A stretch of DNA of 63,703 nt, the filler included, from Lenisia limosa (taxonomy: Eukaryota > Protista > Breviatea), in assembly GCA_001655205.1 (NCBI GenBank). It is 8 parts of 8 records of this genome, joined end to end, with 100 filler letters (N's around TTAATTAATTAA, not from the genome) between each part and the next. Parts side by side here need not be neighbours in the genome. Positions count along the whole stretch, not along the records: positions 30,668 to 53,728 come from LPNZ01009018.1; 7 more parts are not named here. One strand, 5' to 3'. Both the position numbers and the translations under genes were made by a program. This document shows, in pieces, positions 1 through 63,703 of this stretch (positions are counted from its first letter, which is position 1; every line of letters begins with the position of its first letter). The notes under the pieces are model-generated. The model did no database searches. It was not told the DNA's origin and saw only the letters and a program-made list of their open reading frames with translations.

Positions 1-30
1 CGTGGGTTCCCAAAATGACAACCACACACA

Positions 31-574
31 GTCTCACAGCCCCCATCACTGCCATTTGCCTGATGACGAAGATCTCGAGTGGCCACAAGGAGTTCGTAAT
101 AAATACTTGGATTCATAACTATGTTGAAAAAAAAAGAAAACCACACCGAAAGATTCCCTCTTTTTGAGCACAACAGGAATTATAAAGTTGACATTATCGA
201 TGAAAAAGACCAGGAGTAATCATGATAGAGTATAATGAAGCCCTTGGAAATTGGTTCTAGAAGGTCTTTTAGAATATTTAAAAAGCCGCCAAAGGTGACA
301 TCAAGTTCGCCATGACCTGCTTCTCGGAGATCCCCTCCCACCTCACCGGTACCCACAAGAAGAACGGCAAGAGGTTGACTCTTTGCCGGCTTCACAAGTG
401 CCACCAGAAGGAGCAGTCTCTTCTGCTTCCTACCTCAGTTCTCCCCATCCTTGTCGAGTTCTGCTCGGTTTGTGGGTTCATGGTTTTTCTCCAGTTGACT
501 CTTTGCCTTATTTTCTCTACCAGAAATGGGGTTCCGCTGAGATGGCGTCTCTTTTCGTCCAGTCCACAAGGTGA
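31..574 (+). CDS. Possible multi-exon coding fragments, product unknown
   Basis: C-ending codon-biased stretches (PITAICLMTKISSGHKEF; AKGDIKFAMTCFSEIPSHLTGTHKKNGK; KWGSAEMASLFVQSTR*). I could not build a consistent splice model. Confidence 0.25.
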
Positions 575-1257
575 ACGAAGCACAGTTCTGCTCCGAGAGC
601 GTTAAGACCTGTAGCGGAGAGCTTGCTGGTAGCGATGTTGGCGGAGTCCTTGGCACCTTCTTGACGGTCCATGTTCTTGAACGAGATGATCTTGTTGGCG
701 TGGAAGACGAAAGTGATGGCATCAAAGCTGTTGTAGTCCATGAACTGAATTTGATTATTTCTTTTCAAAGTTTAAAATACAGCACAGAAAAGAATGGTCT
801 ATATTTGTATAGCCTAAAAAAAACCAACTATTGCTTTCATTCCTTTTATTAGCGCGTGTCAGCGCTGATGATCATCTTGCCATCCTTAAGATCTCCTTTC
901 GGAAACCTTGGAGGAAGATGTCGTAGTACTGTAAGGTTGATAACTGTGGACCCCCCCTAATAAAAAATTAATAAAAATATTGAGAATTAATATATATAGA
1001 AGAATACCACAATATTAACATACTTTTCTCGCAGCTGGGAGAATCTCATCCTTAATGATACGGTTCATTGTACTAACATTGTAACAAAAAAAGAGAACTT
1101 TACAATCAAAATCATTCATACCTTGAGAGTGGGGCGGCATCCATGTCAAGCTTCTCACGAAGAGACTGATTGGGAGACAAGACGACAGCACCATTCCGTG
1201 ATTTGTGACTTCTCACAATTGACGGGGAAGACTTGATAGCAAGAGGATCAAGAGTCA
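517..1257 (-). CDS. Multi-exon gene fragment, product unknown, possibly disrupted
   Basis: Exons with AG/GT borders (TLDPLAIKSSPS...DAAPLS | TMNRIIKDEILPAARK | YYDIFLQGF...) and a strongly codon-biased last exon FMDYNSFDAITFVFHANK...AEPHFW*. The 850-930 exon needs a frameshift and has no canonical donor. Confidence 0.35.
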
Positions 1258-2859
1258 CTAGAGGGGGGAGAAAGGGACGAGGAGTTTTCTCAGCTTCAAC
1301 TTGACCGTGTAAGAAAAAAAGAGGAAGCAAGCTGAGCTTACAATCTCATTAAGAAACACTTCCTAAGTACAGTAGTCAATCTTAAAATCGTGTCATTGGG
1401 TCCCCATTTTTTACCATCATGTCATGCTATTTGAATCTGGATAAATTGTGACAATATACTCATATTTATGACCTTACACTAGCACCATGACAGTACCACC
1501 TTAAATCGACAAAGAGGCCCTTCAGAGGGGAGTTGGCAACACAACTTTCAAGCATCATGAGGTTGGCTTAGCAACTCTTCAGTTTATCTGAAAAAGAACC
1601 TAATAAAGTCAAATAGAAGTCAGCAGCTCAAACAAACTGTGATCACCCTTCAAAACTCCTTGAGCAAGGACTTTCTACCAAATAGCATCTAAGAATCCTA
1701 ATTTAACCGGTACACTTTTAAAAAAACATTCAAAATTGCGTTAGTACCTTTCTAGAATATGCTGAAAAGATGCACTCACTAAAGTTAGGGTAACTAGTTG
1801 CTCTTCCTGAGCTCAGGACACCATACTGAACATTTCTTGGTCCTGCTTCACTTGATTTTGACGTAGGAAAAATTTTCGCGATTTTTGGCCATTTCCATAA
1901 AATATGACATTTCCCATTTCTGTCGGGTATACGATTGCTCATATTCCTGGATGGCATGGGGCATTTTCTCGGTTGTTTTGAGGAGGTTCCAAGGGACGAA
2001 CGAGGCATAGCCGAGTGAGAACCGAGGAACCTCTTTCAAGCAACCTTGAGAATATGGCCTCACATATGTCTGATGTCATCTAATAGTATATTATATGATA
2101 TATATTAAAAGCAAATGTGGTTCCGGAGCACAATTTGACGGCGTAAACGTTTACATCTCTCACTTTGTATTAAGTAGACAAAAAAAGTCAACATTGAATA
2201 ATGATATCTTGAAACGTGCAATAAATAGTAACAAATAAAGCGATTTAAGCGAAAAACAAAATTCAATTCACAAAAAAAACAATATTTCTCGGAGCTCTCA
2301 ATAACATTTCTAAATTTGGGATAAACTATCCAAGAATATAATAATTACTTTTCAAACATTGCATTTGATTCTACTATGAGTCAGTAATGGACTTCTGAAT
2401 CGCCCCCCCCCCNNNNNNNNNNNNNNNNNNNNNNNNNNNNNNNNNNNNNNNNNNNNNNNNNNNAATTCATGGTGTTTTGTGCCAATAATAGACAAAATGG
2501 GATTAACAATCGTTAGGTGATGTTTTTCATTCAAATTAATCGCTGCCTGTGAAACCATTAAGGAAATATCAGTCTGTAAAATAAATAATAATGAAAAAAA
2601 AACTTTTCCCATTAAAGAAACAAAAAAGTGGGGAACCCGTTGAGAATTTGAATCCTGTTGAGCTATCAACACTAATAGCTGTACGATACCTAAACAAGAT
2701 AAAATACGCAAAATAGGAAACTATTTATATTTTGGCAAAAAAAGGGTTTAAAATGTAGTACTGTGTTGAACAACGATTTGTGGAGAGAGGGGAAAAGGGT
2801 TAAATAGAAGAACATCTGATTTTGTAATCATTTCAGGGACTGTACTGGCCGCCTTGTTT

Positions 2860-3420
2860 TGATTATTACCTGACTTCTTCGGGATTCTGATTCTGTTGTA
2901 GTTTACGACTTCAGGTTCCTCCTCTTCGTCTTCATCGGAATCATCTTCGTCTTCTTCTTCGTCCTTACGGGTCTTCTTCTTAGCAGCAGGCAGGCTCTTC
3001 TTTTTCGTCTTAGGTGATGGAGGAGGAGGAGCAGGTTATAAACATCTCTTTCTGCCCATCTGTGCAATCGTAAGAATGCTATTTTCTTCTCTCTGTCTGA
3101 ACAACGCAAAATATGACTATTCAACCAAGAGTCGAAATATGTCATTTTTCCTGTTCCCGCTGGCAAATAAATATGATACATTTCAGATTTTATGACCCCG
3201 CGGCTAAAATAGTAATAATTTTCCCATACTACTAATTTCCTGCACAAGTAGAATTCATCCCAATTATTGTCACTCTCAAACTCAATAAGTTGCTGATGGC
3301 AGGGTGACAGTTTTGCAGGTCAGAAGAGGGAAGGCTCTTCTTGGCGTACAATTACTCCATTTGGGTGGTCTTCAGTTTAGGGACGGTTTCATATAAGCGA
3401 CCACGTTTACTCTTGTAGCA
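2860..3420 (-). pseudogene. Coding-like fragments with Pro/Lys-rich and acidic tracts and in-frame TAA stops
   Basis: PAPPPPSPKTKKKSLPAAKKKTRKDEEEDEDDSDEDEEEEPEVVNYNRIRIPKKS followed by a GTAATA donor; the upstream frame YKSKRGRLYETVPKLKTTQME*LYAKK is interrupted. Confidence 0.3.
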
Positions 3421-3789
3421 ATCATTTTAAGAAGTAAGTACCCCGACCCCTTTTACGGAATGATATAAGGAGGGTGGGTTATATTCAAAAAAAAATGGGG
3501 AGGAGGGTACCCTTCTGGAATCGAACCCACCCTCTCCAACAAAAAAAAATCCCATTCAATAAATTAAAAAACATGGAGTAAGGGTCGTATACTTCCATGA
3601 AAAAAAAAAAAAAAAANNNNNNNNNNNNNNNNNNNNNNNNNNNNNNNNNNNNNNNNNNNNNNNNNNNNNNGGCCTTCTGGGAATCGAACCCACTTTATCC
3701 AACAAACACACCTTGTTGGGCGTGTTGGTGACAATTGAGCCTATTCTGAAATTGACCTTTAAGGACTCCAAGGTGGATTTCTCATGTAG

Positions 3790-4090
3790 CGGACCCAAAG
3801 GCGTTGACAACCCTCACGGCCTGGCGCGCTGTTGTCATCGGTTGTCGCCAACAGCAGCCTCCTGGAGGACGGGCAGACCGGCACCGCCCAGACTAAGGTA
3901 TGAGTGATGCATATCATATAGTATTGAGGTATTGATCACTTATTGGTATTCATTGTAACCCATCAAGGTGAACGCCGCCTCGTCTGTGGACAGGAGCCAC
4001 CAGATGCCGTTCTTCGGCTCAACCGCCAAGAAGTCTCAGTACGGGGGAATCATCCTGATTTACACCCTTCACTTTCCCTGTTATAACACG
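3790..4090 (+). CDS. Possible exons of an unknown gene
   Basis: GC-rich codon-biased segments NSSLLEDGQTGTAQTK|GTATGA and AG|VNAASSVDRSHQMPFFGSTAKKSQYGGII. Confidence 0.25.
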
Positions 4091-4739
4091 TTAGGGAAGC
4101 CCCCAGGAAGATCTGCCCCAAAAAATTTTGTGGTAAGTTCAATTAGTTAAAATACACAGACTGGCTGGGAATCCGAGCCGAGTTTCAGGTTTACCAATCT
4201 GCTAATCAGATTTTCACCTCGGAGTTTTGGTCAATGCACTAACATAGGCGAATGTAAGACCTCTTGTTACTAGTTCTTTTACGGCTTTTCTCTAGTATAC
4301 TAATACAAAATTGCAAACGAAAGTTGCCAAGGAGTTGACTTTATTGGGACATTAGTTTTGTTTCTTTTCTTATTTCCCCTGTCTTTTTTATCTCTTGGTG
4401 TTAGTGATGAGTGATCACAAAAAATATACAAAAAAGCAAATAATAATAATAATAATAAAGAAACAATTGCAGCATATTATACCCATTCTTCCACAAAGAG
4501 GTTTCGCGGCTTCACGCTGGGGCTGACCGCCAGTTTCAGTGGGGTTGATGCACAAGCTTTTGCTTTCAGTTGGGTGGGGGTGTTGTCTTAAAATGACTTC
4601 CACCTCTTTTTCAAATGGTCAATCATCAAAGGAAAAAGAGGTGGACGTCATTATATTGGATGTAATAATGATAGTTTGGGGGTACACCGCCCAGTTGTGC
4701 CAACCCTCAAAATTTGATTTTTTTTTTTTTTTTTCCCCA

Positions 4740-4839
4740 NNNNNNNNNNNNNNNNNNNNNNNNNNNNNNNNNNNNNNNNNNNNTTAATTAATTAANNNNN
4801 NNNNNNNNNNNNNNNNNNNNNNNNNNNNNNNNNNNNNNN
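4740..4839. other. Artificial contig spacer N44-TTAATTAATTAA-N44
   Basis: 100-bp linker with stops in all six frames, identical at seven sites. Confidence 0.97.
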
Positions 4840-7800
4840 CGTCACTCTCCACCACGTTGTTGGCTGTGTTTTGGTCGCGCGTTTCAGTGAGGGAGGTCAG
4901 GGCTGAGGCCGTGCGTTTGAAGGACGCGGGGCCGGCTGCGGGGGTAAGAGAAGTGACGGAAGGGGGGTGCGTCAGAAGATGTTACGTATTGAATTCACAA
5001 CGATAATTAGAGGCAAACCAACCGTAAGTTTGGTCCAGTTCCTTATCTTCATTGAACGGCAAAATAGGAACAGTGACAATCTGAAGGGAGGGGGGGGGGG
5101 GNNNNNNNNNNNNNNNNNNNNNNNNNNNNNNNNNNNNNNNNNNNNNNNNNNNNNNNNNNNNNNNNNNNNNNNNNNNNNNNNNNNNNNNNNNNNNNNNNNN
5201 NNNNNNNNNNNNNNNNNNNNNNNNNNNNNNNNNNNNNNNNNNNGATTTCAGTACCAACACGGCCGGCTAACCAACCGAGAGAGCACTTCAGCTTCAGCCC
5301 GTCAAGAAGAAGGCCCTGAGTAAGCTACAAAGTTAGAAGAAGCCCTGAGTGAGATACAAAGTTGGAAGAAGCCCTGAGTGAGATACAAAGTTAGAAGAAG
5401 CCCTGAGTGAGATACAAAGTTAGAAGGGATCATGTATTTCAATAAATATTTTACTATTGCTGCTTATTTGAAAACGATGTGGACAGATTTCCGGCCAGTT
5501 GCCCCCACCTCGCAGCTGTATCCAGCACCGGACGTGTGGCTGCTGCCAGTCTCAGTGTATTCCACTGAAGTGGTGGTGTTGTCGGGTGAAATAAGGACGT
5601 CAGAACTGGAGGGGGAGGGGGGTGTGATATGGAGATTGGTTTGATNNNNNNNNNNNNNNNNNNNNNNNNNNNNNNNNNNNNNNNNNNNNNNNNNNNNNNN
5701 NNNNNNNNNNNNNNNNNNNNNNCCCCCCTCCCCCCCACCTGAATAGATCGGCTTCAATATCAATATCGAAGGCAGGGGCAAGGCCCTTGTTGGATACGAC
5801 CACCTCTAAAGTGACGTACTCGTGCGACATCGAGGCTGTGGGCCCGTTGATCTGAAGGGTCAAACGCAGGCTGCAATAACAATTTGGACATCGGGCCGAC
5901 CAGGTATATTAGTCAAGGTAGATGTAAAATCACGCAAATAAAACAACCTCACAGCCCACCTCAGTCACAATATCGGTCCAGAAGAAGACGGGGGCAGTGA
6001 AGTTTCTTTTGTTGTTTAAGTCTGAAGACTCGAGGACAATTCCGGTGGCGGCAGTGTTAACCTAGGCAGTGAGACTGGAAAATGGGTAGGGTAACATCGT
6101 TGGAGTTAACAGCACAGTATGGAATTTGCTCTTTATTTACATCAATGAGTCACATGCACCCCCCCCCCTATTTCCGTATTACATAACAGATCGGATCGGA
6201 TCGGATCGGTTGGGATTTNNNNNNNNNNNNNNNNNNNNNNNNNNNNNNNNNNNNNNNNNNNNNNNNNNTGAGCGATCCAGAAGCTCAGATCGGATCGGAT
6301 CGCAAAAAAAGAAAATAAAAGCGAAAATAAAAATAAATAAAAAAAAGTAGGAAATGGGTATCGAACCTTCCAGTTTCAATTCACATAACAGTATAACGAC
6401 CACTACACCACCAGGAAGTAAAATTTTAGCCAAACTACATTCCTTCAAAGTCTTTTTTTTTTATACAATTGGAATTCCAAAAAAACAAGTCACGTGCTCT
6501 TTGCTTTTTAGTCTTTTTGTTTTTTTATCCACCCTTTTTTCACAAGTTTTGTTATTTTGTTTCAAAATGTTAGAACCTGAAAATGTCTTAAATCGTCAAC
6601 CCCAGGAGGAGGAAGAACCTACTGAGAAGGGTGTATTGTTCACTGAAAAAGGAATTGCTTATAAAGCAATTTCTATGACTAAACGCTCATCCCCTGTTTG
6701 GAAATCATTTGCAGTTTCTAAATGCGGTAACCATTATTGTTGCATTTCTTGCAGAAAGTTGTATTCCTCGGGATGTGCTGCATCAACTATGACAAGGCAC
6801 AGATGTTCTTCACAGACAGAAACTGATGCTAATCAACCAAAGATTAATGAGCAGCGCAATAAGGTTTGTGAGGTTTAGGACGTGCTATGGTGTTCTCATT
6901 TGACATCATAATTATCGAGATTTTATTTTTTTAGAGTAACAAACGTATCCGTCTGGAGCAATTTGCTGATTGTGCAATTGAAGTGAGAAATGATTCAGAA
7001 AAAATGGCGGACTATATTGATGACGTCCGTTTTTCGCAGGAATCTGTATGCAGGGTGTATGTATGGATAATTTTAACAATACCTACCTATTATATATCGA
7101 GCAGATCAGCAGTAATGAATAATTATATATAAAAAATAATATACTTAATCCTTTTCAGGTTGTTATTGGTGAAAAACTGTCTTTTTGCACGTTGCTAAAC
7201 CTTCTTGGAGAGAAATGGTTCACACAACTTCCATGGGACTCATTCCTGTATCTGGTGAACGTTGGTTAACTTTTGATCCAATGACATTTCGACACTCTTG
7301 GGGCGAACCATATGCACCAAGCTGTTGATGGCTACGCTGAGCTATTACGTGAAGAGGTATTATGGGGAAAATACCTACATACCTGTATTTATCTCTAGCT
7401 CAAAATTTTTGATGGATTGGACGACTGAGACTAAACTCTCTTATATTTAAGATCCCCAAATGGCACCCCGCAGAATTTTCTACTGCAACCGACGGAGTAA
7501 CTATCCACAACTTCATTTGTATCCTTCACCGCCCATTCAATTGATTGGGAGGCTGGAAAGATTAATAACACAACTCTGAAATGCGAATGCTTCCCGAAGA
7601 AGCACACTGGAGATGCTCTTGCAGCAAAATTTGATGTAAGATAATAGTTTTTCATTGGCCTTACTGTTTACTATCAATTACAAGTTTATACTTCAGGAAC
7701 ATGTGGTCGAATCAGGATTGGATCCGGAAATGTGTATAAATTTGTGCCATGATAAAGCAAAGAACGCTGTCAGAGCAGGATGCCTATGCTGCGCGAAATA

Positions 7801-8660
7801 ATGCCTTTAACAAAGGTATCAAAGTAGCAAATGTGAGTGAGAGCCTGTGAATTATTGATTTGTAATGCCGCCAATATATCCACAACCGTCAGGGAACAAA
7901 TGTCTTTCTTGCAAAACGAAGAACGTATCATTCAAGAAGGATTCAAGCAAGGAACTTGTGATGAATCCATCAACTGGATGTATAACAGAAGACATGTTAT
8001 TCCTGATATTTACGCAATTGCAAAGAAAACATGGATTATCAAGATTGCAAGTGTCGATTCAGAAGCTTTATTTTCACAACTCGCCTTGACTTATACTGAT
8101 GGGCGTCCTCTAAGTCCTTCTACTGTTGATTCGCTTCTTTTTCTTTCCGAAAACTTTGACCGCACTTGGAAATTTCTGAAAGAAAATCCTGAGAAATGCA
8201 AAGCTGCGTTCACCAACGCCGGAAAAAAGTAGTTTTTGAATGTATTTTATCAACCAATTTTGGGGACTGTTATGTGTCTTGTAGTAATTATTTAATTTTG
8301 CAATACTCACCAACAAAAATAATTTAACAAACAAGCAATATTATTACTTAAAACGTAGAAAAGACAGCAAAAATGGAAATGAAAAAGGTTCATAAAAATG
8401 AGCGATCCAGCGATCCGATCTCAACCGATCCGATCCGATCCGATCTGGAGACAATTTTCATTTTTGAGCGATCCGATCCGACCCGATCCGATCCAGGAGA
8501 GATCCTCTCCAAGCGATCCTATCCTGGATCGGATCGGATCGGAGTGAAGCACTACATAACAGTCAACACACCTCAGAGGTTGCGTCATCCGGAGAGGCAT
8601 GGAGAGGAAGCTGGACGCTGACCGTGGCAAGGATCTCCTCACTACCAATGTCAAACTTGT
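4840..8660 (-). CDS. Partial multi-exon extracellular beta-sandwich (DUF11/CARDB or integrin-alpha-leg-like) surface protein
   Basis: In-phase exons ANKFDIGSEEILATVSVQLPLHASPDDATSE | VNTAATGIVLESSDLNNKRNFTAPVFFWTDIVTE | LRLTLQINGPTASMSHEYVTLEVVVSNKGLAPAFDIDIEADLF | ...TETRDQNTANNVVESD. Intron 6062-8571 hosts the hAT element. The domain call rests on motif resemblance only. Confidence 0.55.
5305..5426 (-). repeat. 29-bp tandem repeat x4 containing a branch-point-like CTAAC and a CAG acceptor
   Basis: CCCTGAG recurs at 5314, 5343, 5372 and 5401; minus-strand unit CTAACTTTGTATCTCACTCAG|GGCTTCTT. Confidence 0.9.
6352..6415 (-). other. tRNA-like relic (Pol III A and B boxes) inside the hAT 5' region
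   Basis: Minus strand TGGTGTAGTGG...GGTTCGATACC with a GTG-centred loop; stems pair poorly, so it is not a functional tRNA. Confidence 0.3.
6567..8232 (+). pseudogene. hAT transposase pseudogene (BED finger, DDE core, C-terminal dimerization domain), intron-containing
   Basis: BED-type RSSPVWKSF...CISC...STMTRH; frameshifted FDGWT-like first-Asp motif near 7410; SFTAHSID...KHTGDALA; C-terminal IPDIYAIAKK...SVDSEALFS...LSPSTVDSLLFL. Confidence 0.85.
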
Positions 8661-8802
8661 TGGCTTTTACAAGAAATTACAACATACAAAATCAAATCTG
8701 GGAGTAGTATTAAAATATAAACCACACAATGTACGCAAGGAGAATACAGCTGGAAGCAAAGGGGAAAAGACCCGCCCACTTGGCTCTGAGCATCGGAAGC
8801 GC

Positions 8803-8902
8803 NNNNNNNNNNNNNNNNNNNNNNNNNNNNNNNNNNNNNNNNNNNNTTAATTAATTAANNNNNNNNNNNNNNNNNNNNNNNNNNNNNNNNNNNNNNNNNN
8901 NN
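8803..8902. other. Artificial contig spacer
   Basis: N44-TTAATTAATTAA-N44. Confidence 0.97.
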
Positions 8903-11900
8903 CGTCAGCCATGCTCATTTCAGACCTGCAGGAGTGGGTAGGTGTAACGATTTATAACTTATATATGATGTATGAGCTACGGGAATAGTATTCTAATATT
9001 CATATTTTTGCAACATACTCAAAGGGTTGCCCGTTTTGATTAGAAGTAACATTTCAGTGACAACAAACCACGCACAACCGCGCGGCCTCAAACCGCCACC
9101 ACCCAGCCTTCAAGATCGCGATCTCCTGATCGTCCTGTTACGGCTCTTTCAATGAGGTGTGTTTTGTTTTATCAGGGGATTGAGGAAAACTGAGTAAGAC
9201 AAGTCTTATTGAGACTACCGCACAATATACTACCACTCCAAGCTCAAATGCTGCCAAATATCCACTCGTAGTGTGATCTTGAATGGAGATTACAGGAGGG
9301 TTTATTCTGAGTGTGTCAGAGTTACATTGAGACAAACATGATATCTCAAAAAGGATATGATATACAACCATCTTATGCGTTGATTTACCTAGGTCATTAG
9401 ACAGGCCGAGCACTGGGTCACTCTCAGACTCCCTCAGGAGAGCCCAGAGAGGCCCCTATCCTGAAGGTAACAGAGGACCGTTCATGGAACGTTCATGGCT
9501 GTTTCTCTGCTCTTGATTAACACCAAAGGTTTCATTCCAAAGCAAGGCGTGGGCATTGTTGGAGACGAAGTTTACGATCCTGACGCGGTGGAAACAGAGG
9601 TGGTTGGGATGGAGGGCCTTTGATACTGTGGGTAACCCCTTCTTTTTCTTTGAACTCAAACTTGCGTCACTCATGGACTGTGTAGCCTGACACTTTGCGT
9701 ATTCAGCTCACTGAGGAAGATAGTTTGGCGGTGGAGGTATGAGCTGAGTACTCTCTTTTCTTGGAATTGTAAAAATAATTAATTTCCTTTGGTATTTGTT
9801 ACCTTTTCAGAGGTTGGCATCTTTGCGGTTTGACAGAGATTCGTTCAGGGTTGGAGTTGACAGAATTCTTGTAAGCCTTTGCTGTCCCCAAGACCACTGA
9901 ACTCTTTATATACAGCAAATGATCGAAGAAATGGAAATAATTTTTTTTTGCCCTTAGTATAATTACCGGATCATTAACCTGCGTGTTGACCATTTCAGTC
10001 AAGTGTCTTTGCTCAACTCGACCTGCTGAACCCTAAAAAAGTGGGTTCATGGAGCCGCTTTGGCCTTAGAAACATTATTTTAATACGTTCGATAAGAGTG
10101 ACATACTTGGCCGAGGAGCATTATTAGCTTTGTGCCAATACAGAGGAATAGAGTGGCTGTCATAACCGCGTGCAGCGTAAAGTGGAGGTTCCTGTAGAGT
10201 CGGCAGTGAACCTTGCAGAAGAATGGCCGCGAGAAAAGGCCATATTAGAAGGAAAGCTCCTCAGAAGAACGCGACAGTCTAACGTACAACGGGCCACTTA
10301 TTTGTGAGCTTGGTGATGTTTCATTATTGGTGTCGAGTTTTCTCTCTTGACGAAACATAATACTAGTATAGCTAGATACAGTCAAACGGGTAAGTAGTGG
10401 AATATAGTTTTTTTTTTCGTTTCAGAGTCTAATTCCATCATTTTTTATAATAAAAACGTCATTGTAAAGCTGATATTCCTCTTTTTTAGGATTTTCGCCT
10501 TTGTCGGTTTTTTTTTTTACTTCTTTTGAGCCTGTTCCAATGCACTTTGCTGAAAATAGTTTTTTCGAAAAACAAGTTGTAGATTTGATTGAAAAATATT
10601 GTTTTTAAGTTTTTATCCCTTTTAATACTAAATTGTTTTTAAAATGCCGTGTTTTACAGCTGTGCTCTGATGGATTGTCCAATATCGGGATACATCGTGC
10701 CCTCAAGCGTTCTGGTGCCACTGTACCTACAACGATCATCTGGAATTGGTGCAATAAGTTGAAGAAAGGCGAAAATATCCTTGGTAAAGGAAAATCTGGC
10801 CGTCTAAGAAGTTCAAGTAAGGAAGAAGATGCTATTATTGTGAAAGAAGTGCTAAAGAAGCCATTAACACCTATCAAACATCACAAGACATTCTGAGGAA
10901 GAAAGAGGGAATTCATGTCAGTGTTGACATTATCCTTCGACGTCTGGGTGAACAAGGATATTCTTTTTTTAAGGCCGGCCGAAAGCCTTTAATCAACTCC
11001 AAGAACCGCCTGCATCGTCTAGAATGGTGTCTTACCCATAGACACTGGACATTATCAGACTGGTAAAAGGTTTGCTGGACTGATGAGTCAAAATTCGAAT
11101 TATTCCATGCCAATAAGGCCCGATTTGTGGTTAGGAGGGGTGGGGGCATCATCTGAGGATGCAATGATGAAGTGTTTAAGAGCTGGTTCAGCTGTAATTA
11201 CGAAGGAAGAGCTTAAACTATTAATTGACTCAATGCCCCATCGTGTTCAAGCTGTCATAAAGGCAAAAGGTGGTCCAACCAAGTACTAAGTGTAAATATC
11301 TGCTTAGCAGGGGCAAAAAGTAAAAAACGTGTGTTTTTAGTGCCCGACAAAAATAAGGATTTTTTATTTCCTACTATAAGTCATAAGGCGAAAATCCTAA
11401 ATAAAGACAAATATCAGCTTTGCAAATACGTTTTTATTTTTAATAATCTGTGGAAATAGACTCTGAAATGAGAAGACAACTTTGTTCCATTATCCATTTA
11501 ACAGTATATATGATATGTCCAAGTTTGCCTTTCTTCGCAGTCTTATTTCCTCCGTCCGCAGACGAGAACTTGCCTCCCTCAAGGAAGAAATCACAAGGCT
11601 GAAGCTGAATCTGGAGCGTGGCAGCAAGTCCAATAATTGGTCCAAAGTACTCAACGCAACTCTCATTGAAATCAGTGCAATAACGAAGGGTCCCGAGTTC
11701 TCTGCTTCCGCCCTTGATTCAAAACTGAAGGCTGTGAGTTTGGTTGTGATGTTTTGAATTTGATTCGGTCGAATTTGGAAGTGGCAGCAAGAGCTTTTTT
11801 AATATTTTAATAAGCATGACCTTCAGGCAATGAAAGCCGTCAATGAATCGTCGAAGCCTAATGACTTTCTCCAAGCAATCAAAAACGAAGTGGTTGACGA

Positions 11901-14290
11901 ACATCATGTCCTGATCAAGGTTCGTTTGCTTTCCGGGTCAGTTGTCACATCCAAATTTTTATCTTTTTTCTTACCTCTACCCTCCCCCCACCAGGAGAAC
12001 GAGCAACAGTCACTGAGCATCATTAAGTTGGAAGAGGAGAATTGTCAGTTACGCCAAGATCTCAATAATCGCAACATCTCAATTTCTGAGCTATCGTGAG
12101 GAGATGGGAAGTGGAAACTGGCTCACATTGATGCTCTGATTTCATTTTGATATTCAATTATTATTTTCTTGTTGTACTCATGAGATTGGAGGTGAAACCA
12201 GCATGACTCTATAGTTTGCAATTGGAGGCGGCCCTGAAGGCTGAGAAGCTGATGGGAGAACGGTTTGACACAGTCAGAGCTTCAACATACCAAAAGCACC
12301 GGCAGGTAACGTTGCCACTCATCTTTTCCTCATTCCGCTCCCCTCGTGTGCTTTTTGTCTGGAAACGTTTTACTTTTTGTACCTGAAGCTTTACACCGGG
12401 ATGAGATATTGAAAGCGTAACAAATGATCCCCCCCCCCCCAGGAACTGAAAGCCGCGGAGGCCCGTGTGAAGGAAAAGTACATCAAAGAGAAACGAGGTA
12501 GTAGATAGAAGGATACAGAAGGATATGATATAATATCATATATTCTCAGTGTATTGATATTTGGCATTGTTGTTTTTTTATTATTATTGTATTGGCAAAT
12601 GTCATCTTTCTCAATAGCCTACCTCGATATGACTCTATATTTCGCCTTCTTTGCAACACTTCCATATTGAAAATGTTTCCTTATTGACTGGAAAGGACTT
12701 TTGGAGCAAAAGCGCCAGCTACAGGACAAAACTGAGAACTTCTCTTTTTGGATCAAAACGCACTGTTTGGGAGGTCCTCTCAGAAAGGTAAAGTGGCACT
12801 GGAATAGGTGTTGCATCTTCCTTCCAAACAGCCATTCAATTTGGTATGATAATGTGCTCCTGACAGGTTATTGTTTTCAGTTACAGTGTAGAGTGCAGAA
12901 GACCTACTGAATGAGTCCTCATATGCCTTGCTGAAGAACATCTCAAGTTGGCTAGCTATTGTCTGACTGCTGTTCAAAATTGTATTGTAGCAAGTTGCAT
13001 AATATATCACGCACCATGAGTTCTCACCAACGTGTTTTTAGAAACGTTCAGTGACTCCACAGCCCTATCACCCTCAGGTGAGTGATGCAATCAATATTTG
13101 CGATCCTGCTCATTAATTTCTGTCCCTGTTGACCTTCAATAAGGAGACAGTGGGGGTCTTTATGACGAACTTGAGGCAGAAATCGCCCAACTCAAGGAAG
13201 AAAACGAGGTTGTTGGAAGGTGTTATCAGAGAAGGAAGTTGTTTAGGCCTACTTACCCTGTAGCATCTTCAACAGCAATACAACACCGTTCTTGAGAAGT
13301 GGACCAATGCGGCTTGCGATCTTCGGAAGGAGCGGTCTTCATCCTCAATCCGAACACCGAGAGAAAGGTTGGTGTCAACATTAACATAGTATTTACTCCG
13401 TAGAGCTGACTCAGTTTGCACAACTCCCACATCGCCAGCTTTGGTGGGTTGGCGAGCGAGGTGTCTGTTTTGTCAGGGAACATTTTATGTGTTCTGCATT
13501 TGTTACAAGCACATACAAATGATATATAGACTCACTCTCAAGGTACCCTCATCTGCTAATGCTCTTTTTGCCACAACGGATCCCTCAAAGCTTACATTAA
13601 ACGTAAGAACCTGCTTTGTTTTCAAATCAATTCTGTCCCTCCAATCGAACTCAGCATGTTGGCCCATACATATCATACCTGACGCGGGCAGATAACAGAC
13701 TCCGAGCGGCAGTTGACGGATGGTGTGTCGACACCGAGACGTTCATCAAGAAGTCGACCCAAGAGCGCTACTCCACGCCGGTTTGCCTGAGGTCAATAGG
13801 TGGAAATCACACTGTAGACGCAAGAGTATCCAGTCGCCTCGCACACCCAAGAAAAGTGATGCAACCGTGTTGTCAAAGGCTGTCCAGTACCCGTGCGATG
13901 TGGGTGTTTGCTGACTAGTTTCCAATACCATAAGGGGTTGTTGGAAGCCAATCTCCCGAACTAGTGGGTTTACCATAGACACATACCTGCGAGGATGAAT
14001 TGGGCCAGATTCTCTGATGAGAAACAGACTCATATCCCTTAGGATGAGCCTCGTGCCACGGTTCTCCAAACAAACGACCATTTTATTCAGCTGGCCGACA
14101 TGAAGCGAAGAGTGACCAGAATCCTCAGGTCTCACGATGACCTCATACCCAGATACCATCACTTGGTCCAGGTGGGTTGGCGGTGGAGGTCAGGAAGGAA
14201 TGAGATGGTTATTTTGTCCTCCATGCTTTCAATTCCATTACCGATTCAGAGGAAGAACGAGTTGTTAGAAGAAGTCGATATCCTTCGTGG
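8903..14290 (+). CDS. Partial multi-exon gene for a long coiled-coil protein with Ser/Arg/Pro-rich segments
   Basis: Series of AG/GT-bounded exons: RELASLKEEITRLKLNLE, ENEQQSLSIIKLEEENCQLRQDLNNR, LYDELEAEIAQLKEENE, HLQQQYNTVLEKWTNAACDLRKER, DEPRATVLQTNDHFIQLADMKRRV. Confidence 0.55.
10379..11504 (+). mobile_element. Tc1/mariner element with long (about 140 bp) imperfect TIRs, internally deleted, in an intron
   Basis: TA|CAGTCAAACGG... left end and ...CCATTTAACAG|TA right end; inverted blocks TTCAGAGTCT...AAAGCTGATATT...TAGGATTTTCGCC at both ends; transposase remnants inside. Confidence 0.9.
10644..11289 (+). pseudogene. Tc1-like transposase pseudogene
   Basis: HTH region ...GKSGRLRSSSKEED..., RKPLINSKNRLHRLEWC..HRHWTLSDW*KVCWTDESKFE, then a large deletion, then LIDSMPHRVQAVIKAKGGPTKY*; frameshifts and a stop. 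Confidence 0.9.
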
Positions 14291-14324
14291 GGCGGGGGGT
14301 AGAAGTCGATATCCTTCGTGGGGC
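14270..14324 (+). repeat. 31-bp-period duplication spanning a putative donor site
   Basis: AGAAGTCGATATCCTTC|GTGGGGC at 14270 and 14301. Confidence 0.8.
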
Positions 14325-14325
14325 T

Positions 14326-14425
14326 NNNNNNNNNNNNNNNNNNNNNNNNNNNNNNNNNNNNNNNNNNNNTTAATTAATTAANNNNNNNNNNNNNNNNNNN
14401 NNNNNNNNNNNNNNNNNNNNNNNNN
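14326..14425. other. Artificial contig spacer
   Basis: N44-TTAATTAATTAA-N44. Confidence 0.97.
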
Positions 14426-14429
14426 TCCC

Positions 14430-16420
14430 TCTCAGCAGTTGGTGCAATGAACGTGGGTCTGACAACGGGAGTGGTGGGGAGGACTGGCTTGGATACAGGC
14501 GACTGATGTATCAGGAGCTCAAACGGAGTAGAAAATGAAATGACATTCATACACACTCTATGATGGTAGTAAATATGGCTTTACTTTGTGGTGAGTTATC
14601 TGAACTCTAGATAGCAAGAATGAACCCAATTGCGCGGCTTTTCACATGGAAAGCAACGCTCACGGTTGGGTACTTGGATTCTTGAAGTTCGGTAGAGAGG
14701 CGATGGATTGTGGCTGCCATTTCCTCGAGATGTGCCTGGATTATGATATGCGGTTCAAATACCAACCATTCTAGTCTTAGTGACTATTCAATATCAGCTA
14801 TTTGGGATTGGGACGCTAATATGATGATATATAAAGCCTGACAAATAAAAAAGCAGTTCACCTTCATAGACGTGACATCCTCCTTGAGTTGGCTGATCTC
14901 CTCTTGTTGCTTGTCCTCAAATATGTCTGATTTCTTCATTTCTTGCTCAATGTGCGCTGGAATCGATGATAAAGAAAGGGACGTATGTTTCCACACTCTT
15001 TTACCCAGCTCCCAAGAATACCTGTCGAAGTTTCCAGCTTAGCAATGCGGTTGATGATTTCGGGATGGGGTATCTGGGTACGCATTTTCTTCTTGTCGTT
15101 CTCTTCATCATCATCAGAAACTGTCCGCGTTCTTCTCATTGTCGAGTGCGCCAGGGCTGAAGCTCTGAGGGGGGGGGGTCAGACGAATGTGTCACGAACT
15201 AGGTACTGTGACAGTCCACAGGAAGTACGCAGAAGCAGCTCGGAGCGGATCCCAAGAGAGACATCAAGATGAAGCAGAAAACCAACCTAACAACAAGTCC
15301 CATACCTCAGAGCATTGATATTGTCATGTCCCCTACCTCAGGGCATTGATATCATCATCGTCGGAGGTGGTGGGAATGGGTCGAAGTCTTCTCTTACGGG
15401 GCTGTCACCGTAAAAAACAAGAATATAGCGTCTGAAAAAGAGGAATGAAAAGAAAATCGGAACTATTTTGATTGGCTCTTCTTCACCAAGTGACAGTCCA
15501 CCCCCCCCCCCCCNNNNNNNNNNNNNNNNNNNNNNNNNNNNNNNNNNNNNNNNNNNNNNNNNNNNNNNNNNNNNNNNNNNNNNNNNNNNNNNNNNNNNGT
15601 GGTGTTATAAGGGGAAAAGGGCGGGTATCTTTTACTACTAGGGCCTCATTTCGGTGCGAAAAAGGCCGGTAAATTATCGATAGTTTTCGAGGATTAATTG
15701 AGAAATTCAGTCTTTTTTGAAGCCCTAGTTACAAGAGGATTGACTTGGCTTACAGGGTTGGGGTGCACGTTGACAGGGTCCCTGAAATGGTCAGTTCGGA
15801 ATTGTTAGTAGAAGACAGGCTTTGGGAGTAGTATCAAAGCTTCAACCAGAAAAAAACTGATACATCGAATTGCACATTTTCCATTCATGCCACTTTGTTG
15901 CTAAAAATCTGACAGAAGTATCCGCATTTATTTGCCTCATTTCGAACACAAATGATGTAATAAAACTCCCACGTTTGGTTCTTCTTGAGGTATTCCAACT
16001 CCTGGCGCAAGAGACGTACCTCTACACTAGTAAAACGGCTTGAACTGTTCAACTAGAGCAAACGCTGTTTTGAGGCAATTATTAGCACTATTTACGTAAT
16101 ATCATCAATTTCTTTCAGACTGAATACAGTATATGTATATAGTATGATATAGGTTGTATATCATATCATCATAGTACATAGAATGTAGAGCAGCCAGGTA
16201 AATATGTATTTGACATTAGACGACCAGCTGTATATTCGTCAACTGATTGCATACCATATGACCCCCCCCCCCCCNNNNNNNNNNNNNNNNNNNNNNNNNN
16301 NNNNNNNNNNNNNNNNNNNNNNNNNNNNNNNNNNNNNNNNNNNNNNNNNNTTTGTAACACGATTCCTACCATCTTCGACCGGTGAGGACATTGTGGGGGA
16401 TATGGTCTGTGTGGGGATCT
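14430..16420 (-). CDS. Exons of unknown product, probably the C-terminal extension of the WD40 gene
   Basis: EVRLLRQELEYLKKNQT; ENDKKKMRTQIPHPEIINRIAKLETSTG; IPAHIEQEMKKSDIFEDKQQEEISQLKEDVTSMK; same strand and directly downstream of the WD40 exons. Confidence 0.4.
15297..15352 (-). repeat. 31-bp-period duplication spanning a putative donor site
   Basis: Minus strand ATATCAATGCCCTGAG|GTAGGGGAC then ATATCAATGCTCTGAG|GTATGGGAC. Confidence 0.75.
15639..15727 (+). mobile_element. hAT MITE (TAGGGCTTCACTTCG TIR family)
   Basis: TAGGGCCTCATTTCGG...GAAGCCCTA; degenerate TSD TTTACTAC/GTTACAAG. Confidence 0.8.
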
Positions 16421-16499
16421 AAAATGTTAGGCAGCATAATGAGGTGAGATTGTCATTACAATATAATTTGGCAAAACGCAGCAACATACCCACATACCG

Positions 16500-19310
16500 G
16501 GTCAACAGGACTCCAGAGACGGACAGAACCGTCAAAATGCCCAGTTGCTAGAACAATTTCACCTGGGAGGAGGTGAGGAGATATGTATGGGATGCATGTA
16601 AACAATAACGATATGATAAACATATAGGACTTCACTTCGGTTCGAAAAAGTCCGTTGAAATATCGATAGTTTTCGAGGATTTATGGAGAAAGTCCGTCTT
16701 TTTTCGAACCGAAGTGAAGCCCTATATACATCTATCAAAAAGCCTAAACAACCCCTCCACCAGCTGAAGAAATCGGTTTGACAAATGTGACAGGAGAACA
16801 GGTGGAGAAAGTACCTTGTTTCACCCCGCCCTAAAGACAATAAGTGCAGGCAGAGACACCAAGTAATCGCTTGAGTATACACAACGGTACAGTGAAGTAC
16901 TTACGGCACCCCCGACCTGCACGGCGAAAGACTGTACAGTGGCCGAGCCATCGGAACAGAACACCAGACTTCCGATGACACACGCCGACACCAGGCCATC
17001 GCCGAGCACATGCCGCACTGTTGAGGTCTGTGGAGTTAGCTCGCATAATACTGAGTGCCTGTGTTATGAAATTGTCAATTACTGTCTCATTCTATTTGCT
17101 CCATTTTTATCGCAGAGATTGACCATTCAGCCGAACCCGAACCGGAAACACCGCTGCGCAAAGTCCGCGTCTACGGAGAACTTTCGATTTTGCTTTGCAT
17201 CCCCTGGCATACCGCGATATCATACACTCGAGCCTTGCCGTCCTTTCCAGTGGACACAACAGTTGCGAAAGGGGACGGCCAAGAAACGCTTGTGACTTCT
17301 CCACGATGGAGAGTCAGTAGAATACTTTGGTCGGTCTATGCAGTGAGAAACGGCCAAATTAACAGGGAGACTAAGGAAAGCAACACGAAATTCATTTGCA
17401 ATTCTCAATAGACGTTTGTAGAAGTATAATATGGTATAAATGGGTAAGGTTGGATATTTGTGGTTCTTATGACATTGTTCCCACCCATCCTTTACATGAG
17501 GCAAACAAACCCCATCCCTTCAGATCCACACGAACCTGCCAGTTCCACAGTCTGACTGATCCTTCGTCCCCTCCGGTGACTACTCGTGTAGTCTAGAGGA
17601 TAAGGCAAAACAACTCGGGTTTCACTTCGGTTCGAAAAAGATTGGCAAAATATCGATAGTTTCGAGAATTTATCGGGAAATTCAGTCTTTTTTGAACCGA
17701 CGTGAAGCCCTAGAAATAACAGAGTTGTTCGCCATCTCACCTCAAAATCCACACGCATGTTTGTGATAGCACCACTATGGCCCCTATGGGAGGCGATGCA
17801 CTGACCAGCCTGGGGGAGGCGTGAGATGGGACGGCAGACAACGTAAAACCCCAAAATATTAACTCAATCAGCTTCACGTTCATAGAATGTAAACATTCTT
17901 ATCAATTACCAATTTGCTATCCCACCCGAATGCTCCAGACGCGGACAATGCCGTCGGCACAGGCGGATACGATGATGTCTCCGCTGACATCGAAGTCCAC
18001 AACCGCGTGCATGCTGCCACGAACGGCCTGAACCAGTTCGGCAGACTGAAGTGTCAGGATTCATGTACTCCCGTATGACATGGTAGATGTGATTGATGCT
18101 TTCATTTTTTGTGCAACTGAAACCACAACCCGCCAACTTCAGCATTCCATCCACGAATGACTCCGTCAGACGAAGACACCCACACCACGCCATCCTGGAC
18201 CTGGGGGTAAAGGAAGATTCAAAACAAAAACAAAAAGTCCAGAAAAAAATAATAATCAAAAACAGAAACAAGCATCTGGGACAAGCATGAGGGCTTGTAG
18301 CAGCAAAACAAAACAAAGAAAACTTGATGTGGATCTGTAATAATAACCAAATTCCTTATAATATATCATATTATATGATATAACAATGAGAAATAAATAT
18401 AAAATTGTATCTGGCTGAAGCCGTCCACACCATCACGCTTATTAGAGATATTGGATTATAGTATAATTAATTCACCCAATCATTTGCCTTAACATATGCC
18501 GTAACATTTAAACGTGATATGTAAACACAATAATAACAAAAACAAAGTCAAGGCCAGTCAATGCCACATTCCATTATTCCAAAATTACCATTATCAATAA
18601 TCACTCAAAAAGCCTCTCACTTTGATGGCTAAAGCCTTGCCAAGTTCGCCGTCATAAACTCTAAGACAGGTGCCAGTCTGGATACATAAGACTTATACCG
18701 TTTCCTGCTTTCCTCTTAGACAGCAATAAGAGGAGAAACTGCAAGGTTCTACAGTAAAATGTATTCTTTGAAACTTGTGATGTTGAACTGCTAACGTTGC
18801 AGAGAACTGGGAAAAACGACCGCCCTGATCATTTCCCTGAAGTCCGTTGAAGTAATCCCCATGATACACCACCGTCATGATCCTCGCTCACCGCCACCTC
18901 CCAGGCGCGTGCAGTGGCGTCCTCGGACGCCGTGAAGAAGGCGCCGTTACAGAAGGTGAGGTCTGTGATCGGTAGAGCGTGGCCGTTGTACTGTGCGGTC
19001 ATCACGCCAGTCTACGTGTGTCAGCAGATGATGTTAGAGACTGGTTAAATTGTCGGTGAAACAGTGGAATGAAAACTGAGCAAGTATAACCGGTTGGGCA
19101 TTTCAAGAGGGAAAGACGTTATGCAAAAGATAACAATTATTTAACCTAACCTGCCTTTAAATCCCACTATGTTACACAATAACACTGCCTAAAGAAGGTA
19201 AGAAGGCCCTGCATACAGCTTCGTTGTAAGCTTTGACCGAATTGCCCTCCATAACGAATACCATCCCGTCTCCAGACCCGCATGATGATGTGGCAGATCC
19301 TGAACCTAAA
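16500..19310 (-). CDS. WD40-repeat (beta-propeller) protein, multi-exon
   Basis: Repeated WD motifs in exons: GHALPITDL...FTASEDATARAWE, WVSSSDGVIRGWNAE, IVSACADGIVRVWSIR, VVTGGDEGSVRLWNWQ, VVSTGKDGKARVYDIA, LATGHFDGSVRLWSP. The start probably lies further upstream (about 19625 or beyond). Confidence 0.85.
16625..16724 (+). mobile_element. hAT MITE, 100 bp
   Basis: TAGGACTTCACTTCGGTTCGAAAAAG...CTTTTTTCGAACCGAAGTGAAGCCCTA; TSD TAAACATA/TATACATC. Confidence 0.9.
17615..17712 (+). mobile_element. hAT MITE, 98 bp
   Basis: Same TIRs and core; TSD AAAACAAC/GAAATAAC. Confidence 0.88.
18385..18505. repeat. Dispersed roughly 120-bp repeat (TATCTGGCCGAAGCCGTCC family)
   Basis: Related copies at 37781-37830 (rc), 38895-39000, 54535-54600 (rc) and 63505-63585. 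Confidence 0.75.
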
Positions 19311-19639
19311 AGAATGTTGAGTTAGATGCTCAACTTCGGAAAATCCATACCAGGAAAGACCACTCGTGGTGTTTTTGACATTCTATGTCCAAGTCTTCAA
19401 TACGATACAATTATTTGATTACTTGTCAATAAGCCAAGTGTTTTTTTCTGGTTTTTTTAAATCCCAGATCTGGAGGATCAAGAGAATGGTCGCATTTTCC
19501 ATATCATAATTTATCATTATTCTTATTTTTGTCTGACTGGAGTGACGTTGATTGATGTTGAGAGCGGCACTGGAGAGTGCTTGAAGAAACCCGGCTTTAT
19601 TATGAGCTAGAGATCCCCCATCCATTTATATATTATGCG

Positions 19640-22600
19640 GCAAGAATCTTTGCTACATCTCCACCCTACTTCAATCACAATTGAGGACTTGAACTATTCG
19701 CATTCTTTATCCCAGGCAATTCCCTCATGTGATATTTCAACTCAAACGGTCCACCCTCACCCCCCTGCAACTCAGGTATGGCATGATTAATTCCATGCTC
19801 GCTTTGTAAGCATTTTATACATTCGTCAAATATGTGTATATGTATACGGATATAGTGATATTCAAATGAGGAAATGCAAAAAATGACCCAAAATATTCAA
19901 AGGTGCATATACTGCATCAACTTTTTTTATTTGTTTTGTCATCAAGAATGAAAAGGAGAAATCGTTGAGAACCCGTTATTCTATAGGTTGCCTCACATCT
20001 GCGTCTCCTCCCAACCACCGCCGTCCTCTGCGAATGCGGCAATTTGGACTGCGAGTGTGGAGTCAATGAAAAGTTCCACTTTTGGGCTGATCCTTTGATG
20101 GTGACTCTAGATGAAGGCCTCTGTGTTGATGGCTTTTACGAGTGTTATGACGATCCAGGGCCCGTTATTGGTATGAGGTATTGCGGAATTGAGTACTAAC
20201 TTATTTTACACCACAGTACGAACTTATTTCAGAGTACGAACTGATGTATTCGGTGTTTTTTAATTATATTATAACTATTCAATGGGGGTTTGCTTGGAGG
20301 TTATTGGTTGTGATTACATAGACGCTAATGATTTCCATTAAACCAACCTCATTGCTTGTGGTACAACTGAGTAAACTTCAACAATGTAAAAGTGTCCAGT
20401 CTCGGTTTTGTTTTTTATTATTATCGATCAATTCTCCATTTACACTCCCTCATCAGATTCCCCACCATCAACACCGCCCTCACCTGATGAAGAGAAATTT
20501 CCTGTAATTTCCCCAGTTTTCCGAGTAGGCCAGTCAAACATTTTTAGTTGCATATTTTCTTTTAAAGGCGTGGTTGCGTTGAATATACATAATTTGGGAG
20601 TACTTTTGCAGTTTGTCTTTCTCTTTTTTGATTGAGTCAGTAATATGGTTGTTGTAAGTCTTTTTTTTCATTCAAAACATTCCCATTGTAAATCCCCTAG
20701 AAGCCCTCGTTGGACGACCTCAAACGAGATACCCTCCGACGGCTCAATAAACACAAACGAGCAAGTAAGAATGCGCCAGATCTGAATTTGGACAGTGTCC
20801 GCCCACGCCTAACGCGAGGTTTGTGAAATGTGCATTTTGTCGGTATTTCATTGCACATACATACATATATATCGATCTTGATTTTATATTGTTGTGATAT
20901 TTCTGTCCTTCTGTCATCTGTGTGTATTTCCACCATGTTTCAGTAGAATATCATTTAACCAGGGCTACCTTGGCGTTCTCCTTCCCCGTCTCGCCCCACA
21001 GAGACCAAAACAAGTCCCTCCCCTGAAATACCAAAACCTACCTCGGAATCGGTATGTTGGTTTTCTAATGGTTTCTATGGATAATTATTAATAGTGTTAT
21101 TTATCGAGGACTGTTTTTCAGTTAATTCTTTCTGGGGAATATGATCCAAAAAAGCAGTACCCATATCCTCACAACGCAGAAGCGGTCAGCCTCGCCAACC
21201 TTCAGCAGGGTGCCGCGGCCGGACCTTCCATCAGGTGCCCGCCTGCCATATTACGGTCGCGATCGGCCTGAGGCCTTGTTGGAGCCCCGGGAAAATATTA
21301 GGGTTCCTGGCGGCAAATGGACCACTCCCAGCCCTCGTATGCTAAGTATATGCAGTTACCGGGATTAGTCTTGAACGATTCTTCTATTTTCCTTGTGAAA
21401 TCACATAGCAAATCAGTCAAGACTTATCCCTGTCACTGTACAGAAAAGAAGGCTACATTCCACAGTGTGCACTGAACGCTTTACCATACAAACTATCAAA
21501 CTATTGGACTGATTAATTCATATATTGGAGCAAAATCTCACTCCTGTAGCAAAAAGAATTCCCATCGTTGACCGTCGGCCCATTTTGGACCCAAAATTCG
21601 GACTCACCCAGCCCCGGGTCCAAAGTGTTCCTTTGAGGAAACCACCAGCCGCAAAGCCTCCTGTCATTGACGACCGACCCTCTTTGGATGTAAAATTTTC
21701 CTCTACAGATCGACGCGTTCTTGGAGGGCAGTTTTTGAAAGCTAATGTCAGGAAGGACCTTGTGGGCAAGGGCATTTCTTCCGATAACTTATTTCTCTTA
21801 TCAGTATTATTATTTTTATAATTCATTGTTATATCATCTTCAGGGGAAATCACCAGAAGTGGTATCATAAACAGATCTCATAGATCATTAGGAAGACGAC
21901 GAGCGGTCTTCATTGAACCCCGATATTTCCGCCACCCGACCCAGTGTACCTTCGGCTTTTATTGTTTCCGAAGCCACGTCATCACTTGATGTTGAGAGAA
22001 GGTGAGGAGAGTGAACCTCTGTGTAATTTTCGTTTTTGTTGGTGTTTTGGGATGAAGTGGCGAGTTACTCAAATTCGTATGGGCAGAGATTGAATTGAAA
22101 ATTATGCCCCAACATTTTAGACGCCAAGAAGGTGCTGAAATGTTGGCCCGGCTCAATGCCATTCAAAACCCCCACCCCGAGAGGAAACGGCGAATCCCCG
22201 AAACTGGAGACCCCAGGCTACCGCCTTCACATCAGCCTGTTTTGGATATGTCGCGCACAACAGGGCGCGCCACCCTTGCGTGAGTTGAACTGGCATAATC
22301 AGTTTAGTGACAGGCGGAAATTGTCATCGGCTTGTGTCATGTATGGAGCTTTGTTGCATTCTATCCATAAGTTGAACTGACACAATTTATTTTCTAAACG
22401 GTTGACTCAATTTGTTCTTTGATTACTTCTATCACAGGAGTTCTTGTACTTCTATGATATGTATATATGATATGTATTATCTGTGCACCTCACTCCTAAC
22501 CGTATTAGGCCCGGGGAGGCCCGACCCTTAACACCACCCTCACGTTTCCTGGACTACGATGACTCCGTTCTACGGCCACATGTTCCGTCGGCACTTGTCG

Positions 22601-23290
22601 GGACTGGCAGCCGGTTTTCTGAACCAGAGAGGGACACGTAGGCTCTCCATGGATATAATTCTCAAACGCCCATGTTAAATACTACTAATTTGGCGGTTGG
22701 CTTTGTTTCGTCGAAAAACAAGACATCGTTTAGAACCATATTGAAGCTCTAAATAGTGTTATCACTGCTTATTGAATGCAGGCGCAAGGCGTTGAATGTG
22801 ACATACGCCGCCGTAGAGCCAGCCACTGATACGTGTATGATGGGCTTGGTGTGGAACAGCTTTGTACTGAAAATTCATTATTATTATTATTATTATTTAA
22901 TTCAAACTGACCAGTTCCTTTTTGAAGAAGAAAATGCACATGAGATACTAAAACCTGCTGCATTGCTGTGTTACTCATTAATGATGCACTAACATAACAG
23001 TGCCTGCATGGAGAGCGCCTGTTGAAGTGGTTTCCTCTCCTCCGCGACCGGAGCGACTCCTCAATATCCAGTATGAAGAGTCCCTATACATAGTTCAACT
23101 TGATTGCGTTCTCATTCTTTATACAGCTTCTATCTCATTGCGAGATTGAATTGGTACTTTTCGGTACTCATTAAACCCCAATCGTCTCACCCCACAGCCG
23201 TGCGGAGGCCTACCTCGCTTCTGAAGCAGTGCCTGGTCCTATTTCTGACACCTCTCGTTGGACTGAGCCGAAATTGGAGTATGAGCCCAG
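19640..23290 (+). CDS. Probable multi-exon gene or genes, Pro-rich, product unknown
   Basis: Exon-like frames AVLCECGNLDCECGVNEKFHFWADPLMVTLDEGLCVDGFYECYDDPGPVI|GT, RIPIVDRRPILDPKFGLTQPRVQSVPLRKPP and RAEAYLASEAVPGPISDTSRWTEPKLEYEP; continuity not established. Confidence 0.3.
21353..21438. mobile_element. Tc1/mariner-type MITE, 86 bp
   Basis: TIRs CAGTTACCGGGATTAGTCTTGA / TCAAGACTTATCCCTGTCACTG|TA; decayed copies at about 35902-35967, 47851-47918 and 48795-48866. Confidence 0.75.
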
Positions 23291-23690
23291 GTCACCCGTT
23301 TCCCCCGAAGCTCTTGATGTTTTTGGTTGGTGAAGTGGGTAGTTGGTTAATTATTTCATCAAATCTCGCATTATCAAAAGTTTCATTTGATACGTTTCAA
23401 ATGTCTGGACCCCTTTCAGATACCCTTGTTTCCTTCGTTCTTTCCTGGTTTCCTTCGCCCCTTCACATTCTTTGCTTACTTCATCTTCCTTTCATATTCC
23501 CTTTTAACTGTGTCCTTTCACATTCCTTGTTTACTTTACTAGCCGCCAAGCCAAAGGGAGGAAAGTGGCCTCATCTCGCCCCTCCAAAAACCCGAGTGAG
23601 ATGGACTAGGTTTAACTTTTGGGCTTCTTGTTCCTTCGAACCCCTAATCATTTTTGGAGTGATGAGATGCGGTGCTGCAGAAGCGACTGG

Positions 23691-23790
23691 NNNNNNNNNN
23701 NNNNNNNNNNNNNNNNNNNNNNNNNNNNNNNNNNTTAATTAATTAANNNNNNNNNNNNNNNNNNNNNNNNNNNNNNNNNNNNNNNNNNNN
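23691..23790. other. Artificial contig spacer
   Basis: N44-TTAATTAATTAA-N44. Confidence 0.97.
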
Positions 23791-23799
23791 TAACATGGG

Positions 23800-24366
23800 G
23801 GAGTGACACCCTCTAACCTCGTTGAACTTGTCATGGAAGGCAGTTGTGGTCAAACCATTGATGAGCTAAATTAGCATAAAAGGGCCACAAAAGCAAGCTC
23901 TTTCATAAATGAATGTGAACAGATTAAATTCTCCATTACTTGCCAGCAGTTGCAATATTCCGAAGTACAACATACCTGGAGCTTTGCCTTCAGAGTATCA
24001 GGGGCAGCAGGAGTGGTGGCAGGGATGCTGGCTGCATCCTTTGGAGAAGATGCTGAGAAGGCCCTTAACAAGAGGTTTGAACTGGGGGGGGGGGGGGGNN
24101 NNNNNNNNNNNNNNNNNNNNNNNNNNNNNNNNNNNNNNNNNNNNNNNNNNNNNNNNNNNNNNNNNNNNNNNNNNNNNNNNNNNNNNNNNNNNNNNNNNNN
24201 NNNNNNNNNNNNNNNNNNNTTTCAAAGCAACTGGGAATTAGCAGTTATTAACATTGGAATGAAAGAGTTCAATAGGAGGGGAGTCATCCAACCTAGCGGT
24301 TGATGATGATGAGACCTTATTGACAGCCGCGGCGGCCGACAGTTCAGCCAAAACAGTCCCGGACAT
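23800..24366 (-). CDS. 5' part of an unknown gene
   Basis: MSGTVLAELSAAAAVNK | ...LLRAFSASSPKDAASIPATTPAAPDTLKAKLQ|GTATGT | LINGLTTTAFHDKFNE. Confidence 0.45.
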
Positions 24367-24513
24367 CGCAGGGTTCCTGGAGGAATGGAGTATTTAGGCT
24401 TGGGAATTGACCCATGCGTGACATATGATCGATGTACATTATGTATTATGCACATATGATATGATATACTATATGGATGTATTTGTCAGGGAACTGGCGG
24501 CACGTAAGGCCGT

Positions 24514-27500
24514 TTAATCAACACGGATCGCGGACAACACGCCGCCCGTTCCTGACACGTACATATCTCTGCTATAATCAAATATGAAAATTTTTGTGGG
24601 GGTAACGTAACCACACCCAAAACAGTTGGGGTAACCAGATGCTTGTAGTTGGGGGAACCAGGTGCATTTCTCGTATATTACAAGTAGATGTCTGTCATCT
24701 CCAACACCATTCGGCCTACTCATTGAGAATTTTTGAGACCACTTCGGATGCACACCGGCTGACTAATGCAGGGCTGTTGCACTGGAGCAAAGATCTGGCA
24801 AACACGCCTATAATATCAGCAGGAGGTTTCGCAACCAAGTCTTACTTTATAAGCGAGGAATAGATGGGGAATTTTTATACGCCTGAAGCCATTCCAACTT
24901 TATCATATTTCCAAAAAGTTGCAAAAACACGAGATATTGAAAGAAAATGGTGGCACGATTCAGTTTTATTCACTCCGTACCCACTAAGATCAGCTGACTT
25001 CGCGGAATCGAAGAAATGGCGGGAGAGCGCGAACAGAAGAGCTCCGGCGCTTTCAGGCGACAAGTGCGGCAGGACAGCTGCAGTTTTAGGAAGTTGATAG
25101 AGCACGAGTTGACAAGACTACCCCTTAACCCCTTTTCAAATAATCATAATAATGATAAGAAGCGAAAAACTAACTCCCCATCAAAAGAGAAATCAGGCCT
25201 GCTCACCTGGTAATGCCAGGGCCCATTCTCCAGCAACTTCCGCAGAGAGTGGCGCTGCTGCCAGGAGGGGGATGGTCTTGGACTGTCAAAAAAAACGTCG
25301 TAGACAATAAAAATAGTCACAAAAAACAATCAATGATAAGGAAAATAGTACACCATGTTTTAATATAATATTAGTGGTTTTGTTCTGATAGTTTTCTCTT
25401 TTAACATGTGGACTCCGGCATTAATTTCACAATCAGACGTTTGTCCACTTTCTGTCGTTTGACTCCACAGTCAGTCTTGTCAAAAAAAACCTGTAGACCG
25501 CCTATGCCCAAGCCTTCAGTGGCCAGCCCCGCATCCTCCCGTCATCACTAAGTGTGGTTCACCTGATCTTATACACACTGTGCCTCTTTTATACGTTTTA
25601 TATACATGTCTTTTAATGGCATAATGTTGCAGTGAATTCGTCTTCGGCCAGGCGTTGAGCGTTGAAAAATTGGTGGCGACGGCACCAACAGCGGTCAACG
25701 TCAGTTGGAAGGATGAGGGGATAGACCTCGCCATAGGTGTTTCAATGCAGTTCTTTTTTCTAGATTATCTTTTATTGATACATTCAGGTGAAAAGGAACC
25801 AGATCTCAAAGTATAAAACTGGAGCTATCAGAAGAAAGTCTGGCAAACCCATGTGTGTGAGGATTGGTAAGTTGGTGGGTGTTATGCCAACCTGTACATA
25901 ATTGTACATTTTATTATTTTAATATCATTTCATTTTTAGCCACCGATCAGGTGAAATGGAATGTGAAAGCGTCTCTGTATCTACCAGCCCGTGTGTCCAC
26001 AGGCTCACATCTCTTTCTCGCTCTTCTTTCGGAGATGTGTGTTCGGTCAGATGTTCCTTGGGCGGCTTTCAATCTTGTTACCGGTGCAACAATATGATGA
26101 TTTGGCTAAACAATACCATTTTGTACAAGAGGTTAAGTCTGTTCTGTTATTGCTGCTGTTATATGATTTGACGCAATAGAAAATTTTGCAATTTCAACTC
26201 TGTAAAGTAAAGGCGTTACTGTGACAGCAGTTTTTCACGACTTGATGTATACATTTCCTTTTCGACGAACTATTGGATACAGGGGACGGTACACAAACAA
26301 TTGTCAAAAAACGTTTCTTCCTCTCTGTCAACCTTCCTTCTTCATTTTTAATTGATTTAATTGTACAAACTGCCTATTGTCAAAAAAAAAACAACACAAT
26401 TTTGAGAAATATACAAAAAGCGATGGAATAACCAAACATACCCCCCTTCCCCTCCCCACGGATTCTATGATGAGGGCCAGCGGTCCGGATTTGGCGATCG
26501 CTGTCTGGACCAGACGTATGGCCGATATATTCTGNNNNNNNNNNNNNNNNNNNNNNNNNNNNNNNNNNNNNNNNNNNNNNNNNNNNNNNNNNNNNNNNNN
26601 NNNNNNNNNNNNNNNNNNNNNNNNNNNNNNNNNNNNNNNNNNNNNNNNNNNNNNNNNNNNNNNNNNNNNNNNNNNNNNNNNNNNNNNNNNNNNNNNNNNN
26701 NNNNNNNNNNNNNNNNNNNNNNNNNNGAAGGGATATACGTGAACGCTTTAGGGATATTTTAACTGGATAGTATTCCTGAAAAATATGTACGGCTCCTATG
26801 TTCCTGCTCAAATAGGCGTTTTTCGGTCAGAGTAATATCACAAGTCCATATACTTACCAATAGGGGAGGAGACGTTGGAGCTAATGCCCTGGTAATGACA
26901 GGGGGCCACAGGACACTCGGGTGGTAGTCTGAGGGAATTCTGGCGAAACTGCTGAGGAGAACACTACTCAGGCCGTCTGATTGTTGCAATTAGTAATAAC
27001 AATAATAAAAAAATGAAATTGCATTGAGTGAAATGATAAATGGAGATGATTGAAAGATCTTCGCTAGCATATCCATCCACTGATAATGTCTCATTTCCTC
27101 ATATTGACAACAAAAAGCGACTACCAACCTGCAGATGAGCTGAGATGACTGAACATTTGCGGTGAAAGGCAGTCCTAAAACAATCACAAACAGAACAACA
27201 GAGATGGCAACTTAGTCTCCTCTCTATTAATAGTTCAGAATAGAACTCCGGTCAAATATGGCATATCTTACCTGCGGAAGAGACAGGAGATTTTGCTGGA
27301 GACCCGAAATTGGGAGGCCAGACGATGGGCAAAGTTCAACCGAAATGAGAGCCATTGTGCTCCTGAATTGATCAAAATCAAAATCGAGGGATCAACATCG
27401 AGGGATCAAATCGGTGAAAACATAAGTGTCACTGAATAATCAATTAGAACACTTGGTTGTGTGATAGAGAAAACACAAAGGGAGAAATGGAATAAAGGGC

Positions 27501-30020
27501 AATAGTGGGCAGAATCGCCACCAGCACGGCTGATGCCTTCTGCAAACCCGGGTGTTTCCCGAAGGTGTGGGCTTGTTAGGTAATTGTACACGTGATTTCA
27601 CGTATCACCCTATTCAGCTGCCGTTTGGTCCTGATAACGCACCAATCACGGTCCCACCCATAGCAGTTGCCGAATACGCTATCAACAGGTCCGAAGTATA
27701 GATCATCGCTCGCTCGGCTGGTCGCAGACACGATAAGCAGATTCCAGATTTTACTTTTCAAGTGTTTATTAATAAGATGAGGATATTAAATTAGATAACC
27801 ATTATGCCTCCAATGGAAGTGGAGGTGTACGCGACCGTGGAGGGACTCGAACAGTTCCATTCTCGAGAACTGCATTTGAAATGCCCAACTTTCTTTGAGC
27901 AAGTAGTATCAATGTAGCTGGGAGGATCATTTTTTTTCTCTCTCTCACTTCTACATACCACTTAAGGTTCTTCGACTTCGCCAGCGTCAACTCCATCAAG
28001 ATCCTAATGATCTGTGACGTCTCCGGAATGGCAAAGCACTGGAATGCGAACTCAGAAATGGCCGTGTGACCGTGTCATCGCGATGCGGTTCTTAATGCAG
28101 TCCGTCGTCGCCATCGCCCACTGGCTCCAAGAGAGATTTGGTCCTGGTGAGAGGCTGTAACTGTACTTATGCGTCAAAAATTTCAAGTTGAGTGTGAATA
28201 TAATATATGAATTCACGTTAATTCACTTTATTGTTGCTTTGTTTATAACAACAAAGAATTCATGTCTAGAAAAGTTGTAACACAAGCCCAAATCATCAAT
28301 GCGGAAGGAGTGGACAATTCTCTTTTCATCGATTGAAGGCTTGATGCAACATCCCGTTCAATTTTTAGTCGGATATTTTCACGTTACTCTCCATAGGAGT
28401 TCTTCAACGACAGCTTGTTGTTCAGTAGTTCAGTACGACGATCATGCTTGCGCGCGAAGTATCACAGTTTAATACTTTCAGCCAATGGCTCCTGAAGCTG
28501 AAGGAAGTTGTGTCGCGTTTCAAGTGTTTATACCCATGTAGGCATGGATATATTTTGTTGTAAACATTTCAGTCTCTCATTTGTGCGGTAAAAGCCGGTC
28601 TCGTCAGTCCTGCCCAACTCCAGCAGCTGACAAAGACCGTCTGTAGTACTGGGGGCTACCACCCTCAGTTCTTGATGACGGTCATCCTACAACTCGGTTG
28701 CTGGCTTCGTTCACCCAGTTTTTAATGATAATATAAACGTCATCATACTTCTCACCACTAAACACGTTCACCAGCTGTTTGGTGTGTTATTTTGGTATTC
28801 GTTTTTTACCTCTATTTACGCCTCTGACGTCGTATCAACAACCGCATCGAGACCCCCAACCTCCGCAAGGAAGCCTTGACCCCAACTTTACCGATTTTGG
28901 GATGAATAATCCGTGTGTACTATTGATTTTGTTTTGTTTTGGCTTTGAACATCATAGGAACATGAATCTACCACTGCTAAACTCAGCTCTGGATTCAGAG
29001 ATCTGGGTATGCGGAAATATTGCCCAGAAAAAGAAAAAAAGAAGTAGTGCATGAATCAAGGGTATTGCATATGAATCAGGAGTAACGCAAATGAATCAAG
29101 GTTAGGTCGAATGGAATGAATCTGTGGGATTTGTCTTTTCTGAAGTGAGGCACTCATCATACCTGAGGGTTGCTGGGAGGGATGGGTCATTGCACCTTTC
29201 AGCAAGACTAGTCACGAGTTTCTGGGTAGAATAACATATCTGTTTCAACTTTTGTATCATTATAAATGGCATACAATGTCAAATGCGACGACAGCTTCAT
29301 CATATCGATATGTGGACACTTCAATAAAATATGACTGAAATTATCGACCTCCTCCCCATACCATAAGTCCCGAAACCGACTCTGCCGATGTGACCGCTGA
29401 GAGGAGTTTGAGAATGGCTAAAGACATTAACGTAAAAAAATACCTAGTCAAGGTGAAAAAGTGACTCATACTAATTTCACCACAATTGATACCCCAGAAT
29501 AAAGATTACAGCTTGGGCTTCACTTCGCTTCGAAAAATACCGGTAAAATATCGATAATTTTCGATAATTTATCGAGAAATTCAGTCTTTTTATGAACCGA
29601 AGTGAAGCCCTAAATACAGCACCCACATGATCCAGACGCTTCGTGTGGAGGGAGGCCAAGAACTGAGGGGGCCACACGGGAAACAAGGGCACCAAGGGAG
29701 AGTGCTCGTGTCATGCCTGGGGAATGGGGGTCCTGACATGCTTCTTGCAAAGACTGCCTTGTGAATGGAATAAATATGAGAAAGAAAGCACAGAAGAGGA
29801 GGAAAGGTGAAACATGACAGAATACCTCACAAAACGAAGACTCCTGTAAAAACTGTCCTTCAGAACTGATAACAATCAACAGTATACAAAGCATTATGAT
29901 GTTGTTCTTCAACCCCTTGGACCTTCCATTTTGGGGTTAACTGTTCAATGGCCTTGGCTTCGGATGAGACGCTCAGAAGACTTCCAATGCCTGCGCAGCA
30001 GAGAACCGAAGTGATTCCTG
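24514..30020 (-). CDS. 3' part of a long, probably alpha-helical protein, multi-exon, unidentified
   Basis: Exons NISAIRLVQTAIAKSGPLALIIES|GTGGGG, TIPLLAAAPLSAEVAGEWALALP, AVLPHLSPESAGALLFALSRHFFDSAK, VFARSLLQCNSPALVS, DMYVSGTGGVLSAIRVD*; may be more than one gene. Confidence 0.45.
28300..28760 (-). pseudogene. Degraded intronless coding relic (possible old TE)
   Basis: Protein-like frames (GEKYDDVYIIIKNWVNEASNRVVG*, RHNFLQLQEPLAESIKL*YFARKHDRRTELL...) with multiple TGA/TAA stops. Confidence 0.3.
29513..29612 (+). mobile_element. hAT MITE, 100 bp
   Basis: TTGGGCTTCACTTCG...CGAAGTGAAGCCCTA; TSD ATTACAGC/AATACAGC (7 of 8 match). Confidence 0.92.
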
Positions 30021-30567
30021 GGGGGGGGGGGGGNNNNNNNNNNNNNNNNNNNNNNNNNNNNNNNNNNNNNNNNNNNNNNNNNNNNNNNNNNNNNNNNNNN
30101 NNNNNNNNNNNNNNNNNNNNNNNNNNNNNNNNNNNNNNNNNNNNNNNNNNNNNNNNNNNNNNNNNNNNNNNNNNNNNNNNNNNNNNNNNNNNNNNNNNNN
30201 NNNNNNNNNNNNNNNNNNNNNGAGAAATACTTTGAAAAACTATAATAATATTGAATTAATTATATTTTAGCGACTATTTGATCATATTATTTCATATTGT
30301 TTCATCCTATTTCATATTGTTTGATATGGATGTATATATAGTGTATTGTATCTTAGGTCCATGATTTGTTTGCACCCACCAGGTTTCTCTAGGGAAGGAA
30401 GGGCCGCAAATGTCTCGGAGAGAATGGTCTGATCCTAAAATAATAAATGGTAGCTTGGAGGAACTTGATAGTCTCCAAAAATAATCAACACTCTATTGTA
30501 TTTGCTTTTGGGAAGGGAAGTTGAGGTAATTAGTCAGTCATTATTATTATTGTAATAGAGGCCCCTC

Positions 30568-30667
30568 NNNNNNNNNNNNNNNNNNNNNNNNNNNNNNNNN
30601 NNNNNNNNNNNTTAATTAATTAANNNNNNNNNNNNNNNNNNNNNNNNNNNNNNNNNNNNNNNNNNNN
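30568..30667. other. Artificial contig spacer
   Basis: N44-TTAATTAATTAA-N44. Confidence 0.97.
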
Positions 30668-30762
30668 TGGGGAGTGGGTGTAAAGGATGACCAAGTGGGG
30701 AGTGGGTGTAAAGGATGGATGATTAAGAGGTTATTTGATCTCTCGTGATTGTTCATTTTTCA

Positions 30763-31630
30763 GATTTCCATTCTGCGTTCCCACAATGAAGAAATTGAGC
30801 CGCTCTCAAGGTGAGTCTCTCTCTTCCTTCTGGAATGCTGAACCCCAAGCGTTGCTAAAATGCACTTTACTTCACATGACTTCTATAAATGCTGAATGAG
30901 TATCGGTATTTGTATGTTTTACAACCCCTGTGTAATAAGGGCTTTCTGATTACTTTATTTAGAAGGTCGAACACCCCAAGGAGAAGTCGCAGTGCGTCAC
31001 GGGGCCGTAACCAGGTGGGGGGTAATCAGGGGTAATCACAATATCTCTTCTCTCCGCTCCTCTTAGGGTTTCTGACCAGTATGGAGCGTGAAAACAATAG
31101 TATGAGTAGTTGGAGAGTTGAATTTTTCTAATCAATCCAGGAATCAATGAATGCATCATTTGCCAGGTTAGCGGGGGTAGGTAGGAGTATGATTGGTTCA
31201 TGGTATACGTACAGATCCCATGCCTTCTCTCACCAGAGCTTCTCTTTGTTCACAAAAGCATAGAATTCCTCGATCAATCAGTCTCTCTCTTTTTTTTTTC
31301 TTTTTTTTTTTTACATTTTTTCATTCGCTTTTAGGAGTGAAAAGCGCTGGTCCCCAGCAGTCGAGGAGCACAGAGGGCCAATTATTGGTGGGTATTTTTC
31401 GTGGTGTTAGGAGGAGATGTGTTGGTAATACTGCTGTGGGCACTAGGGCTTGTTTCCTCCTTGCTTCTAAAACACTCAAGATGTTGACACGAAGTTGGAT
31501 AGCGTGGGCTTTGTTTTCTAATTCCCAGTAGAATTGTTATTTTCACGCTTCCATTCACCCACCCCCCAGACCAGAGAAGAGTGGAAGCCCTGAGAAACCT
31601 GAGATACCTGGAAACTACCACCAAAAGAGG
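30763..31630 (+). CDS. 3' exons of an unknown gene, convergent with the LRR gene
   Basis: AG/GT-bounded exons ISILRSHNEEIEPLS, VKSAGPQQSRSTEGQLL|GTGGGT, DQRRVEALRNLRYLETTTKR. Confidence 0.4.
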
Positions 31631-31896
31631 GTAAAGTGTTAGGACTTATTAGCTTTTTTATTTGTGTATTATGAATTTTATGAGGTTTTTTTTAGTCTTT
31701 TGAGCGTCGAATAATATCAAAATTCTTCGATAATATCGATATTTTATTGTCTTTTTTGGACTTGTGAGGCTATTTGCCTTGGAATGGCAATGTTAGGCAT
31801 TATTTACTTAGACGTTACCCCTCAGACTCACAAATCCCAAGGTTATACTATACACAAATACATTACATTAAAATCACAACCCAAATACAAATAACC

Positions 31897-34435
31897 CTAA
31901 ACCTCCAACTGGACTTGGGCTGGGAACTTCAGCTGACTATAAACAGCCTTGACTGATTTGAGAGACAAATGGTCAAGCGCTGAAGATGACGCCTTGTTAA
32001 GAGAGTCACATATGGCCTGAAGCAATAAGAGAGTCACATATGGCCTGAAGCAATAAGATTAAGTAGTAGAGACCCTTCCCCTCACAGCTACGCCTTTATG
32101 GCTGCCAAGAGGATTGTTGTCCAAAATCAGAGTCTGAAGGGCATAGTTCTGCTTGAGGCCTTTTGCCAAGGAAAGTGCATTCTGGGGGATATCAAGGAAA
32201 GGGCAATATGAGGGGAGGTAGGATATAGAGCGAACTGGTGTGAGTGTAACACTTATTTGCAGAAACAAAACATCCAAATATAATACAATTTCGAGAAGAT
32301 ACACAAAGCAAAAAGGCGAGGCACAGTGGGTTGCAGGCCTACCTCGTAATTGAGACGGTTTCCGGCCAAGTTGAGGGAGGACAAGACACTATTATCGCAC
32401 AAGAGGTCCCCAAGAGTTTCTTTGGTCCCGGTTGTAGGCGATGTGGCAAGTCCGTTGTTCGACATATTCACAACCTGGGGGGGGGGGGNNNNNNNNNNNN
32501 NNNNNNNNNNNNNNNNNNNNNNNNNNNNNNNNNNNNNNNNNNNNNNNNNNTTGGCTGACAACACGAGGGTTGATAACAAAACAAACAAAGCCCAGGCTGG
32601 TCGCTTCTGCAGCACATCATCCCTCACTCCAACGGTGGTGAATGTTAGATAATATTTGTTTTGTATTTTGGGGTTTCCAGAACTCGCACCTTCAGATTTT
32701 GATTCACTCGAAGGCCTTGAATCACAGCCTTTGCGCCTTGTAATCTGACAATGGTGATGATGATGATGGTGGTGGTGATGATAACGGTGATGATGATGAT
32801 GATAGTGGAGTGATAATGCCCCCCCCCCCAACCTTAACGATGATCTTGAGAGATCTAGCTCTTCAAGAGTGAAGTTCTTGGCGATCATTTCTCCAAGGGC
32901 TTTTCCTCCAGCATCCCCACAATTGTTACCACTAAAATGGTCAAAAGAAAGATTATAATGATTAGAGCAATAAGAATCTCTATTGACAGTTAAGCCATCA
33001 ATACAACTGGTAAGGCATCTATATGTCAACATTTAGTATCATATTTGTCAACAGACCCCACCTCAGATTCAAGAAGCGCAATGAAGGGTTTTGCGCCAAG
33101 GAGGCGGCAATCAAAGCAATGTCTTTTTCTGTAAATTTGTTTTTTGAGAGGTTCAGCCTGACGAGGCTTCGGTTTGTTTCAATCATCGACGCAATCGCGA
33201 TCGCACCCTTTGAGCGTTATTCCCTGGTCCAAAAGACCTATTATCGATGCTGATCGAGGAATTATCGAGAGACTTAGATTGGACTGGTTACGAAGTAATT
33301 AGACATAAAAACGGTTTTATCAGAATAAGTCACCCAAGCATTCCCTTCACGACTATCTTCACCCCCCCCCCCNNNNNNNNNNNNNNNNNNNNNNNNNNNN
33401 NNNNNNNNNNNNNNNNNNNNNNNNNNNNNNNNNNNNNCAGATCTGTGATCTGACAATTGGTCATTGACAGGGCCTCGGAAAGCGCTTGGGCACCGCCGCA
33501 GCCGATGGAATTGTCCGAAATGTGCAGCGTATTAATTGCAGTGTTAACCTGGGGGTGTAAATCGCCAATGAGGTTTTCGTTCATATATTAATAGACATTT
33601 GTTCATATAATGGCCAAATACTATTCTTGAAATCCATTGATCATCTGCCTACTCTGAGGGACGCGGCTAAAGCTTCCATACCCTACATGGTGAGACTTGA
33701 CGTTATCATATGTACAATTTGGGGCTGCATTGAAGTAATATTTGGAATATGGTAAGGTGCTGCTACTTTTTACGACTTAAAAAGTCCTGTTTTAATACGC
33801 ACATTCTATTCGCCCCCAGGAACTGCATTTTCTTTGCACCCACCAGGGGACCCAAGCCATGGTGGGCCATGCGGAAGACGTCTTCATGAGACCGCTTCAG
33901 GTAAAACGTTACTGGGACGCATCCTAGCTCTTCGCATTTCTCAAGATACGTCTGTTGACATAGCGAGGTGAAAGTGGAGTACTTGCCTGAAAAGGAAGTT
34001 AGAAATGGTGAAGGTGGAGCTAAAAAGGAAGCTAGAAGAGAAACATGGTGAATTCCAGGCTGTATTCCCCCTCCCCCACTTTTACTCTGAACTTCATGAA
34101 ATTCTTCGTTAAAATCAAAACCGGCTAGTTCGTCTTCAGAGTCTGGGGGGGGGGGAGTAAAATTGGAAAATTTATGAAACAAAAAAAACCAAATCAACTC
34201 TCTGNNNNNNNNNNNNNNNNNNNNNNNNNNNNNNNNNNNNNNNNNNNNNNNNNNNNNNNNNNNNNNNNNNNNNNNNNNNNNNNNNNNNNNNNNNNNNNNN
34301 NNNNNNNNNNNNNNNNNNNNNNNNNNNNNNNNNNNNNNNNNNNNNNNNNNNNNNNNNNNNNNNNNNNNNNNCCCTCCAAACATTATACCCCCTCTAACCA
34401 GGGTGCTGAGTTTCTTCCGGTTCTGGAGATGACAT
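31897..34435 (-). CDS. LRRC74: LRRC74-like RNI-type leucine-rich repeat protein
   Basis: MSSPEPEETQHPDSEDELAGF...; family-like N-terminal YLEKCEELGCVPVTFYLKRSHEDVFRMAHHGLGPL; RNI-type LRRs (LHISDNSIGCGGAQALSEAL, LNLSKNKF, SGNNCGDAGGKALGEMIAKNFTLEELDLS, LNLAGNRL, LILDNNPLG); ends QVQLEV*. Confidence 0.75.
31998..32058 (-). repeat. 28-bp tandem duplication spanning an acceptor site
   Basis: Minus-strand unit CTTATTGCTTCAG|GCCATATGTGACTCT x2. Confidence 0.8.
32551..32630. repeat. High-copy dispersed A-rich repeat (…ACAAAACAAACAAAGCCCAGGCTGGTCGCTTCTGCAGCAC…)
   Basis: Related segments at 4700-4739 rc, 23640-23690 rc, 34146-34204, 52135-52240, 54700-54970 rc, 55590-55651 rc, 57040-57095, 59740-59890, 59945-60065 and 61700-61760. 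Confidence 0.8.
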
Positions 34436-36064
34436 ATTTGGCCTAAATGTGTAAATAATGTAAATATCATTATATTATGTATCTTGGGATCAAGAAACTG
34501 AAAAAAGTTTGTATCAGGTCGAAGCAGTCTCATGTTAACAAGGGTATCATATATCTGATTTTACACACTATGACAAATATCTCTTTTAGCTTCAACCAGA
34601 TCCTTTTTTAAATTTCTAGATATCATATCAACACTATGACAGCGGAGTATTATATGATATATTGCCCCATATCCACAAGTGTTATTATAATATGACATAA
34701 TATGTAGTACTTTCCATCAAAATGATGAAAGAGATAACACCAGGGTTTATCCTGAGTGTATCAGAGTATAAATGAGACTAGACGGTCAATTTTCAGAGGC
34801 GACACGGCATCATATTACTGCGTGGAAAATGATAGTATGTGTGAAAAGAACGATATAGTGTACGTTACAACAATATACCCCTAGCTGGCGCTCCGCTGAA
34901 TAAGGAGGCCCACATCCAGCAATACTGGTGAAAATGAACATTTAATATCTAACTGCACTGTCACCTCCATCCTCCATCAAAGGGTATAAATATAAACAAG
35001 TTCTTTATTCCCATGGGCTCCATAGTTGAGGAAACGCTAACCCCCCCNNNNNNNNNNNNNNNNNNNNNNNNNNNNNNNNNNNNNNNNNNNNNNNNNNNNN
35101 NNNNNNNNNNNNNNNNNNNNNNNNNCTTGAGAGTACTCAATTGGTAATCAGACAGCAAGAGCAAATACCAGAGAGATTGATTTCGAGTGAGTGGGAGTAG
35201 TAAGGGGTGGGTTCAACCCAAATCAACCAACGCCCTTTTGGCCTGTGTCTGTGTGGTGGTGGAGAGGAATGAGCAAGCAAATGAGCAAGCAAATGAGCAA
35301 GGATAGGAATGAGAGGTTGGAGAGAGAGAGGCTAGAGAGGCAAAGATGAAAAAGGTTGGCTGGTGCAAAACGATTGAGGGGATGGCTCCATAAACGTATT
35401 TTTACAGGGTACAAAATACTGAGGTAGAGGCAAAAACAGAACAGCACCCCTTCCCTCTTTGCCTTATCCTTTAATAAAGTTATTATAGTAAGTAAACCTG
35501 TTATTAAGCCTTTGTGAAAACTAAAATCAAAATACGTGCGAAATACTCCCAGAAACTCTCTCCCTCCTTTCTTTTTTTTCCGATTGTTCGTTGGTTAGGC
35601 TGCTCTCCATATCATCATATACAAAGTGTTCCTCATGCATGTTCACTGAAAAAAAACAGACAACACACAGATACGCACAATCCACAACCTCTTATTGTCC
35701 AGAACCTCCTCGGTCCAAGCTAATCATGGAGTTGGTACGAGCTACTACTCAACAAAAGTGCTTTGCAGGAGTGTTCAAGGCTACAGTATGTTGGGTATTT
35801 TGAACGTTCTGGAGACGTTTCTGGCTGCGGAAACTTGCTGGAGTAAGCCAGAACACAGTTATGGACCCCTTATGGCTCTCCTTCCTTGAGGTTCGGATGT
35901 ACACTTTCTGGGATATTTGCTCTGTGATTTCCCAAGGAAAATAGGTCAAGACTTATCCAGGTCACTCAGTGGTACCTTCTCAATTGGTAGAATTGCGAAT
36001 GATGTATTATTCGTGGATGATTCAACACAATTCATTTTTTAGTTATTCTATCCTCACAATAAAG

Positions 36065-36322
36065 GCTTTTTTACCATTCACTCCGCGGGATGACGAATAC
36101 GGATACATGAAGATTGTCAACGGTTTGTTGGTGTAAATGTAATCAGCCGAGCCAAAATTGTATGTATTGTTACAAACGTCATTGCAATATTGTTCAGTCT
36201 TATATTTAGGTCAAAAGTTTTCGATTCTTTCGATCAGTCGTGGTCTCACTGCAACTGCAATGGTTATCAACAAGAACGGTTTCATCGGTCGCGTGCCTTT
36301 CAACTACTTAAGAGACTTTCAG
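36065..36322 (+). CDS. Two exons encoding a divergent SH3-like domain, possibly the N-terminus of the helicase-RBR gene
   Basis: Spliced in phase: FLPFTPRDDEYGYMKIVNG|QKFSILSISRGLTATAMVINKNGFIGRVPFNYLRDFQ, with an SH3-like G-x-V-P-x-N-Y-L end. Confidence 0.5.
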
Positions 36323-36771
36323 GTAAAGTGGAACACGATGAAGAGAAGACAAAACCAGATTCAGACTTTGTTTATGATATCATACTATATAGCCTCATAC
36401 ATTTGGACATTTTGTTTGTTATTTTTGAAGGAGAAATGCATTAAAATTCCGGCTTAAGTGACCACATTATGGTTTAAAAATCTGGTGTAGTCCTACAGAG
36501 AGGACAAAACCAGGACTATGACTTTTCCCCCACAATCGGGAGGTACAAGTACTGAAGAAGATATAATATTACATATTTATTGTTTTGCTGTTTCTCAATT
36601 TTTAGGTTGCGAAAGGGGCCAATGGAAAGCGAATCCCTCCAGAAACCTTTAATAATATTGTGGGTTTGGGAGGTTAAAAAGAGGCAAGCATCAGAATGTG
36701 TTACGTCACGTAATGTGTTATGCCACGTAATGTGTTATGCCACGTAATGTGTTCACTTTTTAATAAAATAG

Positions 36772-39700
36772 CCTTGTTTAAAAGGAAGTCGCTGCACTTT
36801 CCAGAATTGCACTTATCAACACCCGCAAGAAGAAAGAATGTTCGAATCCTTCAATAGAGAGGTAATGTATATGATAATAACGTGCCGATAGAACCTACTT
36901 TTTGGTATTGGTCAAGTTTATTCTTTTAGGACTGTCCACATGAAGACCAATGTACAAATTTTTTTTGCAAAAAGAAACACCCAATTGAGGTGTGCTGAAG
37001 TCAAATGTATTGATACTTGATCAATTGAATCAATTAGGGTTGTTTTGCCAATATCTTTTAGTTGCTTTGGAAATTGAAACAGAAGAATTTCTTATTGACT
37101 TTAGGAAAGGTGCTGTCGGTTTGGTGAATTCTGTCCAAGTCAAACTGAATGTAAATATTGTCACCCGGTTATCAAGGTTAGTTGAAATTTTGTCAGATCA
37201 ACTTCTCTGGCAGAAATGAGTTATTTTTTTAAGGATTGCCGAATGAAAGACAATTGCAAGTTGGTTTCTTGCAGGTTCAACCACAGTGACAATCGGACAA
37301 CACCTTGCTTCCGAGACAGTGCCTGTGATTCCACAAACTGCACTCTTCTCCACTCTTCCAACAGAAATGTTTGTATTTCATAGGAAGGGCTTTAATATGA
37401 TAAAAATTGCTGTTCAATTCCTATAGTAGGTGTTGAGCGGGCTACAGTGTTTTGATTACTTTGGTTTATATCATTCAGCAGATACAGACCCCCTAACCTA
37501 GCCAGTCTGCGAACAACCGATCAAACCGTCAGGATCAATCAATCCGTTCTTCCCCCAATCAATCACAGGCCGCACAAATGTCGGTTGGATTTGATGTAAT
37601 GTTAAATTAAACTGTTTCATTTTGATTTTTCGATATTCCTTGTTTTTTACTGATGTAAATTCCCTGAAAATTACTTTTTTTTTTTTTTTTTTATTTTTTT
37701 TTTNNNNNNNNNNNNNNNNNNNNNNNNNNNNNNNNNNNNNNNNNNNNNNNNNNNNNNNNNNNNNNNNNNNNNNNNNNNNNTAGACGGCTTCGGCCAGATG
37801 CAACATTTTTTATTTTTCATATATATATTATAATATTGTGCATGTTGATGGTTTAGTGAGGAAAGCCTTGTTGTTAAAGAGGAAGAGGTATGTTGGAGGT
37901 GTATAGCCAATTATGTGATATTTTAGTTGAAGGCAAAGTTAGAAAGAATCCAAACGTCTTTTCCGGAAAGGTGAGAGAATGTGGAAGCCTCGTAGTTGTA
38001 TAATTCTGTAGAATGAGCAAGCAAGAGGTTCAGTTCAGTTTCCGTCAATGTCGCCGCTTCCCTAAAGAAGTAAGTAATTGATTGTCTTTGATTGTGTGAT
38101 GAAGGGGTTTTTGGCTTTGAATTTTTTCAAAAATGTCCTTTCTTATTTTGTATTAGAGATATTTTGTAACCTGTTTTTTGCACATCTATAAACTACTTGT
38201 ATAAGTCAGAAGTTGACAAGTACAGACAAGTGATGTAACTTGACTAACATCCTAGTTTGTTGTCTATTTTGACTCGCTACATAAGCTGTTTGAGCAAACC
38301 AAAAAGGAGCACTTCGATGTTAATGATTTCAAATTGATGGTGAAGGGGGAAATAAATGTAACAAAATTAATTATGTATATTATATACTATATTGATACAA
38401 AATTGAACAAAGAGACCTTTGTGGTTCAGATTCACTGCTCCATTTCCCCTCAACACGCCAGGTTGAGTACATTAATGATTTTGAACTTCCAGGATACTTG
38501 CAACAACTAGAGGTACGCATGATTCAATACAATAATATTATTTTTACCTAAATATATCATCAGATGATGTGTGTATGATATGATATATATACTATACATA
38601 CAATTTCTTTTTGATTTCTTAAATGGCAAAATATATAATATACATAGTACATATATATGTATATACAATGTCATATGATACGTGTTAATTAATGTAGGCC
38701 AAAACAGAAAAGGTTGCTTACTTGGAAAGAGCTATTGAAAACACAAACCTCTTCATGAATAAGTTGATGCAAACTCTTGGTACGATGTATGTATAAAATT
38801 AGATAAAATCAGAGGGTGTCTGATCAAAATAAATATAATATGATAATATAATATTTAGCTATATTATAACTCATACTATTATGTATTATACTATGAAGAA
38901 ATGAGAAATATAAGGTTGTATCTGGTTCAAGCCGTCCGTTCACGCCATCACACTTTGAAGAGAATTGAATTTATTAATCCACCAATCATTTGCCTAACAA
39001 CTTAGTACACAAATAATCATGTGTTAAAACTTTATTTAATTTGTCAAAGTAAGATATTTTGCATAGGCTGAAGGTTGGGTTGATGTTATGTTTAAAGCAT
39101 GTTGCCAAACAGTCACCCTTATAGAAAGTATGACTTGTGTTCAGCTAAATATTCTGATTCAAAGAGAGTCCTTCAGGATCTGTAATTTCCTCCCGTCTCT
39201 TGCATTTCGAAACGAGGTGAGCTCTATGAGGTGTATTATAGATATAATAATAACAGATAGTACAGTATATTATACCAAGGATGCTTTCGATTTGAAAATT
39301 ATTCTTGATAATTTAGTTTATGGCTTTTTTGTTTACCCCACTTTTTGGGTTTTCCGGCATTATATAGTATCTTCTGTTATAAAAGCCAATTATTTTATTA
39401 ACGTTTTTGTACATACGATTTCAAAAATGAACCCTCCCACATGTTACAAGAATAGATACTTTCTACAATTGAAACCAACCGGGTAGCATTTGTTATTGGG
39501 TCAACCGGAAGTGGCAAGTCAACGCAGGTTTGTTGTGTCATTGGCACACAGTAATGAAACCCGTGTTGTTAATATATTATATACTACTATCACATCATGC
39601 CATTATGGATTTACTCATTTTAGATTCCGTTCTACCTCGCTCAAAACCACAAAAAACCCAAGTTTTCAGGAAGAATTGTTCTTTGTACACAAGTGAGCAT

Positions 39701-42700
39701 CAAATGAAACACTTTCTGATGCCATTTTTATTGCTTTGTTATTGGGGCTGTTTGAAAGAAATGCGACGCATAGTTTGATAGATTTGTAGTTTGGCTTTGC
39801 ATTTTTGAAAATTGAAGTTATTTTACAATCTAGCCGTCTGCTGTTGCAGCAAGGTCTCTCTATCATCGAGTCAACGCGGAGTATTGCAACACCACGGACG
39901 CCTGTAAAACACTCCAAGAAAATGTCAGTGGGCACTTAATAGTGCTGCATATTTAAGCTTATAATGCTATTTCAAAAGCAAAGTGGAGGCAATCTAACGC
40001 TATTAATATATCACACTGATATTATATTATCAAAAGAGAAATTGTTCCGAAAAGACCAACTTTCTTGAAAATCTGTTTACGGTCAGGCAGTAGGAATTCT
40101 GACGGCAAATATGAACCGAGTACATCAGAGCAACCAAGTTATCTACATCACTGAATCTCGTCTCCTTAACGCGCTAGCTAATAAGAAGCTAACTCCTACT
40201 GTCTGCTACCGTACCATCACTCCTTTCAGCTGAGCTCTTGATATATCATGCGTTTCAGCTATGTTACCGTTTAAGATCGGGTTTGACAAAGTCACCTCCA
40301 TCATTTTGGACGAAGCTCATGAGAGATCTCTTGAAATGGACCTTCTCCTTGGGTTAGCAAAGACGCCGCCACCAGCAATTGAACATTGCAAAGTAAGGGT
40401 TGTTTAAAGAAATTCTCAATTCTACAGTCAGAATTGAATGGTTAATTATAAATTACAAAAGAGTATAGGGGTTATGATTCAGTGTTTTGATCTAACATAG
40501 TATATCACTATCACATATGAAATTATCATTTCTCACATCACTTGACCTTTGTTTCAGATTTTGATTCAATCTGCCACGCTCAATTCCAAATCAATGAAGA
40601 CATTTTTTGGTGTTGTGCCTTGCGTCAATATTATCGGTTTGGTGACTTCTTTCTCCTGTAGTGTTTACATGTCTATATAAGTTACTCTCACAATTTAAAA
40701 GAATCAATCTTGGAATATAATATGATCATGGTTCATTTATATGATAGGTTTCCCTTCTCACCCAAACAGGGAAGTCTTTTCCTATTGAAACGATATATGA
40801 AAATGTCTTGCCCGACGACGACGTGTTTCATCTTGCTGGTATGATGGTGCAATTGGAAATGCTAGAAAAGTAGTTCTGTTTTCTTATTTAAATGTAACCA
40901 ACAGAACATAATAATAATAGCAGAATGATATTATATACAGTATAACAAGTATTGACCAACAAAATCAAATGCATCTATCGCTGATAAATCAATAATATGA
41001 TCATACACTAATATTATATTCAAGGCACACTGAGTTGTAAGGTAAATGATTAGGAAAATTAATCACTATTTGATCTCTTATTAGCGTGATGATATGACAG
41101 CTTCGGTGAGATACTTTCTAATTTGTATTTTATTTCTCTACGTAAAACCTATTTGACTTTGTTTAGGATCAACAGGTCATCACCGTGTTCTTGTTGCAGC
41201 TATCAATCGAGCTTGGACCATCAACCAATCAAATGTTGGATGTTGAAACTAAAACATAATTACGTTTAATAAATATAGTATTATAATATGATACAGTTTT
41301 GTAACTGAGGGATTGCAGATTGCTTCAGTGTGTTGTTTTACATTCGGTTCAAGAAAATAGAAACGGCCAAATTGATTTTTTCAAATCTTCCTTTTACAAT
41401 TTCCTTTCACCAAATGCAGGCCCCCGGAAACATTTTATGTTTCGTCGCCAATTTGGAGCAAGCAGAAAAGGCAGTAGAAGATTACACACAATTGGTATTA
41501 TTCTAAGTCATTGTTTTACTTTTGATCTGTTCATTTTACTCACTAATACTCTTTTAAACTTGTGATAATTTTGTTCATAATTTCAACTTGAATATCGAAC
41601 ATGCAATCATATCTATCATGGATAAGGGACAGTATTACAAGTTGAAAGTCGATTGTATGACTTGAGACTTTGTACGCAGTATTTTGATTGAATTTGCTCC
41701 ATTTCCATTTCACCTTTTATTTGAATTCAGGCCGAGGAAGACAGTTCTGTTGCCTACGCGTTAACGGAGTCGAATACTGAAGTTTTCCCTGACATCATGA
41801 GACATTCAAAACACCGGAAGGTTAGGGGACGTAAGACCGTGTTAAGTCAAAGCACTTCAAACAAGTCAAAACTAATCAGGGGTTTTCACAGCTCTTACTA
41901 TTTAGGTCATATTCGCAACAAAAATTGCCCAGACTTCCTTGACGCTTGACAGTGGGTGAGGCACTTAGAGTTTTGCTGATCTGAAAAGAAGCAAAAGCAT
42001 GCTAAGAAATTATCATTCATCTTTTAGAAATAGGATTTGTGATTGATTGTGGATTTGAGGAAGTTAAAGTCTTCGACCCCAAAATGAGGTTATCATCTTT
42101 TCAAGTAAGGGCATGTGAATATGGTGTTTACTCTGTTCAATTGTAACATTTTATCTTAGTTGCAATATTTTGTTCTCTCCCATATTTCCTCCTGACATAT
42201 TAGATGAAGGCAATTAGCAGATCTTCAGCCATTCAAAGGATGGGTCGAACTGGAAGAACCCAACAAGGAGTACTCTACCGGATTTACTCGTACGCAAGGA
42301 ATATCAGATTATTAATTATAGCAATCCAAGTGCAATATATTAGTGTAAGGAATTTTGTTTCTAACTAAAATAAGATCATTAAATAGTATGGTTTGATACA
42401 GGATCACCTGCAATCATTCCCACCTGTTGATTACATTAGACATTCCGACTTCATCAATATGGATGACCAGTGTTCCCGAAGCCCCAATCAGATTTCTTCT
42501 GTCCTACATCTTGCCAAATTGGTAGGGATTTCTAAGTGGATGGATACTTTAAAATTAGCAGGTTTCTTGTCCCTCTTCTGATATGTATCACCTTCATTAG
42601 AAAAGAGTTCCGTATTGTCACACTTTTAGGGCTGTAACCCAACGACTTTCAATTGGGTCGACCAACCGTCTCCACTTTCTGTTGATTCAGCGTGTAAAGA

Positions 42701-45700
42701 CCTAATGAGACTTGGACTTCTTGATAAGAGAGACAACATTTGCAAAGACGTGGGCAAATTGCCGCTTTTTGGCATGAGGTGAGGGGTTGTTGGTCGTAGT
42801 ATCCATGAGCTGCAGTTTTTATTTCATTTCTTGTTTTTCCTGGAGTCTCTTTTTCGTTGGAGGTGACATCATTTTGTCTCAAGATAATATATCATATGTA
42901 GTGAACTTGAAAGAGGCGACTGGGAGTATAGATTGACAGAAAAAGGGCATGAGGTAAGGGCTTGATGTATAAAAGACAGAAATCTGGACGCAATCTGGAA
43001 CATCAAATCAGTTTACGAAGTGTCACCTTTTGACTAGGTTATTCGCCTACAACTTGATTGTCCCTTTGCAGCAGTTTTGGTTCTAAAAGGGCTGGAATAT
43101 GGCCTTGACGTTTACCAGGTTTGATATTGAAAAATATGGAATTAATGATGACCAAATGTTCCAATGATTTATCGATTAATTATTATTTATCTCATATAGA
43201 GAAAAAAATATCATATTTTAAACAAATATCACTCAATTCAATAATAGGTTGTTATTTGAAAAAGTCTTCTTTGAGTAAGGCTCTTTTTTGGACCATTTAC
43301 TTGTTTTTCATCATTTTAAAGATATCGGAAGTGCTTGCAGCTGTTGAAATAGCGCGGAGTGAAGATATGTTTTCCAAATTACAGGAGAAAGCTGATGGAA
43401 AAACTAGTATGGCACATTTTGCCTACAGCGTGTTCCATAACTGTACAAAATCGAGTACTGTTATGCACGGAATGAAAAATATGGCTAGAGATCTTTTCAT
43501 CGAAAGACGAAATGCGATCACGACAACTCTGTGCAATGCGCTAAAAGTTATCAACAACAGGTCAAGGTATGTAAGCAAGTCGGAGTGATGTAGTTAAGGT
43601 ATCATCGCAATACTCTTTGTTTAACTTTATTGATTTATATTGAATATTACAAAACCCAAGATTATATCATAGCATAATATGCCTTCATAATATTGCTAAC
43701 CAACAAGCTTCAACTAACCAAAAAGGGCAAGCCTAGTTAGTGACACCATATTTACCAGGCTTATCTGCACCTATCGCATGTTAAACCTTGCCGTTCGCAC
43801 TAGTGACAATAATTACTTTGCCTGCTTCTCTAGTAAGCACGGAAGATGTCTAAAACGCGTAAAATAATGGAGCGAGTATTTCATAAATTGCGTTTTTTTG
43901 ACTTGTTTGTGTATAGTGTCTGATATTTCTTGAAATTTTTTACTTCTCAAACAGCCTCCACTGGAACAATAAGAAAACGGTTGAATGCAAAGTACATACT
44001 CTTCGACAGTATTCAAAAAGTTGGGGTCATACAATTATCAAATATTATGTGATATCATATTTATCAATATCATTTCCATATCATTAATATACACGGATAT
44101 CATAAGTAACAATTACTATATGAATAATTTACAATCAATTATAATGTAATATTGCATCAAAATAGTTATTTTTATGTTGTGTCATATTAAAATTTTAGAA
44201 GGAAGAAGTAGTTTTTGTTGATCCTATTGTTGCACAAGAAATTGCGCCAATTTACACACATGAATTGAATTGCGTTCCATCAATTCAACTGAAATTCGCT
44301 TCAAATATCTCCAAAGCAGTCCTTCATGTTTTTGATAAAATGGACAACATCAAAACAATCACTGGATGCAGCTCTGTACCAGAAATCAAGTTGGCTCAGG
44401 TTTACCTTGGTGTTTATTTCCCCAAAGAAATGGTTTATTATGGGAACTTTTTGACACTCAAGAATAAGTAACATTGTGAATTTTTTTGTTGTAGTTATTT
44501 TTCGAATTTAAGTCTGAATCCTCATTTTAAACCTTATATATCAGCTACAATCTCAACACTATATCGTGCCTCGTTAGTGAGCATTCACAGGTTAATGTTA
44601 AAGTGAGTGATGATAATGATTGGATGTGTGTTTATCTGTTATAGAATGAAATGGAGTCCTTAATATGGAAGATAACAAAAGACTGTTCAAGAGTAATGAA
44701 GGTTTGTTGTGATGGGAGCGTTTCTATTCATATAGTATATTGAATAGATGCTATTAGGTTTATTTGGAGAGGACCAACAATAAGATAAGCACATATAAGC
44801 CGTACATACAATTTTCCAAAGCAAAGAACCTGGTTTTAACAAATATAGGAGTTAATCACTCAAACCTCAAATCGTGTCATTCTTGGGGCAGGTAGGAGAT
44901 CCTAACATATGAGGAAAATTTTTTGTAAAAGTGACAAAAATCTCTACCACGTTTAATAATTCAAAAATTCTGATTTATCACTTTAGGCGGTATCACAAAG
45001 TACTTAATGACATCTGCAGAAGAGTTTAGATCAATCAAAATTCTGACAGAAAACGTGTTTGGAGTAATATTTCTGAGTCCTAGATTATAATGCACAGTCA
45101 TCTGTCAAATAATAATTGTATTTTTCATTTCTAGGTTTATACTACTTCCGCACGTATCACGTTTTGAGTTTTTTTAAATGATATTTGGCATTTTTAATTG
45201 TCCAAACATTATGTTCATTTATTAAACTTTCAGACCACAACAAAAGAAGACCTTTTATTGCTGATTGAGGCGTCCTATATCCATGTTGACGAGCTTTACA
45301 AGGTATACACAACAGCAGATAAGTAATTACCATTTGTTGATTAATTCCCCCGTGTTATTTTTCTTTCAGTGTTGTTACAGTTTTAGTTTGAAGAGTCAGA
45401 TGAAATCATAACATGGGTTGCCACCTGCTCGGTGGGTGCAGGTAGTTATGTTGAACCTTTTTGTAGTTGTTTACTGTGTAATAGACTTCCAGAATGATTT
45501 GGCAATCCTATCATTTGAAAATATGAGATTCACACTTTTGGTCTGATAACTATTTGTATTGAATTATTTCCTTGCGTTTACAGTGAAGGAAATGGATGGC
45601 AAACATTTGTTGGAGCTTTTGAAAGACAATGGGTTCTCAGCTTTCCCCAAAAGGCCTGTCTCTTCAAAAATAAATCAACAGAAGTAGGATGATGTACTAT

Positions 45701-48700
45701 GATATTTAATAACGGTTCTATTGTTACCTTTGTATTTTACAATTTTTACATTGTTTAGCCAAGCAAGAATTACCATTTCGATCCCCCTTGCTTGTTCAAC
45801 AGGAGAAGCAGACATCAAGTGCTCTACGAAGAAATCTGCTGATGAAATTGTGGTAAACTTTGGGGCATTCTTTCTTGGAAGGCGTCTTTAACATAATATA
45901 TAGCTACATATTAATGTACAAAATAGTGATAATGTGTATATAATGTACTTTATATATGATAGTATATTATATGTATAATATTGGAATTGTCTTGAATAAT
46001 GTTTTTCTCACTATTTTTTTAAGGCTGAAGCGGGCACTCTATTTGGACCTGGCGTTTTGGCGTCAAAAAAGGTGGGGGCAACTAGGGATGGTCAGTCTGG
46101 AATAACCAAACCATTTATCAAAAATAGATAAGATAGTATTGACAACTTTGTTTTCCGTACAACTGAGGTGTTTTGTCATTTTCATATTTAACAATTTAGA
46201 GATTCACTCACAAAACGGTTCAACTTAAGATGTTACCAAAAGAAATATCAGAAGTATGTGGTAGTATCTAGTTACAGTCAGTGAGTGTGTTAAATGAGCA
46301 TGCATATACTAGGTTTCCTGGTGATTTAGCAGTGTTTCACTTAGTTCCTTGTTGACACTGTTTGACCGTTTAGGAGCATTTGAAAGAGGTACTACTTAAG
46401 AAATCAAGTCAAATTCAATCAGTGATTGTCAAGCGTGAGGTACCAGACAAAGAAATGGTTTGATTCTTTCAGTATTGATTTGATGTACTGTTCTTCCTAA
46501 GTTGACGATCTCCAGGTCATGGACAGTCTTAGAGACTACTACAATATGCGCCAAGGAACAACAGAGTCCGAGTTAAGTGATATTATAGTGCGGAATTGCC
46601 TTCCTGCTGTCACAAATTTTACGGTGAGGTTTGATTTGGCTGCATTTTGCCTTATAAATACGTTTGACTTTCAATAATTCAATTTCTTGATAAGTCAATG
46701 AGAAGGTCTAATAACTACTTTAGTAGTAAAACATTTTAATTTACATTTCAGCACGAAATCAGGACTCTTCAAAACAATGGATTGTGGAAAATCATTGTCA
46801 TTTTTAGAAGCCATGATGATGCTGATAGGGTTGAAGCAGATAATTTTTTCACAGTTTGAAAACTGCTTTTGAATTAACTTCCAGATTAACGATCAAATAA
46901 TTCAAGTTAATAAGAAGTTCTCTGCATATGCAACAATTCCTCCGGTGTGCTCAAGTGTTATTTTGTTAAATCACAAATACACACAAGAATATATTAAAGA
47001 TGGTAATTCCAGTGTAAGCATTAAACCAATTCATTATGACGTTTTTCATAAATAGAGGTTATTTCAGTGTAGTTCATGTTTTAATTTACCTAAAGGTTAT
47101 TTGGGAACATCGAACTGACCTACTGCATTTGACTCCTGATAAACCTGTTACTCTCGTTAAAAATGTGGAAGTGGGCTCCTGGTTTTTTCCCGATTATCAG
47201 ATTGTCATGAACTGGAAAAGTGCAAAACAGTTCTCTGCTTTAATGTATAGCCTGTTTTTGAATTTTTATATTGTCAAACTCCTCTAGGATGTTGAACCTC
47301 AATGTTTAATGATTAACGCATCACATTAAACAGTGTCTTTCAAGCATAACAACTGCTAAGAATCTAGGTCAAGCTCGAGAAATCCCCTGTTGGAGGCGCC
47401 ATCAAACTTCAGGTAAATACTCCCATATTTTGTATCCATTAAGGTATAGTAATGTAGTCCTGAGTGTATAGTTTTGCCCAATAGACTTAATTAGATAAGT
47501 CAGATTTTTCTACTTGTAATACAAGGAATTTTTTTTATATTCCTGCTTTCGAGTTTTTAATTAATCAGCTACATTCGAACAAGCGACCTAAGATTGATGC
47601 CTTCCCACGATTGTTGGCTCAGTGTTGCAGCATGAAACTGTTAGACCATCATAATGTGAGTTTAGTGTGTTCCAGTCATTAAAAATCACACAATTTGAAA
47701 TTATTATCAAAATATCCGTGTGGTTTGCTTTATGTTAAGATTTAGAGTTATATTCATCTTATATATATTTCATATTGTAATATAATATATACTGGTATTT
47801 GATTGATATATCTTCAGTCACAAAATTGCTACATTGACTTGAGATAAAGCGCATCCGTGATAAGTCTTGTCACAGAGATAAAGCTTAATATTAGTGTCAG
47901 GACTTATTGCGGTCAGTGTACTTTTATAGCCTCATTATGTTGTCATATATTTGGGGTTTTTTATTGAATTCAACCAGCTAAATATTCAAATCTCCCTTGG
48001 CAATGGTGCATTTATCATTTTTTTAGGCGCACTGTCTGTTTTCAGAGCACGGATTAGAGATTCTCGAGGGTGTGAAGCGCGAGTTTGGAGCTGTGTTGGA
48101 TTGGAACGTGAAATTTAAACAAATTGTCATCAAGAAAGACGCTGAGGGTCTTTATGATTCTATTGTCAAAACGCTTGATTCCTTGGACGCTATGGATCTG
48201 TATGGGGGCTTTTTTTCGAGCAAATACTAACTGCAATGCAAGACTGATGGTGATTATTAAGGGGTCGTGCACATAGATTCTGATGGACTGAACCACTGAT
48301 GAGATAAATATCATCATTGTTATGAAGTACATCGTGTTATACATAACATAACCTGTTTTTTAAGAGACTCAGGCAGAGTTAATTATAGAGTGGTTTCTAT
48401 TCCCATTGTTTAGGAATCGCTTTCACTTAAAGGATGGCCGTTCTCAAAAGAAAATTATCGACAAAATCAAAGTGGGCTGACAAAAAGCTGTGATATTTTC
48501 AGGAGAGATATTTCACTTTTGACAAATCTTAAATCGGATGTTGTTCAAGTTTTTTTTCAAGAGTCATCTACATACTCTATATAGCTCTAACAATGTAGGA
48601 AAAGGGTCTAATTGAGACGAGCGGCAATGTGAGACTGGATTGTATATGTTCGTTCTTTCAACAACATAAGATATATAATACCCCGACAAATCTATTATCG

Positions 48701-51639
48701 TTTCACCCCTGTATCTGATGTTCTGAGACTCATAAGATGTTAGAAACAGATTCGAGTAAAATACATATAATTCAGAGCAATATCATATTAAAAATATTAC
48801 CGGGAAAAGTCTCGACTGATTTGCTATGTGATTCCCAAGGAAAATCAAGACTTACTCCGGTCACTGTATGTATGTATGGTGGCTGACACTCTAGGGAATT
48901 GTAGTCTTTAGGTATCCTTCCGAATTATTTGAAAGATTACAGAAAAGGCTTCAATCATATCTTCTGTTTGCGAGTTTTGGTTATATAATGATGTTTATTT
49001 GGTCAAATTCATTATAATTAAAACTGATTCAAAATATGTATGTTGTGAGCATGGGTATATTAACCCCATGGTTGTGAGTATGTTTTCACTCTGAAATCGT
49101 AATATTTGACAATTGTGTCAGATCCAAGATCTACTGAGGGGAACTCATACACTATGTATAAAAAGTGACCCACCCGGTGGCTGTTCAATTCCAGTGTATC
49201 CTTTGAATTTTATCATTCAGGGAGCCTCCCTCCCTTGATGACACAGAATGCCCAATTTGTTTTTGTAATGTGACTGAAGCCCGGAAGCTGGATAACTGTT
49301 CTCACCTCTATTGCCGCGAATGCCTCGAGAGTTTAGTAAGCGCGGTTCAATAGTAACGTTTAAAGAGCAATAGTATAGCACAAATATCGACACAACATCA
49401 TTTCAGAGTGGTATATCGATGATGAATTATCAATAATTCTTATTATACTAATATTATTGGTGTTGAAACTATATGATGAATTATCTAATATTATTGGTGT
49501 TGAACGCTCCACTATGTGTAGTGTATTTACATTCCGTAATACCTATCAACCCACCCTGATGTTCAACCCCAGCTTGAAAACAACAACACACCAAAATGCG
49601 CTCATGGCGAATGCGGCATCCTCCTGTCTGTTGACGACATTCTAACGTTTGCATCAGCAAAATCTCAGAAAGCTCTTTTGGAAAGATCCATTAACGTGAG
49701 CTCTGTTGTGAAAGTGATTATAGACATTTTTGCATTTTCAATCCACATTATTTGTCTCTTGAACTCTGCTTGAAAAATAATTGTTAAAATCTCTTTCTAC
49801 TTTTACCACTCAAGACTTTTGTGCGTGAACACACAGCTTTCTTCAAATGTTACGGAAACTGTGACACTGTCTTGTCAGAAAAACAAGGTAGCTTTAGAGT
49901 GATGTCTGAAAGTAAACTAAGCCGGGATTAATCTAATAAACCAAACTCGGCGGATTTACCTGTTCAGTAACTGGCGATAACGTCGAGTGTGACAACTGTT
50001 CCAAGTCCTACTGTGTGGTCTGTAGTGAATCTGCTAAAGCACCTGTGGAAAGTGAGAGGGCCAGTACTTGATTTTACTTTTTTTTTTATCCAATCCTGAA
50101 AATTGTTATGGTTTAGATTGGATTATTGAGAACCTTTTTTCTCATCTCAGCATGCAGCTTATTTCTCATTATATTTAGGCCACCCTGGAACAAGATGCCA
50201 GTCCAATAAGCAGGTTGGACATTTTGAGAGATTTTAAAGGGTGTAATGCTGATGCCTTGTTCTTTTATTTATTAATGCGTTCACTTTGTTTTAATTAATA
50301 TAATACTGTTGTCTTGTTCTTTGATTTGGGGGTAAAATATGTTACCTTCCTTGTCCTGGAAGCTGTATCACATTCATCATGAGTCCAGGTGATGGGTACC
50401 CTCCGCCATATTGAGGAAGAAATCCTCACAAATAGATGCCCCAACCCTGAGTGCAAAATGGCTTGGTTTGATTTTGATGGTGAGGACGGAGGGGAAAGAC
50501 AGAGTAACATTATCATTACCGTGTATTGGCAACAATTATTGCCTGAATACATTTTTCTTGTTGAAAAATCGAAACTATGTTGCCTGAACCCTAATGTATT
50601 TGATTTTGACATATTTACCTCTCACAATCAACAGGTTGTATGGCGTTGAAGTGCGAACAATGCAAAACGGCTTTCTGTGCTGTTTGTATGAAAAATTGCG
50701 GTCAGTTGGTAGGAATATTGCATTTATCATGTGTCTTATTCATAACGACGATTCATATGATTGCTTTACCAAAATCACAGAATTTTTATGGAAAAAACAT
50801 GTGTTAGAAGATTGTAACAAGATGTGTAACTAAATACCACGTTAAGAAGTGATACTGTTACTGAGAAAATAAGACCTCCACAATTATCTTTCGCTCTTCA
50901 GGCTTTCATTGTGGTTCTGAAATGGGACATATTTTACACTCCAGGAAATGATGCCCATGGACACGTCCTCGAGTGTCCTGTTTTGTTGAAGAGAAACCAT
51001 GGAATCAAAGAGTATGCTGGAGGCTTTGTTACCTTGGAGGGGGAGGGTTGAAAGATATCTTATCTTCTGATAGCAACATGTATTCATTGATATTTGTTTC
51101 ACCTACAAATGATATATTTTTCTTCTAAACATTTAGTTATTTCATTGATAAGAGAAGATTCTTTGAAATCCAAATAGCACACAAGACAAGATTAGTGAAG
51201 GTAAGGTTGTTTTACACTGAGGATAACCAAAAGCATCATAATAGTTTCCAATTCCCAATACAAGGGCTCCGTGCAATTAATTTTTGTAATTAATTGCAAA
51301 ATTTGAAGTGAGGCATTTTCCTTTGTTGTTCAAATTTTGACAATTAATTTCTTCAAAAAGTATTGTCTATTCTCCCCCTAGCATGATCATCATACCATAA
51401 TGATCATTGAGGGGTCTTTTTCTATGATTTGTTTATTGGACTGTTCTAGAACTATCTTCGTCAATCGAACCTCTCGACAGATGTCCGCAACAAGGTAGCC
51501 GAAATAGTGAAAGAGGTGAGTAAGGTACACTTCCTCCTCAGCACACTTTGTCGCAAAAGAGAACTTGCAGTTTTTTTTGGACCTTCGAAGGAAGACTCAA
51601 ATTCAGGATACCAGAGAGGATATCGATATCATTCTGTGA
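36772..51639 (+). CDS. CCCH zinc-finger / DEAH-box RNA helicase / KH-like / RBR E3 ubiquitin ligase fusion protein
   Basis: Four C-x5-C-x4-C-x3-H fingers (36772-37365); Walker A GSTGSGKSTQ (39498-39527); ILDEAHERSLEMDLLLG (40309); SAT; GKSFPI; VIDCG; QRMGRTGR (about 42234); RING1 CPICFC...CSHLYCRECL (about 49250); IBR CYGNC...CDNCSKSYCVVC...H; RING2 RCPNPEC...DFDGCMALKCEQCKTAFCAVC; stop TGA 51637-51639. Confidence 0.9.
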
Positions 51640-51952
51640 GGATACAATTCCTATGTTGGCGAACATGGTCTTTTACCAATAAATAATGAACTTTACAACA
51701 CAAGCCTGAAATGAGTTTTATTTCACAATTCAGACGCACGGAGATGTTCTCTTAGTCAACAAGCTTTAGCGTCGAGAGCAATTTTGTTTACTTTATATGA
51801 TATATATATTATTGTTATTGAGCCTCGGTATTACAAAAATAGAGTCGACTGGATCAAAGAAACAGCTCGTATATTGCCTCTCCCCCCTCCCCCCTCCACC
51901 CAGTACAGAAAAGTAAAAAACAGTACATCCCACAACAGCATTGCCCATCGGG

Positions 51953-53359
51953 TTACTTCGTGAAGTCCTATATGGAGTTAGCGGGAAGGAGAAGGGCGGT
52001 ATATAGAACCAACTCGTTACCCCAGGCTTTATTTTATGCCACCACGCACCTTGTTAATGAAGGCCTCGTAGGGGTATGAAATGGCCTTGATCACGCGACC
52101 GCCGAAGAACCGGTTATCCAGCGCGTTGGCAGCCTGGGGGAATAAAATTGGAAAAATTATGAAACAAAAAAGCCCAAATCAAATATGTAACACGCAAGGG
52201 TTGATAACAACAGAACAAGCAAAGCCCAGGCCTGGGGGGTTATCGTTTGAATGGCAAGACAATAAACCCGGCCCACATCAACAGCTGATTCGGGTTTTAC
52301 GAAATGAGCGAAAATTCGAACTTCATCATCAGCCAAATACACTTGGCATCCTGGGGGGGGGGGGGGNNNNNNNNNNNNNNNNNNNNNNNNNNNNNNNNNN
52401 NNNNNNNNNNNNNNNNNNNNNNNNNNNNNNNNNNNNNNNNNNNNNNNNNNNNNNNNNNNNNNNNGAGAGATGGATCATAAAACGTCAATCTATTAGAGAA
52501 AAAACATATATCGATATATATTACCTTGATCATTGACTGCGAAAGTCCCACTCACTCACAACCTTGCCATACTTGGAGCACTCCTCAAACACTTCTCCCT
52601 CCAAATGCTCATCAACTTCATCATGCGTAACCTGGGGGATCAGGGGACGATAGAGAGTCGGAGATAAGTGTCCCCCATATTACTTGTTTATTACTTATCA
52701 TCATACCCACCATGTTAGTCAACATCATACCCACCATGTTAGTCAGCAGAATGACGGGGGAGGGACCGTCCAGCTCATCTGAGCGCTGCAATCTCTTCAT
52801 AAGTGCCAAACGTGCCTGTCCGCCCTAAGGGGGTGAGCAGAGTGAAGGGGGTGAGCAGAGTGAAGGGGTCCCTTTACCAGACCCATACGTGTGATTTCCT
52901 CAGAGACTTTCTCCCTCTTCTACCCTCTATTACAGTTGTTAACCCACATGAAATGAGACAAAATAAAAATCAACAATAAAAATGTGATAAATTTGAATGG
53001 ATAATAGTTTCATTAAATTCCCCCAGCCCACTCTGATGGTCATGTTCTCCTCGAGGTCCAGGGAATCACCAGCAGCCATATTTGCCTGGAGGTTTAGAGC
53101 ATTACTAAAGTGTTTTTAATTGTATTCCTCTGAAGTTGTGCCAAAATGTAGCGCATGCTTGAAGAATAAGGAAAACAAAGAATATATGCTACAATCACCC
53201 AAGTTTCAAAATAAAAAAATGAAAGAAATGAACTGAACTGAACTGAACCCACCTGGGCCACGGCGCGTTCGCCAAGGTCAGCGGCGCCGGATCTTTCGCG
53301 ATGCACACGCTCACTCCTCTCCTCGCCTTCTGGCTCATCCCTATCGCGGTCGCGGCGGT
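51953..53359 (-). CDS. PUF60: PUF60-like splicing factor, C-terminal part with a UHM (RRM3) domain
   Basis: SLDLEENMTIR|GGQARLALMKRLQRSDELDGPSPVILLTNM|VTHDEVDEHLEGEVFEECSKYGKV...VRIFAHF...AANALDNRFFGGRVIKAISYPYEAFINK|DFTK*. RBM39 or SPF45 is a less likely alternative. Confidence 0.75.
52699..52745 (-). repeat. 24-bp tandem duplication spanning a donor site in the UHM coding region
   Basis: TGACTAACATG|GTGGGTATGATG x2. Confidence 0.85.
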
Positions 53360-53584
53360 NNNNNNNNNNNNNNNNNNNNNNNNNNNNNNNNNNNNNNNNN
53401 NNNNNNNNNNNNNNNNNNNNNNNNNNNNNNNNNNNNNNNNNNNNNNNNNNNNNNNNNNNNNNNNNNNNNNNNNNNNNNNNNNNNNNNNNNNNNNNNNNNN
53501 NNNNNNTCCAAACCCCAAAAAAAGCAATAACAAACATGAGTAACACACGTTAAATTGGGCAAAACCAATAACAAAACAGAAAAC

Positions 53585-53728
53585 ACATAATAACATTGGG
53601 GTGGCGGAATAAATGACACATAATAACATGGGGGGTGGCGGAGTAGATGACACATAATAACATTGGGATGGCGGAATAAATGACACATAATAACATGGGG
53701 GGTGGCGGAGTAGATGACACATAATAAC
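53585..53728. repeat. Roughly 33-bp minisatellite at a contig end
   Basis: Unit similar to ATGACACATAATAACAT(T/G)GGGGTGGCGGA(A/G)TA(A/G), four or more copies, no spacers. Confidence 0.9.
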
Positions 53729-53828
53729 NNNNNNNNNNNNNNNNNNNNNNNNNNNNNNNNNNNNNNNNNNNNTTAATTAATTAANNNNNNNNNNNNNNNN
53801 NNNNNNNNNNNNNNNNNNNNNNNNNNNN
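53729..53828. other. Artificial contig spacer
   Basis: N44-TTAATTAATTAA-N44. Confidence 0.97.
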
Positions 53829-54059
53829 ATCCACCGTCCGGCCACCCCGCGTTATGCACTCTCAAGCCTCTTCAAAGACGGCGATGAGGCGCAAAAGCTT
53901 GCGCTGGAGCAAAAATCGTCCACACCCACGTCAAATTCATCCCAATCCACGCCAAAAGTCGCGCAAAATACGGACAAACCCGCGCCAACACTTGCGCCAA
54001 AACCAACGCGACCGCCTATAACTAAAATTCTTAAGCCGCAACCCCAGTTAAAATCACAG
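53829..54059 (+). CDS. Pro-rich exon of an unknown gene
   Basis: PAPTLAPKPTRPPITKILKPQPQLKSQ followed by GTATGT. Confidence 0.3.
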
Positions 54060-54355
54060 GTATGTCACTGAGAACGTCACGTCATCAGGACCAAAATCGT
54101 GAAATTTTTTGATTATTTCTGTTGTTTAAAAAAGTTTCGTTTAAAATGATTTTTAAACAGTTCTAGAGAGTATTTCAGCATTTTTGAGCTTTTTATTCTG
54201 GTGAAAATTGCGTGAAAGTTGACAAAATCCGAGCCAGACATACCTGCTTTACAGTCACAGGTCCCCCCGAAAAACCCGCCGCCGCCGCAATCGTTATCTT
54301 CGGTCTCTCCCCCACCCGTGTTCTGGTCCTCTAATGGTTCTGGGGGATGTATACC

Positions 54356-54436
54356 TTGGGCTTCACTTCGGTTCGGAAAATATCGATAACTTCCGAGGAT
54401 TTATTCAGTCTTTTTTCGAGCCGAATTGAAGCCCTA
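54356..54436 (+). mobile_element. hAT MITE, internally deleted (81 bp)
   Basis: Same TIRs; TSD TGTATACC/TGTATAAT. Confidence 0.85.
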
Positions 54437-55651
54437 TGTATAATGAGAGATTAATATTAGTATTTTACGGGGGGGTGGGCAATTACTAATGCGTATTCTG
54501 GAGAGACACACAGAAAGCTGTGTGCACAGAGTTGTGGCAAATGATTGGGTGAATTATATAATAGTATAATAATAATCCAATATCTTTTTGGCGTGATCGG
54601 TCAGTTTTGTTTCTCATCTCTATAAGCCTTGTTTTTTTTTGTTTCTCATCTCTATAAGCCTTGTTTTATTTCTCATCTCTTTCTCATCTCAATATTATCA
54701 GCGTGGCGGGGGGTTTCCCTCCTTTACTCCTCCTACCCAATTTTTCCCTTTTTTCAGATTTAGGATGTTGTGTTTCATAAATTTTCTAATCATCGTCCCC
54801 CCACCCCCAATATTTTGTCGAAATTTCCTTCGTTTTACGAGTGAATGGATGAGGTGCTGCAGCAGGGGCTGGTTTGTTTTGTTGTTTTCAACCCTCGTGT
54901 GTCCAACAGAGTTGATTTTGGGCTTTTTTTGAAAAAAAAATTGTCCAATTTTAATCCCCTCCTCCCCAGAATCTGCATGCTCATCCCCTTCGCTGCAGTC
55001 TTCTTTATCGTCTGTTCAGGTAGGTTGTGATTTGAGAGACACAAATATATTTTTATGGATATTATGACGATATTACATCACCGTCATAATATCCAAATAA
55101 ATATCCATAAATTTAATATCGATGTAGTAGCTAAATATATTGTCATAGTAGAAGAATATGAGAAATGTGGAGAGAGATTGTAAATGAATTGGAGTGGCGA
55201 CATGAAGGGGTATGGAATTGGAGTGGCGGATGAAGGGGTATCCCCCGTAAATTTTCCAATTTTATCCCCTCCCCCATAGTTGACAGAAGCCCGGCCAGAC
55301 CCATCCCGTCCCGAACCCGTACCCCCTTTAAGTCTCCACACCATGACCGCTCATCGGCCGGCTCCGATTGTTACCCAGTTCTCCCCTTCTTCGGTTTCTT
55401 CTTTTGAGTCTTCTCAGCCGCCGCCTATCTCGTCTATCGGTTGGGGGTCTTTTTTTTGGTTTTTTGAGTTTGCCTCTTCTATTAATTTGCCCATCGCTTC
55501 TATAAATTTGCCCATCTCTTCTATTCATTTGCCCATCTCTTCTCTTAATTTGGGGAGGGTAATGTTCGAGTATATCGATTTGTTGGGAGCTTATTATGGT
55601 TTGGGGTGCTGCAGAAGCTACTATCCTGGGCTTTGTTTGTTTTGTTATCAA

Positions 55652-55751
55652 NNNNNNNNNNNNNNNNNNNNNNNNNNNNNNNNNNNNNNNNNNNNTTAAT
55701 TAATTAANNNNNNNNNNNNNNNNNNNNNNNNNNNNNNNNNNNNNNNNNNNN
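55652..55751. other. Artificial contig spacer
   Basis: N44-TTAATTAATTAA-N44. Confidence 0.97.
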
Positions 55752-55849
55752 CCCCCCAAAGCTACAAAGGCCCCATGCGGACAGGTTATTAGCTTACCAC
55801 ATGCATCTCCCTAACAAATGAAAGATAAAACACAGCCCCCCCTCTCCCA

Positions 55850-58800
55850 CAACAAGCGCCACATAGGCTTCAGGCGGCCGAGCAGTCACAAGCTCCAGTT
55901 CCACTGTGTAACTGTCAGCATCCTCGGTGGCGTTCCAGGAAATGCTGACTCTGGGGGGGGGGNNNNNNNNNNNNNNNNNNNNNNNNNNNNNNNNNNNNNN
56001 NNNNNNNNNNNNNNNNNNNNNNNNNNNNNNNNNNNNNNNNNNNNNNNNNNNNNNNNNNNNAGCTTCTTTCCCTTTTCTTTCCTAAAACAGCAGAAATACA
56101 GAAATGAATTATACCTTCTACATCATTTTATCATAAAAAAATAAATCCACAACAGACTGTGACAAAAAACCACAAACAACTGTGGGGTTATGAAGGAGAT
56201 ATTGGGAAGCTAGCTATCTCACCCCCTCACGATGAGTCATCTTTGGCACTAATAACGGGAACTATAGCGGGGAGATGCCCAGCACAATCCGCTGGTACCA
56301 GGGGCGTGTACGTCAAGGTCGGCGTTACCACTTCTGACAGTGGTGATACAATGTGGACTGGTGTTAACTTGGGGGTTTTATATCGTTTCAATTTTTGTTC
56401 ACTTAATATTCATTATGGCCATCCGAAATAGCCCCTTCGACCATTTTGCTACAAGCTACCCTTATAGAGTTGTGTCAATATTCAATGATTAAATGCCAAC
56501 ACTTGAACTAATTATTCCTCATTACACTCCACATCCGACTCAACCGATTTGAAAACAGCCCCCCCCCCAAAACCCGTGTCATCAGCCTTGAGAATTGCCC
56601 CCGAGCGAATAATTAGCTCAACTCCAGCAGCCACGCATGGCAGGAGAATATTTGGCTTTGCTGGGGGGGGGGNNNNNNNNNNNNNNNNNNNNNNNNNNNN
56701 NNNNNNNNNNNNNNNNNNNNNNNNNNNNNNNNNNNNNNNNNNNNNNNNNNNNNNNNNNNNNNNNNNNNNNNNNNNNNNNNNNNNNNNNNNNNNNNNAAAG
56801 AAAATAAAAAAAAAAAGCCGAGGCATGTCGCATCTGCAGCAGAGGGGTGAGTAAAAATCGAAAACTTTCTGAGAATACCCGCTTTGTGAGATGGAATATT
56901 ACTGGTATGGTAATTTGTTTTGTGGTATCCCTTTCCCTAGATTTTTAATGTAGACTATTTCTCTTGTTCAAAAACAAAGTAACTGTTTTTTTGAGAGGAA
57001 AACAGCCCCTTCCCCTCCTCACGAGAAGCCAGAGTAGAAAATAACAAACCAAACAAAACCCAAGCAAGTCGCTTCTACAGCATCGCACCCCATCATTCCA
57101 AGGTGAGTAAAAGTAGAAAACGTTAAGGAAAAACAAATACGCTTTTGGTCAATGGAACAGAATGTCACTTTGCAAAATACCACTGCTGCACTTCGTTGAC
57201 AACAAAAGACTAAATTCCCAATAAATCCTCGATAAATATCGATATTTTACCCGCCTTATGGAAACGTAGTGGAGCCCTAAACACACAACTAAGGCTTCCC
57301 TACGGTCCGAAAAAGACCGTCAAAATATCGCGGGAAAATTCAATCTTTTTTTGGGACCGTCGGGAAACCCTACACACAACACCCGTCCCACGAGAAGCCA
57401 CAGTCGCAGCTCTAGATTTAGAGAAGGCAGGAGGCGTCGGTAAGTTGTACACTGACACTCCATCAATGAAAAGCTAAAACGGTCAATTAAAAGCTAAAAC
57501 GGACAATGAAAAGCTAAAACGGACAAATTGCCAATGCGAACCTTACCTCCCCCCTCTCTCCCCCTTATATATANNNNNNNNNNNNNNNNNNNNNNNNNNN
57601 NNNNNNNNNNNNNNNNNNNNNNNNNNNNNNNNNNNNNNNNNNNNNNNNNNNNNNNNNNNNNNNNNNNNNNNNNNNNNNNNNNNNNNNNNNNNNNNNNNNN
57701 NNNNNNNNNNNNNNNNNNNNNNNNNNNNNNNNNNNNNNNNNNNNNAAAAACAAAAAACGGGGGGGAAACAGAGCTCATTTGGTTGAACATAATACCAACC
57801 TGGGGGTACGCAAGCATGGGTGTAGGATGATTCGAGAGGAAGTTGGACCTTACTGAGAATATGAGCGGATTGGGACATTTACTATGTTACTCGGCTTCAG
57901 CCAGACACTCACTACTTGTTATATTTCTCATTTCTACATTGTACATACAATAAATATAACTAGTATGTATAATATTACTTGGGAATTCATAAAAAATTGG
58001 CTCATTATTTGAAAACTATTTGTGATTTTTTACTGAGCCAGAAACCTGCAGTGTGATTGGGATTTATAACCTTTTTCACTCAACCTTGGTTGTTCTTATT
58101 ATAATGCCTTTTGTGTTCACTTGAAAAAATAGAGAACAGTGGAAATCAGAGCTCCGTTCAATTAATTGAAAAAATAATTGCCGAATTTGAAGTGCGACAT
58201 ACTGTTATGGAACTCTATTTCAGACACTTTAATTTCTATTGTCAATTAATTTCACCAAAAAAATAAATTGAACGGAAACTAAATGTAGAGTATCAGATGT
58301 AGCAAATTTAGAAATGCAATTAGTTTTAAAATAGATAACTATATCGAGGTATGTATTTAAAGCTTCACTTCGATTCGAAAAAAGACTGAATTTTTGAATA
58401 AATCCTCGTAAACTATCGATGTTTTGCCGGTGTTTTTCAAACCGAAGTGAAGCCCTATATGTATTCAACCAGCTTACGAGAGTTCCATTTTGCTGATCAC
58501 CGTTGAGCCAGTTCGAAACTGAAATAGTGAAAGAAAATCTGCAAAAGAGCTATGTCAAAAAAAATAATGTTATACATACATCATATGTATACTCTACTCA
58601 TCACATAGTATTATGTGTAATTATAGTATAATATGATACATACATGTGTATACTATATGATATATATACTGTATATACGTATGATATATGCATATCATTT
58701 CTAGTATATCATATCATACACTCTGTGCGATATACTATATCGATATGTTGGCTTACATATGAGCGGATCACGTTCTGGTTGCCAGATTGATGCACGGTTG

Positions 58801-60430
58801 GGTTCAGAAGTGACAACTCCACGACAATGGAGGGAAATGGGCATTCTATGACGGTCAATTTGGATTCTATGGTGGAAAAATTGGCAATAGGTATGAAATA
58901 TGAATTCTATGAAGGTTAGGGCTTCATCACGATTCGAAAAAAGACGAAATTTCTCGATAAATTAACGAATAATATCGATATGATGGAATACTATTTTTGA
59001 TAGTTCGAACTGTATATGATATACTGCATCTGCCTATGATACAGTATATTTCAATATCATATCNNNNNNNNNNNNNNNNNNNNNNNNNNNNNNNNNNNNN
59101 NNNNNNNNNNNNNNNNNNNNNNNNNNNNNNNNNNNNNNNNNNNNNNNNNNNNNNNNNNNNNNNNNNNNNNNNNNNNNNNNNNNNNNNNNNNNNNNNNNNN
59201 NNNNNNNNNNNNNNNNNNNNNNNNNNNNNNNNNNNNNNNNNNNNNNNNNNNNNCAGTTGAGGCAGTCCAGGGTACCCGGGTGTAAGATGTACCGGCATCC
59301 GAGGAATATTCAACAAAAAAGGACTTGTATAACTGTGAGTGTTAGTATCATCACGCTTAAAAGATACATATTGATGAGATCATGCTAATCCTATAAGTCC
59401 TAAATATATCTTCAACAAAAGAACTTGCATTATACATTAGTAGAAGGAATATGGGAAAATGAGAAATGTTAACCAGCCCACATTATCACATTTAGAAGAT
59501 ACTATTGATATGTTACTATGAATCTATCAAAAAAATAATGATGAAGCCCAAAAAAAGGCAAATCGAAGGAAGATGTAATGAAATCATTTTCCTCCTCGAA
59601 AACTACCAGAAAACCACAAACGTTTTCCTGCAGTTGTGAAGCTGAACCGCCATTTCCGTTTGACACCGAAAATTCAACTGCGGGGTAAACGAAGGAAATT
59701 GAAGAAAAATGTACTAATCACGAACCGAATAATCTGAAACTCCAAACAACAAAAAACAAAAAAAAAACAAGCAAGCCCGAGCCAGCCTTTGAAGAGTCCC
59801 ACCACCGCTCGATCCCCCAGGAGGAGTAAAATTGTACATTTTATGAAACAAAAAAAAATGCCCAAAATCAATTCTGTTGGCTAGGGGGGGGGGGGGNNNN
59901 NNNNNNNNNNNNNNNNNNNNNNNNNNNNNNNNNNNNNNNNNNNCCAAATAAAAAAGAATAATTGCTGAAACAAAATAAAAATTAATAATTGCTGAAACAC
60001 ACAAAACAACCCAAAAACAACAAAACAAACAAAGCCCAGGCAGCACCGTAACAGCCTTCTACTACCCCTAACAAGTCGCAAATATTCTTGCGAAGTTCAA
60101 CATATAAAACTCCTCGTTCAGACACGTAGTTGTGTCATTTCTCATTTCTACCTATTACATATGACATACCTCCAGCTCCGGCGGAACGATGTTATGGCTG
60201 GGAGACAAGATAGAATGCAAGATTGAATAACGGGATGTGGGAGGGGTGAAACGAAAGACCATATCAATAAGGGATATTGCCAACATTCTACTTCCCCAAT
60301 CTAGCGTGATTCAGGAGTTATCAAGAGTGAGAAGAAACTGCATCAGGAGATACGTCAAATCACCAACCTCTCAATCCTGCAGCCGAGTCGGTGAGGACGG
60401 TGGGGGCGCCACAAGTTGAGTATTCGCCAC
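55850..60430 (-). CDS. Partial multi-exon extracellular protein (FN3/PKD/REJ-like beta domains)
   Basis: Exons VEYSSDAGTSYTRVPWTAST, IECPFPSIVVELSLLNPTVHQSGNQNVIRS, FSFTISVSNWLNG, LFIDGVSVYNLPTPPA and VSISWNATEDADSYTVELE (FN3-like W...Y). The domain call is by resemblance only. Confidence 0.45.
57181..57279 (-). mobile_element. Degenerate hAT MITE copy
   Basis: ...GCACTTCG...ATAAATCCTCGATAAATATCGATATTTTACC...GTGGAGCCCTA; left TIR decayed. Confidence 0.65.
57290..57372 (+). mobile_element. hAT MITE, variant-TIR subfamily (83 bp)
   Basis: TAAGGCTTCCCTACGGTCCG...GGGACCGTCGGGAAACCCTA; perfect TSD CACACAAC. Confidence 0.85.
57464..57526 (-). repeat. 20-bp tandem repeat x3 spanning an acceptor site
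   Basis: Minus-strand unit GTCCGTTTTAG|CTTTTCATT; the last copy opens exon LFIDGVSV. Confidence 0.8.
58148..58278. repeat. Small inverted-repeat element, second copy at about 51262-51360
   Basis: TCCGTTCAATT...AATTGAACGGA ends; shared core CTCCGT(T/G)CAATTAATT...AATTGC..AATTTGAAGTG. Confidence 0.5.
58358..58457 (-). mobile_element. hAT MITE, 100 bp, reverse orientation
   Basis: Perfect 8-bp TSD TATGTATT on both sides; TIRs TAAAGCTTCACTTCGATTCG / CGAAGTGAAGCCCTA. Confidence 0.93.
58917..58985. mobile_element. Truncated hAT MITE
   Basis: TAGGGCTTCATCACGATTCGAAAAAAGAC...AATATCGATA; similar decayed remnants at about 31680-31775 and 62110-62179. Confidence 0.55.
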
Positions 60431-60766
60431 TACAGTAGACTGCAGCATTAACTGAGGCAAGAAAGGTAGCTAGAAGAAGCAGTAAAAACTGCACCATTCT
60501 GTCGGAAATAAGGATTCTGTATTGTCTGCCTATTTACTTATGTACATAACTTCTAAAGTATTTCCGTTGCTAAAAGGCTTCAGCANNNNNNNNNNNNNNN
60601 NNNNNNNNNNNNNNNNNNNNNNNNNNNNNNNNNNNNNNNNNNNNNNNNNNNNNNNNNNNNNNNNNNNNNNNNNNNNNNNNNNNNNNNNNNNNNNNNNNNN
60701 NNNNNNNNNNNNNNNNNNNNNNNAGCTACATTCTTATAACATTTTCTGTGTCACAAACCGTCAATA

Positions 60767-62243
60767 ATGGCCGCACCCAGCAATGACAAGATGCGTCGTC
60801 TCCAGGACGACGTCGATGAGGTCAAATCAGTGATGCAGGACAATATCGGTGAGCTAAGGAAGCAGAAAGCTTGTTTTGATGATTCATTTTTTTGATTTCT
60901 CCACTCTCTCTCACGCCTTTCTCTCCAGATAAAGTCATTGATCGTGGTGAGAAGCTGGATACTATGCAAAACAAGGCAGACAACCTCAACACCCAGGTTT
61001 GCCACGCTGTTCTGTTTTTGGAATCCCATCCTTGAAACAATCAATATCACTCTGGATTTGTGACCTAATATAAGCCTTTGGTCTATTATTTGTATTTAAG
61101 GATGGGCATTTGCCGAGAAAAATTGATCAAACATCAACTTAACAAATTGTGAAACGTTATCTGTCACTCGATCTATACTGTCTTGTTTGCTCTAATAAAG
61201 GACATCCAATACTCATAACAAAAAAAATGGAATAGTGTTTAAGTTCCTTGCAATATATGCAAGTAAAATATACTCCTTTTTTTGAAAGTCCGTGTTAATA
61301 TCGATATTCATGGGCATTTTCATATGTGCTTCGAACTTTGGGCTGCATATTTATTTAGACAATTGTCTGCCACTTTTTATGGAGCCAGTTCAAGGCAGCA
61401 AATCGAATGACTGTTATTGTCAAATCTGTATATGAACAAGAAAATGGTCACTCTTCAAACTTTATATTATATTTTTTCGATGAGCCACCAATTTAAAGGA
61501 GAAGGGGACAAAAGGGGCGCGCGCTTTTCTTATCTCTTTTTTTGGTTTTGTTCTTTGAGAGTTGTTCTTTTTAAAAAAATATTATTCTTTTTTTTTTGAT
61601 AGCTTAGGCATTCCAATTCCGATCATCATCAAAGAAGCTGAAGAACCAAATGTGGTGGTAGGTGGGGGAGATTGAGGGGTGCAGGGGGGTAAAGTTTAAT
61701 GTGGGTAAAAATAGAAAATTTATGAAGGAAATAAAGCCCAGAATCAAATATAATGGCTAAGTATTTGGGAAACTGAATTGTGCAATGATGTTTGTTAACT
61801 TTTTTGTTTCATGATCAAAGATTTGATTTAATATGGAAATACAAACAATAATGTGAGTTTGGCCGAGAAAAGGAACTACATTGATTTATAGCTAACCAAT
61901 AACTAACCGTTTGTGTTTGAGAAGGAGGTTGGTAGTAGCAGAGGTGGATATGTTTGGAGTTCTTTTTTGTTTATGGTTCGTACGTAACGTATCAATACAA
62001 AATGAAATAATCAACAAACCCCTTCAAGGAAGGACAATAGCATTGGTTTGTCTGTAGTCATGAACTTCTTCTACTACGGAATAAGAATAATAATAAAAGC
62101 TTGCAGCAGTGATCCTGAAAATAACCGAATTTCTTGATAATCATCGATAGTTTACCAATCTTACCTGAGTGAAGCCCCACTTTTTAACTGACTATTTCAG
62201 GAAGAACATGAAGCTCAACCTCATTATTTTCGGTGTCATCATG
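60767..62243 (+). CDS. VAMP: Synaptobrevin/VAMP-family R-SNARE (brevin type); last exon not located
   Basis: Exons 60767-60848, 60929-60996, 61608-61657 and 62201-62243 splice to MAAPSNDKMRRLQDDVDEVKSVMQDNIDKVIDRGEKLDTMQNKADNLNTQAFQFRSSSKKLKNQMWWKNMKLNLIIFGVIM; zero-layer Arg in DRGEKL. Confidence 0.93.
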
Positions 62244-63703
62244 GTGGGTTTTTAACTGCAATTTTCATTGGAGCAAATGAAAACAAAAAAAATACATGAT
62301 ATTAAATCAATAACGGTTTCAGATTGTGGTCTACTTCCTTGTTGCTCAATTCTGCGGAGTGGGGGGGGGGGGNNNNNNNNNNNNNNNNNNNNNNNNNNNN
62401 NNNNNNNNNNNNNNNNNNNNNNNNNNNNNNNNNNNNNNNNNNNNNNNNNNTGGGGAATGAATGGGAAAAGTCCAGGTTTGTGTCCATGATTCTCTGAACC
62501 CATCATCTTTGCGTTTTGCTTATTTTGTTTGTTTTGTTTTTCTTAATATTAACCGCGCCAGTTTACCCTGAGCAAGTGTACCGGGTCGAATGATGACAAC
62601 TCTGATTCATCATCATAAACCTCCCCCCTTTTTGTCTATTTATTTCTTGTTTTGATGTATCTTTGGATGAACATCAAGAAGTGCCTTCATTTTATTGGAA
62701 ATATTTAAGTCACAAAAAAACCCGAGTTTCTTGATTAATCCTCAAAATAGGGATATTGTATTCGTCTTTATGAATGTTTTGGAGGGCGTCAGTCGCTATA
62801 TATTGGTTATAGCAAAGGGAGGGGGGCGCTTTGATGTGGGTGGAGGTGGCAGAATATCATATTTTACATTTGATAATTGTTGTATGAATTCTCATTTTTC
62901 ATCCCCTCCCCCTCCCCCTTATTTTATTGGTTTTCGAATACCATTATATATTTTGAAGATAATAAATAAAACGGGTGCACACCACGTTAGATATTGGACA
63001 ATATTTTCCCATCCCTCCTGTGTATAGTTTTCTGTATATCTATATACATATATAAACAAGGACTATTAATATCAATTTACTATTTCAGATTAATAATTGT
63101 AATATCGCTTTTGGTCTGGCCGGCCGTCCACACTATCAATCTTGGGTAATATATGATATTCACCCAAGTTAGAAAATTCATACTTAGAAAAGAAAAAAAA
63201 AGCATTAATAACAGAACAAAAAAAAAACAATATAGCGGAAACAAAAACCATACCACCACCATGAAAACTAGATCTGAGCACTTTCGGGTTCGGTAACCTG
63301 TGTCAGTCAATATTGCGAATATTGCGACTTTTAACCCATACTCGTGAACATATAATATTGTACATATTAACACATGTCAATATCCATAATACGTCCTCCA
63401 TCCAACCGGAGTTTTGGCGATGGATTTGTTGATTAGAAGGGCGGAAGACATCGCTGCTGCAGCGCAAAACGAGAAGAAAGCTGCAGAATTAGTGTTGGGA
63501 TTAGAAATATAATAAGAATATCTGGCCGAAGCCGTCCACACCATTGCGCTGAGAGATATTGGATTATAGAATAATATTAAAAATCAATTGGGAAGATTGT
63601 GGGAAATATACAGTGTGGTTGGAATATTTATTAAACAAAAAATGCCGACAAGAAAAAAAACTTCTATTAATATATTATATAAATATGGGATACCCCCCCC
63701 CCC

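Follow-up and report, generated by a model that had tools for sequence, protein, structure and literature searches.

A likely DEAH/RHA helicase-RBR ubiquitin ligase gene in Lenisia limosa, next to what looks like a separate CCCH finger gene

In Lenisia limosa, a DEAH/RHA helicase and an RBR ubiquitin ligase module probably belong to a single gene, with a predicted product of about 1,515 aa, judging from the genomic sequence and its predicted exons. The gene was found in a window of 63,703 nucleotides (the whole stretch of DNA that was analysed, filler included), at a locus of many short exons on the + strand (35726-51051) of a eukaryotic contig of metagenomic origin. With moderate confidence, we read this locus as two + strand genes placed head to tail, gene 1 at about 35726-37383 and gene 2 at 38013-51051 (Table 1). 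The protein of gene 1 would be small, an SH3-like segment followed by five C-terminal Nab2-type CCCH fingers. Gene 2, with about 53 exons, would encode a DEAH/RHA helicase and a C-terminal RING1-IBR-RING2 separated by a spacer of about 480 aa, and we lean towards placing it as a divergent member of the "Helicase" RBR subfamily (the plant DEAH11/DEAH12 family). Its product is likely to be a helicase-coupled RBR ligase. The preliminary description of this DNA had put the fingers, the helicase and the RBR in one gene. The order seen in the fusion family and the exon signal of the spacer make this likely for the helicase and the RBR, whereas the CCCH array is unlikely to be on the helicase chain.

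Table 1. Positions in the window of the features of the two predicted genes
Feature	Position	Strand	Basis or remark
Putative first coding exon, SH3-like/CCCH gene	35726-35785	+	sequence reading
SH3-like segment, two exons	36065-36122, 36210-36322	+	sequence reading
Five Nab2-type CCCH fingers, four phase-0/0 exons	36772-36861, 36930-36989, 37105-37176, 37234-37368	+	regex, Pfam, PDB
Longest exon-free interval	37369-38012	+	643 nt in window, about 597 real
First coding exon of predicted helicase-RBR gene (E1)	38013-38069	+	RNA joint, sequence
Helicase exons 2-26	38256-44399	+	RNA joints, stop-free CDS, PDB, HrpA alignment
Helicase RecA1: motif I; Ia; DEAH; SAT	39456-39527; 39624-39923; 40276-40392; 40558-40636
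Helicase RecA2: motif IV; V; VI	41420-41494; 41906-41951; 42204-42289
Winged helix; HA2/ratchet exon; OB-like end	42440-43118; 43322-43566; 43759-44399
Spacer, about 19 provisional short exons, about 480 aa	44400-49220	+	exon prediction
"KH-like" exon, contains G-L-E-I-L-E-G-V-K-R-E-F	48027-48199	+	exon prediction
RBR, eight exons	49221-51051	+	Pfam, PDB, Cys/His pattern
RING1	49221-49335/49344, 49573-49695	+
IBR	49815-49887, 49968-50063, 50179-50213	+
RING2/Rcat	50389-50479, 50635-50700, 50945-51051	+	stop TGA 51049-51051

Helicase core and RBR module

The spliced helicase core is complete (38013-44399) and its curated CDS is stop-free. The motifs are spread over about 20 exons and read GSGKST (I), TQPSAVAARS (Ia), DEAHERS (II), SAT (III), a motif IV segment, ATKIAQTSLT (V) and QRMGRTGR (VI), in the order of DEAH/RHA helicases. 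Motifs I, II, III and VI, which had been reported before, were thus all found, together with Ia, IV and V. Contigs of poly(A) RNA contain twelve of the helicase exon junctions, nine of them as GT..AG joints and three as loose-end matches, and the helicase part is expressed, being present in poly(A) RNA. The PDB matches of the motif II and motif VI exons are DEAH/RHA helicases save for one weak unrelated match each, at the bottom of the list. The spliced 806-aa product aligned with E. coli HrpA at 135.5 bits over aa 130-549 (420 aa), collinear from motif I to motif VI, and the winged helix and the start of HA2 were weakly collinear with HrpA 484-555 (z=3.6). The HA2 or winged-helix exons alone gave no match in Pfam or PDB. 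All parts of the helicase (RecA1, RecA2, winged helix, HA2 and the OB-like end) appear to be intact. The OB-like end was recognised by eye.

The RBR module was described as a full RING1-IBR-RING2, and it is complete. Its RING1 exon matched Pfam RING models (E 5e-7) and RINGs in the PDB (E 3e-5), and Pfam placed IBR on 49970-50062 (E 5.7e-4) and IBR_1 on 50637-50699 (E 1.9e-3), in separate downstream exons. The Cys/His ligand pattern is complete, with the catalytic Cys of the Rcat domain kept in D-G-C-M-A-L-K-C. The stop codon (51049-51051) lies 30 codons past the last zinc ligand; the end first proposed for the gene, 51639, overshoots it.

The CCCH fingers and the start of the helicase gene

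Where four or more CCCH fingers had been claimed, we found five, of the pattern C-x5-C-x4/5-C-x3-H, two of them in exon 37234-37368. Regex matches in the six frames of the whole piece were confined to 36772-37368, with a mean of 0.23 matches and a maximum of 2 in 100 Markov shuffles. The closest solved structures are Nab2 fingers, by weak matches (E 0.0035-0.006, PDB), and the Pfam matches on these exons, zf-CCCH_2 (E 0.022) and zf-CCCH_tandem (E 2e-4), are both below the Pfam cut-offs. Further upstream, the ATG at 35726 has A at -3 and G at +4, and its exon has the donor GTATGT and is in phase with 36065. The SH3-like segment ends with G-R-V-P-F-N-Y-L; its resemblance to SH3 was judged by eye, and no SH3 match was obtained in Pfam on 36065-36124 or 36212-36322. 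Pfam gave no match to a PWI-like N-terminal domain on the upstream exon candidates, which are short for such a search.

This array seems to be a small gene of its own rather than a new N-terminal extension of the helicase. E1 starts with an ATG (38013) that has A at -3, an in-frame TAA (38001-38003) lies 12 nt upstream, and the E1 donor (38069/38070) is joined to 38256 in a poly(A) RNA contig, all of which argues for a separate finger gene. The same is suggested by the longest exon-free interval of the locus, which sits between the fingers and E1. This interval contains ATTAAA (~37606), a T29 run, an assembly gap and a TATA-like run (~37826-37843), and is probably intergenic; the alternative is two introns flanking a cryptic exon at 37506-37579. 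In a version of the contig that has no gap (ENA ERZ3820729 NODE_453), 31 bases stand in place of the assembly gap (37704-37780); they have stops in all frames and adjoin a long T run, and this stretch is non-coding. If the weak donor at 37368/37369 is unused, the frame of the last finger exon stops at TAG 37381-37383, four codons past that donor, which also points to a gene that ends with the fingers.

A single gene would give instead one chain of about 1,700 aa with the SH3-like segment, the five CCCH fingers, the DEAH helicase, the spacer and the RBR. The Nab2-type array would then be a built-in poly(A)- or RNA-reading module, either in all transcripts or through an alternative upstream promoter. 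We hold this to be doubtful, although the parts share a strand and lie in order, the CCCH exons are all in phase 0/0, and it would, in our judgement, be unusual for a protein of about 200 aa to consist of nothing more than an SH3-like segment and five fingers. The reading frame can be carried from 37368 through an exon of 74 nt (37506-37579) and on to the 38011/38012 acceptor, with introns of 137 and about 386 nt that would fit the locus, or straight to 38256 if E1 is skipped. However, every in-frame fusion route requires weak sites (donor 2.8, donor 2.7, acceptor 2.7, where curated medians are ~4.9 for donors and ~5.1 for acceptors), three of the four required splice sites being in the lowest sixth of curated sites, and this argues for a separate CCCH gene. 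The first full codon past the 38011 acceptor is the ATG of E1 itself, preceded by the in-frame TAA, and a joint from 37368 directly to 38256 is at odds with the one RNA contig here, which joins 38069 to 38256. No RNA was found over the CCCH exons or 37369-38049 in one small and patchy RNA run; this would be weak evidence against the single chain, and it was given no weight either way. A further point against the single chain is that Nab2 ZnF5-7, the solved fingers that match best, lie at the C-terminus of Nab2. The upstream TAA and the E1 ATG, the exon-free interval and the weak splice sites thus speak against the proposal of an N-terminal Nab2-type array on the helicase chain.

The spacer between helicase and RBR

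For the predicted helicase-RBR gene, the spacer is 4.8 kb long. Its + strand has an exon-chain score of 123, compared with 45 for the - strand and 13-42 for 20 shuffles, and an in-frame exon chain with ordinary splice scores runs through it, the exon boundaries being those predicted by a self-trained predictor. The 53-exon model of gene 2 has zero frame breaks, its introns are of 58-371 nt, and there is no exon-free interval beyond 371 nt. This strong + strand signal and the lack of a longer exon-free interval argue that the helicase and the RBR are one gene, as does the RING1 exon, which starts in phase 1 without an ATG.

The order of the domains argues in the same direction, since a helicase followed after a long spacer by an RBR is the arrangement already published for the "Helicase" RBR subfamily, whose members occur in both unikonts and bikonts, including animals (PMC2904391). 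In the soybean proteins the distance between the helicase domains and the RBR is about 750 aa (PMC3904995), and DEAH12 in clams has been used as a single-copy nuclear gene (PMC8765752). The provisional model of 1,515 aa has motif VI at aa 472, the end of the HA2 exon at ~aa 700 and the start of RING1 at aa 1291, placing RING1 about 810 aa after motif VI and about 590 aa after the HA2 exon; on this provisional spacer model, the long-spacer layout with a C-terminal RBR is matched. We infer that the helicase and the RBR are joined in one mRNA. The preliminary description had cited plant DEAH11/DEAH12 as existing DEAH-RBR fusions, which agrees with this literature (PMC2904391, PMC3904995), and had called the whole architecture unrecognised. 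The helicase-RBR part of it is already described, but full-text literature searches found no paper with the combined CCCH-helicase-RBR architecture, a result that also counts against the single chain.

Exon 48027-48199 is probably a real spacer exon. The KH-like segment claimed near 48050-48200 could not be recognised as a KH domain: it has no GxxG loop and no KH match in Pfam; a single-sequence AlphaFold model of the exon gave one long helix (pTM 0.41) and was uninformative on the fold.

It could also be proposed that three or more genes are present, the helicase stopping at 44469 and the RBR being an independent ligase, RNF14-like for example, in a coincidental order. We find this improbable. 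If the donor near 44389/44399 is unused, the helicase frame does end at 44469, to which exon 44199-44399 is open, and a DEAH helicase may have little sequence after its OB fold. Nor did any RNA contig or homologue extend across the spacer (44400-49220), and the lowest exon scores of the model are at 44400-45230 and 48230-49220. Yet the order and spacing match those of the known fusion family (PMC2904391, PMC3904995), and by our estimate it should be rare for a DEAH helicase and an RBR to become neighbours by chance in this order on one strand. An independent RBR gene is further opposed by the missing start codon of the RING1 exon, by the lack of any interval above 371 nt for a 3' UTR plus a promoter, and by the spacer exons, which gave no match in Pfam, either to RWD or to any other domain of the RNF14 type. 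Finally, a decaying copy whose exons are relics that give no full-length protein is very improbable: the protein is very divergent, with an 81-aa HA2 exon that, as a single-exon query, found no relative among 1.84 billion representative proteins, and has motifs off consensus (TQPS for TQPR, ATKIAQTS for ATNIAETS), but spliced transcripts of the gene occur in poly(A) RNA, its 53 exons are modelled without frame breaks and the catalytic residues of both enzymes are all kept.

Proposed activity and comparison with known systems

As a single helicase-RBR protein, the gene 2 product may work as follows. The helicase core would bind single-stranded RNA and hydrolyse NTP, resulting in 3'->5' movement or RNP remodelling. 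RING1 would recruit E2~ubiquitin, from which the ubiquitin would be transferred first to the RING2 cysteine of D-G-C-M-A-L-K-C and finally onto a protein that sits on the RNA or close to it. Auto-inhibition is usual in RBRs, and RNA binding may relieve it here. Any coupling of the helicase and ligase activities, like the choice of substrates, is part of this proposal. The preliminary description had further suggested activation by RNA, binding of poly(A) and a role in surveillance or antiviral defence, all of which are hypothetical. In the papers that we found, the Helicase-RBR ligases are an old eukaryotic family described by phylogeny only and by one plant phenotype study (PMC2904391, PMC13407882), and we found no report in the literature of helicase control of the ligase in these enzymes. 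Gene 2, an expressed and divergent copy that keeps all its catalytic residues, is a data point on the breadth of retention of this fusion, and RNA-gated ubiquitination could be tested on it as a second case. Were the CCCH array on the same chain after all, which is the minority reading, the array would give a Helicase-RBR enzyme RNA specificity in a new way.

ZNFX1, RNF213 and RNF14 share with this protein the general idea of an NTPase or an RNA/ribosome sensor working with ubiquitin transfer. ZNFX1 is a UPF1-like SF1 helicase and RNF213 an AAA+ protein with a RING, neither of them with an RBR, whereas RNF14 combines RWD and RBR with no helicase; no homology to the three was seen beyond the shared RBR/RING. 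The gene 1 fingers resemble those of the Nab2 / ZC3H14 poly(A)-binding proteins in their tandem C-x5-C-x4-6-C-x3-H pattern, but the matches are weak (E about 0.004), the upstream part is SH3-like with no PWI-like domain recognised, and the whole protein would be of only ~200 aa. A CCCH finger and a DEAH helicase do occur on one chain in DHX57 and in plant C3H31/DExH8, with one finger in place of the array of five and with no RBR. The helicase part is like Prp16, Prp43/DHX15, DHX8 and HrpA, the closest PDB matches per exon, in having all helicase motifs and a collinear RecA1-RecA2 arrangement, which continues weakly into WH and HA2. It differs from these proteins, which have no ligase module, in the presence of the RBR and in its altered motifs Ia and V, and its putative OB region is short compared with canonical DEAH/RHA helicases.

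The closest parallel is the "Helicase" (Plant I) RBRs (Arabidopsis DEAH11/DEAH12, soybean GmHELRP1/2 and the animal DEAH12-like proteins), an ancient family patchily retained in animals (PMC2904391, PMC3904995, PMC8765752). As in these proteins, an N-terminal DEAH/RHA helicase with HA2 would be followed by a long spacer and an RBR at the extreme C-terminus, the family total being around 1,500-1,800 aa. The Lenisia limosa copy differs from them in being very divergent and shorter (about 1,515 aa), in its 53 tiny exons and in the CCCH gene that appears to lie directly upstream.

A transcribed DEAH/RHA helicase

The piece at 30668-53728 is AT-rich (29-43% G+C) and has no long ORFs. The + strand has numerous short open segments bordered by GT..AG, a sign of a eukaryotic, gene-dense contig. 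A copy without N, NODE_453 (24.3 kb) of ENA ERZ3820729, was reached via the contig's own ORF, which was matched in a protein search; N runs aside, it shares 99.9-100% identity with the window. The N runs lie at 32489, 33373, 34205, 35048, 37704, 52367, and 53360; those comparable with NODE_453 correspond to real sequence of another length (31 nt for 77 N, 52 C-rich nt for 78 N), so the window's gap lengths are mere placeholders. An Rfam search of the whole piece gave no match. Tandem repeats at the end of the piece (53520-53728; 34/67 nt in 4.4/2.2 copies, 41 nt in 2 copies) probably explain where the contig ends.

Part of the locus is represented in one metatranscriptome run (poly(A) RNA) of the same study. 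Its contigs, compared over 36500-42499, showed nine GT..AG joints (see table), and three loose contig ends agree with starts or ends of adjoining exons. From these joints and the helicase motifs, 26 exons (38013-44399) were curated by hand; a first ab initio exon chain was set aside, as it skipped the exon with motif I and introduced micro-exons. The product (806 aa without a stop) carries GSGKST, TQPSAVAARS, DEAHERS, SAT, ATKIAQTSLT, and QRMGRTGR. The motif II and motif VI exons gave 57 and 49 PDB matches, respectively, nearly all to DEAH/RHA helicases, with one weak unrelated match last in each case. The spliced protein aligned with E. coli HrpA over residues 130-549 (135.5 bits), and the following ~75 residues are collinear with the HrpA WH/HA2 region (z=3.6). 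The motifs, the RNA-backed splicing and the HrpA alignment establish the DEAH/RHA helicase of the preliminary description as real, and the helicase part is expressed in poly(A) RNA.

The E4-E5 junction (38779>39074) has a poor acceptor and may contain a small model error. Within this intron, at 38832-39002, several further DNA contigs of one public run share short stretches with it before diverging, which suggests a dispersed repeat where the splice model is weakest.

Features of the locus, in window coordinates
Feature	Position	Strand	Remark
Possible start exon	35726-35785	+	sequence reading
CCCH exon	36772-36861	+	phase 0 in and out
CCCH exon	36930-36989	+	phase 0 in and out
CCCH exon	37105-37176	+	phase 0 in and out
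CCCH exon D (last)	37234-37368	+	phase 0 in and out
RNA joint	38069>38256	+	
RNA joint	38339>38462	+	
RNA joint	38512>38698	+	
RNA joint	39923>40087	+	
RNA joint	40392>40558	+	
RNA joint	40636>40770	+	
RNA joint	40838>41167	+	
RNA joint	41234>41420	+	
RNA joint	42289>42440	+	
RBR module	49221-51051	+	eight exons
RBR stop	51049-51051	+	TGA

The RBR module and its probable link to the helicase

The RBR module shows the full ligand patterns of RING1 (C-P-I-C ... C-S-H-L-Y-C-R-E-C ... C-A-H-G-E-C), IBR (C-x4-C ... C-x2-C-x4-C-x2-C ... H-x4-C) and RING2/Rcat (C-x4-C ... D-G-C-M-A-L-K-C-E-Q-C-K-T-A-F-C-A-V-C ... H-x5-C). RING1 is backed by Pfam and PDB matches and two separate IBR-type domains by Pfam; the Rcat exon aligned weakly with the catalytic region of HOIP. 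The RING1-IBR-RING2 proposed earlier is thus real. No AATAAA was found within ~250 nt past the RBR stop, so poly(A) signals cannot be used as evidence at this locus.

Pfam searches with ~45 single exons gave matches limited to RING, IBR, CCCH, and P-loop exons, the spacer, N-terminal, SH3-like, WH, and HA2 exons being too short to score. Several exons of the spacer between helicase and RBR (44400-49220) resemble alpha/beta modules by eye only, and had no Pfam matches. The exon at 48027-48199, picked by the exon chain in the frame described earlier, is likely to be a genuine spacer exon. It had been read as KH-like; it contains no GxxG and has no Pfam KH match, and AlphaFold2 run on this exon alone as a single sequence gave one long helix, which is uninformative. 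The KH-like reading is unsupported.

We consider it likely that helicase and RBR form one gene, given the domain order of the family, the coding signal of the spacer, the in-frame provisional model and a RING1 exon that lacks an ATG and begins in phase 1. The exon chain through the 4.8 kb spacer scored 123 on the + strand against 45 on the - strand and 13-42 in 20 Markov shuffles; the exon boundaries of the spacer come from a predictor that was trained on the locus itself. An in-frame exon chain with ordinary splice scores runs from 44199 to 49221. Without use of the donor near 44389/44399, the helicase frame would run to a stop at 44469. In full, the provisional model comprises 53 exons and encodes 1,515 aa; its introns measure 58-371 nt, which leaves no room for a 3' UTR and a promoter.

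The CCCH array and the fusion question

The CCCH fingers are real: four exons together encode five fingers, a six-frame regex over the piece confined them to 36772-37368 (mean 0.23 in 100 shuffles), and among solved structures they match Nab2 zinc fingers best (E 0.0035-0.006). The Nab2-type Pfam families zf-CCCH_2 and zf-CCCH_tandem also match, both under the cut-offs. A 17-nt tandem repeat, AATGTGTTATGCCACGT (36695-36753; 3.5 copies, 95% matches), adjoins the acceptor of the first CCCH exon on its upstream side. Further upstream, exons 36065-36122 and 36210-36322 are SH3-like by eye only; Pfam gave no SH3 support on these exons, which are too short to score. The neighbouring gene on the - strand (32253-34533), transcribed away from the CCCH gene, encodes ribonuclease-inhibitor-type leucine-rich repeats (Pfam LRR_6, E 1.6e-4 to 9e-3) and a histidine-rich tract from an ATG/CAT-type repeat at 32751-32808.

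The preliminary description had joined CCCH, helicase, KH-like, and RBR parts, perhaps with an SH3, in one gene of unrecognised architecture. Whereas helicase and RBR likely belong together, an in-frame fusion of the CCCH array to the helicase is improbable, and the array is more likely a neighbouring gene. The frame of the first helicase exon (E1, 38013-38069), set by the downstream exons, has an ATG at 38013 (A at -3) and a TAA at 38001-38003, so that any acceptor upstream of 38004 yields a stop. The RNA contig joining 38069 to 38256 extends only 20 nt into E1. In exon D the only sensible donor is 37368 (score 2.8), which carries over zero bases; the frame otherwise stops at 37381. Three in-frame routes were found: a 74-nt exon (37506-37579) leading to acceptor 38011, with donor and acceptor scores of 2.7 each; very poor acceptors within E1 (38022, 38028, and 38034; scores -1.0 to -4.0); and skipping of E1 with a join to 38256. 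The curated sites have medians near 4.9 for donors and 5.1 for acceptors. A splice from exon D to an exon at 37880-37970 was ruled out, since it needs two carried-over bases. The interval between exon D and E1 (643 nt, ~597 real) is the longest exon-free stretch in the locus and contains an ATTAAA, a T29 run and a TATA-like run. No RNA was found on the CCCH exons within 36500-42499 in the one run, which is uninformative, given that the helicase exons are covered patchily as well. The claim of a new N-terminal finger array is unproven, given the E1 start with its upstream TAA, the long exon-free interval and the weak fusion splice sites.

The assembly gap in this interval (37704-37780, 77 N) corresponds to 31 real bases in NODE_453, which follow a long T run and contain stops in every frame, and in a public run one DNA contig has the same 30 letters before 37781. 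The gap is therefore non-coding and its flanks are continuous. The length of the T run beside it is uncertain, and Logan contigs break there. The C/A-rich segment at 37456-37607, open for 30-47 codons in all three + strand frames, is the sole source of candidate exons that would bridge the array to the helicase gene; alternatively, it may be 3' UTR. A 37-codon ORF at 37890-38003 (ATG 37890, stop TAA 38001) terminates 10 nt upstream of the helicase ATG and would be a uORF if transcription starts upstream of it.

Comparison with the Helicase-RBR family

Single-exon queries, too short or too divergent, found no relatives. HMMER with the 81-aa HA2 exon (43322-43566) against 1.84 billion representatives returned, besides the contig's own ORF, just two unrelated repeat proteins, and an ESM Atlas look-alike search with this exon returned unnamed clusters alone. 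The HA2 exon likewise had no match in a tblastn-type scan against JGI metagenome contigs, and a word-indexed protein search with exon 44199-44399 and the open frame of E2 (38256-38339) gave zero candidates. A CCCH-DEAH-RBR chain was not described in the full-text literature searched. For the Helicase-RBR family, the sole functional study found deals with a phenotype in cotton and uses neither the term "E3 ligase" nor "RING" (PMC13407882). Published work knows the arrangement of a helicase followed by an RBR as the Helicase (Plant I) RBR subfamily, reported to be ancient, to occur in both unikonts and bikonts and to have been lost repeatedly in animals (PMC2904391). In soybean, ~750 aa lie between the helicase domains and the RBR (PMC3904995), and in clams DEAH12 serves as a single-copy nuclear marker (PMC8765752). 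The helicase-RBR pair is probably a divergent new member of this known fusion family.
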